Part shown: positions 1-21,210 of the stretch, in pieces | Position numbering within the stretch: position 1 is the first letter of the stretch | How the letters are laid out: each line of letters opens with the position of its first letter | Source: a phage | NCBI GenBank assembly: GCA_012690745.1 | Contig: GCA_012690745.1_4086.5 | Strand: one strand, 5' to 3' | Length of the DNA stretch: 21,210 nucleotides | The notes under the pieces: generated by a model | What the model was told of the DNA's origin: nothing | What the model saw: only the letters and a program-made list of their open reading frames with translations | The model's database searches: none | Made by a program: the position numbers and the translations under genes

Positions 1-207
1 TTTGATAAAGAAGAATTTGATAGCATCAAAATGCTAAAGAATTTATGTAACAATAAAAAGAATATGCATATATCAGAATTTGTTGCTTTGTATTTTTATT
101 TAAAAAGTTCATTGTATATGAACACGATGCAAAGATTCGATACTAGAATTAATGTATTCACCGATAAAGAATTTTATATATACGATAAATTCTTAGATAA
201 GGTTTAA
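1..207 (+). CDS. 3' end of an upstream gene, hypothetical protein (partial)
   Basis: Open frame from window edge to TAA at 205..207 (…NVFTDKEFYIYDKFLDKV*); stop lies 1 nt before the next ATG, consistent with the operon packing seen elsewhere. Confidence 0.45.
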   Translation, partial: FDKEEFDSIKMLKNLCNNKKNMHISEFVALYFYLKSSLYMNTMQRFDTRINVFTDKEFYIYDKFLDKV

Positions 208-208
208 T

Positions 209-706
209 ATGACAACTGTTTATATTGATAAACGATTAAATTTATTGATTACCGATTCTAGAGTTACGTCAACTATACCACGAAACTTATTTGGTTTTTT
301 CCCACTAAGACCAAAATATCAATATGGAGTTGTTAATCAAAAAACTTTATATGTACATGACCGTTTATTCAGTGCTAGTGGGTCAGTAAGTGAAATTGAT
401 AAAGTACTGGATTGGTTAATTAATAAAGTACCAGTTATACCTGACAGAAAGTTAAGTTGCCATTGTGTGCTTCTTTCTAAAGATTATGTTATTCATATGA
501 TTTTAACTAAAGGAAAGTTTATTAAAAAACTTGAATATCTACATGAAGACTACACTTTCTTTATGGGTAGTGGTGGAGAATACATGCTAGATGCTGCTAT
601 TCATGAAGAACATACAACTTTATATGATAAAGTGTTTAGTACTTTCATGGATGTGCATAACCATGATTGCTTCACAGATGATAATATTAATGTATATCGA
701 TTTTGA
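209..706 (+). CDS. HslV/ClpQ-like (proteasome beta-type Ntn-hydrolase fold) protein
   Basis: 165 aa. N-terminal MTT (Thr directly after Met as in HslV), internal SASGSV and a GSGG motif (FFMGSGGEY) spaced as in E. coli HslV (AGFAGGT … IAIGSGGPY), and similar overall length. Motif-level similarity only. Confidence 0.6.
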   Translation: MTTVYIDKRLNLLITDSRVTSTIPRNLFGFFPLRPKYQYGVVNQKTLYVHDRLFSASGSVSEIDKVLDWLINKVPVIPDRKLSCHCVLLSKDYVIHMILTKGKFIKKLEYLHEDYTFFMGSGGEYMLDAAIHEEHTTLYDKVFSTFMDVHNHDCFTDDNINVYRF

Positions 707-727
707 TTTCGTCATTAGGAGATGTAA

Positions 728-1693
728 GTGAAAAAGCTTGATTTAAATACAATTGCCGAAGAAGTTCTGGATGAATGTTTTGCTAATGAAGAAGTCAACA
801 CACTAGAAGCCTTAGATTTCGTTGAAGATAAAGATGAAAATGAAGGTAAAGTACAAAGCAGTTTCAAATATAATATTACACTTAAGCGACCACCAAATGT
901 TTCCAATGAAGATCTAATTCGTGATATTCAAGCTGGTATCAATGTAAAGAAAAACACTGAACTGTTAGTTCGTTACAATTATGGACTTATTATTGATGTA
1001 GCAAGTAAATGTACTTGTTATATCCCATTTGAAGATAAGATTTCATATGGTGTTGAGGGGTTCATGAGAGCACTAAAAACCTTTGATCTTAATAAGAATG
1101 TTAAGTTCATTACCTATGCTTCTTCTAGTATTTACATGACAGTTTATAACGAAAGTTCTGACGCTAACTATATGGTACACTTCCCACGTTATATGAGTGT
1201 TCATAAGATCAAAGTAAAAAGATTCTGCCAGGAATATATGCGTAAACATGGTGTTCGCCCAACTCCTGAAATAATCTCAGAGGGTACTGGGATTGAGATT
1301 CAGCATGTTAATAACTGTTTGTTATTTCAAAGCGAATACACTTCTCTGGATGCACCATTAGACGGTGTTACCGATGGTACACTAGGTGACATTATTCATT
1401 CACCTGCTTCTGATTTTAACCTCAATGTTGATAGTATTCGTGCACCTTTACGTTATGCTATCAATGAACTGACTAACGAATTGAGTACTAAAGAACGTGA
1501 GATTATCCATCGTGTTCATGGTCTAGGTGAATATGAACCTGAAACGCTTCGTGAGATTGCTGATAATGGTTTTGTTGATGATAATGGAAAATATGTTAAA
1601 TCCCGTTCATCAATACATCGAAAGTACAGTGAAGCTATGCAAAAGCTTAAGAAGCTAGTACTTGCAAAAGGGTACGAATACGAAGATTTCTAA
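728..1693 (+). CDS. sigma-70 family RNA polymerase sigma factor
   Basis: GTG start 7 nt after AGGAG (716..720). Acidic N-terminus; region 2 (LVRYNYGLIIDVASK … YGVEGFMRALKTFD … FITYASS); region 3 (FPRYMSVHKIKVKRFCQEYMRKHGVRPTPEIISE, cf. sigma70 IPVHMIETINKL…GREPTPEELAE); region 4 HTH (LSTKEREIIHRVHGL … TLREIADNG … RSSIHRKYSEAMQKLKK). Confidence 0.85.
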   Translation: MKKLDLNTIAEEVLDECFANEEVNTLEALDFVEDKDENEGKVQSSFKYNITLKRPPNVSNEDLIRDIQAGINVKKNTELLVRYNYGLIIDVASKCTCYIPFEDKISYGVEGFMRALKTFDLNKNVKFITYASSSIYMTVYNESSDANYMVHFPRYMSVHKIKVKRFCQEYMRKHGVRPTPEIISEGTGIEIQHVNNCLLFQSEYTSLDAPLDGVTDGTLGDIIHSPASDFNLNVDSIRAPLRYAINELTNELSTKEREIIHRVHGLGEYEPETLREIADNGFVDDNGKYVKSRSSIHRKYSEAMQKLKKLVLAKGYEYEDF

Positions 1694-1700
1694 AGAAAAA

Positions 1701-1727
1701 AGGTTGGCTTATGCCAACCTTTTTTTA
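1701..1727 (+). terminator. intrinsic terminator (variant of the repeated hairpin module)
   Basis: aggttggc-ttat-gccaacct followed by a 6-T run, immediately after the sigma factor stop codon. Confidence 0.7.
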
Positions 1728-1747
1728 TGGGATGAAGTAAAAGTTTG

Positions 1748-1756
1748 TGATATAAT
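1748..1756 (+). promoter_or_regulatory. extended -10 promoter (TGaTATAAT)
   Basis: tgaTATAAT at 1748..1756 with no good -35; predicted start near 1763 would drive the ORF-free segment downstream. Confidence 0.45.
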
Positions 1757-1762
1757 TATCTT

Positions 1763-2250
1763 GTACAATTCTGTTGGCATGATATTCATGTACCTGATCC
1801 ACTCGAAAACGTAGAGGGCAGTTGAGCAGTCCGACAGTGCGAACAGCAAAAGAAACCCGTTAGATGTGGGCATAGTTTGAACCCCTCACGGCAATGCGGC
1901 TGTATAAAGAACCACGTTAGGATAGCTGGTGGTTCCTTGATAGACATATAAGGATAACACCTTACGAATTATCTAAGGGAGAGTTATCGAATTTTGTACA
2001 GGAAAGTTGCGTCCAAAATTTGAGTACTCACATTAAGTATTTGATTGCATAGATACTTAATGAAGATACACTATGTTTAAAAGTGTAGACCGTCATATGA
2101 AACTGAAGTAGAGAGAAACAGGATGACCCGCTTTCGCACTCGTTATGAGTAATCTTCAATGCAATAGCTCTGATACCATCAGCGTCAAATTTCCCTCCTT
2201 GTGGGGGGAAGAAAAATCCCTTCCTCAAATCCCGTCAATATTAAAAGTCC
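1763..2250 (+). ncRNA. candidate structured non-coding RNA (family unknown)
   Basis: No + strand ORF longer than about 11 codons. Visibly more GC-rich than flanks (1800..1960). Perfect inverted repeats at 1909..1935 (gaaccac/gtggttc), 2031..2062 (cattaagtat/atacttaatg), 2191..2210 (ttccctcc/ggggggaa). Bounded by promoters on both sides. Confidence 0.3.
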
Positions 2251-2279
2251 TTGACAGTTATTGATCATTCGCGTAGAAT
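2251..2279 (+). promoter_or_regulatory. sigma70-type promoter TTGACA-17-TAGAAT
   Basis: TTGACA 2251..2256, 17-nt spacer, TAGAAT 2274..2279; upstream of the 2344..3569 operon. Confidence 0.6.
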
Positions 2280-2343
2280 ACGTAGTATTAGAAGCGAACA
2301 GACATCTCGAAGAGATGGATGATTAACCATTAAGGAATATCCA

Positions 2344-2553
2344 ATGAATTCAGTAATCTTTTTAGTAGTCGCTTTCTCTGTTAATTCCGGTATACAAATA
2401 ACCCCAATGAATTCCATGAATCAATGCATAGCAGTACGTGATAGTACATACGAACAAGTAAACAAAGATATTTGGATTACAGTTAATAAAGAACAAATGT
2501 GGTGTTACAATAGTAATACTAACACAAAGCTTATTGTAGGACAAACTCAATGA
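2344..2553 (+). CDS. hypothetical small protein with hydrophobic N-terminus
   Basis: ATG start; stop overlaps next start (ATGA at 2550..2553). MNSVIFLVVAFSVNSG resembles a signal or membrane anchor. Confidence 0.55.
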   Translation: MNSVIFLVVAFSVNSGIQITPMNSMNQCIAVRDSTYEQVNKDIWITVNKEQMWCYNSNTNTKLIVGQTQ

Positions 2554-2780
2554 GTTATGGTGTTCGTTTTGAGATTCGTTCTATTGTCATCGATGCAGAG
2601 AAACAAGTATCGTTAGATGGTGATATACGTGAAATTTATCTATCATGTATCCGTGCGAAATCTGAAGCAGATGCCTTAGTACAAATGTATAGTTTTAACT
2701 TTTCAAATGGATTCTATTTGGTACGAGTTGTTGAAGTTAAAAAAGTAATTCTTGGTTGTTGCATAGAAGGAATAATGTAA
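2550..2780 (+). CDS. hypothetical protein
   Basis: Translationally coupled on both sides (ATGA upstream; TAA then ATG at 2781). Confidence 0.55.
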   Translation: MSYGVRFEIRSIVIDAEKQVSLDGDIREIYLSCIRAKSEADALVQMYSFNFSNGFYLVRVVEVKKVILGCCIEGIM

Positions 2781-3569
2781 ATGAGCACTATCGATGAACT
2801 GATTCAACGGAATTCAAAATATTACCAACCATCAGAAATTGTGGATAACATTACTAAATCTGAGTTTGGACCGAACACACGCAAACTCATTCATGTAATG
2901 TCACGTGATGGCTTTAAATGTGATTGTTGTGGTGAATCAAATGTAGTATTCACTTTACACAAGCACAGTACTAAAGAACGTTATAAATTCAGACCTTATG
3001 TACTTAAAGGGAAACGCCTTGTACGCATGACGTTAGACCATAATGTACTGGACTGTCTTCAGGGCGGTAATGATAAAGAGAACATGACTGCACTGTGTGA
3101 AGATTGTAACGCATTACGCCAGCATAAGTTTGCTGAATACAGTGAGTTTAAACACTGGTATCATAACGCGGATCGTTCAATCGAGCCTGACGTTAACTAC
3201 TGCTTCATTGAGTACATTAAGAATGCCAAAGATACATACATTCTTAAATCAATGTCACCTATTACCGTGTTTCCTGAGAACCTATTCACTACATTAAAGA
3301 ATAGTTTTATTGTAGGTGATATTGATGCATTCAAGTATTTTGACAAAGGTGCAAAACATTTTGAAATTCAATGTCTTAGTACTGCACTATGTGAACTCAT
3401 TAAAATTTACATAAAAGAGTATTTGGGTATTGACAATGTACGTGTACCAGAGTATACTTTTTCTATTGAATTCGATTGTGAATCAATCAAAGAGTTTGGA
3501 ATTCTTTTCAATAAACAAATAGAACTTGCAATTCAAAACGAAATCAAGTACTATACTACTAACATTTAA
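2781..3569 (+). CDS. HNH-family endonuclease
   Basis: CDCCGES … MTLDHNVLDCLQGGNDKENMTALCEDCNALRQHK: DH-N, GG, N, Cys pairs and terminal H-K in the order typical of the HNH nuclease motif; C-terminal ~150 aa unassigned. Confidence 0.8.
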   Translation: MSTIDELIQRNSKYYQPSEIVDNITKSEFGPNTRKLIHVMSRDGFKCDCCGESNVVFTLHKHSTKERYKFRPYVLKGKRLVRMTLDHNVLDCLQGGNDKENMTALCEDCNALRQHKFAEYSEFKHWYHNADRSIEPDVNYCFIEYIKNAKDTYILKSMSPITVFPENLFTTLKNSFIVGDIDAFKYFDKGAKHFEIQCLSTALCELIKIYIKEYLGIDNVRVPEYTFSIEFDCESIKEFGILFNKQIELAIQNEIKYYTTNI

Positions 3570-3584
3570 TCAGAGGAAATTATC

Positions 3585-3767
3585 ATGCAAATCATCATTC
3601 TTATCGTTGGTATCATGTTGGGTGTTTATGGTCACTCATGGATGAACGAGAAGTTTCCTAATACGCGTCCTGAATATTGCAGTACTAATGTATTCCAGAA
3701 TGGTGAGAAACCAAAGGAAAGCATTGGTAAAAAGTTGGACAAAGTACTTGATGTAATCAACGAATAA
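3585..3767 (+). CDS. hypothetical small protein with N-terminal TM segment
   Basis: GAGGA 7 nt upstream of ATG; MQIIILIVGIMLGVYG hydrophobic N-terminus. Confidence 0.5.
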   Translation: MQIIILIVGIMLGVYGHSWMNEKFPNTRPEYCSTNVFQNGEKPKESIGKKLDKVLDVINE

Positions 3768-3777
3768 GGGGAATAAA

Positions 3778-3978
3778 ATGTTTAAACCGAATTCCAATGT
3801 TGGTAAGAAAGTTCAATTACTTGAAGATGTATCCACCATGAGTGGAATTTTCCCAAGAGGTCACATCATGACTATTATTGCCGAAACATCCCGTGGGTGG
3901 GATTTGGAAGATGCTGATGGTAATCGCATCCTTGAGGCTGGATTCTATGGTCATCGTGAATATAAAATCATTGATTAA
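3778..3978 (+). CDS. hypothetical protein
   Basis: AAGGGG upstream of ATG; 66 aa. Confidence 0.55.
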   Translation: MFKPNSNVGKKVQLLEDVSTMSGIFPRGHIMTIIAETSRGWDLEDADGNRILEAGFYGHREYKIID

Positions 3979-3987
3979 GGATACAAC

Positions 3988-4071
3988 ATGACTTTAGAGA
4001 TTGTCTTTGGTATTGTTAGCTTAGTCGTCTGTGTGGGTTGGTTTGGGTATCTGATGATTTTTGGTGATTAA
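3988..4071 (+). CDS. candidate 27-aa hydrophobic peptide
   Basis: AAGGA 6 nt upstream of ATG 3988; MTLEIVFGIVSLVVCVGWFGYLMIFGD is a single predicted TM helix. Below the ORF-track size cutoff. Confidence 0.35.
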   Translation: MTLEIVFGIVSLVVCVGWFGYLMIFGD

Positions 4072-4074
4072 TAC

Positions 4075-4102
4075 TTGACATAAGATATCAGTACTGTATA
4101 AT
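4075..4102 (+). promoter_or_regulatory. sigma70-type promoter TTGACA-16-TATAAT
   Basis: TTGACA 4075..4080, spacer ending gtactg, TATAAT 4097..4102; same spacer-end motif as promoters at 8385 and 18736. Confidence 0.6.
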
Positions 4103-4147
4103 GTTTATATCAAACGAAATCCACTTTAACAAATGATAGGAAATATT

Positions 4148-4426
4148 ATGTCTTTTTCTAAAGAAGAACGTGACCTTATTAAAAAAGCAATTTGGTTTTA
4201 TGCTAATGAAGGGAAGTGCGATGAAGAAAAAGCACGTGAACTGTGTAATATTCTTGAGAAGAAACAAGAACTGAAAGTGTATCGTATCCGTGATTTGGAT
4301 GAAGGGGATCGTATTGTCCTAGCTGAAACAAAAGAAGAAGCAGAACAAATCTTCACTGATAAAAACGAAAATCCACATTGGATGGAAGAAGTCTGTGATG
4401 TTAAAAAAGGTACTTATATCGTTTGA
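4148..4426 (+). CDS. hypothetical protein
   Basis: Track ORF starts at ATG 4133 without an SD; in-frame ATG 4148 has AGGA 8 nt upstream, so it is preferred (MSFSKEERDL…). Confidence 0.6.
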   Translation: MSFSKEERDLIKKAIWFYANEGKCDEEKARELCNILEKKQELKVYRIRDLDEGDRIVLAETKEEAEQIFTDKNENPHWMEEVCDVKKGTYIV

Positions 4427-4451
4427 CAGTACTGAATAATAGCAGTATTAT
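4423..4451 (+). promoter_or_regulatory. sigma70-type promoter TTGACA-17-TATTAT
   Basis: TTGACA 4423..4428, 17-nt spacer, TATTAT 4446..4451; overlaps the stop of the preceding gene. Confidence 0.5.
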
Positions 4452-4460
4452 GTTTTATAT

Positions 4461-4524
4461 AAAAGGGAATGCAGTGAAAGGAAAGACAGCATAATCGTAC
4501 TCGTCACTGCGTTTCCACCCTTTT
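4461..4524 (+). promoter_or_regulatory. structured 5' leader, possible attenuator or stability hairpin
   Basis: Nested inverted repeats aaaaggg (4461..4467) / ccctttt (4518..4524) and gcagtga (4471..4477) / tcactgc (4504..4510) enclosing a 26-nt loop; lies between the promoter and the RBS of the 4546 gene and is followed by TTTT. Confidence 0.4.
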
Positions 4525-4545
4525 AAATTAAATGAGGAATTAACT

Positions 4546-4854
4546 ATGTTTCAAACTAACACTCAAGGTTTTGTAATCATCGATTTGAACCAAAACAGCG
4601 GTTATTGGATGAAACCTACTGACGCATGTATGCAGTTTGATTTTTTAGGTTACAGGATTAGTGTAAGTACTGGTGCTTCTGTACTGAGAGGTGGTTGTAT
4701 CGTTGAACATCTGGTAACTGATCCAGAAGGTCGTGAGTATGAAATCGCAGGTTCAGTACAAGATGCCATTATGTTTGTATGTCAGCGTGAAATGAATGGT
4801 TCGAATTCAAATGCACTGACTCATGCTCTTTCTCAAGAAGTGGAGGTTCGTTAA
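4546..4854 (+). CDS. hypothetical protein
   Basis: GAGGA 7 nt upstream; first gene of a long coupled operon (TAATG overlap with next gene). Confidence 0.65.
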   Translation: MFQTNTQGFVIIDLNQNSGYWMKPTDACMQFDFLGYRISVSTGASVLRGGCIVEHLVTDPEGREYEIAGSVQDAIMFVCQREMNGSNSNALTHALSQEVEVR

Positions 4855-5105
4855 TGAAATATATCGTAGCAGTACTCGTTGCATTTTTACTCACTGCATG
4901 TGACGCTTCAACAAAAGAACGCACAAGTGATTTTATTCTCCCTATTGAATTACAAGAAGCAGGATGTAAGATTTATCGTATGCAAAAGGACGGTGCTGGC
5001 GTAACCTTGTATACAGTTTATTGCCCTAATGCAAATACCAGTACTGGATACAGCAGCGGTAAAACACGAATCAATACTTCAGTGATTAATGGAGTACAAC
5101 AATGA
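4854..5105 (+). CDS. putative lipoprotein
   Basis: MKYIVAVLVAFLLTAC: signal peptide with lipobox-like LTAC; ATGA overlap with next gene. Confidence 0.65.
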   Translation: MKYIVAVLVAFLLTACDASTKERTSDFILPIELQEAGCKIYRMQKDGAGVTLYTVYCPNANTSTGYSSGKTRINTSVINGVQQ

Positions 5106-5470
5106 GCCTTGATACAACCCGTGCAACAGATTTATTAACTCGTCTGAATGATGAAGAATATCTTGCTGAAATAAAGTACAAGCTTGAAAAACTGGCTCGA
5201 AGTGCTGAAGTAATTGAAGTTAAAGGTCATTTACCAATGGATCAATTCCATACGTTCAAAGAAGATATGGTTTATTATCCAAATGAAATTTGGATTGAGT
5301 GGGAACATTGGACTAACAAAACTCTACGCATTCAAGGTTATTGTGTGAATTATGAATCTGAACCTGGTGATGTTACAAAAACTCTCTCCATTTGGTGTAC
5401 AAAAACACATGAACTCGTTGAGGTGAATTTGAATTATATGAAAGGTTTCCGTTGGGGTGATGTTAAATGA
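5102..5470 (+). CDS. hypothetical protein
   Basis: ATGA overlaps at both ends; 122 aa. Confidence 0.65.
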   Translation: MSLDTTRATDLLTRLNDEEYLAEIKYKLEKLARSAEVIEVKGHLPMDQFHTFKEDMVYYPNEIWIEWEHWTNKTLRIQGYCVNYESEPGDVTKTLSIWCTKTHELVEVNLNYMKGFRWGDVK

Positions 5471-5742
5471 TTAAAAAACTCTTGACTGGAATCATTGTGT
5501 GCAGTACAATGTTTCTTACAGCATGTAATGATGACGGCAGGTTTAGTGCAAAAGACTTAGTTCGTCAGGATTGTACATTCACAGGTAAGTCTTTTATTAA
5601 CGAGTATGAAATATGCACACAATCAGGTCGTATCTGTGGTGGTTGGGAAAAACGTCAGGAGCGATTGTATGTATATGAATGCCCTGGTCATCTCAACAAA
5701 GTACTGAGCACTCACAAACTTGTTTATGATAAGGTTGAATAA
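5467..5742 (+). CDS. putative lipoprotein
   Basis: MIKKLLTGIIVCSTMFLTAC: second LTAC lipobox-like signal in this operon; several Cys in the mature part. Confidence 0.65.
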   Translation: MIKKLLTGIIVCSTMFLTACNDDGRFSAKDLVRQDCTFTGKSFINEYEICTQSGRICGGWEKRQERLYVYECPGHLNKVLSTHKLVYDKVE

Positions 5743-5957
5743 TGACTACCAATGAAATGATGCAGGTCATCTGGGATAAAGGTTGCGATCTTAAAATCAC
5801 CAGTACTGATGTTCGTGTATTCAAAACTGAATATATGGAGTACTTGGACCTTGATACTTATAATAATATTGTATCAATTGAACACAAAGGTGCAGTACTG
5901 GAAACAATTGACGTAGTACTGAAGAAAGCTACCGACCTATTAGGAGCGGCAGTGTGA
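5742..5957 (+). CDS. hypothetical protein
   Basis: TAATG coupling to upstream gene; 71 aa. Confidence 0.6.
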   Translation: MTTNEMMQVIWDKGCDLKITSTDVRVFKTEYMEYLDLDTYNNIVSIEHKGAVLETIDVVLKKATDLLGAAV

Positions 5958-6100
5958 ATAACAAAGAGTGGGAAGAGTACCGTAAGAAGTGCAGGGAGTT
6001 TGATAAAGAACTAACTGGTACAGTGAATGCAGTAATGTGGGTATCTGTAATTATTGCAGTTCTTGCGTTGGGTGCTATTATTATTAATAAATTATTCTAA
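5954..6100 (+). CDS. candidate 48-aa single-TM protein (GTG start)
   Basis: AGGAG (5942..5946) 7 nt upstream of GTG 5954; C-terminal WVSVIIAVLALGAIIIN is hydrophobic. Below the ORF-track size cutoff. Confidence 0.4.
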   Translation: MNNKEWEEYRKKCREFDKELTGTVNAVMWVSVIIAVLALGAIIINKLF

Positions 6101-6110
6101 GGCGAATATC

Positions 6111-6311
6111 ATGTTTACTTTATATCTCGCAGTAGTTCTCACCAATGGTGAAATCACTCGTACTATTGGTGAAGGTGTATATAAAACACCAGACCAGTGC
6201 TACTCTGCTACTCATTGGCCTCGCGATAGTGGGGATGAAACTCGCACTGAATTCAAATGCATGAAAGTAAAAGGTGATTTTGTTAACCTTAAGGTTATCG
6301 AGGCGAAATAA
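6111..6311 (+). CDS. hypothetical small protein with hydrophobic N-terminus
   Basis: Track ORF starts at TTG 6054; in-frame ATG 6111 with AAGG 8 nt upstream is preferred (MFTLYLAVVLT…). Confidence 0.5.
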   Translation: MFTLYLAVVLTNGEITRTIGEGVYKTPDQCYSATHWPRDSGDETRTEFKCMKVKGDFVNLKVIEAK

Positions 6312-6826
6312 TGGATATTAATGAGTTGTTGATCTTATTGTTTAATCGTGGAAATGATGTAAGACGTTCTGAATATCAAGACAAAATTCACATTGAAACT
6401 GATAAATGTTATGGTAAAACAACTCATGAGATTTTGAAGCCAAATGGCAAACGATATGCCGATGTATGTTTTCATGAACGAAGTGATGGTAGTGAAATAA
6501 TCAGTACTGAAATTGTGTTTTATGATAGATCCTCGGCAGGTTCGTATGAAATAGAACTTATATATTGTCCTGGTTCAGAAACACACAATAAACGTCAGAT
6601 ATTATATGATGTTTATTCACCTCCAGGTGTAGCTGAATATTTTGTTATTGATTACAGTACTGAAGAAAGTGTGTTTCAACAGAGCTTGATTCATAACTTC
6701 CAGTTGAATGATCCAAATGTACCAAAGTTGTTCAAACTACTCGATACTATCGATGTTGATTTTGAATTTGTTATGTGCATTAGAACTTCCTTGATCGATG
6801 AATTTATGGAACTACTTAATATATGA
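6311..6826 (+). CDS. hypothetical protein
   Basis: TAATG coupling; 171 aa. Confidence 0.65.
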   Translation: MDINELLILLFNRGNDVRRSEYQDKIHIETDKCYGKTTHEILKPNGKRYADVCFHERSDGSEIISTEIVFYDRSSAGSYEIELIYCPGSETHNKRQILYDVYSPPGVAEYFVIDYSTEESVFQQSLIHNFQLNDPNVPKLFKLLDTIDVDFEFVMCIRTSLIDEFMELLNI

Positions 6827-7044
6827 ATCGTTACTACATTGTGTATGAGCATGTATCTGAGTTTAATAATGTACGTGGTTATAAGAAAGAAGTACAGAAG
6901 ATTGATGTATTTGTTCGTGCATTAAGTCCAACACATGCACTATTTAAATTGTTTGATGAAGTAACTAAGTACAACACACCAAAAACACAACGCTATATTG
7001 AAACAGTACATAGTGTAATACTCACTGAATATGATGGAGAATGA
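6823..7044 (+). CDS. hypothetical protein
   Basis: ATGA coupling; 73 aa. Confidence 0.6.
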   Translation: MNRYYIVYEHVSEFNNVRGYKKEVQKIDVFVRALSPTHALFKLFDEVTKYNTPKTQRYIETVHSVILTEYDGE

Positions 7045-7047
7045 CAA

Positions 7048-7266
7048 ATGAATTTATATCTAGTTGAAGGGTCAGTACAAGTATCCAAGCAAGACGGAGA
7101 AGGGTATCGTTTTTCACATGTAGAATATTTTAAGTACGTAGTAAAGGCCGATGGTCAGTACGACGCAGAAATTCAGGTTGAAGAATCATTCCGTAAGAAG
7201 AATGATATTGGTAAATTTGAATACCAAGACTTACAATTCACTGTATGGCCTAGCATTAATGACTAA
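7048..7266 (+). CDS. hypothetical protein
   Basis: GGAGA 7 nt upstream of ATG; 72 aa. Confidence 0.6.
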   Translation: MNLYLVEGSVQVSKQDGEGYRFSHVEYFKYVVKADGQYDAEIQVEESFRKKNDIGKFEYQDLQFTVWPSIND

Positions 7267-7267
7267 G

Positions 7268-7474
7268 ATGTGGTGGTGTCATGGTGTCTACAATGTCTAT
7301 GAATATGGTAGATTCAAAATGAGCAGCACCTATGCCAGACGTGTTAATGCGAAAAACCAAGTTGATGCTGCTTGTGAGATTGTAGAGTGGTATGCAGAGT
7401 TCAATGCAATTGATTTTATGTACGAAATAGTTACAATAAATGTTGTACAAATCGATACATCTTTGATACAATAA
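7268..7474 (+). CDS. hypothetical protein (start uncertain)
   Basis: Track ORF 7151..7474 overlaps the previous gene; first ATG after the upstream stop is 7268 (MWWCHGVYNVYEY…); no clear SD, reinitiation assumed. Confidence 0.4.
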   Translation: MWWCHGVYNVYEYGRFKMSSTYARRVNAKNQVDAACEIVEWYAEFNAIDFMYEIVTINVVQIDTSLIQ

Positions 7475-7505
7475 CCACATCAAAAAATTGCATCTGAGGA
7501 TACTT

Positions 7506-8168
7506 ATGTTAGTTAATCTTAATTTCATCACTTCACCTGACTGGGCATTACGTGGGGTTTCTTTAAACTTCAAGGAAACTATGTTTGATTACATTGGTGA
7601 GTGTACATTGGTAAATGCAACTTTTGACCCAAATCATCCGTTCTGGGCTGAAATTCATGATCCAACTGTAAACAACAATACATCTGTTATGACTATTGTC
7701 CAGACTAAACATGCAGGTATCCTTGCAGGTTATCGACCTGGACATGCAATTGAACACTTCACTGATTACGATGTAGTGGATGAATACCCAATGATCCATG
7801 AAGATGGAAGTCTATACACATCTGAAGACTTCCGTGCTATCTTTAATAGTACTGATGATATTCTACCAAGTGGACGTCCACGTCCTGAGTCTTATCTTAT
7901 GCATCCATCTTATGGTGTAGCAGATACGCTTGAACAGATTATGAATAAGTACAAGAACCTAATTGAAGGTCCAGAAGAAATTGTCCTGTGCTATCACCCA
8001 GTACTTAAGTCTGAACAACCAAAGGATGGTGGATGGCGTTGGCATAAGAATGGTGAGTATATCGGTACTAAACGAAGTAAAGAACGTTTTGAGTACTTGT
8101 ATGATGAACCAGATGTTGATGTGGTTTTGTGTTATAATTTTATTAAGGTGAAAAAGAAATGTATCTAG
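7506..8168 (+). CDS. hypothetical protein
   Basis: Track start 7488 is TTG; ATG 7506 has GAGGA 6 nt upstream. 220 aa. Confidence 0.65.
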   Translation: MLVNLNFITSPDWALRGVSLNFKETMFDYIGECTLVNATFDPNHPFWAEIHDPTVNNNTSVMTIVQTKHAGILAGYRPGHAIEHFTDYDVVDEYPMIHEDGSLYTSEDFRAIFNSTDDILPSGRPRPESYLMHPSYGVADTLEQIMNKYKNLIEGPEEIVLCYHPVLKSEQPKDGGWRWHKNGEYIGTKRSKERFEYLYDEPDVDVVLCYNFIKVKKKCI

Positions 8169-8401
8169 TACTAAGTTTTGTTGTTGCACTATTGTTTATG
8201 TTCTATCCTACACTAGTGGCATTAGCCACTAGACGAACGATGGTAGATCTCACTACTGTATTCTTGCTAAACGTGGCATTAGTACTGGTGTCTATTATCA
8301 TTCCAGTGAGCTTTACAGTTATTGATATTATTTCGGTATTACTCTTCGTGTTAAGTTATCTTATGCTTATTGAAGAAACAAATGTTGACAAACGTTCGTA
8401 G
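8159..8401 (+). CDS. small integral membrane protein
   Basis: AAGGTG upstream of ATG; almost entirely hydrophobic (two predicted TM helices). Confidence 0.6.
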   Translation: MYLVLSFVVALLFMFYPTLVALATRRTMVDLTTVFLLNVALVLVSIIIPVSFTVIDIISVLLFVLSYLMLIEETNVDKRS

Positions 8402-8412
8402 TACTGTATAAT
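8385..8412 (+). promoter_or_regulatory. sigma70-type promoter TTGACA-16-TATAAT
   Basis: TTGACA 8385..8390, spacer ending gtactg, TATAAT 8407..8412; overlaps the 3' end of the preceding gene. Confidence 0.6.
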
Positions 8413-8458
8413 GGTTCCTGTAGTCTGAAACTTAACACTTAAACTTGAGGTAAAAAAT

Positions 8459-8785
8459 ATGCTATCAGTACTAATTTCAATTCCGTCTTTAATTCTGATT
8501 TGGCTTCTGGTTTACGAATGCTTCATTACTGATGATAATGATAAAAAAGAGTTCTCTGAGTTGTTTATGCTTGATTCACCGATTGTGCGTATTTTCTATG
8601 CAGTCGTTGTGGTTTCAGTAATTGTATGGGTTTTGAGTTTTATCTTCCCACTCGGTGCAGTAGTTAAAACTTTGGATTTAGTTGAGAACTTTGTTGCAAT
8701 TATGTGGCTAATCAAAGCACTATTTGCAGGAAATGTTAAAATTTGGATTGATATTATCAAATTCAAGTTCACGAATAAGATGTAA
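8459..8785 (+). CDS. small integral membrane protein
   Basis: GAGGT 7 nt upstream of ATG; multiple hydrophobic segments. Confidence 0.6.
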   Translation: MLSVLISIPSLILIWLLVYECFITDDNDKKEFSELFMLDSPIVRIFYAVVVVSVIVWVLSFIFPLGAVVKTLDLVENFVAIMWLIKALFAGNVKIWIDIIKFKFTNKM

Positions 8786-8810
8786 CAGTGAAAATATCTC
8801 TATAGTATTA

Positions 8811-8845
8811 AATACTTCTGTACATATATATAGTACAGAAGTATT
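8811..8845 (+). terminator. 13-bp perfect-stem hairpin, probable terminator
   Basis: aatacttctgtac (8811..8823) / gtacagaagtatt (8833..8845) with a 9-nt AT loop, followed by a T-rich tract (ttctcgtt); intergenic. Confidence 0.45.
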
Positions 8846-8863
8846 TCTCGTTAGAGGTTTGTT

Positions 8864-9223
8864 ATGAAGAGTTATATAAAATTAATAGCACTTGTGTGTG
8901 CATTATTTTCATGTTTTAGTTATGGTGCAGCAGCAGAAACATATTGTCGTAGTACTAAGGGAACGTGGCATGTATTGACTAACGACCCTAGAAATGGTAA
9001 AAATATAGTTGTTGATGGTGTGATTTATCGTTTTAAAGTAGAAAGTATTATCGGTAATAAAAAAATCTCGACTTATAGAGATGATTCTGGTACATTAGCA
9101 AACGTAATATTAATTGTAGACCCAAGAACTGGTAATGGTGATATCTATATAGTAATTTACTTGGACTCATCAGTACGCCGTGACCTAGATATAGATAAAT
9201 TGAACTTACACTGTGAAATATAG
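8864..9223 (+). CDS. putative secreted protein
   Basis: AGAGG 7 nt upstream; MKSYIKLIALVCALFSCFSYGAAAE looks like a cleavable signal peptide. Confidence 0.65.
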   Translation: MKSYIKLIALVCALFSCFSYGAAAETYCRSTKGTWHVLTNDPRNGKNIVVDGVIYRFKVESIIGNKKISTYRDDSGTLANVILIVDPRTGNGDIYIVIYLDSSVRRDLDIDKLNLHCEI

Positions 9224-9233
9224 GACTTAAAAA

Positions 9234-9611
9234 ATGGTAAACACTATTTTACTTTTGTTGTTGAATATTCCAATTATTCTGTCTTTTTTAATTTCTATTT
9301 TTATGGCAGGATATTGTTTAGTTGCAGTAATTCATTTCATTTTAACAAACAAATATGTCCTAATTTCTAAGCTTGATTCTATTTTTGCTTGCGATTCGAT
9401 TGCTTATAACTTGTGGTTAATTTGTTCTTGCATTATGGGAGTAACTTTCCTTCTGTATGTATTTGATGTCCTTGACCAAAAGTTCGTATACATCAGTACT
9501 GGATTGGCTCTTTATCCTGCTACGTGGTACTTGATTTACGTTGGTGATATATGGTATAGTACTTATAAAGAATATCAGTACAAGAAATCACTTAACGTTG
9601 GAGGAAAATAA
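9234..9611 (+). CDS. integral membrane protein
   Basis: TAGGA upstream; several hydrophobic segments. Confidence 0.6.
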   Translation: MVNTILLLLLNIPIILSFLISIFMAGYCLVAVIHFILTNKYVLISKLDSIFACDSIAYNLWLICSCIMGVTFLLYVFDVLDQKFVYISTGLALYPATWYLIYVGDIWYSTYKEYQYKKSLNVGGK

Positions 9612-9613
9612 TC

Positions 9614-9964
9614 ATGAAAATTATTTTATTTTTTGTATGTATGTTAATGTGTGGATTGTCATATGCTGAACCATTGGAAGGTTTAGTTTGTACAGATGGT
9701 AATATTAAACATATCTATCAAGGTGATAGTGACGATCGAGATATTGTATATATTGATGGACAATCATATACGTTTGTTAAAGAGCATACAGTAGGCGACA
9801 TTAGCTTCACTGAGTTTTCTAACGACACAGACCCTAACTTCTTAGCGTTTATTGAAGTAGATGTATATGAAGATAGTAATGGCACACAATATGCTAAATT
9901 AGTTATGATGCGTCGTGGTGCTAAAGAAACTAGTTTTGGTGGCTTGTGTAAATATAAGGATTGA
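9614..9964 (+). CDS. putative secreted protein
   Basis: GAGGA 8 nt upstream; MKIILFFVCMLMCGLSYAEP signal peptide. Confidence 0.65.
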   Translation: MKIILFFVCMLMCGLSYAEPLEGLVCTDGNIKHIYQGDSDDRDIVYIDGQSYTFVKEHTVGDISFTEFSNDTDPNFLAFIEVDVYEDSNGTQYAKLVMMRRGAKETSFGGLCKYKD

Positions 9965-9968
9965 TATT

Positions 9969-10160
9969 ATGTTGATTTATCAAAGTGATAATATTCGTGT
10001 TATGCAGCATCCCTACTTACAAATCTTTGATGTGCAGCAGTATATGGAAGGTGATGACCCAAGAACCTATGGTCGTAAGTATGATTACTTCACTGTAAAG
10101 CAGTGTAAAAATATTAACGAAGTACGACAATTAGTTCAAGAACTTCAAAACAAAGGTTGA
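9969..10160 (+). CDS. hypothetical protein
   Basis: Track start 9915 overlaps upstream gene; in-frame ATG 9969 has AAGGA 8 nt upstream. The TGA stop lies inside the downstream terminator hairpin. Confidence 0.55.
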   Translation: MLIYQSDNIRVMQHPYLQIFDVQQYMEGDDPRTYGRKYDYFTVKQCKNINEVRQLVQELQNKG

Positions 10161-10186
10161 CTTCGGTCAGCCTTTTTTGTTATAAT
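10152..10186 (+). promoter_or_regulatory. terminator hairpin fused to promoter (repeated module, copy A)
   Basis: ggttgac-ttcg-gtcagcc stem-loop (10155..10172) plus T6; TTGACT inside the stem (10157..10162), 18-nt spacer, TATAAT 10181..10186. Confidence 0.7.
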
Positions 10187-10214
10187 TCTCTTAATAAATT
10201 AGAGGATTTTAATT

Positions 10215-10655
10215 ATGTATGTATATCGTTTTGAACTTAAATTTAGTTACATTGAACCTAACTTAGATCCTGCACGAACTGTAGGTCCGTTTGCACGGTA
10301 TTCAACCAGATACAGTACTAAAAATGGATTTGACCGTTTGCTTATGACTACACCTTCTCAATTCCAACCTGAACCAACTGAGGATGGGATCTATTTAATC
10401 AAAAGTGGATGGGTATTTGGCTGTCAAAGTTTGAAAGATTTGTTCAGATTCTTCACTATGGACTTGGGTAAATTGCATCGTGCTGGGTTTGCTATATCTG
10501 TATATGAAGTTCCAGACCACCATGTAGACATTGGTCGTAATCAGGTTCAGTACTATTGCGGTAGTGCTAAATTAGTTCGTATCATGTCAGTTAAGGAAGC
10601 AAAGGATGAGTTCCGACAAAGTAAAAGAGAAACACATGAGGTAATATATGGATAA
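10215..10655 (+). CDS. hypothetical protein
   Basis: GAGGA 7 nt upstream; 146 aa. Confidence 0.65.
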   Translation: MYVYRFELKFSYIEPNLDPARTVGPFARYSTRYSTKNGFDRLLMTTPSQFQPEPTEDGIYLIKSGWVFGCQSLKDLFRFFTMDLGKLHRAGFAISVYEVPDHHVDIGRNQVQYYCGSAKLVRIMSVKEAKDEFRQSKRETHEVIYG

Positions 10656-10992
10656 AACTCAAATAGAATTAAAGAAATTTGTTTCATTCTATCTTCCTGA
10701 TGACCCACGTAATTCACAAAAAGATATTGAATATTATAATATCCTATCTAAACAGTTAATGAGAAAGTTTCAACAGTGTTTAACTATATTCAATACAGAT
10801 GGAAGACGTAGATACCGAATCGTTTCAATGAATGATGAAAACGCAAATTTCTTTGATTACGATGTAGTTTTTAGAGCATATAATGATGATCGTATAAAAT
10901 TAAATTATGATCAAATTATACTTGACCTGAATGTTATATGTGTTATAATCACTCACGTAGCCGAACTTAATGGTTTTAAAGAATGGTATTGA
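10648..10992 (+). CDS. hypothetical protein
   Basis: Overlaps upstream stop by 8 nt; GAGGT upstream. Confidence 0.6.
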   Translation: MDKTQIELKKFVSFYLPDDPRNSQKDIEYYNILSKQLMRKFQQCLTIFNTDGRRRYRIVSMNDENANFFDYDVVFRAYNDDRIKLNYDQIILDLNVICVIITHVAELNGFKEWY

Positions 10993-11006
10993 ATAGAGGA
11001 TAACAT

Positions 11007-11273
11007 ATGAAGCTTAAATTACAATATAATGGATTTACTTTACGTAATGATACTGAATTTATTAATCGTTCTCCTGGTGCTGAACTGTTTTTACGAGAGA
11101 TGAACATTCCTTTCATCATTACTACAGTGGGCGACCGTGAAGTTCTACAATATGCAGAGCATCCGATTATTGATGTTCCTTGGTACTCTGAGCATATGTA
11201 CATGGATATGGCACGTCGCTACAACTGTAAGTTCGTAGTTGAAGGTGATAAAATTACAGTCGAATTTAAATAA
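11007..11273 (+). CDS. hypothetical protein
   Basis: GAGGA upstream of ATG; 88 aa. Confidence 0.6.
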   Translation: MKLKLQYNGFTLRNDTEFINRSPGAELFLREMNIPFIITTVGDREVLQYAEHPIIDVPWYSEHMYMDMARRYNCKFVVEGDKITVEFK

Positions 11274-11285
11274 GGTAAATTAAAA

Positions 11286-11579
11286 ATGATCAGTACTTCA
11301 GTTAATGAAAGCATCGTCGCTGACGTAGAAATGGTTAAAGAATGTGCAGATGAAACTCTTCGTGATATGTACATTAATGATTTAATTACTGAATACGGTA
11401 GTCGTGGTGTACACGAATTTATTCGTTTAAGTGGAGAGTTGATGAAAAATCGAATTCGTATGAAGCTTAACGTACATCCAAAAGCATGGGCATTTACATT
11501 AAAATACGCAGAAGATATTGTTAATTTGCGTCGAACTGAAGTATATGAACGTTTGCACAATGGTATGTTAGATAAATGA
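11286..11579 (+). CDS. hypothetical protein
   Basis: AAGG upstream; 97 aa. Confidence 0.6.
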   Translation: MISTSVNESIVADVEMVKECADETLRDMYINDLITEYGSRGVHEFIRLSGELMKNRIRMKLNVHPKAWAFTLKYAEDIVNLRRTEVYERLHNGMLDK

Positions 11580-11588
11580 TTGTAAAAT

Positions 11589-11618
11589 AGGAATTCTTAA
11601 ATGAATTCCTTTTTGTTT
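11589..11618 (+). terminator. intrinsic terminator
   Basis: aggaattc-ttaaat-gaattcct hairpin followed by tttttgttt. Confidence 0.6.
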
Positions 11619-11631
11619 ATAAGGTATAGTA

Positions 11632-11853
11632 ATGAAATATATAGTACTTGTACTGATATTATTCAGTACTGTTGTAAGTGCTAAACAAAAAGAATATGTT
11701 AAATGTATAAATTATGAAGAGAAATATGTTGAAACATATAAAAAAAGTATAATTAAAAACGTTTCGATTACTAACAGAGCAACAATCATTGTACTTAAAA
11801 ATGGGTTAATTATGCTATATAAACCACACGTTAAATGTGAAATTATTAATTGA
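11632..11853 (+). CDS. putative secreted small protein
   Basis: AAGG 7 nt upstream; MKYIVLVLILFSTVVSA signal peptide; very AT-rich. Confidence 0.55.
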   Translation: MKYIVLVLILFSTVVSAKQKEYVKCINYEEKYVETYKKSIIKNVSITNRATIIVLKNGLIMLYKPHVKCEIIN

Positions 11854-11860
11854 GGAAATT

Positions 11861-12433
11861 ATGAATCGTAAAGGTCGTTTTAAAGTATCAAAAAAGAACA
11901 AAAGTTCTAGGTTTAAACCTATTGTTTTAACAGTTAAATCTAACAAAGATTTAACTGCACTTAGTAAAAAGATAATTTCATCTAAGATTGAAGTATCATA
12001 CGTAAATTCATTAAAATATATGAATGTTAAACCACTGGACCAACTCATTTCACTTATATTTGAACGTAATGATTTTGAGATATCAGTAGATGATTATAGA
12101 GCCTATAATGCTGGTTTCATTAATGTTACTTGTAATAAAAAACTAACTGAGTTGGAAAATTTGTCATGTATAATAAATCTAGATAAAGGTGTTGTGAAGT
12201 ACCATTTTGTACATTTCACTAATATCAATAATGGAATGGGTGTACAATCCAGACCTATAGTGCCTACGTGTGATGTTACTAAATTAGCAAAGCTCAATGA
12301 TGAAGAATATTTTCAAGAAAGCATTGTAACTGAGCATTTAGATGATATAATAGCTACTTACAAAGAATGCATATGGGTGTTGAATGCTATAAAACCTAAA
12401 TTGTGTTTAATGAATATTGTTCGTGATTTATGA
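11861..12433 (+). CDS. hypothetical protein
   Basis: Track start 11837 overlaps upstream gene; ATG 11861 follows GAGGA. Lys-rich N-terminus; very AT-rich. Confidence 0.6.
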   Translation: MNRKGRFKVSKKNKSSRFKPIVLTVKSNKDLTALSKKIISSKIEVSYVNSLKYMNVKPLDQLISLIFERNDFEISVDDYRAYNAGFINVTCNKKLTELENLSCIINLDKGVVKYHFVHFTNINNGMGVQSRPIVPTCDVTKLAKLNDEEYFQESIVTEHLDDIIATYKECIWVLNAIKPKLCLMNIVRDL

Positions 12434-12446
12434 ATGGGGAATCGTA

Positions 12447-12890
12447 ATGAGTTGGGTAAATGTTAATAGTATTGAACTTAACGAACAAGATATTTTTGCA
12501 TTTGTAAATTTAACTAATAACACAGTACTAAAAGGGCGTTTGTTCAGTGCTAGTGATGGGTACAAATGGATCTCTTTGATGGATGATAGTGGTGTGATTT
12601 ATAATGTAATGCAATTACCCCAATGGGTATATAGTAACACTGCTGACGATGTTCTTACCGCAGTTATGCGTGAGTTTGAAAAACTCCCAGGTGGTGATAT
12701 CAAAAACAAAGTTTTTAATGCAGAACGTAAAAATTATACAGCACAGCAATTGGAATCCCTTGCCATTGCTGCTTATCAAGCTGCTATTAAGAAGCCAGAG
12801 TGCGTTATTCTTAAGTATGTACCAGACTTAAAACTTACGTTGGAAGACATGGATGCATTCATTTTTACATCTGAACTTGATCAGTACTAA
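12447..12890 (+). CDS. hypothetical protein
   Basis: Track start 12417 overlaps upstream gene; ATG 12447 has GGGGA 6 nt upstream. Confidence 0.6.
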   Translation: MSWVNVNSIELNEQDIFAFVNLTNNTVLKGRLFSASDGYKWISLMDDSGVIYNVMQLPQWVYSNTADDVLTAVMREFEKLPGGDIKNKVFNAERKNYTAQQLESLAIAAYQAAIKKPECVILKYVPDLKLTLEDMDAFIFTSELDQY

Positions 12891-12918
12891 TTTAACTTTG
12901 GGACAACCATTCTTATTA

Positions 12919-12927
12919 TGATATAAT
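12919..12927 (+). promoter_or_regulatory. extended -10 promoter (TGaTATAAT)
   Basis: tgaTATAAT at 12919..12927. Confidence 0.4.
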
Positions 12928-12961
12928 GTTTTATGTCATTCGATATAAATGACAACGGAAC

Positions 12962-12969
12962 TATAAATA
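12962..12969 (+). promoter_or_regulatory. T4-type late promoter box TATAAATA
   Basis: Exact TATAAATA 37 nt upstream of ATG 13006; one of only two exact copies in the window. Confidence 0.55.
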
Positions 12970-13005
12970 TTATAGTAAAATTTATCTCTTATAGGAGTTA
13001 TAAAA

Positions 13006-13389
13006 ATGGTTGATAAATGGAATAAGAAAGATCCATCACATGATGTTGATATTTCTGGTCTAGACAATGCACATAAGCACAAGTATCTAGATTCACTAGG
13101 TCTTCTAAAACCAGACCAAAGTCTTGCACATGATCGTCCATCCCGTGAAAAAGCATTTAGCCTAGAATCACTAGGTCATGAGCTTAATCGTGTGTTTGAG
13201 GATCACCCAATCTATGTACGTGATATTATCGAGAAACTTAAAGTAACTCCTAAAGAGCACTTTAAAGCAACTGTACACTCTGCATTCCGTGCATTACATG
13301 AATCTCTAAAGAAAACTCACAATCTTCGTAAAATTCATGATGAAATCGTGAATGCAATCGAAAGTGAAAAACATAAGTTCAAGAAGTAA
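13006..13389 (+). CDS. hypothetical protein, paralog of the N-terminal region of the 13635 product; candidate late (virion-associated) protein
   Basis: AGGAG 8 nt upstream. Shares KYLDSLGLLKPDQ and …IIEKLKVTPKEHFKATVHSAFRAL with 13635 (RYVNSLGLLNATQ; …IVKELQSVPKEELKVKAQAVLDAM). Confidence 0.7.
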   Translation: MVDKWNKKDPSHDVDISGLDNAHKHKYLDSLGLLKPDQSLAHDRPSREKAFSLESLGHELNRVFEDHPIYVRDIIEKLKVTPKEHFKATVHSAFRALHESLKKTHNLRKIHDEIVNAIESEKHKFKK

Positions 13390-13391
13390 TA

Positions 13392-13428
13392 AAAAGGGTT
13401 GACTAAGGTCAGCCCTTTGTTGTATCAT
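13392..13428 (+). promoter_or_regulatory. terminator hairpin fused to promoter (repeated module, copy B, variant loop)
   Basis: gggttgac-taag-gtcagccc (13396..13415) plus T-rich tail; TTGACT 13399..13404, 18-nt spacer, TATCAT 13423..13428. Confidence 0.6.
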
Positions 13429-13457
13429 AACTTCTCAATATAACTGAGGTATCATAT

Positions 13458-13571
13458 ATGCAAGGTTTAAAATTTGTAGTTGCTGCACTCATCGCCGCAG
13501 TACTGGTTGGTGGTGTATTCTATGTAGTGGATCAAAAAGTAAATCCACCTGCACAAGAACAATCTAAGTAA
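13458..13571 (+). CDS. candidate 37-aa single-TM peptide
   Basis: GAGG 7 nt upstream of ATG; MQGLKFVVAALIAAVLVGGVFYVV… ; sits alone between module copies B and C. Below the ORF-track size cutoff. Confidence 0.4.
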   Translation: MQGLKFVVAALIAAVLVGGVFYVVDQKVNPPAQEQSK

Positions 13572-13579
13572 CAAAATAA

Positions 13580-13617
13580 GGTTGACTTCGGTCAGCCTTT
13601 TCTTTATACTATAAATA
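13580..13617 (+). promoter_or_regulatory. terminator hairpin fused to promoter (copy C) overlapping a TATAAATA late box
   Basis: ggttgac-ttcg-gtcagcc (13580..13597) plus T-rich run; TTGACT 13583..13588; exact TATAAATA at 13610..13617. Confidence 0.65.
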
Positions 13618-13634
13618 TAGACATAGAGAAAAAA

Positions 13635-14912
13635 ATGAAATCTATGGAGAGAAATCAAATGCCAAGTAATTTTACTGATAAAAATGGTGGTAACATGGCT
13701 GGTCACTCTGATAAATGGAGTGAACGCAACCGCCGTCCAAATAGTTATCAAGCAGGTCAAGGTTCACGTGGATCACGTAACCAAGGAACTGGTCTAGCTG
13801 GTAAAGCAAACGCAGAAGCAGGTGAAGTTAAGAGTACTGAGAACATGACTGAGCTAGAAAAGCTACGTTATGTTAATTCATTGGGACTTCTTAATGCTAC
13901 ACAAAAACAACGCCTAGCTGATATGGAACGTGAAGAAAAAGAAAAATCTGCTCCTGCTAAAGAAGAACCAAAACAAGAAGCACCAAAGGCGGTTAACCCT
14001 GTCAAAGAACTGTCGGATAAGTTAGGTAAGATTTTTGCTAATAAACCACAACTTATCCAAGGTATTGTGAAAGAATTGCAATCTGTACCTAAAGAAGAAT
14101 TAAAAGTCAAAGCACAAGCTGTGCTTGATGCAATGAGTGGAAATACCAGTACTGAACCAACTGAAGTATTCAGTACTATAATGCGTGCACTTGAAGGTAC
14201 GCAACAAGGTGATGTGCCTGCACAAGAGGAAGTAAGTCTTGAAAGCGTACTTAAAACATTTGATAGTATTGGTAAAGAAGACCGTGCTAATGCTCAACAA
14301 GTTAAGAATGTACTAGCTAAGTTAGAAAACCGTCTGGAAGGTAAAGACGATAAGATTAAATTAGTATCTGATGCAGTTAACGATGCACTTAAATCTTATG
14401 TACAAGGTGAAAAGAGTCGTTTTGTAACTGCAATGGATGCTGCATTCAATACTATGAAAAAGTATGAAGCTGATCATGGTGAGAAGGTTACACGAGATGG
14501 TTATCTGATGCGTGATGATGAAGAAGGTGCAGTAGAACAGAACGATGTTCATTCAGACGAAGAAATTGATGACATGGAAGCTGAACTGTCACAAGACCGC
14601 CAAATGACTGAAAAATCCCATAACGAACTACAGAAATTAATGCAATGGGTTGCAGATGTTGGTGAAAAAGCTGGTGCTGATAAGAAGAGTATAAACCGAA
14701 ATCTTAGTTGGATTAAAGATAAAGTTGGTAACAACGCTCGTAAACTACAAAAAGCGTGGACTGATGTAGTGAATGGTGCTGTTGATATTGATGTTGAATC
14801 CGGTGAGGCATATGATTATGCATTGACTACACTTGATGACTCTTTCCGTGATTACGAAAATGGAAATGTAACTCCTTGGGAAAAGGACATCATGAGCAAA
14901 TACGGTAAATGA
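13635..14912 (+). CDS. hypothetical 425-aa protein with Gly/Ser/Arg-rich, probably disordered N-terminus; candidate late (virion-associated) protein
   Basis: Longest ORF in the window; preceded by a TATAAATA late box; N-terminal region paralogous to 13006; acidic, Lys/Glu-rich central part. Confidence 0.75.
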   Translation: MKSMERNQMPSNFTDKNGGNMAGHSDKWSERNRRPNSYQAGQGSRGSRNQGTGLAGKANAEAGEVKSTENMTELEKLRYVNSLGLLNATQKQRLADMEREEKEKSAPAKEEPKQEAPKAVNPVKELSDKLGKIFANKPQLIQGIVKELQSVPKEELKVKAQAVLDAMSGNTSTEPTEVFSTIMRALEGTQQGDVPAQEEVSLESVLKTFDSIGKEDRANAQQVKNVLAKLENRLEGKDDKIKLVSDAVNDALKSYVQGEKSRFVTAMDAAFNTMKKYEADHGEKVTRDGYLMRDDEEGAVEQNDVHSDEEIDDMEAELSQDRQMTEKSHNELQKLMQWVADVGEKAGADKKSINRNLSWIKDKVGNNARKLQKAWTDVVNGAVDIDVESGEAYDYALTTLDDSFRDYENGNVTPWEKDIMSKYGK

Positions 14913-14920
14913 TAAAACAA

Positions 14921-14954
14921 AAGGTTGACTTCGGTCAGCCTTTTTTTGTAAATA
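14921..14954 (+). promoter_or_regulatory. terminator hairpin fused to promoter (copy D)
   Basis: ggttgac-ttcg-gtcagcc (14923..14940) plus T7; TTGACT 14925..14930; weak -10 TAAATA 14949..14954. Confidence 0.65.
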
Positions 14955-14983
14955 CAAAAGAGGAATTAAGAAGAGGGATTACA

Positions 14984-15235
14984 ATGAAAAAATATATTAT
15001 ATTTGGAATTGTATTATTTTCCAGTACTGCTTATGGTGCAGATTATCATTGCTCCGTAGCAAGGCAGGATTTCAGAAATGGGGAGTTCTATACTACCTCA
15101 TACACAAAAGGAATAATACACGACACCGACAGAACTATTGGATTTAATGCGTTTGACAACAAAGATTCATATACTTCAGGTATACTATCTGAGCGTAAGA
15201 CTGATGTAATGGGAATAGAAAAAGAGTTCCGGTGA
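14984..15235 (+). CDS. putative secreted protein
   Basis: Track ORF 14909 reads through the hairpin; in-frame ATG 14984 has GAGGG 6 nt upstream; MKKYIIFGIVLFSSTAYGADY signal peptide. Confidence 0.6.
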   Translation: MKKYIIFGIVLFSSTAYGADYHCSVARQDFRNGEFYTTSYTKGIIHDTDRTIGFNAFDNKDSYTSGILSERKTDVMGIEKEFR

Positions 15236-15245
15236 TTCAGTAGCA

Positions 15246-15569
15246 ATGTGTAATGACATTGAAAGTACTAAAACAATTTATTATAATAATGAACGTAACT
15301 ATCGTTTTCATAATTTAACCACAAATAAAAGTTTACTATTTTACAATTGTAAAGAAGTAATACTCCCATCAGACAATAGCTGTACTCCAACTAATCAACC
15401 CCCAGCACAATGTAATACTCCCTCTGAACCTGATAAAAATAAAAAAGACAAAGATAAAGATAAAAAAGAAGACAAAAAACCTTTAAAAGATAAAAAGAAA
15501 GATAAAAAACATAATCCGTTTAAAAATAATAAACAAGCACAACCCGATATGACGTGTAAAATAAAATAA
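15246..15569 (+). CDS. hypothetical protein with Lys/Asp-rich low-complexity tail
   Basis: Only a weak SD (GGTGA); C-terminal DKNKKDKDKDKKEDKKPLKDKKKDKKHNP encoded by a simple aaagat-type DNA repeat (about 15430..15510). Confidence 0.4.
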   Translation: MCNDIESTKTIYYNNERNYRFHNLTTNKSLLFYNCKEVILPSDNSCTPTNQPPAQCNTPSEPDKNKKDKDKDKKEDKKPLKDKKKDKKHNPFKNNKQAQPDMTCKIK

Positions 15570-15578
15570 GGATATATA

Positions 15579-15998
15579 ATGAAAAAGATTTTTTTAAGTA
15601 TTATTTTAGTACTTTTTAGTTTTAATGTATATGCAGCAGATGCTAAACAGGTTGCAAATACAGTAAAAGATGTTATAGTAGATAATGCTCCTACATTAGA
15701 GGAAATTGGGGTAAAAACTTGTGATATAGTAATATATAATTTAGTTAATGATGAACGAGTTATGTTGAATACGTATGAACAAGTAGTCCCATTGGTTGAA
15801 TCTGGTGATGCTTTTAGCTTTACATATAAAGTTAAATTAACAGGAGGGGTTGAAGTTAATCTTGACATTGATACCGCTTCAGTACTAAAAGATAAACTAG
15901 GATATGTGTTCAATCGTATTCGTGAAGAAGGTCATCTTAAGTATGTTTATGAAAGTAAAATACTAAAACGTGCAATAGTTATAGAAAACTGTAAATGA
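15579..15998 (+). CDS. putative secreted protein
   Basis: AAGGA 7 nt upstream; MKKIFLSIILVLFSFNVYAADA signal peptide. Confidence 0.65.
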   Translation: MKKIFLSIILVLFSFNVYAADAKQVANTVKDVIVDNAPTLEEIGVKTCDIVIYNLVNDERVMLNTYEQVVPLVESGDAFSFTYKVKLTGGVEVNLDIDTASVLKDKLGYVFNRIREEGHLKYVYESKILKRAIVIENCK

Positions 15999-16006
15999 TA
16001 ATAAAA

Positions 16007-16039
16007 GGGTTGACTTCGGTCAGCCTTTTTTGTTATGAT
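16007..16039 (+). promoter_or_regulatory. terminator hairpin fused to promoter (copy E)
   Basis: gggttgac-ttcg-gtcagcc (16007..16025) plus T6; TTGACT 16010..16015, 18-nt spacer, TATGAT 16034..16039. Confidence 0.7.
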
Positions 16040-16067
16040 GTTGGTATTAACTACAGAGGATAAAGTA

Positions 16068-16709
16068 ATGACTAAGCAAGACATATTCAAAACTTTAATT
16101 GACATTTTGCGTCCATCAAAAACTCGTTGTGCGATGGAGTTTGATATTCCTTATGCTGAACGCGTAATCTTTCCACAAGTTAAAGCTGCTGGACTTACTT
16201 TGCTTGGAATGGGGATGTACTCTGTAGTAGTTGAACATAAAAACTATCCTGGGCGTGCATTTAAAGTAACCACTTCACGCTGGGATGGTTTTCGTGCTTA
16301 TGCAAAGTACTGCATTGAAAACGCAGGAACCAAGTTTCTTCCAGTGATCTACAGTGCAAACGAACAAGGAAACTTTGGATGGTATGAGATGGACAAGTAC
16401 TATCCTATAATTAAACAAAAAAATAATTATGATGACTTTGTTAGTACTAAAATTGGAGATTTATATTCTTATGCACATGCTGGTCAGTACGCTACTTCAG
16501 TGAATGATATGCGTGGAAATTCTGAAGAGATTGCTATTGCGACGGTCGCTGCTAACATCATGAAAGAGTTTCACGGGCGTTTTGTACCAGACATTCATTC
16601 CAGTAATGTCATGATGGATAAAGATGGCAATGTATTCATTACTGATCCTCTTTCGTGTGATGTACGTAGAGAAATACCAGTTACTGAAGAAGATCCAGTT
16701 TTTTATTGA
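16068..16709 (+). CDS. protein-kinase-like (atypical kinase fold) protein
   Basis: Track start 16035 lies inside the -10 box; ATG 16068 has GAGGA 7 nt upstream. Gly-rich loop LLGMGMYSVVV, candidate beta3 Lys in RAFKV, catalytic-loop-like VPDIHSSNVMMD and DFG-like ITD in canonical order. Confidence 0.65.
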   Translation: MTKQDIFKTLIDILRPSKTRCAMEFDIPYAERVIFPQVKAAGLTLLGMGMYSVVVEHKNYPGRAFKVTTSRWDGFRAYAKYCIENAGTKFLPVIYSANEQGNFGWYEMDKYYPIIKQKNNYDDFVSTKIGDLYSYAHAGQYATSVNDMRGNSEEIAIATVAANIMKEFHGRFVPDIHSSNVMMDKDGNVFITDPLSCDVRREIPVTEEDPVFY

Positions 16710-16770
16710 CAGAACTGATGTTCTGGTGTATTCTTAATAAACCATAAAAATTGCGGTAAAGGATAAAATC

Positions 16771-17052
16771 ATGCGTTCATTTGAAAACTTAATAGGTAAG
16801 CATCTTTTATCTGAAATTGATGCAGACGTTAAAGAATTATCCAAATCAAAAAGTTACATTCATTTGGATGAACTGTTTATTAAGTACGGTGAGATTGGTT
16901 TTAAGTCATTATTTGTTTTTACTATGAAAGTACATAGTTTAAAGTACTTCGATTTGAGTGCTAAAGATGGTGAACCGAATCTATATTACATGTATTACCT
17001 TAAGAACAAAGATGAAGCTAATACATTACTCTCTGAATATATATTGGGGTAA
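16771..17052 (+). CDS. hypothetical protein
   Basis: AAAGGA 7 nt upstream; 93 aa. Confidence 0.6.
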   Translation: MRSFENLIGKHLLSEIDADVKELSKSKSYIHLDELFIKYGEIGFKSLFVFTMKVHSLKYFDLSAKDGEPNLYYMYYLKNKDEANTLLSEYILG

Positions 17053-17054
17053 AA

Positions 17055-17393
17055 ATGGAACAATATTTTGAATTAATAAACAAAGTATCATTTTATGTAG
17101 TATCTTTGGTTTGGGTGTATTATATGTTTTGCTACATTATTGCATTCTTCCGATACACTACTTTATATGAACGTATCTACTATGATGCCCCAATTTCATT
17201 CTTGATGTTTTGTGCATGTACGTGGGGAATATTAGAAGTACTGATATGTGGGTATAGTACTGATGAATTAAATCTGGTATCGGTCTTGACTGGGTTTTCA
17301 TTTGTTGTTATGATAGCTGCCGTTCCAGTATGGTTGTTCTTTGGACTAGTTCATCGCATTGATATATGGCGTTCTAATATCCCTGAAAAGTAA
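17055..17393 (+). CDS. small membrane protein, tandem paralog 1 of 3
   Basis: Three hydrophobic segments; shares FRYTTLYERIY and C-terminal R…NIPEK with the two following ORFs. Confidence 0.6.
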   Translation: MEQYFELINKVSFYVVSLVWVYYMFCYIIAFFRYTTLYERIYYDAPISFLMFCACTWGILEVLICGYSTDELNLVSVLTGFSFVVMIAAVPVWLFFGLVHRIDIWRSNIPEK

Positions 17394-17402
17394 GGATTGG
17401 TA

Positions 17403-17744
17403 ATGATTTATTACACTAACATGTTTGCCTATGCTGTTGCTTGCATTTACATTGTGTACTTCTTATTCGGTGGAGTACTGTGCTTCTTTAAGTACAAAAC
17501 GTTGTTCAACCGAATGTACCCAAATCATCCAATTGTAGTTGTACTTTTGATTCTTTCAGTTTCTCAAATAATCGTTGAAACTACAATGGGTATCAGTAGT
17601 GTACATTATAGTTTTGGTACTATAGTAATTATTACTATGCTTATTGCATACATTTTAGTACTTGGATATGGTATCTTTGGTAATATTGGTATGAAAATGT
17701 ATCATCGAATTAAAACATTACGTGATAATCTACCGGAGCGTTGA
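17403..17744 (+). CDS. small membrane protein, tandem paralog 2 of 3
   Basis: Track start 17397 is TTG; ATG 17403 has AAGGA 6 nt upstream. FKYKTLFNRMY and C-terminal LRDNLPER. Confidence 0.6.
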   Translation: MIYYTNMFAYAVACIYIVYFLFGGVLCFFKYKTLFNRMYPNHPIVVVLLILSVSQIIVETTMGISSVHYSFGTIVIITMLIAYILVLGYGIFGNIGMKMYHRIKTLRDNLPER

Positions 17745-17745
17745 T

Positions 17746-18090
17746 ATGTATAATTTGAACCTAATCTCATATATTATAACAACACTGTTTACATTCTATG
17801 CCTTTGTTGGTATAATCCTACTGTACTTTAAATTTTATAAAGTGTTTAACCGTTTCTATCCTTCAATGGAGAATGAGTTTTTCTTTGTGTTGTACGTAGG
17901 TTACACATTAATGGCTACATGTTTCACTGTAGCCGATGGTGTCATCGGCATTAAAACTGATTCCCCAAATGGTAGTACGCTGGTTGCATTTATTCTTACT
18001 GGATTCCTTGCAACTTATATAGCCTTCATTACAACATGGTCAGTGGTTGAATTTCTCTTGCGACTACGAACGAATATGCCGAATCGATAG
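17746..18090 (+). CDS. small membrane protein, tandem paralog 3 of 3
   Basis: Track start 17722 is GTG inside the previous gene; ATG 17746 has GGAG 7 nt upstream. FKFYKVFNRFY and C-terminal LRTNMPNR. Confidence 0.6.
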   Translation: MYNLNLISYIITTLFTFYAFVGIILLYFKFYKVFNRFYPSMENEFFFVLYVGYTLMATCFTVADGVIGIKTDSPNGSTLVAFILTGFLATYIAFITTWSVVEFLLRLRTNMPNR

Positions 18091-18099
18091 GAGACATAT

Positions 18100-18354
18100 A
18101 TGTTTGCGTTGCGTAATAAAAACACTAAAGAATTATTATGTATTGATACCGTATGGGATTGTGCGGGGTCAACTACAGTTCTTGAAGAAGGAACTGGATA
18201 TTGCGTGTTTGTTGTACATGATAGGAATGAACTCGAATTATTACTTGCTGAGTTCAATGCTGGTGGTAATCCTAACAGTACTGAATACCCTGAGATTATC
18301 AATCCAGCACCACCAGGCTCTTATGAAATTCTACAACTGTGGGAGTTGAAGTAA
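18100..18354 (+). CDS. hypothetical protein
   Basis: AGGAG 6 nt upstream; 84 aa. Confidence 0.6.
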   Translation: MFALRNKNTKELLCIDTVWDCAGSTTVLEEGTGYCVFVVHDRNELELLLAEFNAGGNPNSTEYPEIINPAPPGSYEILQLWELK

Positions 18355-18734
18355 TGCGTCAAATGCACAAAGTAACCGAGCTAAACAAGCGTCTGGTTAA
18401 ACAATCAATGTTCGAGGATAAAGAGTCTTATTATAACTTTAAACGTGCAGTAGAGGCTGCTATCCACATTCAGAAGCTTAAAGAACGTGGTTGTATTATT
18501 CTGGAAAATGGTTCGGAAGTTGTAACGGATGACTTTAGTGTAGCGTTTGATGTTTCACCTGACGGGACGCTATCAATGCCCCGCTTAGGAACTGGAAACA
18601 TGACTGTTTGGGTTGGCTTCACTATGGGGAATGTACCTGGTACTGTGTACGTAGATGATGCGGAATTGAAAGACAGTTTCAAAAACTTATCTTATCTTGA
18701 ACCACAATACGCACATGAAATGAATTTATTTTGA
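18354..18734 (+). CDS. hypothetical protein
   Basis: Track start 18339 overlaps upstream gene; TAATG-coupled ATG at 18354 preferred. Confidence 0.55.
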   Translation: MRQMHKVTELNKRLVKQSMFEDKESYYNFKRAVEAAIHIQKLKERGCIILENGSEVVTDDFSVAFDVSPDGTLSMPRLGTGNMTVWVGFTMGNVPGTVYVDDAELKDSFKNLSYLEPQYAHEMNLF

Positions 18735-18735
18735 G

Positions 18736-18763
18736 TTGACAAACACATTCTGTACTGTATAAT
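18736..18763 (+). promoter_or_regulatory. sigma70-type promoter TTGACA-16-TATAAT
   Basis: TTGACA 18736..18741, spacer ending gtactg, TATAAT 18758..18763; followed by a 7-bp leader hairpin gggatga/tcatccc at 18776..18794. Confidence 0.6.
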
Positions 18764-18812
18764 GCTTATCAAGGGGGGATGAACTTCTCATCCCTACAAT
18801 CGAGGAACTACC

Positions 18813-19367
18813 ATGATTACTTTTAAGAAAACTGCTAACCACATCCATGAAATCTACATTAACGGTCACAAAGCTGGCCTTCTTCGTTTACTCGCCCATC
18901 ACCCTGATGCTACCGTATCTGATAATGAACCTAAAGATTGGCGTGTATTTTTCTTTGGAAAGTACAGTGATTTTCAAGTATCAAACCTGAAGAACATTCG
19001 TTCAGTATGCACGTTAACTGAAATTAAAGAAAAGTTAGCACAAGCATTGAAAACTAATCCAGATGGTGTTCTTCCACCTGATAACTTTGTAGAGAAAGGT
19101 TATGCCTTAGCTCATTTCAAAGATGGTACTATTCAATCTATCAGTACTGAATATGAATATCATTGGACTGAGTACTTCACTTATGGTTCGAGTAATACAT
19201 TGATGGATTCACGTAGTAAATTGGAAGAAGTACTGACTCGTATGAATGAACGCGAGCGTCAGTTATATGACAAACCAGAAATGTGGAGTTCAACTTACAT
19301 TGACCGTATTGACTATGTTATTATGACTCCAATCTTTGACACTGCTTACTATGATTCTTTGAAATAA
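18813..19367 (+). CDS. hypothetical protein
   Basis: GAGGA 6 nt upstream; 184 aa. Confidence 0.65.
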   Translation: MITFKKTANHIHEIYINGHKAGLLRLLAHHPDATVSDNEPKDWRVFFFGKYSDFQVSNLKNIRSVCTLTEIKEKLAQALKTNPDGVLPPDNFVEKGYALAHFKDGTIQSISTEYEYHWTEYFTYGSSNTLMDSRSKLEEVLTRMNERERQLYDKPEMWSSTYIDRIDYVIMTPIFDTAYYDSLK

Positions 19368-19378
19368 GGATAACTTAT

Positions 19379-19555
19379 ATGAAACTACGTACTCGTAATC
19401 GACTGATGGATGCACTGTACCATGAACAGCTTTCACTGAATGAAGTGAAGCGTCAGTTAATGTACACATATCAGTTTCCCGCTCGCATTGCAAAACAACA
19501 TGCTAAAGAATTGCTGAAAGAAGCAATCGAGTACTGGGAATCTGATTCATACTAA
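19379..19555 (+). CDS. hypothetical 58-aa basic, helical protein
   Basis: AAGGA 8 nt upstream of ATG 19379; MKLRTRNRLMDALYHEQLSLNEVKRQL… ; below the ORF-track size cutoff. Confidence 0.45.
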   Translation: MKLRTRNRLMDALYHEQLSLNEVKRQLMYTYQFPARIAKQHAKELLKEAIEYWESDSY

Positions 19556-19559
19556 TATT

Positions 19560-19931
19560 ATGAATATAGATTTGAAAGGTGCAACCCGAACTGTTATCCT
19601 CATTGGGGAATACGCTATCAAGATTCCAACCTTCAAAAGCTGGAAGCTATTCTTAACAGGGATGATAGCTAACCTCAATGAACGTTCGTGGATGCAGTAC
19701 TCCAATCGTAGTGATAGTAGTATCTGTCCTACGTTGTGGTCATCATGTACTGGACTAGTAACTGTACAGAAACGTTGTAAGCCAGTGCATCATAGGGGTT
19801 TATTTTGGGTGGAGTTGTGTGCTTTAGCATTGAATTCAGAGTTAAGTACTGACTTCTTCTATTCAGATGCGAAGCCAGAAAACTTTGGGTATCTGGGTGG
19901 TAAGTTAGTTAAACTTGATTATGGAGATTAA
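19560..19931 (+). CDS. minimal protein-kinase-like protein (N-lobe plus catalytic loop, ends at DYG)
   Basis: VILIGEYAIKIP (beta3 Lys-like), DAKPENFGY (cf. HRDLKPEN) and KLVKLDYGD (DFG-like) in order, but the ORF stops just after DYG; weak SD. Confidence 0.55.
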   Translation: MNIDLKGATRTVILIGEYAIKIPTFKSWKLFLTGMIANLNERSWMQYSNRSDSSICPTLWSSCTGLVTVQKRCKPVHHRGLFWVELCALALNSELSTDFFYSDAKPENFGYLGGKLVKLDYGD

Positions 19932-19932
19932 T

Positions 19933-20202
19933 ATGTACGCACTGTATAATAAAGAAAAGAAACGATTTGCTAAGGTTGAAATTTCGATTGATACATTTGA
20001 TATGTTGGAGTACTGTATTGTAACGGACCTATATGCTAACTTGTATTACGTTCTTGATGACGTATCAGTACTGCAACGATTGCTTGAGAATTCCAAAAGT
20101 CAATGCCAAGGCATCCATGATGGTTCATCTTATGAAACACCTGAGTGTTCCTACGGCTATCTGGACGGGTATGAGATTGTGAAGTTGGGGATTGTTGAAT
20201 AA
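19933..20202 (+). CDS. hypothetical protein
   Basis: Track start 19915 is TTG; ATG 19933 has GGAG 6 nt upstream and follows the upstream stop by 1 nt. Confidence 0.55.
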   Translation: MYALYNKEKKRFAKVEISIDTFDMLEYCIVTDLYANLYYVLDDVSVLQRLLENSKSQCQGIHDGSSYETPECSYGYLDGYEIVKLGIVE

Positions 20203-20295
20203 ATGGATTAAACAATGAAGAAGTGTATGATTCTTTGTTCTAATCACCATCGCATGGTACATTCTGGTAGACTATGTTTGATTGAAAGAAAAAAA

Positions 20296-20328
20296 GGGTT
20301 GACTTCAGTCGGCCCTTTTTGCTATAAT
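20296..20328 (+). promoter_or_regulatory. terminator hairpin fused to promoter (copy F, degenerate stem)
   Basis: gggttgac-ttca-gtcggccc with two G-U pairs plus T5; TTGACT 20299..20304, 18-nt spacer, TATAAT 20323..20328. Confidence 0.65.
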
Positions 20329-20356
20329 CATTTCATCGAAACGAGAGGATGAATAC

Positions 20357-20833
20357 ATGACACGCATTAACTTAGTACACGTTAAAGAACTTGCTGACCA
20401 ACATCTGATGGCTGAATATCGTGAACTCCCACGTGTATTTGGTGCTGTACAAAAACACGTTCAAGCACGTAAGCGTGTACGTGATTTCAAAATTAACAGT
20501 ACTTATCTGTTAGGTTCAGGTCATGTAACATTTTTCTACGACAAGTTACTGTACTTACAGAAGCGTCATATTGATATTGTCAACGAATGTCTGCGTCGTG
20601 GTATGAAGATTCAAAACACTGAAGTAAACGACATTAGCGGCTTCCCTGCTGAGTTTTGTAATGACTACGTACCAACGGAGTCAGAGATTAAAATGTCTCG
20701 TGACCGTTTGATTGAGAAGCTCCAGATGAAGCCTACGTGGTATAAGTTTACTGATGTTGAATGTCCACAGTACGTTAAAGATATGTTGAATGAAATTGAA
20801 GAACAAATCAAAGATGAAATGAATAACTATTAA
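20357..20833 (+). CDS. denV: pyrimidine-dimer DNA glycosylase / AP lyase (T4 endonuclease V homolog)
   Basis: [35 protein letters not shown]…RVRDFKI…[10 protein letters not shown]…PTWYK matches the T4 DenV sequence as I recall it, including N-terminal Thr2 and Glu23; GAGGA upstream. Confidence 0.9.
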
Positions 20834-20840
20834 AGGAAAA

Positions 20841-20872
20841 GGTTGACTTCGGTCAGCCTTTTTTGCTATAAT
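20841..20872 (+). promoter_or_regulatory. terminator hairpin fused to promoter (copy G)
   Basis: ggttgac-ttcg-gtcagcc (20841..20858) plus T6; TTGACT 20843..20848, 18-nt spacer, TATAAT 20867..20872. Confidence 0.7.
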
Positions 20873-20914
20873 TATTTTATAGAAATTAAAGTACTAAATT
20901 GGAGTTTTTAATTA

Positions 20915-21210
20915 ATGCCAGCTAAAAAAACAACTGAACAATTCATTAAAGACGCAAAAGAAAAAAGAACTGACATTGATTTTGATTATAGTAAAGTTAA
21001 TTATATTAATTCTTTTACAAAAGTAACTATTATTGATCCTGAATTTGGTGAGTTTGATATTACACCCAATCACTTTTTAAGTGGTAGTGGGCATCCTATC
21101 CGTGGTGGTTCATCTAAAAAAACAACAGAACAATTTATTAAAGAAGCAAAAGAAAAGAGATCTGACATTGATTTTGATTATAGCAAAGTTAATTATATTA
21201 ATACTAAAAC
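20915..21210 (+). CDS. hypothetical protein with tandemly repeated ~30-aa module (partial, continues past window)
   Basis: GGAG upstream of ATG 20915; KKTTEQFIKDAKEKRTDIDFDYSKVNYIN recurs as KKTTEQFIKEAKEKRSDIDFDYSKVNYIN 64 codons later; open at window end. Confidence 0.6.
   Translation, partial: MPAKKTTEQFIKDAKEKRTDIDFDYSKVNYINSFTKVTIIDPEFGEFDITPNHFLSGSGHPIRGGSSKKTTEQFIKEAKEKRSDIDFDYSKVNYINTK
20921..21202 (+). repeat. direct repeat, two ~90-bp copies (20921..21010 and 21113..21202) within the partial ORF
   Basis: The two copies are about 90% identical at DNA level, period 192 bp, in frame. Confidence 0.8.

Follow-up and report, generated by a model that had tools for sequence, protein, structure and literature searches.

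The stretch of DNA analysed here (the window) is 21,210 nucleotides long (contig GCA_012690745.1_4086.5 of assembly GCA_012690745.1) and derives from an E. coli jumbo phage of the 121Q/Sharanji type (Asteriusvirus). The features of the locus are as follows.

1..207, plus strand: 3' part of the upstream gene, equal to 121Q gp165 (139 aa) and Sharanji gp184.
209..706, plus strand: proteasome-like (HslV-family, H2-less) Ntn-hydrolase gene, 165 aa, equal to 121Q gp166 and Sharanji gp183.
212..214, plus strand: codon of Thr2, predicted to act as N-terminal nucleophile after loss of Met, aligned with HslV Thr1.
254..256, plus strand: codon of Asp16, aligned as the counterpart of proteasome/HslV Asp17; invariant.
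260..331, plus strand: extended beta-hairpin (residues 18-41) between the Asp16 strand and Lys45, predicted by two models.
341..343, plus strand: codon of Lys45, counterpart of the catalytic Lys33, aligned with HslV Lys33.
380..382, plus strand: codon of Gly58 (in SASGSV), aligned as the counterpart of the oxyanion-hole Gly (HslV Gly48, proteasome Gly47); invariant.
566..577, plus strand: G120-S121-G122-G123, counterpart of HslV GSGG; the GSG is invariant.
665..667, plus strand: codon of Asp153 in a C-terminal D-x-(Y/F)-(T/S)-(D/N)-(D/N) motif; invariant.
717..721, plus strand: AGGAG ribosome-binding site of the sigma gene, seen by inspection of the sequence within the 21-nt spacer.
728..1693, plus strand: sigma-70-family phage sigma factor, 321 aa, with a GTG start, equal to 121Q gp167.
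1695..1726, plus strand: intrinsic terminator closing the putative operon, GGTTGGC-TTAT-GCCAACC followed by T7, found by direct folding.
2251..2279, plus strand: sigma-70-type promoter TTGACA-17-TAGAAT (11/12) of the next transcription unit, outside the feature and marking its boundary.

The two main ORFs of the preliminary description are both present, the first with its MTT, SASGSV and GSGG motifs, and the gap between them is short and free of terminators as described there, with no stable structure in 690-735. The stop codon of gp165 lies 1 nt ahead of the ATG of the proteasome-like gene, and the product of 1..207 aligns to positions 82-139 of phrog_37211 (E 1.2e-35). A conserved upstream partner of gp166 was considered and rejected, as each sub-clade has an unrelated gene immediately ahead of the start codon and the position of gp165 upstream of gp166 is not kept outside its own sub-clade. 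The downstream protein belongs to the sigma-70 family, with regions 2, 3 and 4: Pfam Sigma70_r3 is matched at E 2.2e-9 (37.7 bits, cutoff 25.3), and r2 (23.0 bits, cutoff 24) and r4 (22.7 bits, cutoff 24.1) both fall just under their cutoffs. It also matches phrog_351 (E 5e-60) and is annotated as a sigma factor in many records. A scan found no tRNAs in the window, and the ORF-free stretch 3' of the sigma gene, compared with Rfam, gave only sub-threshold, terminator-like matches.

In Sharanji (L013, 6133-6161), a perfect sigma-70 consensus promoter, TTGACA-17-TATAAT, lies three genes upstream and is followed by five genes in the same direction; no convincing terminator precedes the end of the sigma gene. 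The genes for gp166 and sigma are the fourth and the fifth and last of this putative early-type operon. The closing terminator at 1695..1726 has a dG of -20.3 kcal/mol and a z of -6.4, and none of 200 shuffled sequences folds equally well (0/200); it was overlooked by the consensus terminator scan. Judged from this layout, transcription of gp166 and sigma on one message is plausible in phages of the 121Q type, and the co-transcription proposed earlier stands to that extent. It does not extend to RaK2, Munch and the metagenomic relative contig L007, where intrinsic terminators separate the gp166 homolog from the sigma gene. The promoter consensus matches suggest that gp166 is expressed early. 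For the related phage CBB, an early sigma region has been proposed (PMC5259590).

Adjacency of the gp166 and sigma genes is found across Asteriusvirus, the RaK2 group, the Munch group and Hallingskeid, and record counts of the two genes are identical for Escherichia, Klebsiella and Salmonella. Since the genomes are broadly collinear, this retained adjacency is weak evidence. Mimasviruses possess the sigma gene and no gene of the gp166 type, and a search for a divergent copy near the Mimasvirus sigma gene, in which the family HMM was run on ORFs from all six frames at the loci of CBB and XbC2, gave no match. Distant gp166 homologs have no sigma neighbour. The pairing with sigma that had been thought suggestive is thus contradicted by the terminators in RaK2, Munch and L007, by the sigma-only Mimasviruses and by the sigma-less distant homologs; gene order points to a weak link, one of neighbourhood, confined to one clade. 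A seeming case of natural uncoupling in Ecwhy_1, said to be without a sigma factor (PMC13070987), was rejected as an annotation artefact, the sigma ORF being intact.

The gp166 family is found in 52 phage records and in metagenomic contigs with phage gene content. Its range comprises only Rak2-like jumbo phages and a few phages of ~140 kb, and an exhaustive search with a profile of the 16 closest sequences gave only 17 representatives. Conservation of gp166 across jumbo phages of Escherichia, Klebsiella, Salmonella and Erwinia and in metagenomes implies purifying selection. The protein is labelled 'hypothetical protein' in nearly all of its 52 records, and no published biochemistry or expression work on this family or on any PPH-type protein was found in the literature.

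An HMM search had been suggested as a check of the HslV/proteasome-beta-like reading, and in it gp166 falls below the curated Pfam and NCBIfam models of HslV and the proteasome. The window protein has no match to NCBIfam TIGR03692, PRK05456 or Pfam PF00227; across the family, the HslV models (TIGR03692/PRK05456) reach an E of about 0.06 at best, in 1 of 28 members, and PF00227 a best E of 0.0013, in 3 of the 28. Neither phmmer nor the family HMM gave a proteasome match among PDB sequences, sequence-only searching being too weak for this family, and when hhalign was run with the family on one sequence at a time, it returned probabilities of 11% for E. coli HslV and 1.6% for pSal ORF1. Such single-sequence comparisons were uninformative until a profile was built from 59 relatives of pSal-SNUABM-04 ORF1 within phrog_1040, which serve as a proxy for the PPH group and are not the authors' own alignment; the PPH cluster representative of Fuchs et al. 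2021 is WP_042125023.1. Against this profile of compact phage homologs, the gp166 family profile aligns over its full length with 96.1% probability (E 3.6e-9, 145 columns), and E. coli HslV with 97.1% (E 6e-11), with a gap on HslV H2. In addition, phrog_1040 is matched by 19 of the 28 family members. Plain HMM searches fail to connect the gp166 family with the compact phage homologs, the HMM of the 59 sequences scoring gp166 at E 0.4. On these comparisons, which use the proxy alignment, gp166 appears better placed in a narrow, divergent, little-studied phage lineage beside the compact H2-less PPH-like homologs.

Fold predictions with two models, together with a fold search, identify gp166 as an Ntn hydrolase of the proteasome/HslV type (MEROPS T1), with the alpha-beta-beta-alpha sandwich of the proteasome and with HslV as the best structural match; the structure prediction recommended at the outset thus confirms the Ntn-hydrolase fold. 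Helix H1 spans residues 60-72, and both models show coil at 73-83, so that H2 is absent. H1, H3 and H4 are kept, H3/H4 being the ring-ring face. In the alignments, the HslV segment ~70-92 has no counterpart in either the gp166 family or the compact phage homologs. Both models contain the strands of the hairpin (18-27 and 31-41), with a pLDDT of 89-92 in the second. Within the hairpin lies an insertion of 13-25 residues that is particular to the gp166 family and missing, in the joint alignment, from HslV and the compact phage homologs. Of the HslV/proteasome-beta-like reading, the proteasome/HslV-type Ntn hydrolase stands, and an HslV orthologue does not, given the scores below the curated models, the missing H2 and the hairpin. 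Loss of H2 and insertion of the hairpin might block ring formation. Fuchs et al. 2021 caution that changes of such a kind may yield other quaternary structures (PMC8665760).

Conservation was scored over 28 gp166 homologs, with identities down to 19%, and the residues were put in register with E. coli HslV by a joint alignment that included the compact phage homologs. M1-T2-T3 is unchanged in all 28, and removal of the initiator Met ahead of Thr is in keeping with the specificity of methionine aminopeptidase. Lys45 is kept in at least 90% of the homologs and lies 13 residues from the oxyanion Gly, the same distance as in HslV. The GSG lines up with that of HslV and that of the phage homologs. 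Asp153, which may be equivalent to proteasome Asp166, pairs with Asp145 in the compact phage homologs, a nearly invariant position. Conservation of Thr2 and GSGG had been named as a test of the original proposal, and Thr2, the Lys and the GSG are indeed kept in all or nearly all homologs. At the sequence level, the catalytic set of gp166 (Thr2, Asp16, Lys45, Gly58 and GSG) is intact. Alignments and models together suggest that gp166 is a small, probably active threonine peptidase of the proteasome/HslV superfamily.

Absence of H2 is a stated hallmark of PPH/RPC, and no AAA+ partner was reported for any new proteasome homolog group (Fuchs et al. 2021, PMC8665760). PPH-like proteins come from tailed phages or prophages, and gp166 is likewise phage-borne; both have an MTT N-terminus without a propeptide. 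Both keep Thr1, Asp17, Lys33, the oxyanion Gly and GSG, both lack H2, a C-terminal D-x-x-T-(N/D/G)-(D/G) motif is common to both, and neither has a dedicated AAA+ partner. The gp166 family differs in its length of 165-183 aa, against about 140 for the PPH-like proteins, so that its members are not compact subunits of that kind, and in its hairpin insertion between Asp16 and Lys45, PPH-like proteins having no insertions. HslV, in turn, shares with gp166 the MTT N-terminus (in E. coli) and GSGG. HslV possesses both helix pairs, H1/H2 and H3/H4, whereas gp166 lacks H2; the segment around HslV Lys28, a contact of the HslU tail, is a longer hairpin in gp166; and hslU is usually found in the same operon as the HslV gene, whereas gp166 has no hslU nearby or in the genome. 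HslU docks on the H1/H2 face of HslV, which is nearly inactive without HslU. HslV is built as two hexameric rings (a dodecamer) and becomes active when the C-terminal tails of HslU are inserted.

BPH and Anbu, which have no known unfoldase, keep both H1 and H2, unlike gp166. The pore loop of BPH is long and acidic, Anbu has an H5 coiled coil at its C-terminus, and both are cellular, whereas gp166 is viral. Connectase, a protein of methanogenic archaea, lacks H1 and H2 and has an S3/S4 insertion made of two helices; gp166 has H1, its insertion is a beta-hairpin and its range is enterobacterial phages, and it does not belong to this group. The 121Q genome encodes a second protein of the same superfamily, gp475, of the mainstream 'peptidase HslV family' (phrog_1040), which is also found in T5-like Epseptimaviruses. 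It possesses N-terminal Met-Thr, AGD, K-V-F and VGSG motifs, and its 198 aa would be sufficient for H1 and H2. It matches phrog_1040 at E 1e-23 against 1.3e-6 for gp166, and its type occurs in 197 phage records against 52 for the gp166 family. No cross-match between the two was found by tblastn or HMM, and they are not obligate partners, since 2 Klebsiella records have gp475 and 10 have a member of the gp166 family.

The absence of an HslU-like ATPase from the window, noted at first, is true and holds for the complete 121Q genome as well, in which the best tblastn match to HslU falls in the P-loop of gp581, a ClpA-like protein (E 3.6e-4). HslU matches are present in only 4 Escherichia phage records, against 33 carrying the gp166 gene. 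Elsewhere, 121Q encodes ClpS, two ClpP-like proteins and the unfoldase gp581 in addition to gp475; gp581 has a ClpP-type docking loop and neither HbYX nor an HslU-type tail. No dedicated activator of gp166 was found. An AAA_28 protein beside the distant homolog P0032 was considered as an unfoldase and rejected, as it is a NadR-like NMN adenylyltransferase/kinase adjoining a PnuC transporter. The 121Q protein gp563 is a borderline, MoxR-like AAA protein. DnaJ-like and GroES-like proteins are also encoded by this phage.

The best overall explanation, which we favour with somewhat better than even confidence, is that gp166 is a compact, catalytically competent threonine peptidase of a PPH-related phage lineage, probably with an early function. 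Removal of Met would expose Thr2 as the N-terminal nucleophile, aided by Asp16, Lys45, Gly58 and the loop formed by G120-S121-G122. In analogy to HslV and BPH, gp166 would probably form rings through its retained H3/H4 face. The H1/H2 face that meets HslU would be remodelled, with H2 missing, and the hairpin would stand at the S3/S4 insertion site by the active site, so that substrate access and choice are probably intrinsic or governed by a partner other than HslU. Since gp166 lies behind a host sigma-70 consensus promoter, in a putative operon with a phage sigma factor, its function is most likely in early host takeover or proteome remodelling, where it may belong to a phage proteolysis kit of unusual richness. 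A very doubtful extension is a minimal, self-contained early proteasome of Rak2-like phages, in which the hairpin would serve as gate and substrate selector instead of an unfoldase and action on the transcription machinery encoded nearby, such as processing or turnover of the phage sigma or of a host sigma or anti-sigma, would drive the early-to-middle switch.

Functional replacement of HslV, with a hybrid of gp166 and host HslU degrading sigma32, sigma70 or the phage sigma and thereby timing transcription, is unlikely. It would accord with the established degradation of sigma32 by HslVU in E. coli, with HslV as the best structural match, with the retained MTT and GSGG, and with the sigma adjacency and equal record counts in the Asteriusvirus, RaK2, Munch and Hallingskeid genomes; the phage, moreover, has no HslU of its own yet supplies adaptor-type parts for host machines (ClpS). 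Against this, H2 is missing from the very face that contacts HslU, the Lys28 segment has become a longer hairpin, in RaK2, Munch and L007 terminators part the two genes, Mimasviruses retain sigma only, distant homologs lack it, and no AAA+ partner was reported for the new proteasome homolog groups (Fuchs et al.). The same surface, the least HslV-like part of gp166, makes it highly improbable that gp166 acts as a decoy or inhibitor by mimicking HslV, titrating host HslU or capping host HslV rings so as to shut down host HslUV and protect phage proteins, with catalysis irrelevant. Other proteostasis-interfering parts in the phage (ClpS, DnaJ-like, GroES-like) and a promoter type suggestive of early expression would suit such a role, but a pure decoy would not need catalytic residues that are invariant or nearly so at 19-30% identity.

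A non-degradative Ntn enzyme, such as a highly specific processing peptidase, a connectase-like transpeptidase/ligase or an amidase acting on one phage or host substrate, is rather unlikely. In this case gp166 might be a monomer or small oligomer, with the hairpin insertion as a specificity lid. Connectase, however, is archaeal and lacks both H1 and H2, the gp166 insertion is a beta-hairpin rather than two helices, the closest sequence relatives of gp166 are of group I (HslV/PPH-type) and the H3/H4 ring-ring face is kept. As for the idea that an unrelated small phage protein matches the motifs by chance, the lack of Pfam, NCBIfam and PDB sequence matches and the 11% hhalign probability against single HslV might suggest it, but the fold search, profile-profile comparison, PHROG matches and residue conservation concordantly refute it, and its likelihood is negligible.

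Phage proteasome homologs were recognised in 2021, and bioinformatically only. The present comparison would allow gp166 to be re-annotated as a proteasome-like (HslV-family) peptidase in place of 'hypothetical protein'. A connection with sigma would be interesting, though the comparative data give it no support. If the minimal-proteasome reading were true, it would give a viral proteasome homolog its first assigned function and would amount to a regulatory proteasome that works independently of an ATPase. Small, confidently modelled and with an intact catalytic set, gp166 is a tractable case in cultivable phages of E. coli K-12 (Sharanji, 121Q), and its loss of H2 and active-site-proximal hairpin lead to testable predictions on ATPase independence and substrate gating. 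With gp475, the ClpA-like unfoldase, ClpS and the ClpP-like proteases alongside gp166, these phages are a good system for the viral rewiring of bacterial proteolysis.

The window derives from the 121Q/PBECO4/Sharanji type of E. coli jumbo phage (Asteriusvirus), among the Rak2-like phages. Its first base corresponds to 121Q position 88540, and bases 1-3600 are 99.6% identical to 121Q 88540-92139 and 99.5% identical to Sharanji. The 165-aa HslV-like ORF with its MTT, SASGSV and GSGG motifs and the sigma factor ORF are both present as first described:

Upstream gene, 121Q gp165: truncated at the window edge, its stop ending 1 nt before the HslV-like ATG
209..706, + strand: HslV-like ORF, 121Q gp166, 165 aa, MTT start, SASGSV at residues 55-60, GSGG at 120-123
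728..1693, + strand: sigma factor ORF, 121Q gp167, GTG start, 321 aa
1695-1726: intrinsic terminator after the sigma stop, dG -20.3 kcal/mol, z -6.4 by folding

The spacer between the two ORFs contains an AGGAG ribosome-binding site and is 21 nt long, not 22 nt as in the preliminary description, which was right about the missing terminator: the spacer folds with no excess structure over shuffled controls (z -0.47). The terminator after sigma was missed by a consensus scan and found by direct folding. An ATG-TAA minimal ORF (722-727) lies between the AGGAG site and the sigma GTG start and could influence translation initiation of sigma. Beyond the terminator, about 620 bp (1727-2343) carry no annotated gene, give solely sub-threshold, terminator-like matches in Rfam and are closed by a near-consensus sigma-70 promoter (11/12, 2251-2279); gaps of this kind also come after sigma in fEgEco12 (L001 7490-8150), RaK2 and the metagenomic relative L007. 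Just downstream of the sigma operon lies a 262-aa ORF (2781-3569) that records of 121Q and relatives annotate as HNH endonuclease; it probably represents a mobile gene for a homing endonuclease within the early region.

Direct sequence searches are near-blind to the proteasome/HslV kinship of the 165-aa protein. Pfam, NCBIfam and PDB sequence searches returned no match, and PHROGs returned its own family, phrog_24804, labelled unknown function. A second, weak PHROGs match was to phrog_1040 (E 1.3e-6), labelled 'peptidase HslV family'. The curated HslV and Proteasome thresholds are reached by no family member. The family is narrow, with 52 phage records identified by tblastn (Escherichia 33, Klebsiella 10, Salmonella 8, Erwinia 1) and just 17 members when 1.84 billion representative proteins were searched exhaustively with a profile. 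In CMSTMSU (MH494197.1, 185609-185996) the gene matches in two pieces across two annotated ORFs, covering 68% of the protein; this copy may be a pseudogene or reflect a frameshift from sequencing. Among 28 aligned sequences, with identity down to 19%, M1, T2, T3, D16, T20, G58, G120, S121, G122 and D153 do not vary, with T15 and K45 kept in at least 90%. Thr2 and the GSG of GSGG, at the positions set beforehand as a test, are thus conserved.

Structure prediction yielded a proteasome-type fold of identical topology in two models, one from 16 sequences (pLDDT 82.7) and one from the 28-sequence alignment (pLDDT 94.7, pTM 0.85), with S. aureus HslV as the best Foldseek match. In a joint alignment, T2, D16, K45, G58 and G120-S121-G122 are in register with HslV Thr1, Asp17, Lys33, Gly48 and GSG. 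The models and alignments together establish the proteasome/HslV fold and the catalytic residue inventory.

The label 'HslV-like' therefore holds for fold and catalytic residues but not for bona fide HslV, which is ruled out by the sub-threshold scores, a missing H2 counterpart and a hairpin insertion. Whereas HslV has an H1/H2 helix pair, both models show a single helix (60-72) followed by coil (73-83), and the HslV segment at about residues 70-92 is without counterpart in the family. Unlike HslV, the family also carries 13-25 extra residues between Asp16 and Lys45, confidently modelled as a long beta-hairpin (residues 18-41). Fuchs, Alva and Lupas (2021, PMC8665760) described 22 new groups of proteasome homologs, for all of which no AAA+ partner and no informative gene context were found. 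The closest group appears to be their H2-less phage proteasome homologs (PPH), compared here through a proxy built around pSal-SNUABM-04 ORF1, a 157-aa phage protein (phrog_1040 E 2.5e-36), for which 200 relatives were collected and 59 aligned. These 59 are mostly 140-170 aa long, with M1, T2, T3, D14, K30, G53, G118 and G120 invariant. The family matches this proxy end to end (96.1%, E 3.6e-9, 145 columns), and the proxy matches E. coli HslV (97.1%, E 6e-11) with its alignment gap exactly on H2. Because of these profile matches, the H2 loss and the hairpin, the protein is best placed within the HslV-centred group I, as a sister of the compact H2-less phage homologs that has diverged and bears a hairpin.

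The preliminary description found no HslU-like ATPase in the window, and a local search of the complete 121Q genome likewise found no HslU, the best match being the P-loop of gp581 (E 3.6e-4). The proteolysis and chaperone-type genes of 121Q are:

298257-300545: gp581, ClpA-like unfoldase
gp48: ClpS adaptor
gp49 and gp457: DnaJ-like
gp464 and gp473: ClpP-like
gp58 and gp615: annotated 'chaperonin' and 'GroES-like', respectively
KM507819.1 219356-219952 (121Q locus L018, 23356-23952): gp475, second HslV-family gene, 198 aa, phrog_1040 E 1e-23

By its domains (AAA, AAA_lid_9, AAA_2 at 2.4e-49, ClpB_D2-small), gp581 is a genuine two-ring ClpA-like unfoldase. With a docking loop of the ClpP type (RSIGMSG) and a C-terminus that has neither an HbYX nor an HslU-type tail, it looks made for ClpP. 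A further AAA protein, the MoxR-like gp563, is borderline. The Clp system is near-complete (unfoldase, ClpS, two ClpP-like proteins) and the proteostasis kit unusually rich for a virus. Erwinia and Salmonella chimalliviruses with phrog_1040 proteins, unlike 121Q, also carry HslU-like genes. gp475, which adjoins gp473 and has MT-, AGD, KVF and VGSG motifs, represents the widespread phage 'peptidase HslV family', with 197 phage records including T5-like Epseptimaviruses. Only 2 of these are from Klebsiella, against 10 for the family studied here, so the two are not obligate partners. Two proteasome-type paralogs per genome raise the question of mixed versus separate assemblies.

The suggested pairing with sigma fails on comparison. 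The gene order is kept in RaK2, Munch, Hallingskeid and L007, but two small ORFs intervene in Hallingskeid, and clear intrinsic terminators separate the genes in RaK2, Munch and L007. Of the 79 records with sigma, some come from Mimasviruses (CBB, GAP32, XbC2) and from phages of Serratia and Yersinia; in these the HslV-like gene is missing and sigma is preceded by an HTH regulator instead. The family HMM found no match at the CBB and XbC2 sigma loci. Distant homologs (≤24% identity) have no sigma nearby; the genes around them encode a NadR-like enzyme or proteins without assigned function. The genes abutting the HslV-like start codon are unrelated across sub-clades. On these terminators, solitary sigma genes and sigma-free homologs, the adjacency reads as clade-limited synteny in broadly collinear genomes, and functional pairing is unsupported.

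Several features of these loci were observed in passing. In L007 (1230-1370) a TTGACA-17-TATAAT promoter is followed about 75 nt on by a strong terminator (GGAGGC-GAA-GCCUCC-U6), which could specify a short non-coding transcript or attenuator upstream of sigma. Stretches of 1.2-1.5 kb with no annotated gene precede the Mimasvirus HTH regulator (CBB L023 1795-3019, XbC2 L024 1457-3027), also with no family HMM match. In L009 (8557-12005) the distant homolog P0032 directly precedes a 667-aa NadR-like protein (nicotinamide-nucleotide adenylyltransferase and AAA_28 kinase domain); four genes beyond lies a PnuC-type NMN transporter (11313-12005), which makes this a phage NAD-salvage module. The absence of sigma reported for Ecwhy_1 in the fEgEco12 paper is an annotation artefact: an intact 322-aa gene (L022 3521-4489) is annotated merely as misc_feature in the UNVERIFIED record MH791411.1.

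Co-transcription with sigma remains plausible in the 121Q type, though not exclusive to the pair. Sharanji (L013) has three perfect TTGACA-16/17-TATAAT promoters (12/12; 2925-2952, 4771-4799, 6133-6161) within 3.3 kb, each intergenic and on the coding strand. From the last, five co-directional genes (gp186, gp185, gp184, the HslV-like gp183 and the sigma gene gp182) run to the terminator; the sole match of a terminator scan inside this run (6473-6489) folds no better than shuffles. Consensus host-type promoters imply early expression, and the pattern fits an early block driven by host RNA polymerase, in agreement with the early timing proposed for the sigma region of CBB, a related phage (PMC5259590).

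Because the full catalytic set stays invariant amid highly divergent sequences, the protein is probably an active N-terminal-threonine hydrolase. As in E. coli HslV, Thr2 should be uncovered by methionine aminopeptidase, and Met removal would leave it as the nucleophile. The retained H3/H4 pair, the ring-ring contact surface in proteasomes (PMC8665760), makes ring assembly plausible. Changes to the H1/H2 face and the active-site-adjacent S3/S4 hairpin would disfavour classical HslU docking and may provide intrinsic gating or specificity. Among the rival readings, a hybrid that pairs the protein with host HslU and acts on sigma factors is improbable. The connectase specificity element is located at the same S3/S4 site (PMC8665760), and a connectase-like enzyme of specific processing or ligation is the least unlikely alternative, though still doubtful. 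A pure decoy would not need the invariant catalytic set and is rather less probable than either, and chance resemblance, given both the fold and the residue register, can practically be dismissed.

Phage proteasome homologs are already known as a class from the 2021 bioinformatic survey, and no experimental work on any viral member was found in the literature. Two GenBank records label the gene HslV or 'ATP-dependent protease' and almost all others 'hypothetical', while 121Q gp475 has had a ClpYQ-like label since deposition. The sigma pairing, which had made the finding look special, does not stand; models and alignments point instead to a distinct structural variant, H2-less with a hairpin insertion and invisible to Pfam and NCBIfam, and the HslV-like gene is a real, testable predicted enzyme in a tractable phage.

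Follow-up and report, generated by a model that had tools for sequence, protein, structure and literature searches.

The late factor gp55 of phage T4 is essentially a sigma2-only protein that reads TATAAATA. With gp33 and the sliding clamp, it represents the phage-encoded sigma factors of the host-core-RNA-polymerase type, to which the protein analyzed here would also belong, with the difference that the latter has sigma3 and sigma4 domains. In Bacillus phage SPO1 a sigma cascade (PMC13401047), gp28 followed by gp33/gp34, has been experimentally proven. There, the host sigma transcribes the SPO1 early genes, including that of a phage sigma which then serves the middle genes, and a later phage sigma comes next. 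The cascade proposed below would share this concept, but its proteins and host are unrelated to those of SPO1 and it is derived from sequence. Among coliphages, phiEco32 encodes the sigma-70-family factor gp36, which binds E. coli core RNA polymerase and recognizes phage-specific -10 and -35 elements; it consists of two domains, retains W90 as a Trp wedge at -12 and depends on its partner gp79 (PMC12276001). The present protein has instead three domains and no Trp, and none of its PDB matches at E<=1e-3 is named phiEco32 gp36.

The closest described proteins are the RpoD-like sigma factors that constitute a hallmark of the RaK2-like ('group 2') jumbo phages, described as having regions 2, 3 and 4 and as probably recruiting host RNA polymerase (PMC7824862, PMC5259590, PMC11895373). 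Annotated orthologues occur in 121Q (gene 167), PBECO4, phAPEC6, Sharanji (WNN14470.1), RaK2 (ORF244), GAP32 and CBB (CBB_513), all being the same gene in the same early-region position and with no difference in kind. Since dozens of GenBank records carry the annotation and the gene is cited as a group hallmark, it is not new in itself, and its annotation as found adds nothing to what was known. In the publications consulted on the orthologues, neither the missing Trp pair nor the helix-turn-helix (HTH) insertion nor a link to a promoter class, all reported below, is described, and our literature search for this sigma and for Asteriusvirus promoters recovered annotations only, with no experiment or transcriptome for the phage group.

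The window, i.e. the whole stretch of 21,210 nucleotides analyzed, is Asteriusvirus DNA (121Q/PBECO4-like, ~350 kb) with about 95% nucleotide identity, and 121Q was used as a proxy for its genome beyond the window. Scans of the window for tRNAs and Rfam families gave no matches. The sigma gene and its immediate signals are as follows.

717..721, + strand: ribosome-binding site AGGAG, 6 nt ahead of the GTG (direct sequence reading)
728..1693, + strand: sigma factor coding sequence, 321 aa, GTG start and TAA stop, 99% identical to 121Q gene 167
1702..1726, + strand: intrinsic terminator GGTTGGC-TTAT-GCCAACC followed by T7, -11.9 kcal/mol, closing the early operon that ends with the sigma gene

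The GTG start is backed by the N-terminal MKKLDLN, kept in all 13 aligned relatives, and is also the start annotated in 121Q, where gene 167 is designated RNA polymerase sigma factor. The gene is the last of an early operon with sigma70-type promoters. Upstream of this operon in 121Q, early-class promoters are found at 87672 (12/12 matches) and 87993 (11/12), and between them and the end of the sigma gene there is no terminator, the first hairpin occurring directly after the gene. Elsewhere in the window (16035-16709) lies a T7 gp0.7-like kinase whose annotation is that of a host-transcription inhibitor. In CBB and XbC2, a small HTH regulator adjoins the sigma gene.

The product is a three-domain (sigma2-sigma3-sigma4) sigma-70-family factor in a distant relative of T4, upholding the earlier note's claim of a complete member of this family. 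Pfam Sigma70_r3 matches residues 162-226 with 37.7 bits, above its cut-off of 25.3; r2 (23.0 bits, residues 80-140) falls just under its cut-off of 24, and r4 (22.7 bits) just under 24.1, covering only profile positions 4-28 of 50 and ending at residue 279. NCBIfam RpoD_Cterm matches residues 79-283 (E=8e-25) and TIGR02937, the model of the sigma70 superfamily, reaches its cut-off of 42.9 exactly. PHROG 351, 'RNA polymerase sigma factor', is the only PHROG matched (E=5e-60), and RpoD is the best phmmer match in the PDB (E=7e-17). The AlphaFold model has three helical domains, and its best 50 Foldseek matches in the PDB are all sigmaS, sigmaA or sigma70. Sigma2 (regions 2.1-2.4) is evident from profiles, from the alignment to sigma70 residues 373-456 and from AlphaFold/Foldseek. 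The sigma4 HTH is evident from the partial r4 match and from predicted helices at 254-264, 274-279 and 293-313 (pLDDT 79-88), although the domain is atypical because of a conserved insertion at residues 281-290. Thus regions 2, 3 and 4 stand as the earlier note had proposed, while its region 1.2 does not: at E<=1 Pfam found neither Sigma70_r1_1 nor r1_2 in the protein, and a truncated 1.2-like stretch around residues ~45-70 is plausible by eye only.

The designation 'primary-type' cannot be kept in the strict sense, because scores are below cut-off (RpoD_Cterm 87.8 against 354 bits; full RpoD model 63.6 against 555; far below all RpoD/RpoS equivalog cut-offs) and because region 1.1, the Trp dyad and the -12/TGn readers are missing. 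In place of the W433-W434, Q437 and T440 of group 1 (RpoD/SigA) and group 2 factors, the protein has S133, S134, M137 and Y140. Nor is it of the gp55 type, having no match to the gp55 PHROG family (phrog_234). It belongs to the RaK2-like clade, as indicated by full-length similarity, the N-terminal motif, the replacement of the Trp dyad and the HTH insertion (G-[FY]-x-D-x-x-G) in a multiple alignment, in tblastn against phage records and in a search of representative proteins. This family is narrow, with only 15 clusters at E<=1e-30 among 1.84 billion representatives and a clear gap before the generic sigmas; orthologues in the close relatives of 121Q likewise share 99% identity with the window protein, those of RaK2, 7t3, CBB and XbC2 31-45%.

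Among known proteins, E. coli sigma70 and sigmaS share the order of the three domains and give the best sequence and fold matches. Compared with them, the window protein is without region 1.1 and the non-conserved region and has a vestige only of region 1.2. The domains and altered segments are located as follows.

728..877, + strand: acidic N-terminal region, residues 1-50, 14 D/E against 5 K/R (sequence, alignment, AlphaFold)
878..1168, + strand: sigma2 domain, residues 51-147, comprising 1.2-like and 2.1-2.4 (Pfam r2, alignment, AlphaFold pLDDT 74-89)
1106..1150, + strand: region 2.3/2.4 motif FITYASSSIYMTVYN (alignments)
1187..1324, + strand: sigma3 domain, residues 154-199 (Pfam r3 above cut-off, alignment, AlphaFold)
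1325..1429, + strand: low-confidence linker, residues 200-234 (AlphaFold pLDDT <50)
1430..1666, + strand: sigma4 domain, residues 235-313 (partial Pfam r4, AlphaFold pLDDT 79-88)
1568..1597, + strand: residues 281-290, G-F-V-D-D-N-G-K-Y-V, a conserved insertion within the sigma4 HTH turn (alignment, AlphaFold)
1598..1666, + strand: sigma4 recognition helix KSRSSIHRKYSEAM... (alignments)

The N-terminal region carries the conserved MKKLDLNxIxxEVLDECF, is predicted to be mostly disordered with one helix at residues 6-18, and is a possible counterpart of region 1.1; the linker, judged on its position, would be the equivalent of region 3.2. Residues common to E. coli sigma70 and the window protein include N383, D403, G408, F419, K426, F427, Y430 and R584, whereas R436, Q437, T440, R441, R451, H455, E458, E585, R588 and Q589 have all been substituted. 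The roles of the promoter-reading residues in sigma70 were taken from PMC2613000. Residues 127-140, FITYASSSIYMTVY, align with E. coli FSTYATWWIRQAIT, so that W433 and W434 correspond to S133 and S134; the loss of the tandem Trp noticed earlier is therefore real and also family-wide, with small residues there instead in 13 of 13 members, and the window protein is devoid of Trp altogether. Within FITYASSSIYMTVYN the substitutions R436->Y, Q437->M, T440->Y and R441->N (sigma70 numbering) accompany those of the dyad, F427 and Y430 being kept. In sigma3, both TGn-contact positions are replaced (H455->Y155, E458->V158). In the sigma4 HTH, the turn has an insertion of 7-10 residues relative to sigma70, predicted to form a small beta-hairpin with G281, D284 and G287 invariant. 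The recognition helix that follows keeps R584 (R293) and has E585->S294, R588->H297 and Q589->R298.

Three promoter classes are recognizable in 121Q: an early class, TTGACA-N17-TATAAT, whose TTGACA is also that of the early promoters of CBB; a late class, TAAATA, 20-55 nt ahead of capsid, tail and baseplate genes; and a third class, GGGACA-N13-TGnTATAAT. Of the last, 23 sites were counted on the + strand and 0 on the - strand, against an expectation of 0.13; they are located ahead of ssb, primase, exonuclease, topoisomerase II, the DNA polymerase region and the gp55-like gene, as well as four paralogous structured RNAs of ~480 nt, a multi-copy family found neither in Rfam nor in the literature searched. 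The same class is listed for CBB, with one site ahead of its gp55-like gene (PMC5259590, supplementary Table S6). Two sites occur in the window, and both are proposed as targets of the window sigma.

1729..1756, + strand: candidate third-class site GGGATG-N13-TGATATAAT, 2 mismatches to the consensus (chance expectation 0.08), pointing into an ORF-less structured-RNA region
12900..12927, + strand: third-class promoter with the exact consensus, GGGACA-N13-TGATATAAT, ahead of the ORF at 13006..13389

Two other candidate elements were discarded. AATAGTT is the spacer/upstream part of strong early promoters, and CBB TGAAACG, absent from 121Q in its exact form, is a lineage-specific form of the third-class element. 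Upstream regions without early or late promoter, and sites with a good -10 and a poor -35, yielded no coherent further motif, and k-mer and residual analyses revealed no fourth enriched intergenic motif.

A late sigma resembling gp55 is also encoded in this type of genome, by gene 591 of 121Q (phrog_234, E=8e-18), in answer to the question whether such a factor is present elsewhere. The RpoD-like sigma is thus an addition and not a replacement. The window protein is indeed not gp55-like, but its presence is neither unexpected, being a known RaK2-like hallmark, nor a substitute for the late factor. Pairwise phmmer with T4 AsiA and T4 gp55 (approximate query sequences) against all 121Q ORFs gave no matches; the AsiA negative is a weak one, since the gp55 relationship itself surfaced with the PHROG profile only.

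Orthologous promoters ahead of topoisomerase II and of the gp55-like gene were compared between genera. Asteriusvirus and 7t3-like phages have the -35 hexamer G(A/G)GACA, the CBB/GAP32/Yen9-04/XbC2 group has G(A/G)AAC(A/G), and this difference goes in step with one in the sigma4 recognition helix, which has R584/H588 in the former and K584/S588 in the latter. The base that differs occupies the position read by sigma70 at -33 via residues 585/588 (PMC2613000). RaK2 fits the pattern only loosely (TGGACA, TGAACA, TGAATA), and the -10 motif is identical in CBB and 121Q despite a differing region 2.4 (IRQ versus IYM). To our knowledge, region 4.2 of the host sigma70 is essentially identical across these enterobacterial hosts; as the early TTGACA is constant too, the lineage difference in the -35 points to a phage-encoded reader. 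Topoisomerase II identities place the CBB group as the outgroup, so that only one phylogenetic split underlies the link between box and helix.

On balance, with a modest lead over its alternatives taken together, we favor a functional alternative sigma specific to RaK2-like phages that would direct the middle class within a three-sigma cascade. Host sigma70 holoenzyme would transcribe the sigma gene early, as the last gene of its operon, from consensus TTGACA-N17-TATAAT promoters. Using its sigma2 and sigma4 domains, the phage sigma would bind the host core enzyme and steer it to 'middle' promoters, (G/T)(G/A)GACA-N13-TG(A/C)TATAAT, in front of genes for DNA replication and nucleotide metabolism, of the ~480-nt structured RNAs and of the gp55-like late sigma gene. 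The late sigma would then read the TAAATA promoters, completing a succession from host sigma70 to phage RpoD-like sigma to phage gp55-like sigma. The fold and family, the position in an early operon, the three promoter classes with their distribution and the gp55-like gene are observed; the binding of core enzyme and the pairing of the third class with the phage sigma are inferred. The redirection of host core RNA polymerase to a subset of promoters, suggested in the earlier note, is hence plausible, and a candidate promoter class can now be put forward for it. Region 2.2 retains D403 and G408; as a counterpoint to core binding, several core-binding residues there are replaced (Q406->S, E407->Y, N409->V). 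Counterpoints to the sigma assignment are that a near-invariant TGn with a perfect TATAAT should suit host sigma70, and that the phage sigma is without TGn contacts (H455->Y, E458->V), -12 contacts (Q437->M, T440->Y) and a Trp wedge.

The third class might accordingly be read as host sigma70 extended -10 promoters at which a separate phage activator, MotA/AsiA-like, reads GGGACA, the phage sigma serving other promoters. The perfect TGnTATAAT, the agreement of the third-class -35 with TTGACA at 4/6 positions and the loss in the phage sigma of sigma70's own TGn and -12 contact residues are in keeping with this, and the small HTH regulator that CBB and XbC2 encode beside their sigma is in keeping with a separate activator. 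Yet the box stands 16 bp from TATAAT, a normal -35 spacing, and not at -30 as a MotA box does, no fourth enriched intergenic motif is available for another promoter set, the approximate T4 AsiA query had no match in 121Q (a weak test), and three sigmas for three promoter classes is the simpler account. We consider this explanation unlikely.

Less probable still is that the phage sigma replaces host sigma70 at the phage TTGACA/TATAAT promoters once host sigma70 or RNA polymerase has been modified or shut off, for instance by the gp0.7-like kinase, whose annotation as a host-transcription inhibitor agrees with it, as do the best profile matches to group 1 and 2 sigmas and the retention of R584. 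Such a role is difficult to reconcile with the replacement of nearly all sigma70 promoter-specificity residues and with an HTH that carries an insertion. It is also at odds with the identity of the sigma between genera (35-44%, where topoisomerase II has 69-84% and the gp55-like sigma 73-78%), the protein diverging much faster than core enzymes while the early promoter consensus is unchanged. The protein could also be mainly a competitor or decoy that occupies core RNA polymerase or displaces sigma70, producing host shut-off without initiation of its own. The acidic N-terminus and the disappearance of DNA-melting aromatics, the Trp dyad among them, would accord with this, but group 3 and 4 sigmas have no Trp dyad and are active, and a pure decoy would need neither the DNA-facing sigma2 and sigma4 helices nor the HTH insertion, which are strongly conserved within the family (Y130, Y140, R298, Y300, G281, D284 and G287), making this the most improbable of the explanations considered.

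A fuller version of the alternative-sigma reading is advanced more tentatively, at slightly less than even confidence: that a Trp-less, -12/TGn-altered, hairpin-bearing sigma programmes E. coli core enzyme to GGGACA-N13-TGnTATAAT as the middle step controlling replication genes, the late sigma and the ~480-nt RNAs, its -35 specificity having co-evolved with the sigma4 helix. The value of the finding lies in a testable system, with E. coli as host, a small sigma and a sharply defined candidate regulon (23 sites in 121Q, two in the window). As the phage genera differ in both -35 box and recognition helix, specificity-swap experiments are possible. Such work would reveal how a TATAAT-type -10 is read and melted without a Trp wedge or the usual -12/TGn contacts, and would settle the temporal order of gene expression in phages that are employed in therapy studies, including the expression of their conserved structured RNAs.

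The open reading frame placed by the earlier note at window 728..1693 (+ strand) was confirmed: it runs from a GTG start to a TAA stop, encodes 321 aa and is preceded by a ribosome-binding site (AGGAG, 717-721). The GTG start is backed by the N-terminus MKKLDLN, common to 13/13 aligned relatives, and by the identical start codon annotated in the Asteriusvirus jumbo phage 121Q, whose genome was retrieved whole and used in place of the window's own. ORF calls were heuristic, and the T4 sequences used were approximate.

Membership of the product in the sigma70 family, with regions 2, 3 and 4, was likewise upheld by profile and structure comparisons. The Pfam Sigma70_r3 match lies over the curated cut-off, the r2 and r4 matches each lie about 1 bit under it, and the r4 match ends at residue 279. 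NCBIfam RpoD_Cterm matches residues 79-283 (E=8e-25), with a score far under every RpoD, RpoS or FliA equivalog cut-off, and PHROG 351 ("RNA polymerase sigma factor") matches at E=5e-60. The closest solved structures are RpoD, SigA, SigB and RpoS, and the best 50 Foldseek matches in the PDB to an AlphaFold model (29-sequence alignment as input, mean pLDDT 68.8) are all sigmaS, sigmaA or sigma70 chains. Global TM-scores are low, as expected for a three-domain protein modelled without the holoenzyme. The model comprises:
residues 1-50, acidic N-terminus, disordered
residues 51-147, sigma2
residues 154-199, sigma3
residues 200-234, linker, low confidence
residues 235-313, sigma4

The initial 8 kb of the window are ~95% identical at the nucleotide level to Asteriusvirus jumbo phages with genomes of ~350 kb (slurp01, UB, SP27, phAPEC6, 121Q, PBECO4), and the sigma shares 99% identity with the protein annotated in them as "RNA polymerase sigma factor" (121Q gene 167). 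Homologues with 31-45% identity occur in RaK2, 7t3, GAP32, CBB, Yen9-04 and XbC2. Among 1.84 billion representative proteins this RaK2-like family is small and discrete, with 15 clusters at E<=1e-30, below which scores fall to the generic-sigma level. CBB has been described as encoding a sigma with regions 2, 3 and 4 in a presumed early region (CBB_513) and a separate gp55-like factor (PMC5259590); according to Iyer et al., all "group 2" jumbo phages carry two sigma types, minimal and RpoD-like (PMC7824862), and the RpoD-like gene is also mentioned in the Sharanji and phAPEC6 papers. Since the gene was known and annotated before, it has no novelty as found. Experimental work on the RaK2-like RpoD-like sigma was not found in a literature search.

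The T4-like context of the gene holds in a distant sense, since 121Q encodes a gp23-like capsid, gp20 portal, gp17 terminase, gp43 polymerase, gp41 helicase, gp44 clamp loader, UvsW/UvsY and gp46/47. A search for a gp55-like factor elsewhere in the genome, run on 121Q as stand-in, recovered gene 591, which adjoins the gp47/46 homologues and matches the T4 gp55 family (phrog_234, E=8e-18). The RpoD-like sigma therefore adds to a gp55-type late factor and does not stand in its place. In 121Q the sigma gene is the final one of four tightly packed genes (164-167), ahead of which lie consensus sigma70 promoters at 87672 (12/12 matches) and 87993 (11/12). Directly 3' of it is the first terminator after those promoters:
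window 1702-1726, hairpin terminator
By this arrangement the sigma gene is an early one, and it is the host holoenzyme that transcribes it.

Two other genes of the early region were also recorded:
window 209-706 (+), 165-aa ORF starting MTT, co-transcribed with the sigma gene and ending 22 nt before it
window 16035-16709 (+), T7 gp0.7-type protein kinase (phrog_15752, E=2.5e-97)
The former weakly matches HslV-family peptidases (phrog_1040, E=1e-6), and in RaK2 and 7t3 the sigma gene likewise follows ORFs of comparable size; its product could serve as a protease partner for this sigma. The kinase gene shares the early region with the sigma gene and is annotated as encoding a host-transcription inhibitor; host RNAP or RNases may be modified by it as transcription switches.

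Alignment of the sigma to E. coli sigma70 with HMMER, using the residue roles reviewed in PMC2613000, gave the following correspondences (sigma70 numbering on the left):
retained: N383, D403, G408, F419, K426, F427, Y430
DNA melting: Y425 to V, W433 to S133, W434 to S134
duplex and -12 binding: R436 to Y, Q437 to M, T440 to Y, R441 to N, R451 to H
TGn contact: H455 to Y, E458 to V
core binding (region 2.2): Q406 to S, E407 to Y, N409 to V
The reported loss of the tandem Trp of region 2.3/2.4 is thus real and family-wide, the pair being SS, TS, TT, AA or SA in 13/13 aligned members, and the window sigma has zero Trp residues. "IRQ" is retained in more distant members (P0012, 7t3, CBB, XbC2) and replaced by IYM or IHM in Asteriusvirus and RaK2. 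Inserted into the turn of the sigma4 helix-turn-helix is a conserved segment, G-[FY]-x-D-x-x-G-K, in which G281, D284 and G287 are invariant in the aligned family and which forms a small beta-hairpin in the AlphaFold model. The recognition helix reads KSRSSIHRKY as against VTRERIRQIE in sigma70, with R584 retained and E585 replaced by S, R588 by H and Q589 by R. The earlier interpretation was essentially right and its point on the Trp pair is correct, yet it understates the divergence of the DNA-reading surface.

K-mer enrichment over 250 upstream regions of 121Q revealed three promoter classes. The early class, aaaAGTACTTGACA-N17-TATAATgttttacat, is found in 91 regions with at least 10/12 positions matching, reaches its highest density at 50-200 kb, the range in which the window falls, and has six strict sites in the window. 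The late class, (c)TAAATA, lies 20-55 nt ahead of capsid, portal-region, tail and baseplate genes; it is similar to TATAAATA, the late promoter of T4, and is consistent with the gp55-like factor. The third class is (G/T)(G/A)GACA-N13-TG(A/C)TATAAT. Its loose form, [GTA][GA]GAC[AG]-N13-TGNTA[TC]AAT, has 23 matches on the + strand of 121Q and 0 on the - strand, against 0.13 expected by chance (Markov-2 simulations). In an unbiased list of all 85 + strand TGnTATAAT sites the G-rich box forms a distinct cluster, and TTGACA is very scarce in its register. Third-class sites precede ssb (two), primase, exonuclease, helicase, topoisomerase II, tRNAs, a ClpP-like protease, a nudix hydrolase, a ClpA-like protein and the DNA polymerase region, and one lies 63 nt upstream of the gp55-like gene. 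In the window they are:
12900-12927, exact third-class site by pattern match
1729-1756, third-class site with two mismatches (chance expectation 0.08)
For CBB, 18 sites of the form TG(A/G)AAC(G/A)-N13-TGnTATAAT were listed, mostly before DNA-synthesis genes and one ahead of the gp55-like gene, to which the authors assigned no factor (PMC5259590). This element is of the same kind as the third class of 121Q.

Assignment of the third class to the RpoD-like sigma is favoured by the equal number of sigmas and promoter classes (three each), by a fitting order of events, in which an early product would turn on the replication genes and the late sigma, and by the position of the box, which lies 16 bp from TATAAT as is canonical for a -35 element. 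Orthologous promoters differ in this element from genus to genus: ahead of topoisomerase II, 121Q and three 7t3-like genomes have GAGACA, and GAP32, CBB, BF, Yen9-04 and XbC2-like genomes have GAAACA or GGAACA; ahead of the gp55-like gene the contrast is GGGACA versus G(G/A)AACG. The sigma4 helix splits along the same genera, R584/H588 versus K584/S588, and in sigma70 position -33 is read via residues 585/588 and -31 via residue 584 (PMC2613000). The varying base of the box corresponds to -33 and the constant C to -31. Since early promoters are TTGACA in 121Q and CBB alike, and host sigma70 region 4.2 is essentially the same across these hosts, a -35 element that varies by lineage calls for a phage-encoded reader. 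Between genera the RpoD-like sigma is 35-44% identical, whereas in those genomes topoisomerase II reaches 69-84% and the gp55-like sigma 73-78%; the RpoD-like sigma thus evolves much faster than either. On the other side, the near-perfect extended -10 of the third class should suit sigma70 itself, the RpoD-like sigma is devoid of the known TGn and -12 contacts, and the -10 consensus is the same in CBB and 121Q despite differing regions 2.4. The link between box and helix is, moreover, one phylogenetic split, and the -35 boxes of RaK2 (TGGACA, TGAACA, TGAATA) fit only loosely. Weighing these points, we therefore consider it very probable that the protein is a working sigma using host core RNAP, and lean slightly towards its reading the third-class promoters.

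The 650 bp 3' of the sigma terminator hold no ORF and are without annotation in 121Q. They contain an element with three further copies elsewhere in 121Q:
window about 1763-2245 (+), ORF-less element of ~480 nt, starting at the promoter-like site 1729-1756
121Q 192775-193330 (L009:42775-43330), RNA paralogue
121Q 247465-248080 (L010:47465-48080), RNA paralogue
121Q 326630-327185 (L012:26630-27185), RNA paralogue
The four copies in 121Q are mutually 70-80% identical, and each begins at a third-class promoter. By blastn the element occurs at 258 places in 62 phage records, all RaK2-like jumbo phages, each genome having 3-5 copies. Its DNA is more conserved across genera than the sigma protein, being ~70% identical where the latter is just 31-37% identical. 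In every retrieved sigma locus a copy lies no more than about 7 kb 3' of the sigma gene, and in RaK2 and Asteriusvirus it comes immediately after that gene. The consensus structure of a 14-sequence alignment comprises 62 base pairs, and compensatory changes occur at 34 of these; standard pairs fill 97.2% of pair cells versus 35-46% with partners slid, the covariation score is 0.442 versus at most 0.123 in slid controls, and 0/500 shuffles reached the observed values. Judged from these alignments, the element behaves like a conserved structured RNA. An Rfam search gave no match even at E<=10, and the phage genome literature examined does not mention the element, which may be the most novel object in the window.

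A conserved stem-loop is present in the 5' leader of the late-sigma (gp55-like) gene, downstream of the third-class promoter and ahead of the start codon (121Q piece L044:545-600, and the same place in L045-L061). Its stems vary compensatorily between genera (GGTACAAGGATTGTACC, GTAAAACAAGGATCGTTTTAT, GGGACACGGATGGTCTC), which suggests post-transcriptional control of the late sigma. Outside the window, 121Q 135195-137160 (L008:35195-37160) is a ~2 kb stretch without annotation, with a third-class promoter at its beginning (121Q 135759) and short repeats common to many early intergenic regions. Terminator hairpin and promoter are fused at window 10152-10186 and 13578-13610 (+), where a TTGACT -35 hexamer lies within the stem AAGGTTGACTTCGGTCAGCCTT and the T-run precedes a TATAAT-like -10; further instances of the module are at 121Q 98719, 109300, 110582 and 112750. 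Phage genomes usually avoid palindromes; the palindrome AGTACT is strongly over-represented in 121Q (903 versus 118 expected) and in the window (66 versus 7 expected; sites include 403, 638, 1484, 1657 and 2023), in all reading phases, intergenic DNA, promoter spacers and terminator loops, and CAGTACTG has 194 occurrences versus 3.4 expected. Two further genes were noted:
window 2781-3569 (+), free-standing HNH endonuclease (phrog_35175)
window 20357-20833 (+), T4 endonuclease V (denV) homologue

Four points go beyond the records and papers examined: the residue-by-residue divergence of the DNA-reading positions, the helix-turn-helix insertion conserved in the family, the sharply defined candidate regulon and the proposed cascade model, in which the product of the early sigma gene would turn on the replication genes and the late sigma gene. 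All are directly testable in E. coli.

Follow-up and report, generated by a model that had tools for sequence, protein, structure and literature searches.

Comparative evidence for a gene encoding a structured non-coding RNA of unknown function in Asteriusvirus jumbo phages

What is encoded between positions 1693 and 2344 of the phage DNA analyzed here, where a sigma-factor ORF has ended and the next convincing plus-strand gene has not yet started? The stretch under study (21,210 nucleotides; contig GCA_012690745.1_4086.5; hereafter, the window) is 99.9% identical to Escherichia phage G17 and Sharanji and 99.6% identical to 121Q, and we assign it to an Asteriusvirus (121Q/G17-like) jumbo phage. 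The initial annotation, made without database searches, had proposed that the segment 1763-2250 yields a large structured RNA from its own promoter, and had also raised the possibility of an intron remnant. Comparative sequence evidence, unaccompanied by expression data, indicates that positions 1763-2190 of the plus strand are an independent gene for a ~430-nt structured non-coding RNA, the function of which is unknown.

Results

A gap between two gene blocks

The same gene gap is annotated in the G17 and 121Q records. Its G+C content reaches 0.435-0.445 (200-nt windows covering 1701-2000) versus 0.30-0.36 in the flanks, and it is framed by the following signals:

1702..1726 (+): intrinsic terminator of the upstream sigma-factor gene, read from the sequence; stem 1702-1708/1713-1719, T-run 1720-1726
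1728..1756 (+): promoter of the RNA gene; -35-like TGGGATG at 1728-1734, 16-nt spacer, TG at 1748-1749, TATAAT at 1751-1756
1763..2190 (+): structured RNA core of ~430 nt; nhmmer match at 1760-2190 (E = 3e-100), with the covariation-supported structure spanning the range
2251..2279 (+): promoter of the downstream gene block, TTGACA-17-TAGAAT, 11/12 matches

The 1702-1726 hairpin is annotated as a terminator in G17 and UE-S1 and is a member of terminator family D1 of the window. Its role as the 5′ boundary of the RNA unit and the predicted transcription start at ~1763 are both inferred from sequence alone. The promoter at 2251-2279 marks the 3′ boundary and lies outside the RNA core; an HNH endonuclease gene is found 0.6 kb downstream of the RNA. 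Most of what had initially been claimed for this locus held, namely the gene-poor gap, the elevated G+C content, the extended -10 promoter at 1748-1756 and the TTGACA-17-TAGAAT promoter. The claim that no plus-strand ORF exceeds about 11 codons failed: there are mechanical ORFs of 50 aa (1662-1814, starting within the sigma-factor gene) and 39 aa (2145-2264), neither of which is conserved.

Paralogues in giant phages and copies in integrative islands

An nhmmer search of the 121Q genome returned exactly four diverged copies (E = 1e-82 to 1e-103), all intergenic and on the plus strand, located at 90, 193, 248 and 327 kb and 55-112 kb apart, and Rak2-like giant phages carry four to five copies per genome of ~350 kb. 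Each paralogue retains the same neighboring protein clusters in contigs of different genera. The RNA of the window (paralogue A) is one of four anciently diverged paralogues in the Asteriusvirus genome, and because their positions are conserved across genera, the element has not been recently mobile. A repeat search detected no second copy of the RNA inside the window. Minus-strand genes border paralogue C on both sides, in 121Q as in three further contigs (four genera in all), and no plus-strand gene follows it before a convergent terminator; being placed between minus-strand genes, it is not a leader. None of the other three paralogues has an HNH gene immediately downstream, and paralogue D has an HNH-family ORF (gp513) ~0.9 kb upstream.

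Homologues are present in other Rak2-like jumbo phages, and a distant subfamily was found on other phage contigs. In addition, small integrative islands of Serratia, Enterobacter, Buttiauxella, Silvania and E. coli carry one copy each, either adjoining integrases of two types or sitting at the island edge beside host genes. An island with the order int-RNA-cI-ner is carried by Serratia or Enterobacter strains. When all ORFs from the sampled island neighborhoods (±6 kb) were compared with 121Q by tblastn, no matches were obtained; some of these neighborhoods carry ParB/RepB-like genes, and no replication gene was found within the same ±6 kb. Plasmids yielded no match to the RNA. About 7 of the 15 matches from a pattern scan of the genome collection lacked profile support, and about ten chance matches were estimated for the pattern. 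Automatic annotations over the RNA loci sometimes read 'hypothetical protein' or 'repeat_region'; in dozens of GenBank entries, these loci bear a spurious 'hypothetical protein' call or no annotation at all.

Absence of a reading frame and of a known RNA family

No reading frame is conserved across 60 homologues (median stop-free stretch, 50 aa on the plus and 66 aa on the minus strand). The minus-strand ORFs of the window are open in only 20-23 of the 60 homologues, and the lengths of alignment gaps are not multiples of three.

Searches with Rfam 15, the models of which include GOLLD, ROOL, HEARO, OLE, raiA, RNase P, group I/II introns, tmRNA, 6S and pRNA, yielded no match in the whole window at the gathering threshold and nothing relevant in the region 1600-2450 at E ≤ 10, where only weak sub-threshold matches to unrelated small families appeared, the stronger of them on the terminator; seven diverse members searched at E ≤ 0.5 gave a single terminator artefact. 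ARAGORN predicted 0 tRNA or tmRNA genes in the window. The RNA is not described in the full-text jumbo-phage and structured-RNA literature that we searched, nor in the Sharanji and CBB papers, where the promoter class alone is described. Among published candidates, the four non-coding RNAs of the relative PA5oct detected by RNA-seq, one of them 451 nt long, were considered as family members and rejected, there being no match of the family profile in 7-24 kb of that genome even with all filters off; the PA5oct RNAs are different from the present family. As far as the tools used can tell, the family is new, with no Rfam 15 model or paper found that matches it.

Compensatory changes support a folded plus-strand RNA

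The evidence for structure that goes beyond chance is comparative. An alignment of 60 distinct copies was produced with MAFFT and fitted to no structure. In a model of 94 base pairs with three to four pseudoknots, 91.7% of the cells are paired, versus 35-43% when the 3′ partners are slid by 1-3 columns; 69 of the 94 pairs vary on both sides, versus 28-38 in the slid controls, and the covariation score is 0.439 versus 0.06-0.09. None of 500 shuffles reached any of the five observed measures. RNAalifold independently recovered eight helices of the model, with compensatory changes in 34 of its 50 pairs. The folded strand is the plus strand because G-U pairs, which would be A-C mismatches on the other strand, are frequent (for instance, UG in 48/60 copies at columns 530/541 and GU in 31/60 at columns 605/628). 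The folding energy of the single sequence is not unusual (z = -1.26 for the plus and -1.18 for the minus strand), and thermodynamics alone would not have revealed the structure.

Architecture of the RNA core

The comparative evidence supports a compact architecture of ~19 helices with at least 3 pseudoknots (PK-A, PK-B and alpha/beta) and variable peripheral hairpins, composed of the following elements:

1771..1837 (+): pseudoknot PK-A; 5′ strand 1771-1777 pairs with 1831-1837, the loop of hairpin Hc (1826-1828/1838-1840)
1794..1821 (+): hairpin Hb; 1794-96/1819-21, 1799-1800/1817-18 and 1802-04/1814-16, conserved loop GAAAAYGUA
1843..1903 (+): helix Hd; 1843-1847/1899-1903, enclosing He (1857-1860/1888-1891) and an inner hairpin (1863-1870/1882-1887)
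1909..1935 (+): hairpin Hf; 1909-1915/1929-1935, helices 9-10
1949..1964 (+): hairpin Hh; 1949-1953/1960-1964, helix 11
2031..2062 (+): hairpin Hj; 2031-2042/2051-2062, the loop 2044-2050 taking part in PK-B
2044..2165 (+): pseudoknot PK-B; 2044-2050 (AUUGCAU) with 2159-2165 (AUGCAAU)
2092..2158 (+): 3′ pseudoknot domain; helix alpha (2092-2096/2123-2127) crosses helix beta (2111-2115/2131-2135)
2104-2108/2154-2158 (+): helix Hc′; crosses alpha and encloses beta and hairpin Hl (2138-2141/2147-2150)
2172..2188 (+): 3′ terminal hairpin; 2172-2176/2182-2186, 4 of 5 pairs formed in the window copy, including the proximal repeat GCGTCAA (2182-2188)

Support is spread along the whole core. PK-A and Hc (helices 1, 2 and 5) are paired in 88-100% of cells and both sides change in 8 of 10 pairs; for Hb (helix 3) the corresponding values are 93% and 6 of 8. 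Within helices 6-8, which RNAalifold recovered independently, Hd is 100% paired and 4 of its 5 pairs covary. Both sides change in every pair of Hf (7/7), which RNAalifold also finds, of Hj (helix 13; 12/12) and of PK-B (helix 14; 7/7, with 99.8% of cells paired). The 3′ pseudoknot domain (helices 15-18) is 96-100% paired, with 13 of 18 pairs covarying, and the block 2092-2158 is the most conserved of all, being present in the distant subfamily as well. The 3′ terminal hairpin (helix 19) is paired in 79% of cells. Near-invariant purine-rich junctions are found in the core, and Hh is flanked by the near-invariant sequences GAUAGACAUAUAAGG and UAAGGGAG. One peripheral hairpin module is inserted at either of two alternative points, depending on the paralogue, a behavior typical of RNAs constrained by three-dimensional contacts.

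All inverted repeats of the initial annotation proved to be real: those at 1909-1935, 2031-2062 and 1949-1964 are Hf, Hj and Hh, which covary across homologues, and that at 2191-2210 is a G-run hairpin, for which covariation was not formally counted. Likewise supported is the proposal that the segment yields a large structured RNA from a promoter of its own, given the promoter in 54/60 copies and a structure far above the slid and shuffled controls. Of the checks it had suggested, the Rfam search produced no family, the alignment of homologues revealed abundant compensatory changes and no conserved protein frame, and the folding z-score was not exceptional.

A dedicated promoter and a conserved 3′ module

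A promoter of the form TGRRAY-N15-19-TAYAMT lies directly upstream of 54 of the 60 homologous copies. TGAAACG (18 copies) and TGAAACA (12) are the commonest -35 heptamers; at least 5 of the 6 positions of TATAAT are matched in 47/60 copies, 39 of which also have the TG. In phage CBB, a promoter with TGAAACG was called 'divergent RpoD-like', and DNA-synthesis genes of CBB and GAP32 are preceded by promoters with the TGAAACG -35 element (PMC5259590). The promoter of the RNA gene belongs to the same class. Many copies end in an intrinsic terminator, the stem of which itself covaries; paralogues A and B have none. These signals indicate that the RNA is a transcription unit of its own, its ends and stability being inferred from them only, without expression data for any member.

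Conservation does not stop at position 2190, and the functional unit is longer than the 1763-2250 segment originally proposed: conserved modules extend, in relatives, ~300 nt beyond the core. In the window, they comprise:

2191..2240 (+): conserved 3′ module; C-run/G-run hairpin (2191-2198/2203-2210), a YCUCNAC-like stretch and the distal repeat CCGTCAA (2232-2238)

The C-run/G-run hairpin is found downstream of the RNA in 53 of 56 copies, and an A+T-rich stretch also follows the RNA. No terminator separates the core from the 3′ module in the window copy; in many other copies an intrinsic terminator lies between the RNA and the G-run module, and conserved hairpin-forming modules continue 3′ of the terminators. 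In independent lineages, the proximal repeat and the distal repeat show matching changes (CGACAA/CGACAA, TTGTCAG/TTGTCAG and ACGTCA/ACGTCA), and they are likewise concerted in the distant subfamily (ACGAAG/ACGAAG). Either repeat could base-pair with GAYGM in the 5′ strand; substitutions at the fifth position of GAYGM are not mirrored by the distal repeat.

Discussion

A proposal for function

The explanation that we favor, with modest confidence for the explanation as a whole, is an independent RNA gene the product of which would act in trans as a folded molecule, either at the heart of a ribonucleoprotein or as a catalytic RNA (ribozyme). This action is inferred, and no partner, substrate or catalytic activity has been identified. 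The RNA would be made from the TGAAACG-type (DNA-synthesis-class) promoters of the phage and may act midway through infection, when DNA is synthesized (the middle phase). We infer that the host supplies its partner, because the RNA cassette is the only thing common to virulent jumbo phages and unrelated islands in the regions sampled. Weighing against this proposal are the lack of expression data and the unexceptional folding energy of the single sequence. In addition, the conserved positions, the long-lived diverged paralogues and the promoter class would fit a cis role, such as origin priming, equally well, and the conserved modules 3′ of terminators are awkward for a simple picture in which the RNA ends at its terminator.

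Alternative explanations

The alternative that survives best, although we regard it as unlikely, is a replication-origin cassette, in which the RNA, made from the middle-class promoter of the phage, would be a structured pre-primer analogous to ColE1 RNA II or to the T4 oriF/oriG transcripts. A lasting R-loop close to the G-run module would allow it to prime leading-strand synthesis; each of the four to five copies would be a phage origin, and the island copy would let phage or host enzymes replicate the island. This is consistent with the dispersal of four to five copies at conserved positions in a ~350-kb genome, with a promoter of the TGAAACG class, found ahead of DNA-synthesis genes in CBB, with the conserved C-run/G-run element and the A+T-rich stretch 3′ of the RNA, and with the sampled islands (±6 kb) having no replication gene, yet ParB/RepB-like genes in some cases. 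Phage 121Q also encodes UvsW-like and Dda-like proteins, RNase H and T4-type replisome genes, and the origins of T4 use middle-mode promoters. However, a terminator intervenes between the RNA and the G-run module in many copies, and known primer RNAs are far simpler than a core with multiple pseudoknots and near-invariant junctions. Furthermore, the four 121Q copies display no GC-skew switch (a weak test, since skew here follows the direction of transcription), and no direct link of the RNA to DNA synthesis exists.

Slightly less probable is a cis-acting leader: an unusually large riboswitch, attenuator or element for processive antitermination that controls read-through of its own terminator into the genes downstream, with the proximal and distal CGUCAR repeats as alternative pairings. 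The order promoter, structured RNA, terminator and downstream genes in many copies is in its favor, as is the potential of a single 5′ strand to pair with either repeat in turn. The hairpin and the YCUCNAC-AAAYC stretch after it bear a loose, putative resemblance to boxB-boxA leaders. Against this view, paralogue C lies between minus-strand genes with no plus-strand gene before the convergent terminator, paralogues A and B lack a terminator, downstream gene blocks have strong promoters of their own (for example, 2251-2279 after paralogue A), and fifth-position changes in the 5′ strand are not followed by the distal repeat.

A self-processing ribozyme, cleaving or ligating at the repeated YCGUCAR and thereby trimming or excising the G-run module, is, like the leader, unlikely, any such chemistry being conjectural. 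In this scenario, the two sites would stay identical because one internal guide recognizes both, in line with the concerted change of the repeats in independent lineages, including the distant subfamily, and with the size, pseudoknots and invariant junctions reminiscent of large ribozymes. Nevertheless, no ribozyme model matches, and in copies that carry a terminator, the mature RNA would not include the distal site.

Finally, the absence of any RNA gene, the locus being a decayed protein gene, a protein-binding DNA repeat or a small mobile DNA element, could appeal to mechanical ORFs of 39-66 aa on both strands and to some automatic 'hypothetical protein' or 'repeat_region' annotations, but is all but excluded by indels that ignore triplet phase in the absence of a conserved frame, by compensatory changes and strand-specific G-U pairs, which imply selection on a folded plus-sense single strand, and by the promoter and terminator flanking the unit.

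Implications

Beyond the favored trans-acting RNA, a bolder reading can be entertained, only as a joint possibility of all its parts: that the cassette, consisting of a TGAAACG-type promoter, the pseudoknotted RNA, the G-run hairpin and a hairpin with the GAACGNAGUGA loop, is switched on by middle-phase transcription of the phage; that islands captured it so that it fires upon jumbo-phage infection; and that the RNA is a new large ribozyme or an RNA-primed origin. If so, the islands would be satellites or sentinels of giant phages. More generally, the occurrence of this RNA in virulent 350-kb phages as well as in islands that otherwise have nothing in common with them across the sampled regions suggests an unrecognized link between giant phages and chromosomal mobile elements. 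Its biology is amenable to testing, considering the strong comparative support, the availability of easily grown E. coli phages (121Q, PBECO4, G17 and phAPEC6) and the four singly deletable paralogues.

Comparison with known systems

Bacterial RNase P RNA is similar in size and also has A-rich conserved junctions and long-range helices, and short collinear resemblances exist, such as ACAGA..ACCCG..CUU. Identity with it was rejected: no model matched even at E ≤ 10, there are multiple copies per genome, and the P4-like CGAAA(1805-1809)/UUUCG(2132-2136) pairing does not covary, with UUUCG changing to UUCCG or UUCUG while CGAAAA remains fixed. The CUUUC sequence pairs locally and covaries with the adjacent GAGAG (helix beta, helix 17).

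Group I and group II introns are comparable in being large pseudoknotted phage RNAs, here with an HNH endonuclease gene 0.6 kb downstream. No model of either matched even at E ≤ 10, and no gene is interrupted, given the sigma-factor stop at 1693, the terminator at 1702-1726 and the next gene with its own promoter. All four 121Q copies are intergenic, and a group I P8 has no counterpart, since only CCG (3 nt, 2127-2131), without a hairpin, lies between the 3′ strands of alpha and beta. The suggestion of an intron remnant thus failed, the RNA being encoded between complete genes, after a terminator, by four intergenic genes per genome.

ColE1 RNA II and the T4 oriF-oriG transcripts resemble what is predicted for the present locus in being a promoter-driven, untranslated RNA of ~0.5 kb followed by a G-rich element, and the T4 origins share with the present RNA the presence of several per genome and a promoter of the DNA-synthesis class. 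In contrast to both, the present RNA has terminators before the G-run in many copies, a far more complex architecture, a far more conserved sequence and no evidence of R-loops or initiation. HK022 put and the boxB-boxA of rrn operons similarly feature a structured RNA right after the promoter and ahead of terminators, as well as a hairpin and then a C/U-rich single-stranded box. However, the present RNA has five to six times their size, its likeness to boxA is faint and only putative, and paralogue C has nothing downstream to antiterminate.

GOLLD and ROOL differ in that the RNA matches neither model in sequence or structure, has Enterobacterales and their jumbo myoviruses as hosts, and possesses four to five diverged paralogues per genome together with a fixed downstream G-run module. 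The likeness is nonetheless substantial: all exceed 400 nt, contain many helices and pseudoknots supported by covariation, are carried by phages or other mobile elements as transcription units of their own, lack an associated protein gene and have an unknown function. Multimers have been seen with both ROOL and GOLLD. The RNA exceeds ~400 nt, has a covarying multi-helix structure and no coding frame, and is carried by phages and islands only; it can be placed among the large structured non-coding RNAs of mobile elements by type, not by homology. New classes of large bacterial and phage RNAs with complex folds are rare, and RNase P, self-splicing introns, tmRNA, OLE, GOLLD, ROOL and HEARO each opened a field.

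An independently promoted RNA gene behind the sigma-factor ORF

The region downstream of the sigma-factor ORF is an independently promoted gene whose product, a folded RNA, represents a new family that has neither an Rfam model nor any annotation and is not described in the literature searched. The window derives from an Asteriusvirus jumbo myovirus; in BLASTN against the phage collection, bases 1650-2400 shared 99.9% identity with Escherichia phages vB_EcoM_G17 and Sharanji and 99.6% with 121Q.

Landmarks around the RNA gene in the window
ending at 1693, + strand: RpoD-like sigma-factor ORF
1702-1726: terminator after the sigma-factor ORF, a hairpin and T-run
1748-1749 (TG) and 1751-1756 (TATAAT): extended -10 promoter
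2251-2279: promoter TTGACA-17-TAGAAT
starting at 2344, + strand: next convincing gene, behind the 2251-2279 promoter

The initial annotation had proposed a large structured RNA with its own promoter at 1763-2250. The observation is real and this main interpretation was right. The extended -10 promoter that it described is present, and the segment is GC-richer as claimed (G+C of 0.435-0.445 at 1701-2000 versus 0.30-0.36 in the surroundings). The statement that no + strand ORF exceeds about 11 codons failed, as mechanical + strand ORFs of 50 and 39 aa overlap the segment edges. Single-sequence minimum free energy, one of the checks it had suggested, was ordinary (z = -1.26 for the + strand and -1.18 for the - strand). 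A conserved protein frame at homologous loci, which would have refuted the proposal, was looked for and none was found. The element is also wider than a single window suggested, being a multi-copy, many-pseudoknot family in giant phages and chromosomal islands.

A protein-coding reading was rejected: stop-free stretches are short (medians of 50 and 66 aa), the two minus-strand ORFs of the window are open in only about one-third of the homologues, and indel lengths disregard frame.

Covariation supports a pseudoknotted fold

The model, 94 pairs in 19 helices, came from exhaustively searching for stretches of columns that are compatible and covary; it was tested on 60 distinct copies aligned with plain MAFFT (alignment A2). 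Standard pairs occupied 91.7% of the cells in the model, versus 35-43% when the 3' partners were slid by 1-3 columns. Compensatory changes in related loci, by which the initial annotation had proposed to check its reading, were found: 69 of the 94 pairs change on both sides, compared with 28-38 in the slid controls, and the covariation score fell from 0.439 to 0.06-0.09 under the same displacement. None of 500 column shuffles attained any of the five observed measures.

Strongest helices of the model (window coordinates)
1771-1777 / 1831-1837: PK-A, 5' end with the Hc loop; 88-94% paired
1843-1847 / 1899-1903: Hd; 100% paired
2044-2050 / 2159-2165: PK-B, Hj loop with a downstream strand; 99.8% paired, 7 of 7 pairs covary
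2092-2096 / 2123-2127: helix alpha; 100% paired
2104-2108 / 2154-2158: Hc', crosses alpha and encloses beta; 98% paired
2111-2115 / 2131-2135: helix beta, crosses alpha; 100% paired

RNAalifold, for which pseudoknots are beyond prediction, independently found Hc, Hd, He, Hf, Hj, Hc', beta and Hl, with compensatory change in 34 of its 50 pairs. Since G-U pairs are abundant, the + sense strand is the selected one. The RNA sequence is under constraint from base pairing and from its near-invariant junctions. In most copies a peripheral hairpin, GUACAAUAUAG...CCAAAAUUU, belongs to the central domain; one paralogue group has it inside hairpin Hl, and the island copies have it at both places. A shift of this kind is the pattern seen in RNAs held by tertiary contacts.

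A repeat-bearing module follows the core

Beyond the core, a C-run/G-run hairpin was present in 53 of 56 copies (2191-2198/2203-2210 in the window), followed by a YCUCNAC stretch and then by a repeat, 7-10 nt long, of the terminal sequence of the RNA's 3' hairpin. In the window, the proximal repeat is GCGTCAA (2182-2188) and the distal one CCGTCAA (2232-2238). The two co-vary in independent lineages, reading CGACAA in both or TTGTCAG in both, and a distant subfamily carries ACGAAG at both positions. We found no explanation for this concerted evolution. Relatives have additional conserved hairpins further downstream, one with the loop GAACGNAGUGA and another overlapping a TTGAC-type promoter.

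Promoters and terminators

The motif TGRRAY-N15-19-TAYAMT, most commonly beginning with TGAAACG or TGAAACA, lies just upstream of 54 of the 60 copies. An extended -10 TG is present in 39 copies, and the promoters of the island copies are of this type too. It corresponds to the 'divergent RpoD-like' promoter known from phages CBB and GAP32, where 11 of 18 examples precede a DNA-synthesis gene block (PMC5259590). Because the promoter type is shared, the RNAs probably belong to the DNA-synthesis temporal class, although this is inferred. Many copies end with an intrinsic terminator with a covarying stem (18 of 56 in a strict scan); the window copy and paralogue B are without one.

Other repeats occur in the window. 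A terminator unit, AAAGGTTGACTTCGGTCAGCCTTTTTT (family D1), is present in eight copies (10147-10197, 13389, 13572, 14915, 16000, 20289, 20833 and 1694-1744), usually followed immediately by a TATAAT-type -10, and splits the early region into many short terminator-plus-promoter units. A second promoter family (D3), TTGACA...GTACTGTATAAT, at 4075-4108, 8385-8418 and 18736-18769, is unlike the TGAAACG type found at the RNA genes. At the window end, a 95-nt direct repeat (D2; 20919-21013 and 21111-21205, 92% identical, 192 nt apart) is possibly a repeated coding segment.

Multiple copies in Rak2-like jumbo phages

Sensitive BLASTN of the phage collection gave four to five distinct hit sites per genome. 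It also aligned, at about 70% identity, to unannotated stretches in jumbo phages of Erwinia, Serratia, Yersinia, Cronobacter, Pectobacterium, Salmonella and Klebsiella. Carriers in this collection were exclusively Rak2-like jumbo phages (62-71 of 50,697 records). In the whole 121Q genome the copies number exactly four, each intergenic and on the + strand (nhmmer E = 1e-82 to 1e-103).

RNA copies in the 121Q genome
90.2 kb, +: copy A, counterpart of the window's copy
192.8 kb, +: copy B
247.5 kb, +: copy D
326.6 kb, +: copy C, between two minus-strand genes (endonuclease VII; a small ORF and then baseplate hub)

Pairwise identity among these copies is 58-66% over aligned extended regions and about 70-80% in the best-conserved BLAST segments. 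They have long near-invariant blocks in common, and the intervening hairpins differ in sequence and remain complementary. Paralogue groups retain the same neighbouring protein clusters across contigs from different genera and are therefore old and positionally stable.

The annotated 51-aa 'gp516' of 121Q (minus strand, 47799-47954 of locus L007) sits within paralogue D and is likely spurious as a gene. Several automatically annotated relatives have two to five 'hypothetical proteins' called over the RNA genes, and the UE-S1 record labels parts of two paralogues as repeat_region.

A distant subfamily and integrative islands

Conserved-block patterns and a profile HMM were used to search IMG/VR, a metagenome collection and a species-representative genome collection, yielding more than 70 distinct copies in four groups. 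The first is the Rak2-like jumbo phages. The second, a distant subfamily, was found on other phage contigs, which encode a Dda-like helicase and portal protein (loci L081, L113, L096, L106, L076, L098 and L094); its 5' half has diverged, but it retains a TGTTATAAT promoter and hardly differs from the main family in the 3' pseudoknot domain and the G-run module. The third comprises bacterial assemblies (a complete Serratia fonticola chromosome, Serratia sp., Enterobacter chinensis, Silvania, Buttiauxella and others), and the fourth E. coli, with 2 of 5,426 complete genomes; PGAP annotated nothing at the RNA in the E. coli locus. No plasmid searched carried the RNA.

The bacterial carriers are small integrative islands of Enterobacterales (L057, L060, L068, L111, L116 and related loci). 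In most loci the RNA adjoins an integrase of the large serine or the tyrosine recombinase type. It usually lies just downstream in the same orientation, and is convergent with the integrase in islands of the Serratia fonticola type; some loci instead have it at the extreme island edge, beside host genes. The commonest order is integrase, RNA cassette, convergent CI-like S24 repressor, Ner-like gene, membrane and LprI-like proteins, invertase and variable cargo, an arrangement unlike that of the Serratia fonticola-type (L057) and E. coli (L116) islands. Insertion sites include spots beside rof/tilS, hofB-like, thiM and ffs. Island-neighbourhood proteins had no match in 121Q. One island type has a 13-bp perfect palindrome, CCCTATAAATATC..GATATTTATAGGG, just upstream of the RNA promoter.

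Possible function

We infer that the active form of the element is the RNA itself, not its DNA or a peptide, and that it would be made with the DNA-synthesis gene class. A host-provided partner is likewise inferred, because the cassette is the sole feature common to virulent jumbo phages and islands with two unrelated integrase types. On balance we lean, with no more than moderate to low confidence, towards a trans-acting ribonucleoprotein core or ribozyme; this function is inferred. A self-processing ribozyme using the two repeats, a special case of this view, is possible.

The main rival, a primer for an R-loop origin, draws support from the copy number, conserved positions, promoter class and G-run, but intervening terminators and the ornate fold count against it; GC skew at the 121Q copies gave no signal for or against it. 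Paralogue C and the independent promoters downstream contradict a cis-acting leader.

Comparison with known RNAs

Covariance-model searches against Rfam 15, a further check suggested by the initial annotation, returned no family, either in the window or in seven diverse members, and ARAGORN found nothing in the window. The intron origin that it had raised failed on both genomic context and intron models. A resemblance to RNase P failed the test: the P4-like pairing lacks covariation, and the 3' strand of that pairing forms a local helix. A stretch of about 2 kb without annotated CDS in 121Q (135,194-137,161; 35194-37161 of locus L005) is not homologous to the family. Pseudomonas phage PA5oct produces abundant ncRNA001 and ncRNA002, defined by RNA-seq (PMC7318152); these (1264-1499 and 14952-15402 of locus L046) have no similarity to the family and are separate, uncharacterised phage RNAs outside it.

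Follow-up and report, generated by a model that had tools for sequence, protein, structure and literature searches.

Downstream of a sigma-factor gene in a phage genome, an HNH endonuclease gene stands third in a tight row behind two small open reading frames (ORFs), and this arrangement raises the question of whether the three proteins work together or whether the nuclease gene is a homing element that has captured its upstream neighbors. The window, i.e., the whole 21,210-nucleotide stretch of DNA that was analyzed, shares 96-98% identity with Asteriusvirus jumbo coliphages such as JP4, phAPEC6, 121Q, and PBECO4 across 97-98% of its length, and by this measure its source is an Asteriusvirus (121Q/PBECO4-like) jumbo coliphage. 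The locus is the counterpart of 121Q genes 168-170, located 3' of the phage sigma-factor gene, and we found no literature specific to it. The layout given in the initial annotation was reproduced at the sequence level: ORF1 (2344..2553, 69 aa), ORF2 (2550..2780, 76 aa, without an assigned function), and the HNH gene (2781..3569, 262 aa) follow each other on the + strand, the ATG of ORF2 overlaps the TGA of ORF1 (ATGA), the TAA of ORF2 abuts the ATG of the HNH gene, and a promoter-like site precedes them all. That site (2251..2279, + strand; TTGACA-17-TAGAAT) matches the sigma-70 consensus at 11 of 12 positions and is the presumed driver of the three genes. The stretch around it is 97-100% identical in nearly all compared Asteriusviruses, with 91-93% in JNE01 and Turkey5 and 94% in ph0011. 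Each of the three ORFs has its own AGGA/AAGGA Shine-Dalgarno sequence 8-11 nt 5' of the start. About 30 related phages carry intact copies of all three, and on this ground and by their dN/dS values (see below) we regard them as real genes. A hydrophobic N terminus had been described for one of the two small ORFs; it belongs to ORF1 (MNSVIFLVVAFSV), the product of which also contains two cysteines and matches phrog_37707. The longer ORF1 start used here is backed by conservation of the hydrophobic N-terminal amino acids in diverged relatives, and several records give too short a version of the gene (121Q gp168).

In the HNH protein, an N-terminal zinc-type HNH (H-N-N) domain is followed by about 90-135 aa of C-terminal region. 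When 6 and 14 family members with identities down to 21% were aligned, C47, C50, D86-H87, N101, C106, C109, and N110 proved to be invariant. These residues include the two CxxC pairs (C47/C50 and C106/C109) that make up the zinc site of the zinc-finger subclass, as well as the D-H dipeptide with the predicted catalytic His, the structural Asn, and the final Asn that together constitute the motif of the HNH (beta-beta-alpha-Me) superfamily; as H115 is not conserved, the domain is classed as an H-N-N variant. Fourteen PHROG "HNH endonuclease" families matched the protein, with E values from 1.8e-188 to 5e-3. In Pfam, the protein itself scored below the gathering cut-offs (HNH, 15.7 bits against 21.4; HNH_5, 15.1 bits against 27.5), and a weak match to the IscB HNH region reached 19.7 bits against a cut-off of 175. 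Searching with a family profile retrieved 1811 proteins at E <= 1e-3, about 30 of them full length and the others short; the short ones were matched at E values of 1e-10 to 1e-17, and eight of the ten tested passed the Pfam HNH or HNH_5 cut-off. With a dN/dS of 0.05-0.07, the N-terminal domain is under strong purifying selection, and its catalytic core appears both intact and constrained. Pfam, NCBIfam, and PADLOC runs on ORF1, ORF2, the HNH protein, and ORF4 (see below) gave no significant match, and tblastn of the phage collection found HNH homologues only among jumbo-phage relatives.

The protein shares the CxxC...DH...N...CxxCN arrangement with McrA/HNH_5 zinc-finger nucleases such as the Gme HNH nicking endonuclease (PDB 4h9d), and this entry was the top PDB match by sequence and by fold, at non-significant E values (0.48 and 1.9); those nucleases lack the long C-terminal region. 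PDB sequence searches, whether started from the single protein or from a 14-sequence profile, yielded no other match, and fold searches with the AlphaFold2 model gave none that was significant. The model built from 4 sequences was unusable (pLDDT 49), whereas that built from 14 sequences (pLDDT 67) had a good N-terminal domain, disordered residues 118-159, and a moderate C-terminal region (pLDDT 54-75), so that it is to be read with confidence for the N-terminal domain only. The C-terminal extension had been listed as lacking an assignment, and this still holds, with no significant match by sequence or fold.

If the gene belongs to a homing-type, mobile, or dispensable endonuclease, as the initial annotation suggested, presence/absence polymorphism is to be expected among related phages, and such polymorphism was indeed found. 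Among about 36 isolates, the HNH gene is full length in 31 records, absent from four, and without its nuclease domain in one. In EC22.5-2, ECO103 4-12-1, JNE01, and Turkey5, approximately 86-95 bp stand in place of a segment of about 1 kb (2523..3560, + strand), which covers the final 10 ORF1 codons as well as ORF2 and the HNH gene. In these cassette-less relatives, ORF1 is followed directly by ORF4 (3585..3767, + strand), a conserved gene for a 60-aa protein whose N-terminal hydrophobic stretch is a probable transmembrane helix. The distance from the ORF1 stop to the ORF4 start is about 78-83 bp in EC22.5-2, JNE01, and Turkey5 versus 1031 bp in the window. ORF4 was found in every relative, always immediately 3' of the variable slot (dN/dS 0.03-0.14), and forms its right-hand boundary. 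ORF1 (dN/dS 0.07-0.37) is present in cassette-less EC22.5-2, JNE01, and Turkey5 and also in the metagenome contig L006; by this distribution it is a resident conserved gene that lies outside the variable cassette. ORF2 and the HNH gene, as far as these genome comparisons indicate, constitute a dispensable cassette, and the variable slot that it occupies is bounded by the conserved small early genes ORF1 and ORF4.

Farther afield, the nuclease gene was found in other surroundings. In L006, whose HNH protein is 59% identical, an ORF1 homologue is followed by three unrelated ORFs, the HNH gene, and an ORF4 homologue, and ORF2 was not detectable beside the HNH gene; two of the ORFs in that contig, of 70 and 67 aa, were considered as ORF2 paralogues and ruled out (hhalign probability of 0.3%). 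Jumbo phages of Yersinia, Pectobacterium, and Salmonella carry full-length relatives (23-26% identical in the alignment) at other loci. Family members in other genera occupy differing loci, with two copies per genome, and neither ORF1 nor ORF2 was found alongside the HNH relatives in other jumbo-phage genera. The ORFs located 5' of these relatives in Yersinia phage fHe-Yen9-03 and Salmonella phage Munch were likewise rejected as ORF2 paralogues. Thus, the polymorphism, the conserved flanking genes, and the homologues at other loci bear out the proposal of a mobile or dispensable endonuclease gene at the level of sequence.

A comparison of EC22.5-2 with the window revealed how the slot is embedded. 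The two genomes are about 100% identical over positions 500-2350 and 3860-4400, but only about 80% identical at 2350-2522 and 82-95% at 3561-3860; the indel is accordingly flanked by diverged tracts of about 170 and 300 bp lying inside almost identical sequence. These tracts have the appearance of a recombination patch centered on the cassette. Similar patches occur elsewhere in the region (e.g., at 4850-5100), which means that recombination near the cassette is not unique to it. Furthermore, the ORF1 alleles of the cassette-less phages are deeply diverged (dS of about 2), so that the polarity of the exchange in EC22.5-2 cannot be read. The flanks of the HNH gene are in general much more diverged than its core, ORF1 and ORF2 being far more diverged than the nuclease core. 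The nuclease-domain segment (2793..3320, + strand, codons ~5-180) shows 91-100% nucleotide identity among all HNH-positive isolates (dS 0.17-0.39).

It is this segment that is missing from the one isolate without a nuclease domain. Phage A4 contains ORF1, ORF2, and then an 87-aa ORF in which an initial MSTI leads into the C-terminal region of the HNH protein, the intervening codons being absent through an in-frame deletion between the repeats ACTATCGATGA and GATATTGATGC. The contig L022 matches A4 at 96.6% identity on the upstream side and at 99.2% on the downstream side, encodes the same C-terminal amino acids, and carries 524-525 bp that A4 lacks, with the junction in a 7-11 nt repeat (microhomology). 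Since L022 combines such similar flanks with a full gene, we concluded that A4 represents a recent in-frame deletion of the nuclease domain. The reverse order of events, in which A4 would be ancestral and the HNH domain inserted into a pre-existing gene for the C-terminal region, was rejected in favor of a deletion because of the L022 flanks, its full gene, and the microhomology, and it is also opposed by the fused architecture in distant relatives (L006 and other genera). The C-terminal region itself (3321..3569, + strand), which is a stand-alone ORF in A4, is predicted to be helical and has no assigned function. It is homologous throughout the family and exists as two old alleles with about 60% nucleotide identity (dS > 1.1, dN/dS 0.33-0.40). 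Presumably, it is the DNA-binding part of the HNH protein.

The signals for transcription helped to explain where these deletions end. As had been proposed, the HNH gene seems to have no promoter of its own: to judge from sequence patterns, there is no strong promoter-like site within 2280-2781, and none between the site at 2251-2279 and the HNH start exceeds a 9/12 match. A second consensus-like site (TTGACA-17-TATACT; 3430..3458, + strand) lies within the coding sequence of the C-terminal region and is presumed to serve ORF4 and the following ORF5. This site, in the form TTGACA-17-TATA(C/A)T, is kept in all 14 alleles compared, including the approximately 60%-identical type II allele of the C-terminal region, L006, and the short ORF1-ORF4 spacer of cassette-less phages, where it comes directly after the ORF1 stop. 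Both the whole-cassette deletion and that in A4 retain it. The need to spare an embedded promoter-like site for ORF4 would account for the deletion endpoints and for the fact that A4 keeps the region encoding the C-terminal part. Since the "empty" sites still contain this cassette-internal element, they resemble deletion remnants rather than naive target sites. No terminator-like site was found in 1600-4700, and in the absence of one 3' of the HNH gene, transcripts starting at 2251 probably run on into ORF4 and ORF5. The term three-gene operon is thus appropriate as a description of the ORFs but not of a demonstrated transcription unit, as there is no terminator-like site and a second promoter-like site is located at 3430-3458. 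Some T4 endonuclease genes have a hairpin that sequesters the ribosome-binding site. No such hairpin was found at the start of the HNH gene (z = +1.2); a hairpin across the Shine-Dalgarno sequence and AUG of ORF2 had a borderline score (z = -1.97).

Do the three proteins nevertheless act together? A module of this kind, with ORF2 (and perhaps also ORF1) as an accessory, regulator, or immunity partner of the nuclease, could be read from the ORF1/ORF2 and ORF2/HNH junctions, which are tight and conserved in all cassette-bearing phages examined. However, tight junctions are the norm in this phage genome: about 20 of the approximately 47 same-strand junctions in the window, counted from the ORF list, overlap or are at most 3 nt apart, and the ATGA and TAA-ATG junctions are therefore nothing special. 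ORF1 is found in relatives lacking the other two, the HNH gene is unaccompanied by a detectable ORF2 both in L006, where it stands behind unrelated genes, and in other genera, and the similarity among ORF2 sequences is independent of which of the two C-terminal alleles follows. Hence, the strict co-occurrence and co-variation of partners that mark a nuclease operating with an immunity or accessory protein were not observed, and the claim that the three proteins work together was not supported. The very pattern named beforehand as speaking against it, an HNH gene alone at varying loci with the small ORFs unlinked, is largely what the relatives display. The three genes are not one evolutionary unit, ORF1 being separable and ORF2 and HNH missing jointly. 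The notion of captured upstream passengers accordingly survives for ORF2, which is gained or lost with the HNH gene in the whole-cassette indel, but not for ORF1, which is resident in every cassette-less relative.

ORF2 deserves separate consideration. Its homologues are confined to Asteriusvirus-like genomes, each located 5' of a gene for the fused HNH protein or for the C-terminal region by itself, and no ORF2 homologue was found without a gene for the C-terminal region. In addition, A4 retains ORF2 and the C-terminal region despite the loss of the nuclease domain, and in four Salmonella SD phages the ORF2 and HNH reading frames are joined in an in-frame fusion. The 28-nt deletion behind this fusion was aligned in SD-2_S15 only; deletions abound in the SD assemblies, and the fusion may therefore be artefactual. 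ORF2 is, moreover, weakly constrained (dN/dS 0.31-0.46). Taken together, a complex of the three proteins is not supported for ORF1 and weakly supported for ORF2, and we consider a module of nuclease and partners unlikely. The exclusive company that ORF2 keeps with the C-terminal region, the preservation of both in A4, and the fusion in the SD phages leave some room for a different pairing, in which these two would be functional independently of cleavage and the nuclease domain would be a removable add-on. For instance, the ORF2 product could bind the C-terminal region as a small inhibitor or specificity partner, or the latter region could be a DNA-binding regulator of the embedded promoter. 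We regard this pairing, too, as improbable; if it were true, the locus would encode a nuclease-with-partner system in jumbo phages and not a plain selfish endonuclease.

The anatomy of the cassette is best matched by the mob and seg genes of phage T4, which are promoter-less cassettes in polycistronic messages, with promoters of downstream genes embedded in the endonuclease ORF, as in segG/gene 32 (PMC2988022). The start of mobE overlaps the stop of nrdA, and the Mob proteins contain an HNH domain and a distinct C-terminal region (PMC2988022). The cassette described here likewise (i) lies between genes conserved among relatives, which are adjacent in phages lacking it, and is sporadic among close relatives, (ii) encodes an N-terminal HNH domain followed by a distinct C-terminal region, and (iii) to judge from sequence patterns, depends on an upstream message, starts at the upstream stop, and contains a promoter-like site for the downstream gene, the absence of an own promoter and the embedded downstream promoter being common but not obligatory in mob/seg genes. 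There are also differences: beyond the HNH motif, no sequence relationship to the T4 proteins was detectable, the cassette resides in a Rak2-like jumbo phage and travels with the small upstream ORF2, and the activity of MobE has been demonstrated, whereas that of the present protein is predicted. A second parallel comes from ICP1 and other phages, in which nuclease genes are found at boundaries of genetic exchange and the domains of homing endonuclease genes (HEGs) are shuffled (PMC10448857). In both cases, nuclease genes lie at breakpoints of mosaic exchange and their domains have differing histories (here, dS of 0.2-0.4 for the HNH core versus > 1.1 for the C-terminal region), but the HNH subfamilies differ, and a single small cassette contrasts with a "HEG island" of more than 10 kb.

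Because every anatomical trait has a published T4 counterpart, we propose, with a probability of roughly 60%, that ORF2 and the HNH gene constitute a Mob-like, dispensable, and probably homing endonuclease cassette. From the features described above, we infer that the protein is a site-specific nuclease, that the cassette homes, that both promoters are used, and that translation is coupled. According to this proposal, the promoter at 2251 would give rise to one message for ORF1 and the HNH gene, and, given this shared message and the position of the HNH start against the ORF2 stop, translation of the nuclease would stay low and dependent on upstream translation. Most likely, the enzyme would cleave the DNA of relatives without the cassette close to the slot during mixed infection, and repair with the cassette-bearing genome as template would copy the cassette along with flanking markers. 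Cassettes would later be lost through deletions obliged to spare the embedded promoter.

The presence of the gene in 31 of about 36 isolates and the long-term purifying selection on its core fit a useful, vertically inherited gene as well. The protein might be a domesticated or accessory nuclease with a job of its own, e.g., in DNA processing or in the early breakdown of host or competitor DNA, inherited mainly vertically with occasional loss; the mosaicism would then be the general recombinational background of a hyperplastic early region. In agreement with this, the nuclease domain is as constrained as described above, the large majority of isolates carry it, its full-length architecture is conserved across Rak2-like genera in about 30 representatives, a consensus host-type early promoter precedes the gene, the empty sites have the look of deletions, and further mosaic patches lie nearby. 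On the other hand, at least two independent losses (of the whole cassette and of the nuclease domain alone) left the phages viable, the locus varies between genera, no defense or anti-defense model was matched, and the anatomy corresponds point for point to that of the selfish T4 mob/seg cassettes. We hold an accessory role, the foremost alternative to a homing cassette, to be possible but doubtful.

A more specific job, namely assisting the terminase as a packaging-associated HNH protein, appears very improbable to us. It has been assumed for the HNH genes of related Eneladusvirus phages (PMC7760394), and this statement together with the generic HNH_5/McrA-like zinc-finger motif type makes up the whole case for it. 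The annotated features under the 21-kb window match include neither a terminase nor a portal gene, the HNH gene has the sigma-factor gene and small early ORFs as neighbors, and five viable relatives lack the gene or its nuclease domain, so that neither terminase/portal adjacency nor a requirement for packaging, the marks of a terminase-associated HNH protein, applies here. Packaging HNH proteins are typically of about 100-130 aa (HK97 gp74 class). With 262 aa and a long C-terminal region, the present protein is larger.

Directly 5' of the cassette locus, we observed a feature of a different kind. The stretch at ~1764-2250 is noncoding, and positions ~1870-2320 are mostly 90-100% identical across Asteriusviruses, with the exception of ph0011 (61-82% up to ~2270); this conservation persists where the adjoining sigma gene is only 62-69% identical. 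Jumbo phages of Erwinia, Serratia, Pectobacterium, Cronobacter, Yersinia, Salmonella, and Xanthomonas contain the region at about 70% identity, in unannotated gaps of 600-680 bp. A 32-nt core is present in up to four copies per genome, always on one strand within any genome. Evaluated on 20 sequences, a 53-pair consensus structure was paired to 98.2% compared with 42-47% when the partners were slid, and 163 double-sided compensatory cells were counted versus at most 19 after sliding. The U-G wobble pairs, internal terminator-like hairpins in some copies, and an upstream TGnTATAAT element at 1748-1756 point to the + strand. No match was found in Rfam 15, and no tRNA or tmRNA was detected. The region looks like an undescribed multi-copy family of large structured RNAs of about 460 nt, and it is likely of more consequence than the cassette.

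As for the cassette, these findings suggest that the HNH gene is, by analogy, an ordinary free-standing endonuclease gene of the kind known from phage T4, not part of a three-protein machine, and in annotations the label "three-gene operon" should not be taken to imply a functional complex. Free-standing endonuclease cassettes in the style of T4 mob/seg would thereby be known from Rak2-like jumbo phages as well, a result of modest significance. The Asteriusviruses also provide a natural allele set for a test of homing, comprising the full cassette, the cassette with its nuclease domain deleted, and the deletion of the whole cassette.

The product of ORF1, the resident gene at 2344-2553, is annotated as 45 amino acids (138 nt) in the records of phages 121Q and PBECO4, and the UE-S1 record carries a likewise shortened call of 147 nt. 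For window positions 2344-2553, which were set against the annotated records L001 and L007, comparison with diverged relatives supports a longer form of 69 amino acids; its N-terminus is hydrophobic and conserved, and its Shine-Dalgarno sequence is good. The end of ORF1 lies in a predicted hairpin (2505-2595), in which it pairs with the ORF2 Shine-Dalgarno sequence and AUG start codon. The calculated folding energy was -19.8 kcal/mol, with a borderline z-score of -1.97 (9 of 200 shuffled sequences were equally stable), and such a structure would make the translation of ORF2 dependent on ribosomes completing ORF1.

In Salmonella phage SD-2_S15 (record L013), ORF2 is joined in frame to the endonuclease gene, giving a 330-amino-acid ORF (2052-3044 of that record). 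The junction results from the loss of 28 nt within an A-rich run, which connects ORF2 residues 1-66 to the HNH protein. The same truncated match to ORF2 was found in SD-15_S21, SD-6_S16, and SD-1_S14, with the deletion itself aligned in SD-2_S15 only. The fusion may be real or an artefact of the SD assemblies, which are rich in deletions. On the other side of the HNH gene, a diverged tract (3561-3860) covers ORF4 together with the first part of ORF5. ORF4 differs from its 121Q counterpart by 10 synonymous and 0 non-synonymous substitutions; the adjoining HNH gene is nearly identical to the 121Q copy. A sharp recombination breakpoint lies directly 3′ of the HNH stop codon. Two direct repeats of 95 nt each (20919-21013 and 21111-21205; 92% identity, spacing 192 nt) lie at the right end of the window and are probably a duplicated coding segment.

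Three perfect early promoters were predicted (4075-4108, 8385-8418, and 18736-18769), which belong to one family with the extended motif TTGACA-N(10)-GTACTGTATAAT, and their GTAC element 5′ of the -10 box is also found in the promoter-like site embedded in the HNH coding region (3430-3458). Moreover, a cassette of about 50 nt occurs in eight copies (at 1694, 10147, 13389, 13572, 14915, 16000, 20289, and 20833). It consists of a G+C-rich hairpin with TTGAC in its stem, followed by a T-run and a -10-like box, the latter being a good TATAAT in several of the copies. The cassette looks like a terminator combined with an early promoter, and it resembles the PeSL (promoter-early stem-loop) elements of T4-type phages.

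Upstream of ORF1 lies a noncoding element of about 460 nt (1764-2250), present in up to four copies per genome in Rak2-like jumbo phages from at least six host genera. Its paralogues and orthologues (compared records L018-L021 and L024-L044) share long invariant blocks, and covariation is strong. The 53 pairs of the consensus structure were 98.2% paired, compared with 42-47% when the partners were displaced as a control, and compensatory cells numbered 163 versus at most 19. Wobble pairs, internal terminator-like hairpins, and a TGnTATAAT box upstream (1748-1756) indicate the plus strand. Searches of Rfam and for tRNA and tmRNA gave no match, and the element probably represents a family of large structured RNAs that has not been described before.

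Follow-up and report, generated by a model that had tools for sequence, protein, structure and literature searches.

The analyzed window, a stretch of 21,210 nucleotides, comes from an Asteriusvirus jumbo coliphage (121Q/PBECO4-type, RaK2/121Q-like) and is 99.4% identical to phage JP4. It contains seven members of a family of intergenic repeat modules of about 60 nt. The core GGTTGACTTCGGTCAGCC occurs on the + strand in five exact copies (10155, 13580, 14923, 16008, and 20841) and, with two mismatches each, at 13397 and 20297; no match is seen in 100 shuffled sequences, and the chance expectation is 0. A repeat search recovers this family at a length of 51 nt, together with a divergent copy at 1694–1744 (61% identity). 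This is a genuine repeat, well beyond the chance level. All seven sites of the first-pass annotation (10152, 13392, 13580, 14921, 16007, 20296, and 20841) are recovered by both the motif and the repeat search, while its count of eight copies reduces to seven family members, six of them promoter-like, the eighth (at 1702) being a loose relative only. The features are:

1694–1744, + strand: loose relative; hairpin GGTTGGC-TTAT-GCCAACC at 1702–1719 (core GGTTGGCTTATGCCAACC) and a T-run
10147–10197, + strand: copy A; core 10155–10172; putative -35 box TTGACT 10157–10162; TGT and putative -10 box TATAAT 10181–10186
13389–13439, + strand: copy B; core 13397–13414; putative -35 box 13399–13404; putative -10 box TATCAT 13423–13428
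13458–13571, + strand: 37-codon gene for a hydrophobic peptide (PHROG 35037)
13572–13622, + strand: copy C; core 13580–13597; putative -35 box 13582–13587; 17-nt spacer; putative -10 box TATACT 13605–13610
14915–14965, + strand: copy D; core 14923–14940; run of seven T; no -10 box (TTTTTTTGTAAATAC)
14984–15998, + strand: cassette of three genes (83, 107, and 139 aa), enclosed by copies D and E
16000–16050, + strand: copy E; core 16008–16025; putative -35 box 16010–16015; TGT and putative -10 box TATGAT 16034–16039
20289–20339, + strand: copy F; core 20297–20314; putative -35 box 20299–20304; TGC and putative -10 box TATAAT 20323–20328
20833–20883, + strand: copy G; core 20841–20858; putative -35 box 20843–20848; TGC and putative -10 box TATAAT 20867–20872

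The placement of the modules is constant and agrees with their proposed role as separators of gene blocks: each lies just past a stop codon and ahead of the next ATG. The hairpin, with an A-run ahead of its stem, starts 8–11 nt past the stop codon or contains it, and the distance from the hairpin to the ATG, which is preceded by GAGG, is about 38–47 nt (~43); the same geometry is seen in RaK2, KVP40, and metagenomic contigs. In copy A, an A-run precedes the hairpin, the T-run serves as the spacer, the next gene starts at 10215, and the stop codon of the upstream gene (TGA at 10158–10160 of the gene 9969–10160) indeed falls inside the TTGAC of the -35 box. Copy B, with the loop TAAG, a GGG/CCC clamp, and a shorter, weaker T-run (CCCTTTGTTG), lies between a virion structural gene (13006–13389) and the 37-codon gene, which copies B and C bracket on both sides, as the first-pass annotation had it. 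Copy C is upstream of a virion structural gene (13635–14912), and the overlap with a late promoter box claimed for it is also seen, a T4-type TATAAATA at 13610–13617 abutting or overlapping the -10 box. Copy E precedes a protein kinase gene (16068–16709; PHROG 15752), and copy F (loop TTCA, two G.U pairs) precedes a pyrimidine-dimer glycosylase gene (20357–20833). The loose relative is directly 3' of a phage sigma-factor gene (728–1693).

Folding of the + strand RNA yields energies of -12.4 to -15.4 kcal/mol with z from -4.3 to -5.7, and no shuffled sequence folds as well. The fold is strand-specific: the complements of copies A and F, the two that were folded, reach only -7.9 kcal/mol, since G.U becomes A.C on the other strand. 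The previously described stem of 7 bp with a TTCG-type loop and a T-run is confirmed. The stem includes one G.U pair; counting flanking A-U pairs, it extends to 9–10 pairs, and to as many as 13 in related copies. Five of the seven copies have the loop TTCG; copy B has TAAG, and copy F has TTCA. A T-run follows in each. The sequence features of an intrinsic terminator (GC-rich stem, short loop, U-tract, location after a CDS) are present, with a weaker U-tract in copy B. The published annotation of G17, UE-S1, and GAP32 labels the hairpins as terminators, with an ARNOLD prediction in G17 and GAP32. Taken together, the stable strand-specific fold, the T-run, the position after the stop codon, and these outside annotations favor the suggested terminator role, and we infer that the copies are putative terminators of the upstream transcripts.

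An inverted repeat might, instead of forming an RNA structure, be a DNA operator for a dimeric regulator of the phage or the host, or a cruciform. As in many operators, a near-palindrome overlaps a promoter, and Arbiol et al. (PMC2839356) speculated on a protein binding the stems of promoter-early stem-loops (PeSLs). However, the palindrome deviates from perfection in a way that RNA tolerates; the 3' arm varies by A/G exchange opposite the two U's; and the outer stem pairs covary (G-C, A-T, T-A, C-G), so that pairing is kept while loops vary freely and outer stem bases change. Moreover, the T-run always follows, and the location is directly after stop codons. We regard an operator or a cruciform as very improbable.

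In copies A, B, E, F, and G (5/7), a distance of 18 nt separates the hexamer TTGACT within the stem from TATAAT, TATCAT, or TATGAT, as claimed in the first-pass annotation; in copy C, the distance to TATACT is 17 nt. TGT or TGC directly precedes the -10 box in copies A, E, F, and G, forming an extended -10, a promoter type in which the -35 box is optional. The further claim of a -10 box at every copy fails for copy D, which shows no -10-like hexamer at any sensible spacing; this state is kept in G17, JP4, SD-1_S14, Turkey3, fEgEco12, UB, and SHEFM2K, and copy D looks like a terminator only. Nor does the copy at 1702 share the module as supposed, TTGAC and the -10 box (at 16–19 nt) both being absent; most simply, it may be read as an ordinary terminator.

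One may ask whether all copies are intrinsic terminators only, with the promoter likeness arising from an AT-rich tail and a chance TTGAC in the stem. This would agree with the G17, UE-S1, and GAP32 records, which label the copies solely as terminators; with the lack of a -10 box in copy D and at 1702; with the identical hairpin serving as a plain terminator in genomes of Acinetobacter, Exiguobacterium, Vibrio, and Bacteroidetes; and with the 19% of unrelated JP4 terminators that are also near a -10-like hexamer. However, a -10 box at 17–18 nt, mostly with TGn, follows 14 of 15 family hairpins in JP4 compared to 21 of 113 other JP4 terminators (P = 1.7e-8); where bacterial genomes carry the identical hairpin, it follows in only 2 of 50 cases. 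Among unique IMG/VR cores, 77 of 108 have at least 5/6 of TATAAT at 16–18 nt, versus 4.5% at random positions, and 75% of 194 unique elements have A at 7 nt past the -10 box, where the start is expected. TTGAC is invariant among copies from Asteriusvirus relatives, while the 3' arm varies; in the promoter-less copy at 1702 it is altered by an A-to-G change in the 5' arm, for which the 3' arm compensates. Given the fixed spacing, the TGn, and the conserved A, terminators alone seem an unlikely account.

The coupling of hairpin and -10 box, enriched over both the terminator and the bacterial controls, thus points to the promoter role that had been proposed, and the annotation of fHe-Yen9-03 marks the same element as -35/-10 signals. 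The modules would carry a predicted sigma-70-type promoter for the next gene. The sigma-70 spacer optimum is shorter than 18 nt, and the -35 box TTGACT matches the consensus at 5/6 positions, which counts against the promoter reading. The dual function appears not to be uniform across the copies: the -10 box is missing from copy D, the T-run of copy B is weak, and in copy C a weaker -10 box is overlapped by a late promoter. The main early promoters of the same phage (TTGACA-N16-TATAAT, with AGTACTG before the -10 box) likewise have sigma-70 hexamers upstream of small early-type genes, but differ from the modules in the absence of a hairpin, the 16-nt spacer, and another conserved spacer motif; three are in the window (4075, 8385, and 18736), and most copies are in the terminal-repeat region.

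Beyond the window, a motif scan taking up the first-pass annotation finds the family in relatives, but not genome-wide: it is limited to two regions, about 14 kb here and a variant set in the terminal repeat. JP4 has eight copies and a half copy at 84.7–98.5 kb and four variants in the terminal repeat; no family copies were found in its structural and replication modules. The same core is present in KVP40-like phages (Schizotequatrovirus), RaK2, GAP32, CBB, Eneladusvirus, and many uncultured contigs of 350–420 kb, and ATCGAAAC is the leader start common to the 18-nt cores in large phages of these unrelated groups. The layout with a putative -35 box in the terminator stem is often seen in large phages and seldom in bacterial chromosomes. 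Ordinary intrinsic terminators share with the family the GC-clamped stem, stable tetraloop, and U-tract just past stop codons; the family is distinguished by one shared stem sequence, TTGAC in the 5' arm, and the coupled -10 box, whereas the other ~100 terminator-like hairpins of JP4 have mostly unrelated stems, with one further repeated set in an RCC1-like gene array.

Comparison of breakpoints among nine relatives, with the ends of SD-1_S14 excluded from the statistics (the record may carry assembly errors), shows that the ends of indels and mosaic segments coincide with the copies, as expected for the claimed recombination substrates. Hairpins, with a footprint of 5%, hold 10 of 22 such ends (P = 3.6e-8), and breakpoints are seen at 6/7 hairpin junctions compared to 5/20 other junctions (P = 0.009). 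Surviving indels must fall between genes, hence the association with intergenic elements is inflated; junction-restricted tests are weaker, although still significant. With intergenic junctions only, the excess at hairpin junctions holds (P = 0.002 and 0.009).

The B–C and D–E intervals, the latter with its three-gene cassette, are exactly missing in ph0011 and UE-S1, one hybrid hairpin being left at each. In these two deletions the flanking alignments overlap by 40–49 nt on the single hybrid hairpin, the signature of repeat-to-repeat recombination. The B–C locus has four alternative contents: the 37-codon gene; no gene (ph0011, UE-S1); three genes (Turkey3, fEgEco12); or a gene for 258 aa (UB). 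At the site of copy F, ph0011 has a methyltransferase-containing insertion of 3.4 kb, bounded by two copies and unique among 50,697 phage records. Homology to JP4, G17, UB, and UE-S1 stops inside the hairpin of copy G (20853–20855), where these four phages retain just half a hairpin. As judged from these alignments, cassettes are gained, lost, and swapped exactly at the repeats among the relatives, although not all indels of the region use them: 11271–11857, 15355–16757, 16748, 19556, and the HNH gene 20203–20281 do not involve hairpins.

These several indels without hairpin use would also fit modules that work as terminator-promoters but not as recombination substrates, the coincidence arising because viable indels have to fall between transcription units, or because homing endonucleases make the breaks; e.g., in JP4, ph0011, and fEgEco12 an HNH gene immediately precedes copy F, and another homing endonuclease gene is ahead of the copy at JP4 98525. 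The overlaps on the hybrid hairpins, the half hairpin at the copy G boundary, and the persisting excess at intergenic junctions argue against such a coincidence, as do the PeSLs of RB49, shown to recombine into circles (PMC2839356), and we give it little credence.

PeSLs are described in the T4-type phages RB49/phi1, PST/T4, and nt-1/KVP40 (Arbiol et al., 2010, PMC2839356; Comeau et al., 2014, PMC4122927). In RB49, they showed promoter and terminator activity, and mini-circles arose by crossovers in the stem-loop (PMC2839356). The comparison with PeSLs made in the first-pass annotation is apt at the level of sequence (PMC2839356, PMC4122927): both are repeated intergenic elements in which a terminator stem-loop and a sigma-70-like promoter are joined to an AT-rich tract, a Shine-Dalgarno sequence, and an ATG; both cluster as conserved copies in plastic regions where small accessory genes lie, PeSLs being rare in structural and replication modules; and at both, closely related phages differ by insertions, deletions, and replacements, some of whose boundaries hold degraded half elements. 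In RB49, the stem-loop is between the -35 and -10 boxes or over the -10 box, so the overlap of the two signals is already known; the element here conforms to the nt-1/KVP40 stem consensus A3-4G3-loop-C3T3-4, and KVP40-like genomes have the identical core. The modules here differ in that the stem holds the -35 box in its 5' arm, the spacer measures 18 nt, the -10 box is TGn-extended, and the family is small (8–9 copies and four variants per genome, in two regions). The phage that carries them belongs to Asteriusvirus and falls outside Straboviridae; the restriction to T4-type phages is a taxonomic limit of the published descriptions and not a mechanistic criterion; the Asteriusvirus group has T4-like features, i.e., a late sigma factor, TATAAATA late promoters, and UvsX/UvsY-like genes. 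No report of PeSLs in the RaK2/121Q-like jumbo group was found in the literature searched.

The repeats are thus probably PeSL-type composite terminator-promoter modules of ~60 nt, near-identical and serving cassette recombination. In the + strand RNA, AAA-GG(G)TTGAC-TTCG-GTCAGCC(C)-UUUUUU would form a hairpin with a U-tract, ending the upstream transcript. As double-stranded DNA, the same bases would be a sigma-70-type promoter. The A-run would supply the AT-rich region upstream, the 5' arm the -35 box TTGACT, the 3' arm and T-run the 18-nt spacer, and TGn-TATAAT the extended -10; transcription would start at the conserved A about 7 nt past the -10 box, some 20–30 nt ahead of the Shine-Dalgarno sequence and ATG. 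With a hairpin terminator and its own promoter at each module, every flanked gene or gene group may therefore be an insulated, self-expressed cassette. Being direct repeats of 27–50 bp in a phage with T4-like recombination genes (UvsX/UvsY-like, present in JP4), the modules could undergo homologous recombination that deletes, inserts, or swaps whole cassettes, leaving genes and regulation unbroken.

A more speculative reading, to which we assign a low probability, is that the module does more than save space by overlap, and either hands over the polymerase or is a shared linker for cassette exchange between phage families. In the former case, the RNA would be released in the U-tract, which is also the promoter spacer, so that the terminating polymerase, already positioned at the following promoter, could begin a new transcript while staying on the template; expression of consecutive cassettes would then be linked, with separate transcripts. 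In the latter, the same core and leader would let unrelated large phage families trade ready-to-express cassettes; convergent evolution of the core is simpler, since in bacteria, too, the identical hairpin has arisen, there as a plain terminator.

Most genes of such 350-kb phages are unknown small ORFs. Under the preferred reading as PeSL-type terminator-promoters, the modules would mark the entry and exit points of small genes and provide a simple rule for spotting recently acquired cassettes, e.g., the methyltransferase-containing insertion of ph0011. For annotation, current records call the element a terminator or a promoter, never both. In phage engineering, the 60-nt module may be a natural insulated landing pad for gene insertion. 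The PeSL mechanism would be extended beyond T4-type phages to the RaK2/121Q-like jumbo phages.

The right half of the window matches Escherichia phage JP4 (99.4% identity over 97%), and phAPEC6, slurp01, G17, 121Q, and PBECO4, Asteriusvirus jumbo myophages with genomes of ~350–370 kb, are 97–99% identical to the window, in which all genes lie on the + strand. The 18-nt core GGTTGACTTCGGTCAGCC of the hairpin repeat has five exact matches (10155, 13580, 14923, 16008, and 20841; copies A, C, D, E, and G, respectively) and two matches with two mismatches (13397 and 20297; copies B and F), all on the + strand, against a chance expectation of 0. An independent repeat search yields 51-nt units of the same family and one extra unit at 1694–1744, 61% identical, with the stem GGTTGGC/GCCAACC. 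The repeat is real. Of the eight hairpin-promoter copies proposed in the first-pass annotation, the family itself stands, with two corrections: a −10-like hexamer is missing from copy D, and the divergent copy, at 1702, is a hairpin repeat unit lacking both TTGAC and a −10. Scans of the window for Rfam families and tRNAs found no matches. A MITE-like mobile element was rejected, as target duplications are absent and the units have a single orientation and a single position relative to genes; tandem gene duplication was rejected as the source of the repeat, the likeness being limited to the intergenic 50–60 nt between unrelated flanking genes.

The ~60-nt intergenic unit built around the hairpin (the module) consists of an A-rich tract with one or two stop codons, the arms GG(G)TTGAC and GTCAGCC(C) on either side of a 4-nt loop, 5–7 T's, a −10 (none in copy D), and, ~20–30 nt past the −10, GAGG and ATG. 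In copies A, E, F, and G the −10 (TATAAT or TATGAT) is preceded by TGn and spaced exactly 18 nt from TTGACT; copy B carries TATCAT at the same spacing, and copy C, TATACT at 17 nt. The likeness between copies extends ~12 nt beyond the −10 (CATTTCATCAAC/CATCGAAAC). The hairpin starts 8–11 nt after the stop codon and ends 38–47 nt before the ATG; equivalent elements of RaK2, KVP40, and uncultured contigs keep the same distances. As noted in the first-pass annotation, a 37-codon gene lies between copies B and C, and the TGA of the gene at 9969–10160 lies within TTGAC of copy A. The predicted leader start (C)ATCGAAAC(G)A after copy F (20329–20345) is common to Vibrio KVP40-like phages and several uncultured jumbo contigs, and is seen in 19 of 194 unique elements (including those labelled L003, L024, and L074); the similar CATCAAC is present in other copies.

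The RNA of the + strand folds at −12.4 to −15.4 kcal/mol, with none of 200 shuffles as good; the complementary strand of copies A and F does not go below −7.9, as the G·U pair of the + strand turns into A·C there. In 51 unique copies taken from relatives, the 3′ arm occurs as GTCAGCC, GTCAACC, and GTCGGCC, i.e., with A and G exchanged opposite two U's, and the loop, as TTCG, TAAG, TTCA, TACG, TTCT, TTTG, and TCCG. The outer pairs covary (G–C, A–T, T–A, and C–G); covariation is informative only at the outer pairs and the R positions, the inner stem being fixed by the search patterns. Such behavior is typical of an RNA stem read from the + strand and not of a DNA palindrome. In the G17, UE-S1, and GAP32 records, annotators predicted terminators at the family hairpin sites. 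The ~100 other terminator-like hairpins of JP4 have stems mostly unrelated to the family. A different hairpin set on the minus strand of JP4 at 103–117 kb, outside the window, is a repeated intergenic unit (GCCAGTACTTGATACTGGC, a T-run, and AAATATAGTATAAT) separating ~12 paralogous RCC1-like genes; this unit was probably carried along by tandem gene duplication.

Four controls argue against the −10 being a mere by-product of AT-richness. Across the complete JP4 genome, a −10-like hexamer (at least 5/6 of TATAAT) is found at the right distance downstream of 14/15 family hairpins vs. 21/113 other terminator-like hairpins (P = 1.7e-8). In IMG/VR, 77/108 unique hairpins of the module type have such a hexamer at 16–18 nt, while at random positions of the same DNA the frequency is 4.5%. 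Bacterial genomes totaling 596 Gb contain the identical 18-mer 50 times (17 expected by chance); ~18 of these 50 are plain terminators (Acinetobacter, Exiguobacterium, Vibrio, Bacteroidetes), and only two are followed by a −10. An A stands 7 nt past the −10 in 75% of 194 unique elements and is preceded by a pyrimidine in 81%; an A after a pyrimidine ~7 nt past the −10 is the usual start-site signature. TTGAC is invariant among copies from Asteriusvirus relatives; at the promoter-less unit at 1702 it is changed, and the 3′ arm is compensated. The record of Yersinia phage fHe-Yen9-03 has −35 and −10 signals annotated on the same element. A spacer of 18 nt is long for sigma-70, which is usually compensated by the TGn extension (extended −10 promoters).

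Other transcription-related features of the window are as follows.

728–1693, + strand: gene of a phage sigma-70-family factor (PHROG 351, E = 5e-60), just upstream of the unit at 1702
4075–4102, 8385–8412, and 18736–18763: perfect sigma-70 consensus promoters TTGACA-N16-TATAAT with the shared spacer end GTACTG
12962–12969 and 13610–13617: late box TATAAATA, the sole two in the window

The three consensus promoters have no hairpin and are members of a large family concentrated in the JP4 terminal repeat. Most strong JP4 promoters belong to this other family, TTGACA-N16-TATAAT with AGTACTG before the −10; one of these two families could be read by the phage sigma factor. The window has 66 sites of the palindrome AGTACT (e.g., at 403, 4090, 8400, 13499, and 20890) vs. 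6.5 expected, with no shuffle having as many, and JP4 has 1,048 (8.4× the composition expectation), AGTACT being by far the most over-represented palindromic hexamer there. Its density is highest in the terminal-repeat region, and the sites are mostly within genes; the main early promoters have it in their spacer, and another terminator family contains it as well. The second TATAAATA box abuts copy C, in agreement with the initial reading, and each box lies ~18–37 nt upstream of one of the two genes assigned by PHROGs to virion structural proteins (13006–13389 and 13635–14912). Judged by sequence, the two boxes fit late promoters of the T4 type within a region that otherwise looks early.

The expectation of a genome-wide motif did not hold: fuzzy and structure-based scans of JP4 recover the family in two places only: 84.7–98.5 kb (the window region plus 4 kb), where eight copies are full and one is a half copy, and the ~20-kb terminal repeat, where it is present in variant form. 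The latter has four family variants, all on the + strand, in two forms, GTGGTTGAC...GTCAGCCAT and GGGATTGAC-TCCG-GTCAGTCCC, the second form with TTTGC-TATTAT downstream at 17 nt. In the JP4 record, two tandem copies of the terminal repeat stand in mid-sequence (123.9–144.0 and 144.0–164.1 kb), hence, element counts in this region are doubled. The family hairpin is not the general terminator of the phage. Outside Asteriusvirus, the same composite is found in RaK2, GAP32, CBB, Eneladusvirus, Serratia and Erwinia jumbo phages, KVP40-like Schizotequatrovirus, and many uncultured large contigs.

The proposal that the repeats are substrates for gene shuffling is supported by breakpoints from comparison of the window with nine relatives, which show clean deletions, alternative contents, and an insertion bounded by copies. 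Phages ph0011 and UE-S1 lack exactly 13431–13565 (the 37-codon gene between copies B and C) and exactly 14947–15984 (three genes between copies D and E). At both deletions, the flanking alignments overlap by 40–49 nt on a single hybrid hairpin, whose upstream flank is that of the first copy and whose downstream flank is that of the second. The B–C interval is found in four states: empty, with the 37-codon gene, with three genes (Turkey3, fEgEco12), or with a 258-aa gene (UB). At copy F, ph0011 has a 3.4-kb insertion of four genes, including an N6-adenine methyltransferase, with a copy at each end; nothing else in 50,697 phage records matches the insertion, which therefore cannot show movement between sites. 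Homology of the window to JP4, G17, UB, and UE-S1 ends inside copy G, of which these four phages keep only a half hairpin, GGTTGACTTCGGTTACAC. The open reading frame after copy G (start ~20905, running off the window end) has a pair of 95-nt units (20919–21205) that share 92% identity and lie 192 nt apart, and its Turkey3 homologue, annotated as DUF4379, has at least five; its product is a repeat-containing protein of variable length.

Modules, which make up 5% of the sequence, hold 10/22 breakpoint ends (P = 3.6e-8); breakpoints of SD-1_S14 were left out of the statistics because its record has many frameshift-like splits. When only intergenic junctions are considered, 10/16 ends fall on the 7/27 junctions with a module (P = 0.002), and a breakpoint is seen at 6/7 module junctions vs. 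5/20 others (P = 0.009). Indels without modules are observed at 11271–11857, 15355–16757, 16748, and 19556, and at the HNH endonuclease gene upstream of copy F. The full 414-bp HNH gene, with its TGA stop inside copy F, is present in JP4, ph0011, and fEgEco12; in the window it is a remnant (20215–20352) that lost 320 bp at an 8-bp microhomology (20221–20228), and in G17 and UE-S1 it is wholly absent. An unrelated terminator-like hairpin, AGGAATTC-TTAAAT-GAATTCCT with a T-run (11589–11610), lies within the interval replaced in ph0011 and UE-S1 (11271/11332–11844) and ~135 nt short of the breakpoint of Turkey3/fEgEco12 at 11744. Exchange points may thus be marked by other intergenic elements, too. 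T4-style recombination on short homologies is plausible, because JP4 encodes UvsX- and UvsY-like proteins.

Promoter-early stem-loops (PeSLs) of RB49/phi1 are repeated intergenic units with an AT-rich tract, a near-consensus sigma-70 promoter, a stem-loop, mostly between the −35 and −10 or over the −10, and SD/ATG; lacZ fusions revealed promoter and terminator activity, and inverse PCR, recombination of neighboring units into circles, with one crossover in the loop (Arbiol et al., PMC2839356). PeSLs were extended to PST/T4 and nt-1/KVP40, with half elements at indel boundaries; the stem consensus given in the text for nt-1 is A3-4G3-loop-C3T3-4 (Comeau et al., PMC4122927). At the sequence level, the Asteriusvirus module has every defining feature of the PeSL family; an identical core is present in KVP40-like genomes, while the equation with nt-1 elements rests on the consensus in the published text. 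The module differs from T4-type PeSLs in three respects: its phage group; the location of its −35 within the 5′ arm, together with TGn and an 18-nt spacer; and the small size and local spread of the family. No report of PeSL-type elements in RaK2/121Q-like phages was found in the searchable literature, the search yielding only the two T4-type papers (PMC2839356, PMC4122927). The family repeats are unmentioned in the RaK2, fEgEco12, Sharanji, and UE-S1 papers, and, of these, the RaK2, Sharanji, and UE-S1 papers are altogether silent on promoters and terminators; in the CBB paper, promoters and terminators are given in separate lists.

Overall, the reading as terminator–promoter cassettes is essentially right: statistical evidence supports a predicted dual function of the module as terminator and promoter, and genome comparison provides good support for probable cassette shuffling at modules. 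The finding would be of greater interest if the overlapping layout couples termination to re-initiation, or if the shared core mediates exchange between phage families.

Follow-up and report, generated by a model that had tools for sequence, protein, structure and literature searches.

The internal proteins (IPs) of phage T4, typically present in hundreds of copies, are encoded by small genes outside the main structural clusters. These genes lie upstream of denV in the orientation of denV, an arrangement shared by the two genes described here, and ipII and ipIII adjoin denV (order ipIII, ipII, denV), so that the proximity to denV stated in a preliminary description of this locus is correct. 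The IPs enter the host together with the DNA, and IPI blocks a restriction system. The N-termini of the T4 proteins, as read from NC_000866, are of the MKTYQEFIAE/A type (slash, cleavage position). Their mature part is free of L/I-x-E, the motif of the T4-type prohead protease, and the sole such site ends the targeting peptide, a pattern that we liken to that of the present locus.

A second described system is the inner body of the jumbo phage phiKZ, whose proteins are abundant and cut at defined sites. A radiation-sensitive (bubblegram-positive) rod of 91 x 18 nm also lies inside the heads of phAPEC6 and 121Q. To our knowledge, jumbo phages of the 121Q/phAPEC6/RaK2 group have so far yielded no inner-body or ejected-cargo protein.

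The closest system is the RaK2-like virion structural protein family, represented by phAPEC6 gp037c and gp035c, 121Q gp199 and gp201, RaK2 ORF275, GAP32_032 and CBB_38. The two genes of the present locus, A and B, encode direct members of this family, with identical or near-identical sequences at the same genomic position. Their products are already known as virion proteins verified by mass spectrometry (MS) in a sequenced phage group, and hence are no new candidates.

Source phage and layout of the locus

The window, by which we mean the whole analysed stretch of 21,210 bases, comes from an Asteriusvirus jumbo phage of E. coli with a 350-kb genome, and is 99.7–99.8% identical at the nucleotide level to SP27, E9.1, JP4 and phAPEC6. 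The locus consists of two single-gene transcription units inside the early-gene region, each with a predicted gp55-type late box TATAAATA ahead of it and a predicted intrinsic terminator behind it (Table 1). Gene A equals phAPEC6 gp037c, 121Q gp199 and JP4_CDS0179, and gene B equals phAPEC6 gp035c and JP4_CDS0181, with 121Q gp201 as an allele. The small ORF between them was ruled out as a paralogue of either.

Table 1. Sequence features of the A/B locus (positions in the window)
Feature	Position	Strand	Description
Sigma-70-like promoter match before gene A	12898..12927	+	Extended -10, TTGGGA-N18-TATAAT, TG upstream; consensus match only
Predicted late promoter box for gene A	12962-12969	+	TATAAATA, T4-type; 36 nt before ATG at 13006
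Gene A	13006..13389	+	127 aa, 14.8 kDa, pI 9.05; short paralogue, phrog_16530
Predicted terminator hairpin after gene A	13393..13418	+	GGGTTGACTAAGGTCAGCCC plus U-rich tail, -17.3 kcal/mol
Small ORF between A and B	13458..13571	+	37 aa, one hydrophobic helix (MQGLKFVVAALIAAVLVGGVFYVVDQKVNPPAQEQSK); equals 121Q gp200
Predicted terminator hairpin after 37-aa ORF	13578..13599	+	AAGGTTGACTTCGGTCAGCCTT, -12.4 kcal/mol
Predicted late promoter box for gene B	13610-13617	+	TATAAATA, T4-type; 41 nt before ATG 13659 (17 nt before ATG 13635)
Gene B (start almost certain)	13659..14912	+	417 aa, 46.4 kDa, pI 5.06; long paralogue, phrog_20398
B residues 1-190	13659..14228	+	Family core shared with A; alignments, predicted structure
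B residues 191-417	14229..14912	+	Acidic all-helical C-terminal extension; predicted helical domains 194-273 and 305-414
Predicted terminator hairpin after gene B	14919..14944	+	AAAGGTTGACTTCGGTCAGCCTTT plus U7, -14.3 kcal/mol

Late promoter boxes

The exact box TATAAATA occurs exactly twice in the window, as the preliminary description had it, both times on the + strand and in an intergenic position upstream of a + strand ORF. The count itself is not above chance (2 found against 3.5 +/- 1.6 in shuffles). The 7-mer ATAAATA was found at the two boxes and nowhere else, against 12.3 +/- 3.4 matches expected and at least two matches in all of 100 shuffles, which indicates that the motif is avoided everywhere else in the window. 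Both boxes are conserved in 121Q and G17. The orthologues in RaK2 and 7t3 keep ATAAATA ~35–40 nt upstream, and those in GAP32 and CBB have ATAAATT.

The same box marks late genes elsewhere in these phages. Of the 15 ATAAATA matches in the structural module of phAPEC6 (40 kb), 13 immediately precede a start codon in the matching orientation; (T)ATAAATA stands 18–65 nt before the genes for the capsid protein, the scaffold, the protease, gp232, gp234, gp238, gp242, gp244 and gp245, and the late box also precedes baseplate genes. A phAPEC6 gene outside the window, gp237c, carries the annotation ‘Sigma factor for late transcription’ (annotation only). An ATAAATA late motif is also described for the relatives CBB and GAP32, and for CBB a gp55-like factor as well, while its authors found no gp33 or gp45 homologues (PMC5259590). 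The earlier view of A and B as late units is borne out by these comparisons. The exact box 36–41 nt upstream of both starts, placed as before bona fide late genes of phAPEC6, resembles T4-type gp55-dependent late promoters. A full-text literature search found no Asteriusvirus transcriptome.

Paralogy and predicted architecture of A and B

A and B are paralogous all-helical proteins of a family restricted to RaK2-like jumbo myoviruses. BLASTP aligned them with an E-value of 4e-8 (24% identity over 119 residues, including SLGLL and PKE.(F/L)K). Both gave significant matches to the RaK2-like family profiles PHROG 16530/20398, sharing phrog_16530 (A, E 3.6e-56; B, E 5.8e-38), with B matching phrog_20398 at E 6.1e-180; the conserved module noted at the outset is thus a real one. 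The whole of A is homologous to B residues ~17–190, less the Gly/Ser/Arg stretch of B, which is retained in two A-type proteins (P0084 and P0088). The family comprised 35 cluster representatives in total among 1.84 billion. Homologues numbered 71 and 13, and all named source contigs were RaK2-like phages.

The 425-aa length first given for B stands as the longest ORF reading, from the in-frame upstream ATG at 13635, but the true start is almost certainly ATG 13659, since all homologues, distant ones too, begin MP at that position. A GGAG lies 10 nt upstream of ATG 13659, and the equivalent start is annotated in phAPEC6, JP4 and 121Q.

The description of the B N-terminus as Gly/Ser/Arg-rich and probably disordered agrees with the AlphaFold model, in which pLDDT is <50 at residues 11–20 and 30–56. 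The first 65 residues contain 43% G+S+N+Q and have a pI of 9.4, and residues 1–60 form a conserved yet disordered, basic, Gly/Ser/Arg/Asn-rich segment in which G35, R40, N41, T44, G45 and G48 are invariant. This segment is followed by an EKLxY.NSLGLL helix pair (61–97), a variable Pro/Glu/Lys linker and a four-helix domain with the PKE motif (113–180). The predicted structure of A runs in parallel, with a disordered N-terminus, the SLGLL helix and then a four-helix domain (residues 53–126). Overall B is acidic (pI 5.06), a property that was counted against reading it as head cargo.

Pfam and NCBIfam scans of A and B gave no match past threshold (best E 0.025–0.06, far below the cut-offs), and the phAPEC6 label ‘chromosome segregation protein’/SMC, which goes back to a note that cites a hit at 0.039, is therefore unsupported. 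A PDB sequence profile search returned nothing below E 0.07. Fold searches gave family members only in BFVD (Foldseek) and generic helical bundles in the PDB, with no informative fold match. A targeting patch in common with gp231c, a virion protein adjacent to the portal (GNRGSR versus GSRGSR), was considered and dropped as not significant (1.5% probability).

Presence and abundance in virions

A and B are physically present in purified virions, as had been proposed from the promoter boxes and the shared module. Published ESI-MS/MS of phAPEC6 virions detected gp035c (B) with 8 peptides and 28.8% coverage and gp037c (A) with 5 peptides and 48% coverage (PMC7247149 Table 1), and in JP4 virions the same sequences gave 4 peptides and 29% for A and 2 peptides and 5% for B (PMC12648861 suppl. 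2); these were whole-virion analyses, in which head and tail are not separable. The 172-aa homologue CBB_38 was found in virions of phage CBB with 9 peptides and 56.6% coverage.

Both phAPEC6 and JP4 virion proteomes also include thymidylate synthase, a RecA-like protein, an ssDNA-binding protein and a PhoH-like protein, and the coverage of B in JP4 is low, as would be expected if A and B were abundant late non-structural or assembly proteins (e.g. scaffold-like helpers) that co-purify but serve no purpose in the mature virion. We consider this very improbable, given that phAPEC6, JP4 and CBB independently yielded family members, that the coverage of A in phAPEC6 and of CBB_38 is high, and that RefSeq labels the RaK2 and GAP32 homologues virion structural proteins.

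The copy number of A and B looks low, roughly at the level of the portal. Label-free abundances in JP4, a single uncalibrated data set that gives rough values, were 5.1e6 for A and 1.6e6 for B, compared with 1.9e6 for the portal (12 copies), 1.2e8 for the sheath and 6.6e8 for the capsid protein (1620 copies). In this one label-free set, A and B thus lie about 100–400 times below the capsid protein.

The idea of a diverged pair resembling the T4 internal proteins is not supported. Products of both groups are in the virion, but the copy number of A and B appears much lower in the single uncalibrated JP4 set. Alignment of the family profiles to T4 IPIII, IPII and IPI by hhalign gave probabilities of 0.10%, 0.14% and 0.21%, respectively, and hence no homology, and a targeting peptide of the MKTYQEFIAE type is absent (A begins MVDKWNKKD and B begins MPSNFTDKNGG). 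The conserved N-module of the A/B family spans ~190 residues, not 10–19. By sequence, A and B are no homologues of the T4 IPs, and their membership in that group is unsupported.

Avoidance of the prohead-protease motif

The cleavage rule L/I-x-E for the protease of this phage was inferred from one site in the capsid protein (MLTE/S at residue 43, fitting the reported change from 42.2 to 37 kDa) and from enrichment in the scaffold (24 L/I-x-E against 6.5 expected). B contains none of these motifs against 4.1 expected (P 0.003–0.016), and ten non-redundant long homologues contain 7 against 44.2 expected. None of the control motifs was depleted in observed versus expected counts (L/I-x-D, 65/46; L/I-x-K, 77/47; V-x-E, 21/19.5; L/I-E, 40/43.7). 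No depletion of L/I-x-E was found in the portal, capsid and tail proteins, and the 32 other ORFs of the window have 58 against 46.9 expected. By these counts the long form specifically avoids the predicted protease motif, which is new here. The short A and the family members of ~160–180 aa have 16 motifs against 14 expected and A has a conserved I-I-E (I-I-E76 and L-H-E99 are the candidate sites in A), so the protease argument is limited to the long forms.

A cleavage motif near the N-terminus, for which the preliminary description suggested looking in alignments, did not emerge. The first 60 residues of A and B contain no L/I-x-E (the first L/I/V-x-E falls at residue 63 in A and at residue 115 in B), and no conserved prohead-protease site was found in the family alignment. 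Some short homologues have I/L-x-E opposite the candidate NPVKE/LS, which is nearly invariant in B, but it was not called a site because it faces V-Q-A and I-S-T in GAP32, CBB and 7t3, with no conserved Glu.

Absence of the motif in the long paralogue, set against its enrichment in the scaffold, may serve as a cheap criterion, computable from sequence, for proteins that are unprotected inside the prohead, and could shortlist candidates among roughly 30 other function-unknown virion proteins of 121Q/phAPEC6/RaK2 phages.

Recombination in the C-terminal half of B

The family as a whole retains the N-terminal half of B; modules that are present or absent make up its C-terminal half. Residues 191–417 vary among otherwise near-identical phages by allele swaps and module insertions, and the B alleles include forms of 417, 495–517 and 606 aa. 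In comparisons with 121Q and G17, the neighboring genes have 92–100% protein identity and dS of 0–0.23, whereas the divergent parts of B have dS of 0.2–1.3 with dN/dS of about 0.1–0.2. These values rule out positive selection as the source of the divergence and indicate old alleles moved by recombination. Judged by substitution rates, the C-terminal half of B is an allele acquired by recombinational exchange, also new here.

Exposed decoration and fibre proteins likewise combine a conserved N-terminus with a C-terminus that varies and recombines. A and B might accordingly be structural proteins in an external or junctional position that remain on the particle, either anchors or components of capsid or tail ‘hair’ fibres or neck/portal accessories of about 12 copies, with the N-module binding the particle and the variable C-module exposed. 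In phAPEC6 the centre of every hexamer bears a capsid fibre and the tail bears several rings of hairs, all of them unassigned, and the abundance of B in JP4 is near that of the 12-copy portal. One fibre for each of 270 hexamers, however, would take hundreds of copies, many more than the measured abundance indicates, and the predicted fold of helical bundles and disordered linkers is not fibre-like. The short form of ~170 aa occurs throughout the RaK2-like clade, which also speaks against external placement, and proteins added after head maturation need no avoidance of L/I-x-E. On balance we regard an external location as somewhat unlikely.

Possible role in the head

The avoidance of the protease motif and the pairing of a conserved N-module with a swapped C-module are compatible with head-internal cargo. 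Our best reading, held tentatively and with less than even confidence, is that A and B are low-copy head proteins incorporated during the protease phase, with a conserved N-module, an exchangeable C-terminal cargo in B that is proof against the protease, and release together with the DNA. In such a scheme, tens of molecules per particle would enter the head during the activity of the prohead protease. The ~190 conserved residues at the N-terminus (basic disordered Gly/Ser/Arg motif, SLGLL helices and four-helix domain) would serve as the incorporation or anchoring module, and the helical domains at the C-terminus of B as exchangeable cargo, swapped between phage lineages by recombination. Since selection would have stripped it of all L/I-x-E sites, the long paralogue would escape cutting in the prohead. 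A and B would most likely pass into the cell along with the DNA, as other head-internal proteins do.

A and B might instead be building blocks of a phiKZ-like inner body, the rod seen in phAPEC6 and 121Q, with a part in spooling the DNA and none in the host. With the phiKZ proteins they share a paralogous virion family, a jumbo phage, a maturation protease and an inner rod; B resists the protease motif, the basic Gly/Ser/Arg N-terminus might contact DNA, and neither gene is part of the main structural module. Such a rod needs hundreds of subunits, however, whereas A and B are near portal level in JP4; B is acidic overall and, unlike the phiKZ proteins, lacks the expected cleavage sites and is apparently of low copy; and the authors of the phAPEC6 study saw no phAPEC6 protein resembling phiKZ inner-body proteins. 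We hold an inner-body role to be quite improbable.

An extension of the head-cargo reading, which we rate as unlikely, is that the long paralogue represents a new class of jumbo-phage head cargo, in which a packaging module of ~190 residues carries exchangeable helical effector domains, survives the prohead protease without L/I-x-E, is injected with the DNA and, ahead of all phage gene expression, targets the host (anti-defence or takeover). The protein would then be a functional analogue of the polymorphic T4 internal proteins, evolutionarily unrelated to them. If the swapped C-modules were indeed injected effectors, they would provide a defined system for pre-expression host manipulation by nucleus-less jumbo phages.

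Hairpin-promoter cassettes around the genes

The folding energies of the three hairpins of the locus lie between -12.4 and -17.3 kcal/mol (z between -4 and -6), and the G17 annotation places terminators at the positions of those after A (ARNold, same place) and B. The stem of the hairpin after gene A carries TTGACT, which together with TATCAT 18 nt downstream makes a sigma-70-like promoter match for the 37-aa ORF. In the hairpin after that ORF, TTGACT with TATACT 17 nt downstream makes another at 13582-13610, abutting the late box of gene B. The repeat GGTTGACTTCGGTCAGCC was found in 7 copies against 0 expected, 5 of which yield matches to TTGACT-N17/18-TATNNT. Hairpin-promoter repeats flank A, the 37-aa ORF and the recombinant gene B, in agreement with the definition of PeSLs, composite terminator/early-promoter cassettes of T4-like phages (PMC4122927). 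As in those cassettes, a repeated hairpin with a -35 hexamer is followed by a -10, but the -35 of this phage sits within the hairpin stem, which differs from PeSLs as described. As sigma-70-like matches lie just upstream of both A and B, their expression may not be exclusively late.

Virion presence and abundance of the gene A and gene B products

The products of gene A (short paralogue; gp037c of phage phAPEC6) and gene B (long paralogue; gp035c of phAPEC6) are present in virions. In the phAPEC6 virion, ESI-MS/MS identified gp037c (14.83 kDa) by 5 peptides with 48% coverage and gp035c (46.39 kDa) by 8 unique peptides with 28.8% coverage (PMC7247149 Table 1). LC-MS/MS of virions of JP4, which is 99.8% identical to the window, recovered A with identical sequence from 4 peptides (29% coverage) and B, as a near-identical protein of 417 aa, from 2 peptides (5%) (PMC12648861). 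In CBB virions, 9 peptides covering 56.6% of the sequence came from the 172-aa homologue CBB_38, and the homologues of 121Q, RaK2 and GAP32 are labeled as virion structural proteins in RefSeq. The preliminary description had proposed both products as candidate virion proteins, a view that their absence from virions would have contradicted; MS detected both, and the proposal was right and had already appeared in print. What was found amounts largely to rediscovering virion proteins that had been annotated before, and the remaining interest lies in a protease-avoidance signature and in the modular C-terminus of B. With moderate confidence, we infer that A and B are low-copy head-internal proteins sharing a conserved incorporation module, with an exchangeable C-terminal cargo in B.

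Label-free abundance in JP4, a rough measure, was 5.1e6 for A and 1.6e6 for B, as compared with 1.9e6 for the 12-copy portal, 1.2e8 for the sheath and 6.6e8 for the 1620-copy capsid protein, which points to copy numbers in the tens, not hundreds. An inner body of 91 x 18 nm is present in phAPEC6 and 121Q; given tens of copies, A and B are unlikely to be its major constituents, but they may play a minor role in it.

Comparison with T4 internal head proteins

The T4 internal protein genes do lie near denV, as had been stated: ipIII and ipII immediately precede it and point the same way, and this position is the sole resemblance of that kind to A and B. Profiles of the A/B family gave a 0.1–0.2% probability of homology to IPIII, IPII and IPI, and neither A nor B contained a counterpart of the T4 targeting peptide (MKTYQEFIAE↓A or MKTFKEF...ITE↓A). 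L/I-x-E was absent from the first 60 residues of both, a search for a protease motif near the N-terminus having been suggested as a check. By these comparisons A and B are not homologues of the T4 internal proteins, and the earlier designation as an internal-protein-like pair was not upheld, the copy number also being apparently in the tens.

Family and predicted structure

The proposed paralogy was confirmed (A versus B, E 4e-8), with both proteins matching phrog_16530. In a multiple alignment, A aligned with B residues ~17–190 and retained DKW, the ..K.KY..SLGLL helix and the four-helix PKE domain. Since A lacks the NRR..AGQGSRGSRNQGTG stretch that the A-type relatives P0084 and P0088 keep, it is a trimmed paralogue. 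Among 1.84 billion cluster representatives, a profile search returned 35 members only, mostly of 156–186 aa, and in tblastn the family was confined to RaK2-like jumbo phages of Escherichia, Klebsiella, Salmonella, Cronobacter, Pectobacterium, Erwinia, Serratia, Yersinia and Xanthomonas. The ancestral protein had roughly 170 aa, and B consists of this core with a C-terminal extension. An AlphaFold model of B based on 48 homologues was all-helical, with a disordered N-terminus (residues 1–60) as previously suggested, a helix pair at 61–97 and helical domains at 113–180, 194–273 and 305–414, the last with a pLDDT of about 90, and low-confidence linkers between domains.

Avoidance of the putative prohead protease motif in B

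In T4, cleavage occurs after L/I-x-E, the scaffold is degraded to peptides, and IPI, IPII and IPIII each contain a single [LI]xE, the known cleavage site. The Asteriusvirus prohead protease is annotated as T4 gp21-like. In the phAPEC6 structural-module stretch, the capsid protein (6123-7298) carries MLTE↓SATSG at residue 43, and its published mature mass of 37 kDa versus 42.2 kDa fits loss of the peptide ending in MLTE. The scaffold gp226c (7390-8505) contains 24 [LI]xE versus 6.5 expected, a richness by which it was likened to the T4 scaffold. This site and this enrichment suggest that the Asteriusvirus protease follows a T4-like cleavage rule.

B contained no [LI]xE versus 4.1 expected (P 0.003–0.016), and 10 mutually divergent long homologues contained 7 versus 44.2 expected. 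Control patterns in the long homologues gave observed/expected counts of 65/46 ([LI]xD), 77/47 ([LI]xK), 21/19.5 (VxE) and 40/43.7 ([LI]E), and 32 other window ORFs held 58 [LI]xE versus 46.9 expected. There was no depletion in the proteins of the capsid, portal and tail. An important caveat is that A and the ~170-aa forms were likewise not depleted (16 observed, 14 expected), A retaining a conserved I-I-E. The simplest reading is that a long flexible B would be exposed to active protease inside the prohead, where selection for surviving it would leave B without [LI]xE; A and the ~170-aa forms may be compact, or processed.

A basic Gly/Ser/Arg patch (GNRGSR) was also found in phAPEC6 gp231c (12218-14422 of the same stretch, adjoining the portal gene), a 734-aa virion protein; its likeness to GSRGSR of B was not significant (hhalign 1.5%).

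Allelic variability of B

The 2.3 kb around A and B was 99.7–99.8% identical to Escherichia phages SP27, vB_EcoM_E9.1, JP4, BAU.Micro_ELP-22 and phAPEC6 and ~91% identical to 121Q, PBECO4 and G17, all of them jumbo myoviruses of the genus Asteriusvirus, about 350 kb in size and in the RaK2-like group. Protein identity to 121Q and G17 was 92–100% (mostly 98–100%) for A and the neighbours and 64–86% for the C-terminal half of B, the N-terminal half of which was 83–94% identical to 121Q. B of 121Q and G17 carries an insertion of roughly 80–100 residues, and further modules are present or absent among family members. Synonymous divergence was 0.2–1.3 in B segments versus 0–0.23 (mostly 0.1 or less) in the neighbours. 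With a dN/dS of about 0.1–0.2 in the divergent segments, fast positive selection was rejected as their source, and these segments are old constrained alleles swapped by recombination.

Predicted late promoters, terminators and surroundings

As first described, the T4-type late box TATAAATA occurs twice in the window, once ahead of each gene, which is no excess over chance (3.5 in shuffles). Its core ATAAATA was found only inside these two boxes, versus 12.3 +/- 3.4 expected; avoidance over the rest of the 21 kb is expected of a sequence acting as a signal, and fits selection that removes spurious late promoters from a region of early genes. In phAPEC6, across 40 kb of its structural module, 13 of 15 ATAAATA cores sit 18–65 nt 5' of genes, with (T)ATAAATA so placed for the major capsid protein, scaffold, prohead protease, gp222c, gp229c, gp231c, gp232, endonuclease VII-like, gp238, gp242, baseplate wedge and gp245 genes; the annotation of this module includes the late sigma factor gp237c. 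ATAAATA ahead of structural genes and a gp55-like factor were reported in CBB, and the motif likewise in GAP32 (PMC5259590). The RaK2 and Salmonella phage 7t3 orthologues carry ATAAATA about 35–40 nt before the ATG, and those of GAP32 and CBB carry ATAAATT instead. Based on the placement in phAPEC6 and the retention in distant relatives, we accept both boxes as putative late promoters. Sigma-70-like matches ahead of A and B may allow some earlier transcription. A 7/8 near-copy of the late box, TATAAATG, is preserved in G17 and 121Q.

Features of the window around gene A and gene B
Feature	Position	Strand	Remark
Sigma-70-family protein	728-1693	+	Pfam regions 2, 3 and 4
Sigma-70-like match ahead of A	12898-12927	+	consensus match
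Near-copy of late box	12944-12951	+	18 nt 5' of exact gene A box
Late box of A	12962	+	36 nt 5' of ATG
Gene A	13006-13389	+	127 aa
37-aa ORF between A and B	13458-13571	+	one hydrophobic helix
Sigma-70-like match ahead of B	13582-13610	+	consensus match
Late box of B	13610	+	41 nt 5' of ATG
Gene B	13659-14912	+	417 aa
Gene after B	14909/14984-15235	+	small protein with signal peptide MKKYIIFGIVLFSSTAYG...
T7 gp0.7-like kinase (annotated)	16035-16709	+
Tandem neighbour 1	17055-17393	+
Tandem neighbour 2	17397-17744	+
denV	20357-20833	+
GGTTGACTTCGGTCAGCC copies	10155, 13397, 13580, 14923, 16008, 20297, 20841	+

A strong hairpin with a U-rich tail (-12.4 to -17.3 kcal/mol) follows A, the 37-aa ORF and B, and the G17 annotation has terminators at these three positions; the two paralogous genes are each bounded by a predicted late promoter and terminator. 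The start of B is most likely 13659, not 13635, because all homologues have MP at that point, GGAG lies 10 nt upstream and the resulting 46.4 kDa equals that of phAPEC6 gp035c, which disfavors the 425 aa given earlier. The 37-aa ORF is flanked on either side by a hairpin cassette of its own and shows 100% conservation across 121Q, phAPEC6 and G17.

The 18-nt hairpin GGTTGACTTCGGTCAGCC was found in 7 copies with 0–2 mismatches (0 expected by chance), identical copies lying on both sides of B. It is a terminator stem holding a -35 hexamer, then a -10; in 5 of the 7 copies, TTGACT and a -10-like hexamer 17–18 nt downstream make a sigma-70-like promoter match. PeSL cassettes, through which modules are shuffled in T4-like phages (PMC2839356, PMC4122927), likewise join a stem-loop terminator to a promoter, whereas in the window the -35 lies inside the stem. 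Salmonella phage 7t3 carries a near-identical hairpin.

The gene after B starts at 14909 (longer) in phAPEC6 and JP4 and at 14984 in 121Q; the latter is more plausible, as the former reading would run through the terminator hairpin. A small signal-peptide protein also immediately follows the A/B-family gene of GAP32, CBB and 7t3.

The genes flanking A and B are short and on the + strand throughout, with known function in few, and the surroundings are an early-type region rather than a structural module. The sigma-70-family ORF presumably encodes the phage-borne sigma factor that has been noted in phAPEC6 and CBB, separate from the gp55-like late factor. The two tandem neighbours look like distant paralogues: in tblastn against 121Q, phAPEC6 and G17, the product of the first matched the gene of the second with 25% identity and an E of about 7e-8.

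What the first reader, a model, noticed from the sequence alone, without database searches (positions are those of the whole stretch)
16068..16709. Phage ORF with an atypical protein-kinase-like catalytic core
A Gly-rich loop (LLGMGMYSVVV), RAFKV (beta3 Lys), HSSNVMMD (catalytic loop with Asn) and ITD (metal-binding Asp) occur in the canonical order and spacing of the protein-kinase-like superfamily (Kdo/aminoglycoside/choline-kinase-like). It is the first gene of an operon that also holds the three membrane paralogs. T4 itself is not known to encode a protein kinase, so the substrate is open.
Basis: partly seen in the sequence, partly recalled or inferred. Interest (0 to 1): 0.6.

Follow-up and report, generated by a model that had tools for sequence, protein, structure and literature searches.

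The report
Jumbo-phage copy of T7 protein kinase
The ORF is a real but already annotated and published protein kinase: a short, stand-alone relative of the phage T7 gp0.7 kinase carried by 350-kb E. coli jumbo phages (not T4), whose enzymatic activity and targets have never been tested.

The parts
16068..16709 (+). CDS of the 213-aa stand-alone T7K-type protein kinase domain (stop codon TGA at 16707-16709)
   Evidence: ORF and translation. phrog_15752 at 4e-91 and phrog_2828 (the T7 gp0.7 family) at 8e-17. BLASTP to T7 gp0.7 at 5e-9. hhalign probability 98.5%. Pfam PF27024 Phage_T7_kinase on all homologs. 210/213 identical to the phage G17 'putative protein kinase'.
16200..16232 (+). Gly-rich (P-) loop, L45-V55. 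G49 corresponds to T7K G76, the site of the catalytic-dead G76F mutation.
   Evidence: G47 and G49 are invariant. Mapping to T7. G76F is described as catalytic-dead in PMC13645617.
16263..16265 (+). K66, the beta3 ATP-anchoring lysine (T7K K93)
   Evidence: Invariant in A1. 186/189 in the wider family. It lies in predicted strand 63-68, which is followed by helix 75-84 (alphaC).
16590..16607 (+). Catalytic loop D175-I-H-S-S-N180 (T7K D195-M-H-S-G-N200), with His at the D+2 position where Ser/Thr kinases have Lys
   Evidence: D175 and N180 are 187/187 and H177 is 181/187. The loop aligns with the HRDxKxxN segment of PAK4.
16644..16655 (+). DFG-like D193-P-L followed by S196 (T7K D213-P-V-S216). 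Only 20 residues follow D193, so the canonical activation segment and helices alphaF-alphaI cannot be present.
   Evidence: D193 is 187/187 and P194 is 184/187. DPV motif and the inhibitory Ser216 site are from PMC13645617. Secondary structure of the model. S196 is G or A in most close relatives.
16004..16031 (+). GC-rich hairpin (GGTTGAC-TTCG-GTCAGCC) flanked by an A-run and a T6 run. It is terminator-like, and its 5' arm contains the -35 hexamer TTGACT (16010-16015).
   Evidence: Sequence. RNA fold -16.2 kcal/mol, z = -6.0. Seven copies in the window against 0 expected. Annotated as a terminator in G17.
16010..16039 (+). Sigma-70-type promoter: TTGACT, 18 nt spacer, TG-n-TATGAT (extended -10 at 16031-16039)
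   Evidence: Consensus scan scores 10/12 with the TG extension. The -10 element is conserved in the aligned cassette copies. Function is inferred, not shown.
16056..16060 (+). Shine-Dalgarno sequence GAGGA, 7 nt upstream of the ATG at 16068
   Evidence: Read directly from the sequence.
16710..16725 (+). Weak hairpin immediately after the stop codon, without a proper T-run. It may be a leaky terminator. A TTGACA hexamer overlaps the stop codon.
   Evidence: Scan. Fold -7.8 kcal/mol, z = -2.1.

Best explanation
The ORF encodes a stand-alone member of the phage T7 kinase (gp0.7/T7K) family, i.e. the kinase domain only. Shown here: it is homologous to the T7K kinase domain. Its confident predicted structure has the kinase core in canonical order: beta1-3, alphaC, beta4-5, alphaD/E, catalytic loop and DFG-like loop. 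Every residue needed for phosphotransfer is present and conserved: G47/G49, K66, D175, N180 and D193. These include the equivalent of T7K G76, whose mutation kills T7K. Inferred: it is an active ATP-dependent Ser/Thr(/Tyr) protein kinase. It is transcribed by host RNA polymerase from the sigma-70-type promoter embedded in the upstream hairpin cassette, and so probably early in infection. Like T7K and its Autographiviridae homologs, it would phosphorylate many host (and phage) proteins to take over the cell and blunt anti-phage defences. The DPL motif, like T7K's DPV, lacks the Phe of DFG and would keep the enzyme in an always-on conformation. S196, the equivalent of T7K's inhibitory autophosphorylation site S216, could switch it off. 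Because it lacks T7K's C-terminal DNA-binding/shut-off domain, it should neither shut off host transcription nor share T7K's bias towards nucleic-acid-bound substrates.
Against: No biochemical or genetic data exist for any jumbophage member. [quoted passage not shown] In JSS1, the kinase domain without the SO domain lost nearly all anti-Dnd activity in vivo, so an SO-less kinase may not be an effective anti-defence factor. Neighbouring proteins show no obvious Ser/Thr/Tyr depletion (14-25%), whereas such depletion is reported for early proteins of T7K-encoding Autographiviridae; this comparison has no baseline and is weak. Early timing rests only on a consensus promoter match, and the number of such matches in this AT-rich region is no higher than in shuffled sequence (25 against 28.6 expected). 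A virion structural protein gene lies in the same co-directional region. The alphaC Glu-Lys salt bridge could not be checked.
Confidence: 0.7

Rival explanations
1. It is a narrow-specificity kinase. The jumbophage branch, having lost the SO domain, phosphorylates one or a few dedicated targets rather than the whole proteome. Candidates are a specific host factor or defence protein, or phage proteins such as the neighbouring small or membrane proteins.
For: The branch is diverged from T7K at 26% identity. It lacks the SO domain. The third residue of the DFG-like motif differs (L rather than V) and varies within the family. The paper leaves promiscuity open for this branch. In this phage the gene sits upstream of three membrane paralogs.
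Against: There is no substrate-docking C-lobe (no alphaF-alphaI; only 20 residues follow D193), the same minimal architecture as in promiscuous T7K. The membrane paralogs and the 93-aa neighbour are absent next to the kinase in relatives at 45-61% identity, so there is no conserved gene linkage.
Confidence: 0.2
2. It is a small-molecule kinase of the aminoglycoside/choline/Kdo kinase type. It would phosphorylate a metabolite, antibiotic or sugar rather than proteins.
Confidence: 0.05
3. It is a catalytically dead pseudokinase that acts by binding ATP or partner proteins.
For: No activity data exist. The alphaC Glu equivalent was not identified. The C-lobe is truncated.
Against: All catalytic residues are strictly conserved across hundreds of diverged relatives, which is the signature of selection for catalysis. 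T7K has the same truncated architecture and is highly active.
Confidence: 0.04
4. It is a bifunctional T7 gp0.7 equivalent, as the RefSeq label says: a kinase that also inhibits host transcription and regulates RNase III and RNase E.
For: The product names in the 121Q and PBECO4 RefSeq records and the phrog_15752 description.
Against: The protein ends 20 residues after the DFG-like Asp. The alignment to T7 gp0.7 stops at T7 residue 230 of 359. The shut-off/DNA-binding function maps to T7K residues 243-359, which are absent here. The Nature paper also states that the jumbophage kinases lost the SO domain. The label is an annotation transfer.
Confidence: 0.02

Closest known systems
Phage T7 gp0.7 protein kinase (T7K; UniProt P00513; PHROG 2828; Pfam PF27024 Phage_T7_kinase) and its Autographiviridae homologs (JSS1_004, Bas64-68, T3)
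   Same: The kinase domains are homologous, including the N-terminal helical region. The motif set is the same: G-x-G-x-[FY]-S, K in [VF]-[IF]-K-V, D-x-H-S-x-N-[IV]-M and I-T-D-P. The minimal architecture is the same, with almost nothing after the DFG-like motif. The equivalents of G76 and S216 are present. Predicted structures superpose at TMq about 0.7.
   Different: Identity is only 26%. The C-terminal about 120-aa SO/DNA-binding domain is missing. The motif is DPL rather than DPV. The N-terminus is about 27 residues shorter. The host genome is a 350-kb myovirus rather than a 40-kb podovirus. It is not the leftmost early gene of a T7-type class I operon. Activity is untested.
Annotated orthologs in Asteriusvirus jumbo phages: 121Q gp205 (YP_009101792.1), the G17 'putative protein kinase' QBO61604.1, the PBECO4 and phAPEC6 orthologs, and (from the literature only) the T7 kinase homolog of Sharanji, WNN14432.1
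   Same: It is essentially the same protein: 210/213 identical to G17, and the locus is 99+% identical at the DNA level across more than 20 genomes. It is already called a protein kinase or T7 kinase homolog (PMC11895373; PMC13645617).
   Different: Some records start the CDS 33 nt upstream (224 aa). Some carry the over-transferred T7 gp0.7 functional label, and others say 'hypothetical protein'. Sharanji's sequence was not compared with the window here.
Eukaryotic-type Ser/Thr protein kinases (e.g. PknB 1mru, TTK 3dbq, PAK4) and aminoglycoside phosphotransferases
   Different: There is no significant sequence similarity (E > 0.2). There is no activation segment, APE motif or alphaF-alphaI. 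His replaces Lys at D+2, and Pro replaces Phe in the DFG motif. An N-terminal three-helix extension (aa 3-40) is present.

Membership tests
Protein-kinase-like (PKL) superfamily | Two-lobed fold: N-lobe beta-sheet plus alphaC, and a C-lobe carrying the catalytic and metal-binding loops | tested here: met
Protein-kinase-like (PKL) superfamily | Gly-rich loop, beta3 Lys, catalytic D-x-x-x-x-N and metal-binding Asp, in that order, and conserved | tested here: met
   G47/G49, K66, D175/N180 and D193 are invariant in A1 and 98-100% conserved in about 187 aligned stretches from distant relatives.
Protein-kinase-like (PKL) superfamily | alphaC acidic residue forming a salt bridge with the beta3 Lys | tested here: inconclusive
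   Helix 75-84 follows beta3. The conserved D73 (160/189) sits at its N-cap.
Protein-kinase-like (PKL) superfamily | ATP-dependent phosphotransfer activity | not testable with these tools
   This requires a biochemical assay.
Phage T7 kinase family (gp0.7/T7K; Pfam PF27024; PHROG 2828 and 15752) | Significant sequence homology to the T7K kinase domain (residues 1-242) | tested here: met
   BLASTP 5e-9. hhalign 98.5%, E = 3e-15. phrog_2828 at 8e-17. Reciprocal hit of T7 gp0.7 to phrog_15752 at 1.7e-46. PF27024 precomputed on all homologs.
Phage T7 kinase family (gp0.7/T7K; Pfam PF27024; PHROG 2828 and 15752) | Divergent DFG-like D-P-V motif, followed by the autophosphorylation serine (S216) | tested here: met
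   The sequence is D193-P194-L195-S196. D and P are conserved. The third position is V 97, L 44, I 23 across relatives, matching the paper's remark that the Val is less conserved in jumbophages. S196 is present here but is G or A in most close relatives.
Phage T7 kinase family (gp0.7/T7K; Pfam PF27024; PHROG 2828 and 15752) | C-terminal shut-off (SO)/DNA-binding domain (T7K 243-359) | tested here: not met
   The protein ends at aa 213, 20 residues after D193. The alignment to T7 gp0.7 ends at T7 residue 230. This domain defines the full-length Autographiviridae architecture, not the kinase-domain family, so it is a domain-architecture difference. The result agrees with PMC13645617.
Phage T7 kinase family (gp0.7/T7K; Pfam PF27024; PHROG 2828 and 15752) | Early expression by host RNA polymerase | tested here: inconclusive
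   A sigma-70-type promoter with an extended -10 lies 29 nt upstream of the start codon, embedded in a conserved cassette. No transcript data are available.
Phage T7 kinase family (gp0.7/T7K; Pfam PF27024; PHROG 2828 and 15752) | Hyperpromiscuous dual-specificity protein phosphorylation and an anti-defence effect | not testable with these tools
   This is shown only for T7K, Bas64-68 and JSS1_004. It is explicitly left open for the jumbophage homologs.
   The local Pfam scan returned no family at E<=10. The catalytic loop is V-P-D-I-H-S-S-N, with no His at D-2. The structural similarity to APH(3')-IIIa and APH(2'') is no better than to protein kinases.

The most novel reading that the evidence does not exclude
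The jumbophage branch may be a natural 'kinase-only' T7K. Freed from the DNA-tethering SO domain, it either floods the infected cell with untargeted Ser/Thr/Tyr phosphorylation, or has evolved a different targeting logic and a different set of disarmed defence systems from those of T7. Such targeting might come from its conserved N-terminal helices or from partner proteins. Comparing it with T7K would show how substrate bias is encoded in this minimal kinase fold.
Probability: 0.35. Interest if true: 0.5.

Novelty: already known. Interest (0 to 1): 0.25.

Why it matters
T7K has recently been shown to be a hyperpromiscuous kinase that disarms diverse bacterial defence systems, with its substrate bias supplied by the C-terminal DNA-binding domain. 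The jumbophage homolog is a natural experiment that lacks this domain. Testing it would show whether promiscuous phosphorylation alone is a useful takeover or anti-defence weapon, and whether the strategy extends beyond the T7 family. That question is already posed in the literature, so this finding adds no new object. What it adds is a corrected gene model, a corrected functional label, and a residue-level mapping for mutagenesis: G49, K66, D175, D193 and S196.

Tried and rejected
(1) The local Pfam-A scan of the ORF gave no hits at E<=10. This says little, because T7 gp0.7 itself also gets no hit; the copy predates PF27024.

(2) NCBIfam gave only a meaningless SurA hit at E = 0.039.

(3) Sequence searches of the PDB, with the single sequence and with the profile, found nothing significant. 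The best kinase hits were E = 0.29-1.2, and a spectrin hit at 0.02 is spurious. No relative has a solved structure that is detectable by sequence.

(4) PADLOC defence models gave no hits for the kinase or three neighbours.

(5) I tested whether the kinase and the membrane paralogs form a conserved module. tblastn of ten neighbouring proteins plus the kinase against the kinase loci of three relative lineages (four loci) found none of the paralogs and not the 93-aa gene. The idea was rejected.

(6) I looked for Ser/Thr/Tyr depletion of neighbouring proteins as an indirect sign of a promiscuous kinase. None was evident, but there is no proper baseline, so no conclusion follows.

(7) A second word-indexed homolog search using the alignment added only one new protein. 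The exhaustive representative search was needed to reach the wider family.

(8) The phAPEC6 virion-proteome paper does not mention this kinase, so there is no evidence that it is packaged.

Full report
**Observation.** Window 16068-16709 (+) is an open reading frame of 213 codons plus a stop. An in-frame ATG at 16035 would give 224 aa, and this is the start used in the 121Q record. However, that ATG lies inside the predicted -10 hexamer TATGAT at 16034-16039. The ATG at 16068 is preceded by GAGGA (16056-16060) at a 7-nt spacing. All homologs down to 40% identity start at the equivalent Met, and phage G17 is annotated with this start.

**Where the window comes from.** The region is 99.1-99.8% identical to about 20 jumbo coliphage genomes of 320-373 kb, including E9.1, JP4, PBECO4, 121Q, phAPEC6 and G17. 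These belong to the genus Asteriusvirus. It is not T4. In most of these records the ORF is already named 'protein kinase'. RefSeq uses the full T7 gp0.7 label: 'protein kinase; inhibitor of host transcription; positively regulates RNaseIII; negatively on RNaseE'. G17's annotators cite the CDD domain PHA00451.

**What it is, from sequence.**
- The protein matches phrog_15752 at 4e-91 and phrog_2828 at 8e-17.
- T7 gp0.7, fetched from NC_001604, is the core of phrog_2828 (1.6e-169). It also hits phrog_15752 at 1.7e-46 over its residues 6-222.
- Direct BLASTP gives E = 5e-9 at 26% identity, aligning aa 41-210 with T7 aa 68-230.
- A 22-sequence profile against T7 gp0.7 gives hhalign probability 98.5%, E = 3e-15.
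- All homologs carry the precomputed Pfam family PF27024, named Phage_T7_kinase.
- The local Pfam copy lacks this family and misses T7 gp0.7 too, so its silence means nothing.

The residue mapping to T7K is: G49 = G76, K66 = K93, D175 = D195, N180 = N200, D193-P-L = D213-P-V, and S196 = S216. G76F is the catalytic-dead T7K allele, and S216 is the reported inhibitory autophosphorylation site (PMC13645617).

**Conservation.**
- In 22 family members at 40-65% identity, G47, G49, K66, D175, H177, N180, T192, D193 and P194 are invariant.
- An exhaustive profile search finds 1,479 cluster representatives at E <= 1e-3 and 195 at E <= 1e-10.
- In about 187 aligned domain stretches from the best 150 of these, the other homologs found here and T7 gp0.7, K66 is 186/189. 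D175, N180 and D193 are 187/187, and P194 is 184/187.
A weak alignment to PAK4 places D-I-H-S-S-N...I-T-D on HRD-I-K-S-D-N...L-S-D.

**What it is, from structure.**
- An AlphaFold2 model built on the 22-sequence alignment is confident: pLDDT 93.2, pTM 0.88.
- Its secondary structure follows the kinase order. Strands 44-48, 52-56 and 63-68 are beta1-3, helix 75-84 is alphaC, and strands 94-100 and 103-109 are beta4-5. Helices 127-141 and 152-168 are alphaD/E. Short strands then surround the catalytic loop and the DFG-like loop.
- Foldseek against the PDB likewise returns only kinases in the top 50, at TMq 0.35-0.46.
- Foldseek against viral models returns Autographiviridae protein kinases at E about 1e-14 and TMq about 0.7.
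- The modest scores against cellular kinases have a clear cause. Only 20 residues follow D193, so the canonical activation segment, APE motif and helices alphaF-alphaI cannot be present. An N-terminal three-helix extension (aa 3-40) is present instead.
- T7K shares this minimal architecture, with DPV at 213-215 and the kinase domain ending at 242.

**What it is not.**
- The protein stops where T7K's C-terminal domain (243-359) would begin. That domain carries the host shut-off activity and the DNA binding that biases T7K towards nucleic-acid-binding substrates (PMC13645617). The 'inhibitor of host transcription' part of the RefSeq label is therefore an over-transfer.
The local Pfam scan returned no family, there is no His at D-2, and the structural similarity to APHs is no better than to protein kinases.

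**What is already published.** Bartolec et al. [quoted passage not shown] The window's protein is 210/213 identical to G17's. [quoted passage not shown] The object and its interpretation are thus already known. One small addition from this work: the paper says Ser216 is conserved in all variants, but in the close relatives collected here the equivalent position is mostly Gly or Ala. This phage group is one of the few with Ser there.

**Surroundings and expression.**
- Immediately upstream lies AAAAGGGTTGAC-TTCG-GTCAGCC-TTTTTT (16004-31), a stable hairpin (-16.2 kcal/mol, z = -6).
- Its 5' arm contains a TTGACT -35 hexamer. After an 18-nt spacer comes TG-n-TATGAT, an extended -10.
- The 18-nt hairpin core occurs seven times in the window, all on the + strand and in intergenic positions, against zero expected. 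The aligned copies share the T-run and a TATAAT-like -10.
- The same cassette recurs several times per 10 kb in relatives whose kinases are only 45-61% identical. It sits directly upstream of the kinase in one of them, L003.
- The exact 24-mer is confined to three ~350-kb viral contigs in IMG/VR.
- This is a composite terminator/sigma-70-promoter element, analogous to the PeSL cassettes of T4-like phages (PMC2839356, PMC4122927). Here the -35 element is embedded in the stem.
- It makes the kinase the first gene after a terminator/promoter boundary. That supports transcription by host RNA polymerase, which is plausibly early, as for T7 gene 0.7. This is inference from consensus only.
- Downstream there is a weak hairpin without a T-run (z = -2.1). 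It is followed by a 93-aa gene, then three tandem paralogs with three TM-like segments each, all in phrog_19285.
- The next cassette is at 20297, and a perfect 12/12 sigma-70 consensus lies at 18736-18763.
- Neither the 93-aa gene nor the membrane paralogs accompany the kinase in relatives, so a functional link is unsupported.

**Mechanism.** Shown: homology to an experimentally characterised protein kinase, a kinase core fold, and a full and conserved catalytic set. Inferred: the protein is an active Ser/Thr(/Tyr) kinase made from a host-type promoter. It would phosphorylate host and phage proteins broadly. The DPL motif, lacking the DFG Phe, would favour a permanently 'in' conformation, and S196 is a possible autoinhibitory site. 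Lacking the SO domain, it should neither shut off transcription nor focus on DNA-bound targets. Caveats: in phage JSS1, the SO-less kinase lost almost all anti-Dnd activity in vivo (PMC12345140). Neighbouring proteins show no evident S/T/Y depletion. No data exist for any jumbophage member.

**Verdict.** The T4 framing and the Kdo/APH-like sub-classification are wrong, and the operon link to the membrane paralogs is unsupported. The gene is already annotated and has been discussed in two papers. What remains open, and is stated as open in the literature, is its activity, its promiscuity and its role without the SO domain.

Noticed in passing
window 10155-10172, 13397-13414, 13580-13597, 14923-14940, 16008-16025, 20297-20314, 20841-20858 (+); also L003-L006: There is a conserved composite hairpin/sigma-70-promoter cassette: A-run, GGTTGAC-TTCG-GTCAGCC, T-run, then a TATAAT-like -10, with the -35 TTGACT inside the 5' arm of the stem. 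Seven copies occur in the window against 0 expected. Several copies per 10 kb occur in relatives whose kinases are only 45-61% identical. The exact 24-mer is found only on three ~350-kb IMG/VR contigs. It resembles the PeSL terminator/promoter cassettes that mediate gene shuffling in T4-like phages.
   Followed up: partly
window 17055-17393, 17403-17744, 17746-18090 (+): Three tandem paralogous small proteins (112-114 aa, 24-31% identity) all fall in phrog_19285. Each has three TM-like hydrophobic segments and a conserved C-terminal R-x-N-[ILM]-P-[EN]-[KR] tail. Their function is unknown. They are not found next to the kinase in more distant relatives.
   Followed up: partly
window 16035-16067; records NC_025447 (121Q) and NC_027364 (PBECO4): The RefSeq records start the kinase CDS 33 nt too far upstream, at an ATG inside the -10 hexamer. 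They also carry the full T7 gp0.7 functional label (host transcription inhibition, RNase III/E regulation), although the shut-off domain is absent. Other near-identical genomes call the gene 'hypothetical protein'.
   Followed up: yes
window 13635-14912 (+): A 425-aa acidic, low-complexity protein matches the 'virion structural protein' phrog_20398 at 6e-180. It sits in the same co-directional block of small genes and has its own hairpin/promoter cassette at 13580. This cautions against calling the whole block 'early'.
   Followed up: no
window 14984-15235, 15246-15569, 15579-15998 (+): The three small genes upstream of the kinase include two with signal-peptide-like N-termini (MKKYIIFGIVLFSSTAYG and MKKIFLSIILVLFSFNVYA). 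The third has a Lys/Asp-rich low-complexity tail (KDKDKDKKEDKKPLKDKKKDKKH). None has an informative family.
   Followed up: no
window 18736-18763 (+): A perfect 12/12 sigma-70 consensus (TTGACA, 16 nt spacer, TATAAT) lies just upstream of the 184-aa ORF at 18813, without the hairpin cassette. It would split the putative transcription unit that starts at the kinase.
   Followed up: no
proteins P0015-P0027 (alignment A1) and P0036, P0037, P0039, P0040: The close family splits into a 211-218-aa group and a 226-237-aa group. The longer group has an insertion of about 20 residues between the two C-lobe helices. The wider T7K-like family (1,479 representatives) also includes multi-domain proteins of 776-1343 aa with the kinase module embedded; one shows up to 9 matched stretches. 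These were not examined.
   Followed up: no
window 16653-16655 (S196); alignment A1: The equivalent of T7K's inhibitory autophosphorylation site Ser216 is Ser in this phage but Gly or Ala in most of the close relatives collected here. The published statement is that this Ser is conserved in all variants.
   Followed up: partly
window 16706-16734 (+): A TTGACA hexamer overlaps the kinase stop codon and is followed by a small hairpin and TATTCT at a 17-nt spacing. This arrangement, with the -35 next to or within a stem, echoes the main cassette in degenerate form.
   Followed up: partly

What the first reader, a model, noticed from the sequence alone, without database searches (positions are those of the whole stretch)
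19560..19931. Minimal kinase-like ORF that stops right after the DFG-equivalent (DYG)
The 123-aa product has AIK, D-A-K-P-E-N (close to eukaryotic-like HRDLKPEN) and DYG motifs, yet terminates one residue after DYGD, so it lacks an activation segment and C-lobe. It could be a truncated pseudogene, a split kinase completed by the next ORF (19933..20202), or a minimal ATP-binding or pseudokinase module.
Basis: partly seen in the sequence, partly recalled or inferred. Interest (0 to 1): 0.5.

Follow-up and report, generated by a model that had tools for sequence, protein, structure and literature searches.

The report
Stand-alone mini kinase domain ending at DFG
This jumbo-phage gene belongs to a large, uncharacterised phage family of about 120-residue proteins that keep only the ATP-binding and catalytic half of a protein kinase and always stop right after the DFG-type motif, so if active they would be among the smallest kinases I know of.

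Summary
ORF 19560..19931 encodes 123 aa with AIK (K21), D-A-K-P-E-N (103-108) and DYG (120-122), then one residue and a stop.

It is neither a truncated pseudogene nor a split kinase.
- **Family size and shape:** PHROG 4301 has at least 1200 representatives at 50% identity. Nearly all are 110-130 aa and end 0-2 residues after D-Y-G.
- **Conservation:** R10, K21, E41 and D120 are invariant. The catalytic loop is D-x-K-x-x-N or a covarying E-x-K-x-x-S.
- **Downstream ORF:** the 89-aa gene is confined to close relatives of this phage.
- **Partners:** no neighbouring gene is conserved across 22 lineages.

The gene sits in accessory regions of T4-like, N4-like, Seuratvirus, jumbo and lambdoid phages.

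Best reading: a self-contained minimal ATP-binding phosphotransferase, probably expressed early and acting on host targets. Activity and substrate are untested. The closest precedents, OspG and NleH, lack subdomains VIII-XI but keep a C-terminal tail. No Pfam or NCBIfam model covers this family.

The parts
19560..19931 (+). Mini-kinase ORF, 123 aa plus stop. It is a stand-alone protein-kinase-like domain covering Hanks subdomains I-VII only.
19578..19595 (+). G7-A-T-R10-T-V12, the beta1-beta2 turn. It stands in for the glycine-rich loop and is two residues shorter than GxGxxGxV. G7 is 97% conserved, R10 is invariant and V12 is 93% conserved.
   Evidence: for conservation. Strand positions.
19614..19622 (+). 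A-I-K motif in strand beta3. K21 is invariant and corresponds to PKA K72.
19680..19682 (+). E41 in the predicted alphaC helix (residues 28-43). It is invariant and lies 20 residues after K21; in PKA, K72 to E91 is 19 residues.
   Evidence: PKA numbering is from established knowledge.
19866..19883 (+). Catalytic-loop equivalent D103-A-K105-P-E-N108, compared with PKA D166-L-K-P-E-N171. Across the family this is D-x-K-x-x-N (79 sequences) or E-x-K-x-x-S (45 sequences).
   Evidence: One search aligns it to TTK HSDLKPANF.
19917..19925 (+). D120-Y-G122, the DFG equivalent, 17 residues after D103. D120 is invariant, Y121 is 90% conserved and G122 is 87% conserved. One more residue (D123) follows, then TAA.
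19933..20202 (+). Downstream 89-aa ORF (PHROG 8563). It is probably co-transcribed and translationally coupled: the GGAGAT of the G122-D123 codons lies 5 nt upstream of its ATG. It is not a part of the kinase.
18736..18763 (+). Sigma-70-type promoter-like site (TTGACA, 16 nt, TATAAT; 12 of 12 matches). It precedes a unit of at least four ORFs (18813, 19379, 19560, 19933) that contains the mini-kinase. The next strong site, 20299-20328, precedes denV.
   Evidence: This is a consensus match only, and the total number of sites does not exceed the shuffled expectation. Early expression by host RNA polymerase is an inference.

Best explanation
The ORF encodes a self-contained, minimal protein-kinase-like domain. 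It has the five-stranded N-lobe with its alphaC helix, one alphaE-like helix, the catalytic loop and the beta-hairpin ending in D-Y-G. The polypeptide stops one residue later.

It keeps every residue that canonical kinases use to bind ATP and Mg and to transfer the gamma-phosphate: beta3 Lys, alphaC Glu, catalytic Asp with Lys at +2 and Asn at +5, and the DFG Asp. It lacks the activation segment and helices alphaF to alphaI.

I infer that it binds ATP-Mg and acts as a phosphotransferase. The D-x-K-P-E-N signature points to Ser/Thr-type chemistry on a protein target. It is probably made early from a host-type promoter, as one of the mobile accessory genes phages use for host takeover or counter-defence.

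Because the usual substrate-docking lobe is missing, substrate recognition must use other surfaces. It may also need a partner, either self-association or a host protein, as OspG needs ubiquitin.

What is shown: the gene, the family, the conservation pattern, the fold and the lack of a conserved partner gene. What is inferred: ATP binding, catalysis, timing of expression and biological role.
For: - Gene and motifs.
- Family size: 93 phage records; 1200 representatives at E <= 1e-3 and 635 at E <= 1e-10.
- Length: median 123 aa. 95 of 151 members end exactly at the profile end and 138 of 151 end within 8 residues. The few longer tails have no similarity to each other that I could see.
- Conservation over 125 sequences, down to 26% identity: R10, K21, E41 and D120 are invariant. 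G7, V12, P23, F31, G34, N38, G65, G110 and Y121 are at least 90% conserved.
- Catalytic loop: D-K-N in 79 members and E-K-S in 45, with only 7 mixed. The pair therefore covaries, as expected for a working active site.
- Structure: AF2 pLDDT 88.4 and pTM 0.79, with strand and helix order matching kinase beta1-3, alphaC, beta4-5, alphaE, beta7-8.
- Foldseek: top hits are TTK, probability about 1.0, TM-score 0.5-0.62.
- The profile aligns the catalytic loop and DFG onto those of TTK.
- Motif spacing is canonical: K to E 20 residues, D to N 5, D to D 17.
- Precedent: kinases lacking subdomains VIII-XI (OspG, NleH) are active (PMC12756638, PMC7943720).
- Context: accessory regions of unrelated phages, including the slot between Rz and Nu1 in lambdoid prophages.
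Against: - There is no biochemical evidence for any member of the family.
- Sequence-only searches give no significant hit to any kinase model. Pfam and NCBIfam give none and PDB hits have E = 0.3-0.8.
- The model rests on a 13-sequence alignment. I could not inspect its coordinates, so the K21-E41 pairing and the pocket geometry are unverified.
- The alphaF helix, normally treated as the scaffold of the kinase core, is absent.
- There is no GxGxxG loop.
- One third of the family has Glu and Ser in place of the catalytic Asp and Asn.
Confidence: 0.55

Rival explanations
1. It is a non-catalytic nucleotide-binding module, that is, a pseudokinase, sponge or regulator. It keeps the kinase N-lobe pocket to bind ATP or an adenine-containing signal, or to dock on a host protein, without transferring phosphate.
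For: There is no C-lobe, activation segment or alphaF. The strictly invariant residues are the nucleotide and Mg-binding ones (K21, E41, D120) plus R10, whereas the catalytic Asp and Asn are replaced by Glu and Ser in 45 of 158 members. Small size, wide horizontal spread and accessory-region location resemble phage signal sponges. A Tad2-like gene lies about 1.5 kb upstream in one locus.
Against: The D/N to E/S change is coupled and keeps a carboxylate and a polar ligand. K105 at +2 is kept in 86% of members. This pattern is unnecessary for simple binding. OspG and NleH show that kinases limited to subdomains I-VII can be catalytic (PMC12756638).
Confidence: 0.25
2. It is an ATP-dependent enzyme acting on a non-protein substrate (small molecule, lipid, nucleotide or RNA), or it performs another chemistry known for this fold, such as AMPylation.
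Against: Lys at +2 of the catalytic Asp within D-x-K-P-E-N is the Ser/Thr protein-kinase signature. APH and choline-kinase types have D-x-x-x-x-N without it (established knowledge). The RNA-related neighbours are not conserved across lineages.
Confidence: 0.15
3. It is a split kinase: the 89-aa product of 19933..20202 supplies the missing C-lobe in trans.
For: The two ORFs are adjacent and probably translationally coupled. They co-occur in all Asteriusvirus genomes examined.
Against: The 89-aa family has 39 phage records and 6 clusters, all Asteriusvirus or K64-1-like, against at least 1200 clusters for the mini-kinase. In 38 loci from 22 lineages no neighbour family is shared by more than 2 lineages. 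The AF2 model of the 89-aa protein has pLDDT 56, with four strands and one helix, unlike a helical C-lobe. The longer tails of Kc263 and RP31 homologues show no similarity to it.
Confidence: 0.03
4. It is a truncated pseudogene of a full-length kinase.
For: It ends at DFG. Some Salmonella relatives carry disrupted copies, with partial matches annotated as two ORFs (hits H16 and H18).
Against: The same end point recurs across the family. The catalytic residues are invariant down to 26% identity. The median length is 123 aa. No full-length relative with a C-lobe was found among the 150 best representatives listed.
Confidence: 0.01

Closest known systems
OspG (Shigella) and NleH1/NleH2 (EPEC/EHEC, carried on lambdoid prophages): 'minimal kinase fold'
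   Different: There is no detectable sequence homology to NleH1 (hhalign probability 0.7%). The NleH1 catalytic loop is D-T-T-E-T-N, without the Lys. NleH1 keeps 33 residues after its D-I-S motif and has a long N-terminal region (293 aa). The OspG chain is 169 aa. The phage protein has one residue after DYG and 123 aa in all. OspG and NleH are secreted into eukaryotic cells, whereas this protein acts, if at all, inside bacteria.
Canonical Ser/Thr protein kinases (PKA, TTK/MPS1, PknB)
   Same: The catalytic loop D-x-K-P-E-N is the same and so is the spacing of the motifs, including D-[FY]-G. These are the best structural matches and the only sequence-level matches, though sub-threshold.
   Different: There is no Pfam Pkinase match, no GxGxxG and no H-R before the catalytic Asp. 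Everything after DFG, which is more than half of a normal C-lobe, is missing.
T7 gp0.7 kinase family (T7K and JSS1_004; PHROG 2828 and 15752)
   Same: These are phage-encoded early kinases used for host takeover and counter-defence (PMC13645617, PMC12345140). A member of that family lies in this same window at 16035..16709.
   Different: It is a different family. The mini-kinase matches only PHROG 4301, and hhalign against the window's T7K-like protein is negative. T7K proteins are larger, carry a DPV motif instead of DFG, and in T7-like phages carry a C-terminal shut-off domain.
Small atypical kinases: HopBF1, RIO1/RIO2, Bud32, archaeal RNA kinases Ark1 and ArkI
   Different: All of them retain C-lobe helices after the DFG equivalent (chains of 173-270 aa) and have different catalytic-loop signatures. 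Family membership was not tested at the sequence level, apart from the negative Pfam and NCBIfam scans.
PHROG 4301 (function unknown) and scattered GenBank/UniProt labels
   Same: The window protein is a member (E = 1.7e-43). A few homologues are already labelled as kinase: pEa_SNUABM_5 'STE family protein kinase catalytic domain', Kc263 'serine/threonine-protein kinase', and RP12 'Protein kinase domain-containing protein'.
   Different: These labels are annotations without experiments. I found no paper describing the family.

Membership tests
Protein-kinase-like (PKL) fold superfamily | N-lobe beta-sheet with an alphaC helix, followed by alphaE, the catalytic loop and the beta-hairpin carrying DFG | tested here: met
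Protein-kinase-like (PKL) fold superfamily | Conserved beta3 Lys, alphaC Glu and DFG Asp | tested here: met
   K21, E41 and D120 are invariant in 125 sequences.
Protein-kinase-like (PKL) fold superfamily | Catalytic loop with Asp and a downstream Asn | tested here: met
   D103-x-K-x-x-N108 in the window protein. Across the family it is D-K-N (79) or the covarying E-K-S (45).
Protein-kinase-like (PKL) fold superfamily | Helical C-lobe core (alphaF and following helices) | tested here: not met
   The protein ends one residue after DYG. The same holds across the family.
Protein-kinase-like (PKL) fold superfamily | ATP binding and phosphotransfer | not testable with these tools
   This needs biochemistry.
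Hanks-type protein kinases (Pfam Pkinase PF00069) | Match to the family HMM above the curated threshold | tested here: not met
   No kinase Pfam hit for the window protein or for any of 125 members. No NCBIfam hit.
Hanks-type protein kinases (Pfam Pkinase PF00069) | GxGxxG loop (subdomain I) | tested here: not met
   The sequence is G-A-T-R-T-V and the loop is two residues shorter.
Hanks-type protein kinases (Pfam Pkinase PF00069) | Subdomains VIII-XI (APE motif, alphaF Asp, subdomain XI Arg) | tested here: not met
   These are absent because there is no sequence after DYG+1.
OspG/NleH minimal effector kinases | Sequence homology to OspG/NleH | tested here: not met
   hhalign of the family profile against NleH1-1 of E. 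coli Sakai gives probability 0.7%.
OspG/NleH minimal effector kinases | Kinase limited to subdomains I-VII | tested here: met
   The definition is from PMC12756638 and PMC7943720.
OspG/NleH minimal effector kinases | C-terminal region after subdomain VII that binds ubiquitin | tested here: not met
   NleH1 has 33 residues after D-I-S. The phage protein has one residue after DYG.
T7 gp0.7-type phage kinases (PHROG 2828/15752) | Profile match and DPV motif | tested here: not met
   Only PHROG 4301 matches. hhalign against the window's own T7K-like protein is negative. The motif here is DYG.
PHROG 4301 | Profile match | tested here: met
   E = 1.7e-43, covering residues 2-122 against profile positions 40-167 of 225. 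The extra profile positions come from the long Ralstonia-phage forms.

The most novel reading that the evidence does not exclude
The family is a catalytically competent protein kinase made of Hanks subdomains I-VII alone, about 120 aa with the C-terminus two residues past the DFG Asp. That would make it, to my knowledge, the smallest kinase catalytic unit known, and it would show that alphaF and the rest of the C-lobe are dispensable for phosphotransfer. It has spread horizontally through more than a thousand phage lineages as an early host-takeover or counter-defence factor. It may borrow the missing lobe from its substrate, from a host activator or from a second copy of itself.
Probability: 0.35. 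Interest if true: 0.8.

Novelty: new variant of a known kind. Interest (0 to 1): 0.6.

Why it matters
For kinase structural biology, a conserved 120-residue family that keeps all the ATP, Mg and catalytic residues but nothing after DFG is a natural test of the minimum a kinase core needs. The alphaF helix is usually treated as the indispensable scaffold of the core.

For phage biology, this would add a second, widespread kinase-like family to the T7 gp0.7 type, which was recently shown to disarm bacterial defences. It occurs in T4-like (including at least one BASEL-collection phage), N4-like, Seuratvirus, jumbo and lambdoid phages, so it is experimentally tractable.

Surveys of kinase-like domains can discard proteins this short. 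One pipeline rejects sequences under 150 aa (bioRxiv 10.64898/2026.09.18.752743). A search for kinases in the BASEL collection reported only T7K homologues and the Doc kinase of P1vir (PMC13645617). This may explain why the family has no curated model.

Tried and rejected
- **Pfam and NCBIfam scans** of the ORF, its long homologues and 125 family members gave no kinase model.
- **Profile and single-sequence searches of PDB sequences** gave nothing with the 13-sequence profile. The 125-sequence profile and the RP31 long form gave only sub-threshold kinase hits, E = 0.06-0.8. The two better RP31 hits, to engineered proteins, fall in its non-conserved tail and are irrelevant.
- **Split-kinase idea.** I tested it by the distribution of the 89-aa ORF, pairwise BLAST of neighbours in 9 phages, clustering of neighbours in 38 loci and an AF2 model of the 89-aa product (low confidence). 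It is rejected.
- **Long homologues as full-length kinases.** The C-terminal tails of Kc263 (128 aa), RP31 (65 aa) and 13 representatives show no similarity to each other that I could see, nor to the 89-aa ORF. They are not a C-lobe.
- **Relation to the window's T7K-like kinase and to NleH1** was negative by hhalign.
- **Further paralogues in the window:** none found.
- **Scan of GTDB representative genomes** with the pattern DxKPEN[FY]GY found no relative. The deep alignment was too diverse for that tool.
- **The afdb50 fold library** was unavailable.
- **tRNA scan of the window:** none found, so there is no local support for an RNA-kinase idea.
- **P0033**, a 1073-aa protein with 16 matched stretches, is a tandem-repeat artefact and not a fusion.
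- **Literature searches** for a description of the family found none.

Full report

Yes. The ORF listing and the raw sequence show an ATG at 19560 and TAA at 19929-19931 on the + strand, giving 123 codons.
- A19-I20-K21 at nt 19614-19622
- D103-A-K-P-E-N108 at nt 19866-19883
- D120-Y-G122 at nt 19917-19925, followed by D123 and the stop

The next ORF starts at ATG 19933. The GGAGAT of the G122-D123 codons lies 5 nt upstream of that ATG and looks like its ribosome-binding site.

The window comes from an Asteriusvirus-type jumbo coliphage. The ORF is 98-99% identical to hypothetical proteins of phages Sharanji, vB_EcoM_G17 and 121Q. 121Q gene 215 has the same start and stop.

**2. It is a large conserved family, not an accident of this genome.**

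The protein matches PHROG 4301 (function unknown) at E = 1.7e-43. It matches no Pfam or NCBIfam model.

tblastn finds it in 93 phage records, and 90 of these cover at least 80% of the query. They include:
- Straboviridae: JS10, G4507, PaulHMueller, PhiZZ30
- Schitoviridae: phi G17
- Seuratvirus: Skure
- Jumbo phages of Erwinia, Klebsiella, Kosakonia, Aeromonas and Ralstonia

An exhaustive HMMER search of 1.84 billion representatives at 50% identity gave 1200 proteins at E <= 1e-3 and 635 at E <= 1e-10.

Among the 159 sequences retrieved, the median length is 123 aa and the 5th-95th percentile range is 112-155 aa. Of the 151 whose match reaches the end of the profile, 95 end exactly there, 21 end one residue later, and 138 end within 8 residues. 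Thirteen have tails of 15-75 residues, and those tails have no similarity to each other that I could see.

Two longer phage versions, Kosakonia Kc263 gp027 (267 aa) and Ralstonia RP31 ORF183 (209 aa), also have tails unrelated to each other. So the stop right after D-Y-G is the native, selected end of the protein. The truncated-pseudogene reading is rejected.

**3. Conservation pattern.**

In a MAFFT alignment of 125 members, reaching down to 26% identity with the window protein, four positions are invariant: R10, K21, E41 and D120. Nine more are at least 90% conserved: G7, V12, P23, F31, G34, N38, G65, G110 and Y121 (per-position frequencies).

The catalytic-loop triplet is D-K-N in 79 sequences and E-K-S in 45. 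Only 7 sequences mix the two types. The carboxylate and the polar residue five positions later therefore change together. That is what one expects if they cooperate in an active site, although shared ancestry may also contribute to the pattern.

The spacings in the window protein are K21 to E41 = 20, D103 to N108 = 5, and D103 to D120 = 17. In PKA the equivalents are 19, 5 and 18 (K72, E91, D166, N171, D184; established knowledge). D-A-K-P-E-N is five-sixths identical to PKA's D-L-K-P-E-N.

**4. Fold.**

AlphaFold2 with the 13-sequence alignment gave mean pLDDT 88.4 and pTM 0.79. The element order is:

| Element | Residues | Kinase equivalent |
|---|---|---|
| Strand | 2-4 | beta1 |
| Strand | 10-15 | beta2 |
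| Strand | 18-23 | beta3 |
| Helix | 28-43 | alphaC |
| Short helix | 45-48 | - |
| Strand | 58-61 | beta4 |
| Strand | 68-71 | beta5 |
| Helix | 79-92 | alphaE |
| Short helix | 97-101 | - |
| Strand | 109-112 | beta7 |
| Strand | 115-118 | beta8 |

DFG follows the last strand at the C-terminus.

- JAK 8.2, TTK 8.0, PknB 7.9, B-Raf 7.8
- Rio2 7.6, APH(2'') 7.4, Bud32 7.3, Ark1 7.2
- OspG 6.9, HopBF1 6.3

About 100-118 of the 123 residues align in these hits. SAICAR synthetase (7.9), a fold known to be related, and the TraF N-terminal domain (7.0) are the main outsiders.

Foldseek against PDB ranks TTK structures first, with probability about 1.0 and TM-score 0.5-0.62 normalised to the query.

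The 125-sequence profile hits only TTK chains in PDB sequences, at non-significant E-values of 0.3-0.8. The alignment still places D-x-K-P-E-N-F-G...D-Y-G on HSDLKPANF...IDFG. The long RP31 homologue gives sub-threshold hits to KIN28, JNK2 and PKA over the same region.

Foldseek against BFVD shows a continuum of small, mostly unnamed phage proteins of 117-275 aa with this fold.

I could not inspect the model coordinates. The K21-E41 salt bridge and the pocket geometry are therefore inferred from the motif correspondence, not observed.

**5. Is the next ORF the missing C-lobe?**

No, for three reasons.

First, its distribution is far too narrow. The 89-aa product (PHROG 8563) occurs in 39 phage records, all Asteriusvirus or, at 34% identity, K64-1-like phages. 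It forms only 6 clusters in the 5.8-billion-protein collection.

Second, other lineages have unrelated neighbours.
- In nine other phages the genes flanking the mini-kinase are unrelated to it and to each other.
- Across 38 loci in 22 lineages (mini-kinases below 70% identical), no same-strand neighbour family within 1.5 kb is shared by more than two lineages.

Third, its AF2 model is poor (pLDDT 56) and predicts four strands and one helix, not a helical bundle.

**6. Genomic setting.**

In the window the gene is the third of at least four closely packed + strand ORFs (18813, 19379, 19560, 19933). They lie between a perfect sigma-70 consensus at 18736-18763 and another strong one at 20299-20328, just upstream of denV. 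These are consensus matches only, and the total number of such sites is no higher than in shuffled sequence. This suggests, but does not prove, early transcription by host RNA polymerase.

Elsewhere the gene sits in varied accessory positions:
- In Salmonella lambdoid prophages, in the slot between the lysis gene Rz and terminase Nu1
- Next to rnlB in JS10
- Upstream of the tRNA cluster in G4507
- Among unannotated small genes in phi G17, Skure, PS1 and metagenomic contigs, once near a Tad2-like gene

Mini-kinases at least 70% identical occur in unrelated phages. Examples are T4-like G4507 with N4-like phi G17, and an Erwinia jumbo phage with Salmonella lambdoid prophages. This indicates horizontal transfer.

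Some Salmonella relatives of this phage carry disrupted copies (hits H16 and H18). That fits a dispensable accessory gene.

**7. How it most likely works.**

All residues that a Ser/Thr kinase uses to hold ATP-Mg and to catalyse transfer are present and under strong selection. These are beta3 Lys, alphaC Glu, DFG Asp, and the catalytic Asp with Lys at +2 and Asn at +5. Everything that normally shapes and regulates the peptide-binding site is absent: the activation segment, the P+1 loop and alphaF-alphaI.

I therefore propose a constitutively 'open' minimal phosphotransferase. An invariant Arg in a shortened beta1-beta2 turn stands in for the glycine-rich loop. Substrate recognition would depend on other surfaces or on a partner.

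The precedent is OspG/NleH. They have only subdomains I-VII, they are catalytically active, and OspG is switched on by ubiquitin or E2~Ub bound through its C-terminal region (PMC12756638, PMC7943720).

The phage family goes further. NleH1 keeps 33 residues after its D-I-S motif; this protein keeps one. The two families show no detectable sequence homology.

The main rival is a non-catalytic nucleotide-binding protein. I cannot exclude it without biochemistry.

**8. Comparison with what is known, and novelty.**

This is a protein-kinase-like domain by fold and motifs. It fails the membership tests for Pfam Pkinase, OspG/NleH and the T7 gp0.7 family.

A genuine T7K-type kinase lies 3 kb upstream at 16035..16709 (PHROG 15752 at 2.5e-97 and PHROG 2828 at 8.8e-17). 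It probably corresponds to the 'Escherichia phage G17' jumbophage homologue mentioned in PMC13645617. It is unrelated to the mini-kinase at the sequence level.

A few database entries already call homologues 'protein kinase'. I found no paper describing the family. One kinase-like discovery pipeline explicitly drops sequences under 150 aa (bioRxiv 10.64898/2026.09.18.752743).

I rate it a new variant of a known kind.

**9. Verdict.**

The kinase-like interpretation is supported. The pseudogene and split-kinase options are rejected.

Interest is 0.6. The family is large, sharply defined, structurally unexpected and easy to test. Its activity and role remain inferred.

Noticed in passing
window 16035..16709 (+): A second, unrelated kinase lies in the same window. 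This 224-aa protein matches the T7 gp0.7-type families (PHROG 15752 at 2.5e-97, PHROG 2828 at 8.8e-17) and has ...HSSNVMMDKDGNVFITDPLS... with a DP motif instead of DFG. It equals 121Q gp205 'protein kinase'. It probably corresponds to the jumbophage T7K homologue noted for Escherichia phage G17 in PMC13645617.
   Followed up: partly
window 20357..20833 (+): A T4 denV-type pyrimidine-dimer DNA glycosylase (Pfam Pyr_excise 8.6e-15, PHROG 1183 7.1e-59) lies directly downstream. It is preceded by a strong sigma-70-like site at 20299-20328 (TTGACT, 18 nt, TATAAT, with TG).
   Followed up: partly
window 19555..19560 compared with L005 3741-3992 (121Q gene 214): 121Q has an extra 83-aa ORF (252 nt with its stop) between the 58-aa gene and the mini-kinase. 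In this window the two are only 4 nt apart, so there is a small-gene indel between close relatives.
   Followed up: no
L007 2142-2501 (Aeromonas phage PS1 gp235): The 119-aa gene immediately upstream of the PS1 mini-kinase is a very diverged tandem paralogue. It scores E = 7.6e-5 against the family HMM and ends ...GRLVKIDLGIFH. BFVD also lists a third PS1 protein of 133 aa with this fold.
   Followed up: partly
L006 and L008; L001 and L010-L012: Mini-kinases at least 70% identical occur in unrelated phage types: Tequatrovirus G4507 with Schitoviridae phi G17, and Erwinia jumbo phage pEa_SNUABM_5 with Salmonella lambdoid prophages. This points to recent horizontal transfer among phages of related hosts.
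   Followed up: partly
L010-L012 (Salmonella enterica contigs), gene at 6001-6372 or 1736-2107: In lambdoid prophages the mini-kinase occupies the cargo slot between the lysis gene Rz and terminase small subunit Nu1. It may therefore also be expressed from lysogens.
   Followed up: no
phage records OR699181.1, OR699183.1, OR699182.1 (hits H16, H18, H15): Salmonella SD-type jumbo phages carry partial or split copies of the mini-kinase, with 51-56% coverage at 95% identity, annotated as two ORFs. They also carry partial copies of the 89-aa ORF, so the locus appears to be decaying in that lineage.
   Followed up: no
proteins P0098 and P0146: A few homologues have N-terminal additions: a hydrophobic, membrane-anchor-like segment in P0098 and a Cys-rich, zinc-ribbon-like segment in P0146. 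These hint at varied localisation or targeting.
   Followed up: no
window 19923..19935: The G122-D123 codons (GGAGAT) plus TAA-T-ATG place a Shine-Dalgarno-like sequence and the next start codon right at the end of the mini-kinase. This suggests translational coupling with the 89-aa ORF.
   Followed up: no
window 20215..20352 (+): A 45-aa ORF between the 89-aa gene and denV contains C-S-N-H-H-R-M-V-H, which is reminiscent of an HNH-type motif remnant. It overlaps the promoter-like site at 20299-20328. It may not be a real gene.
   Followed up: no
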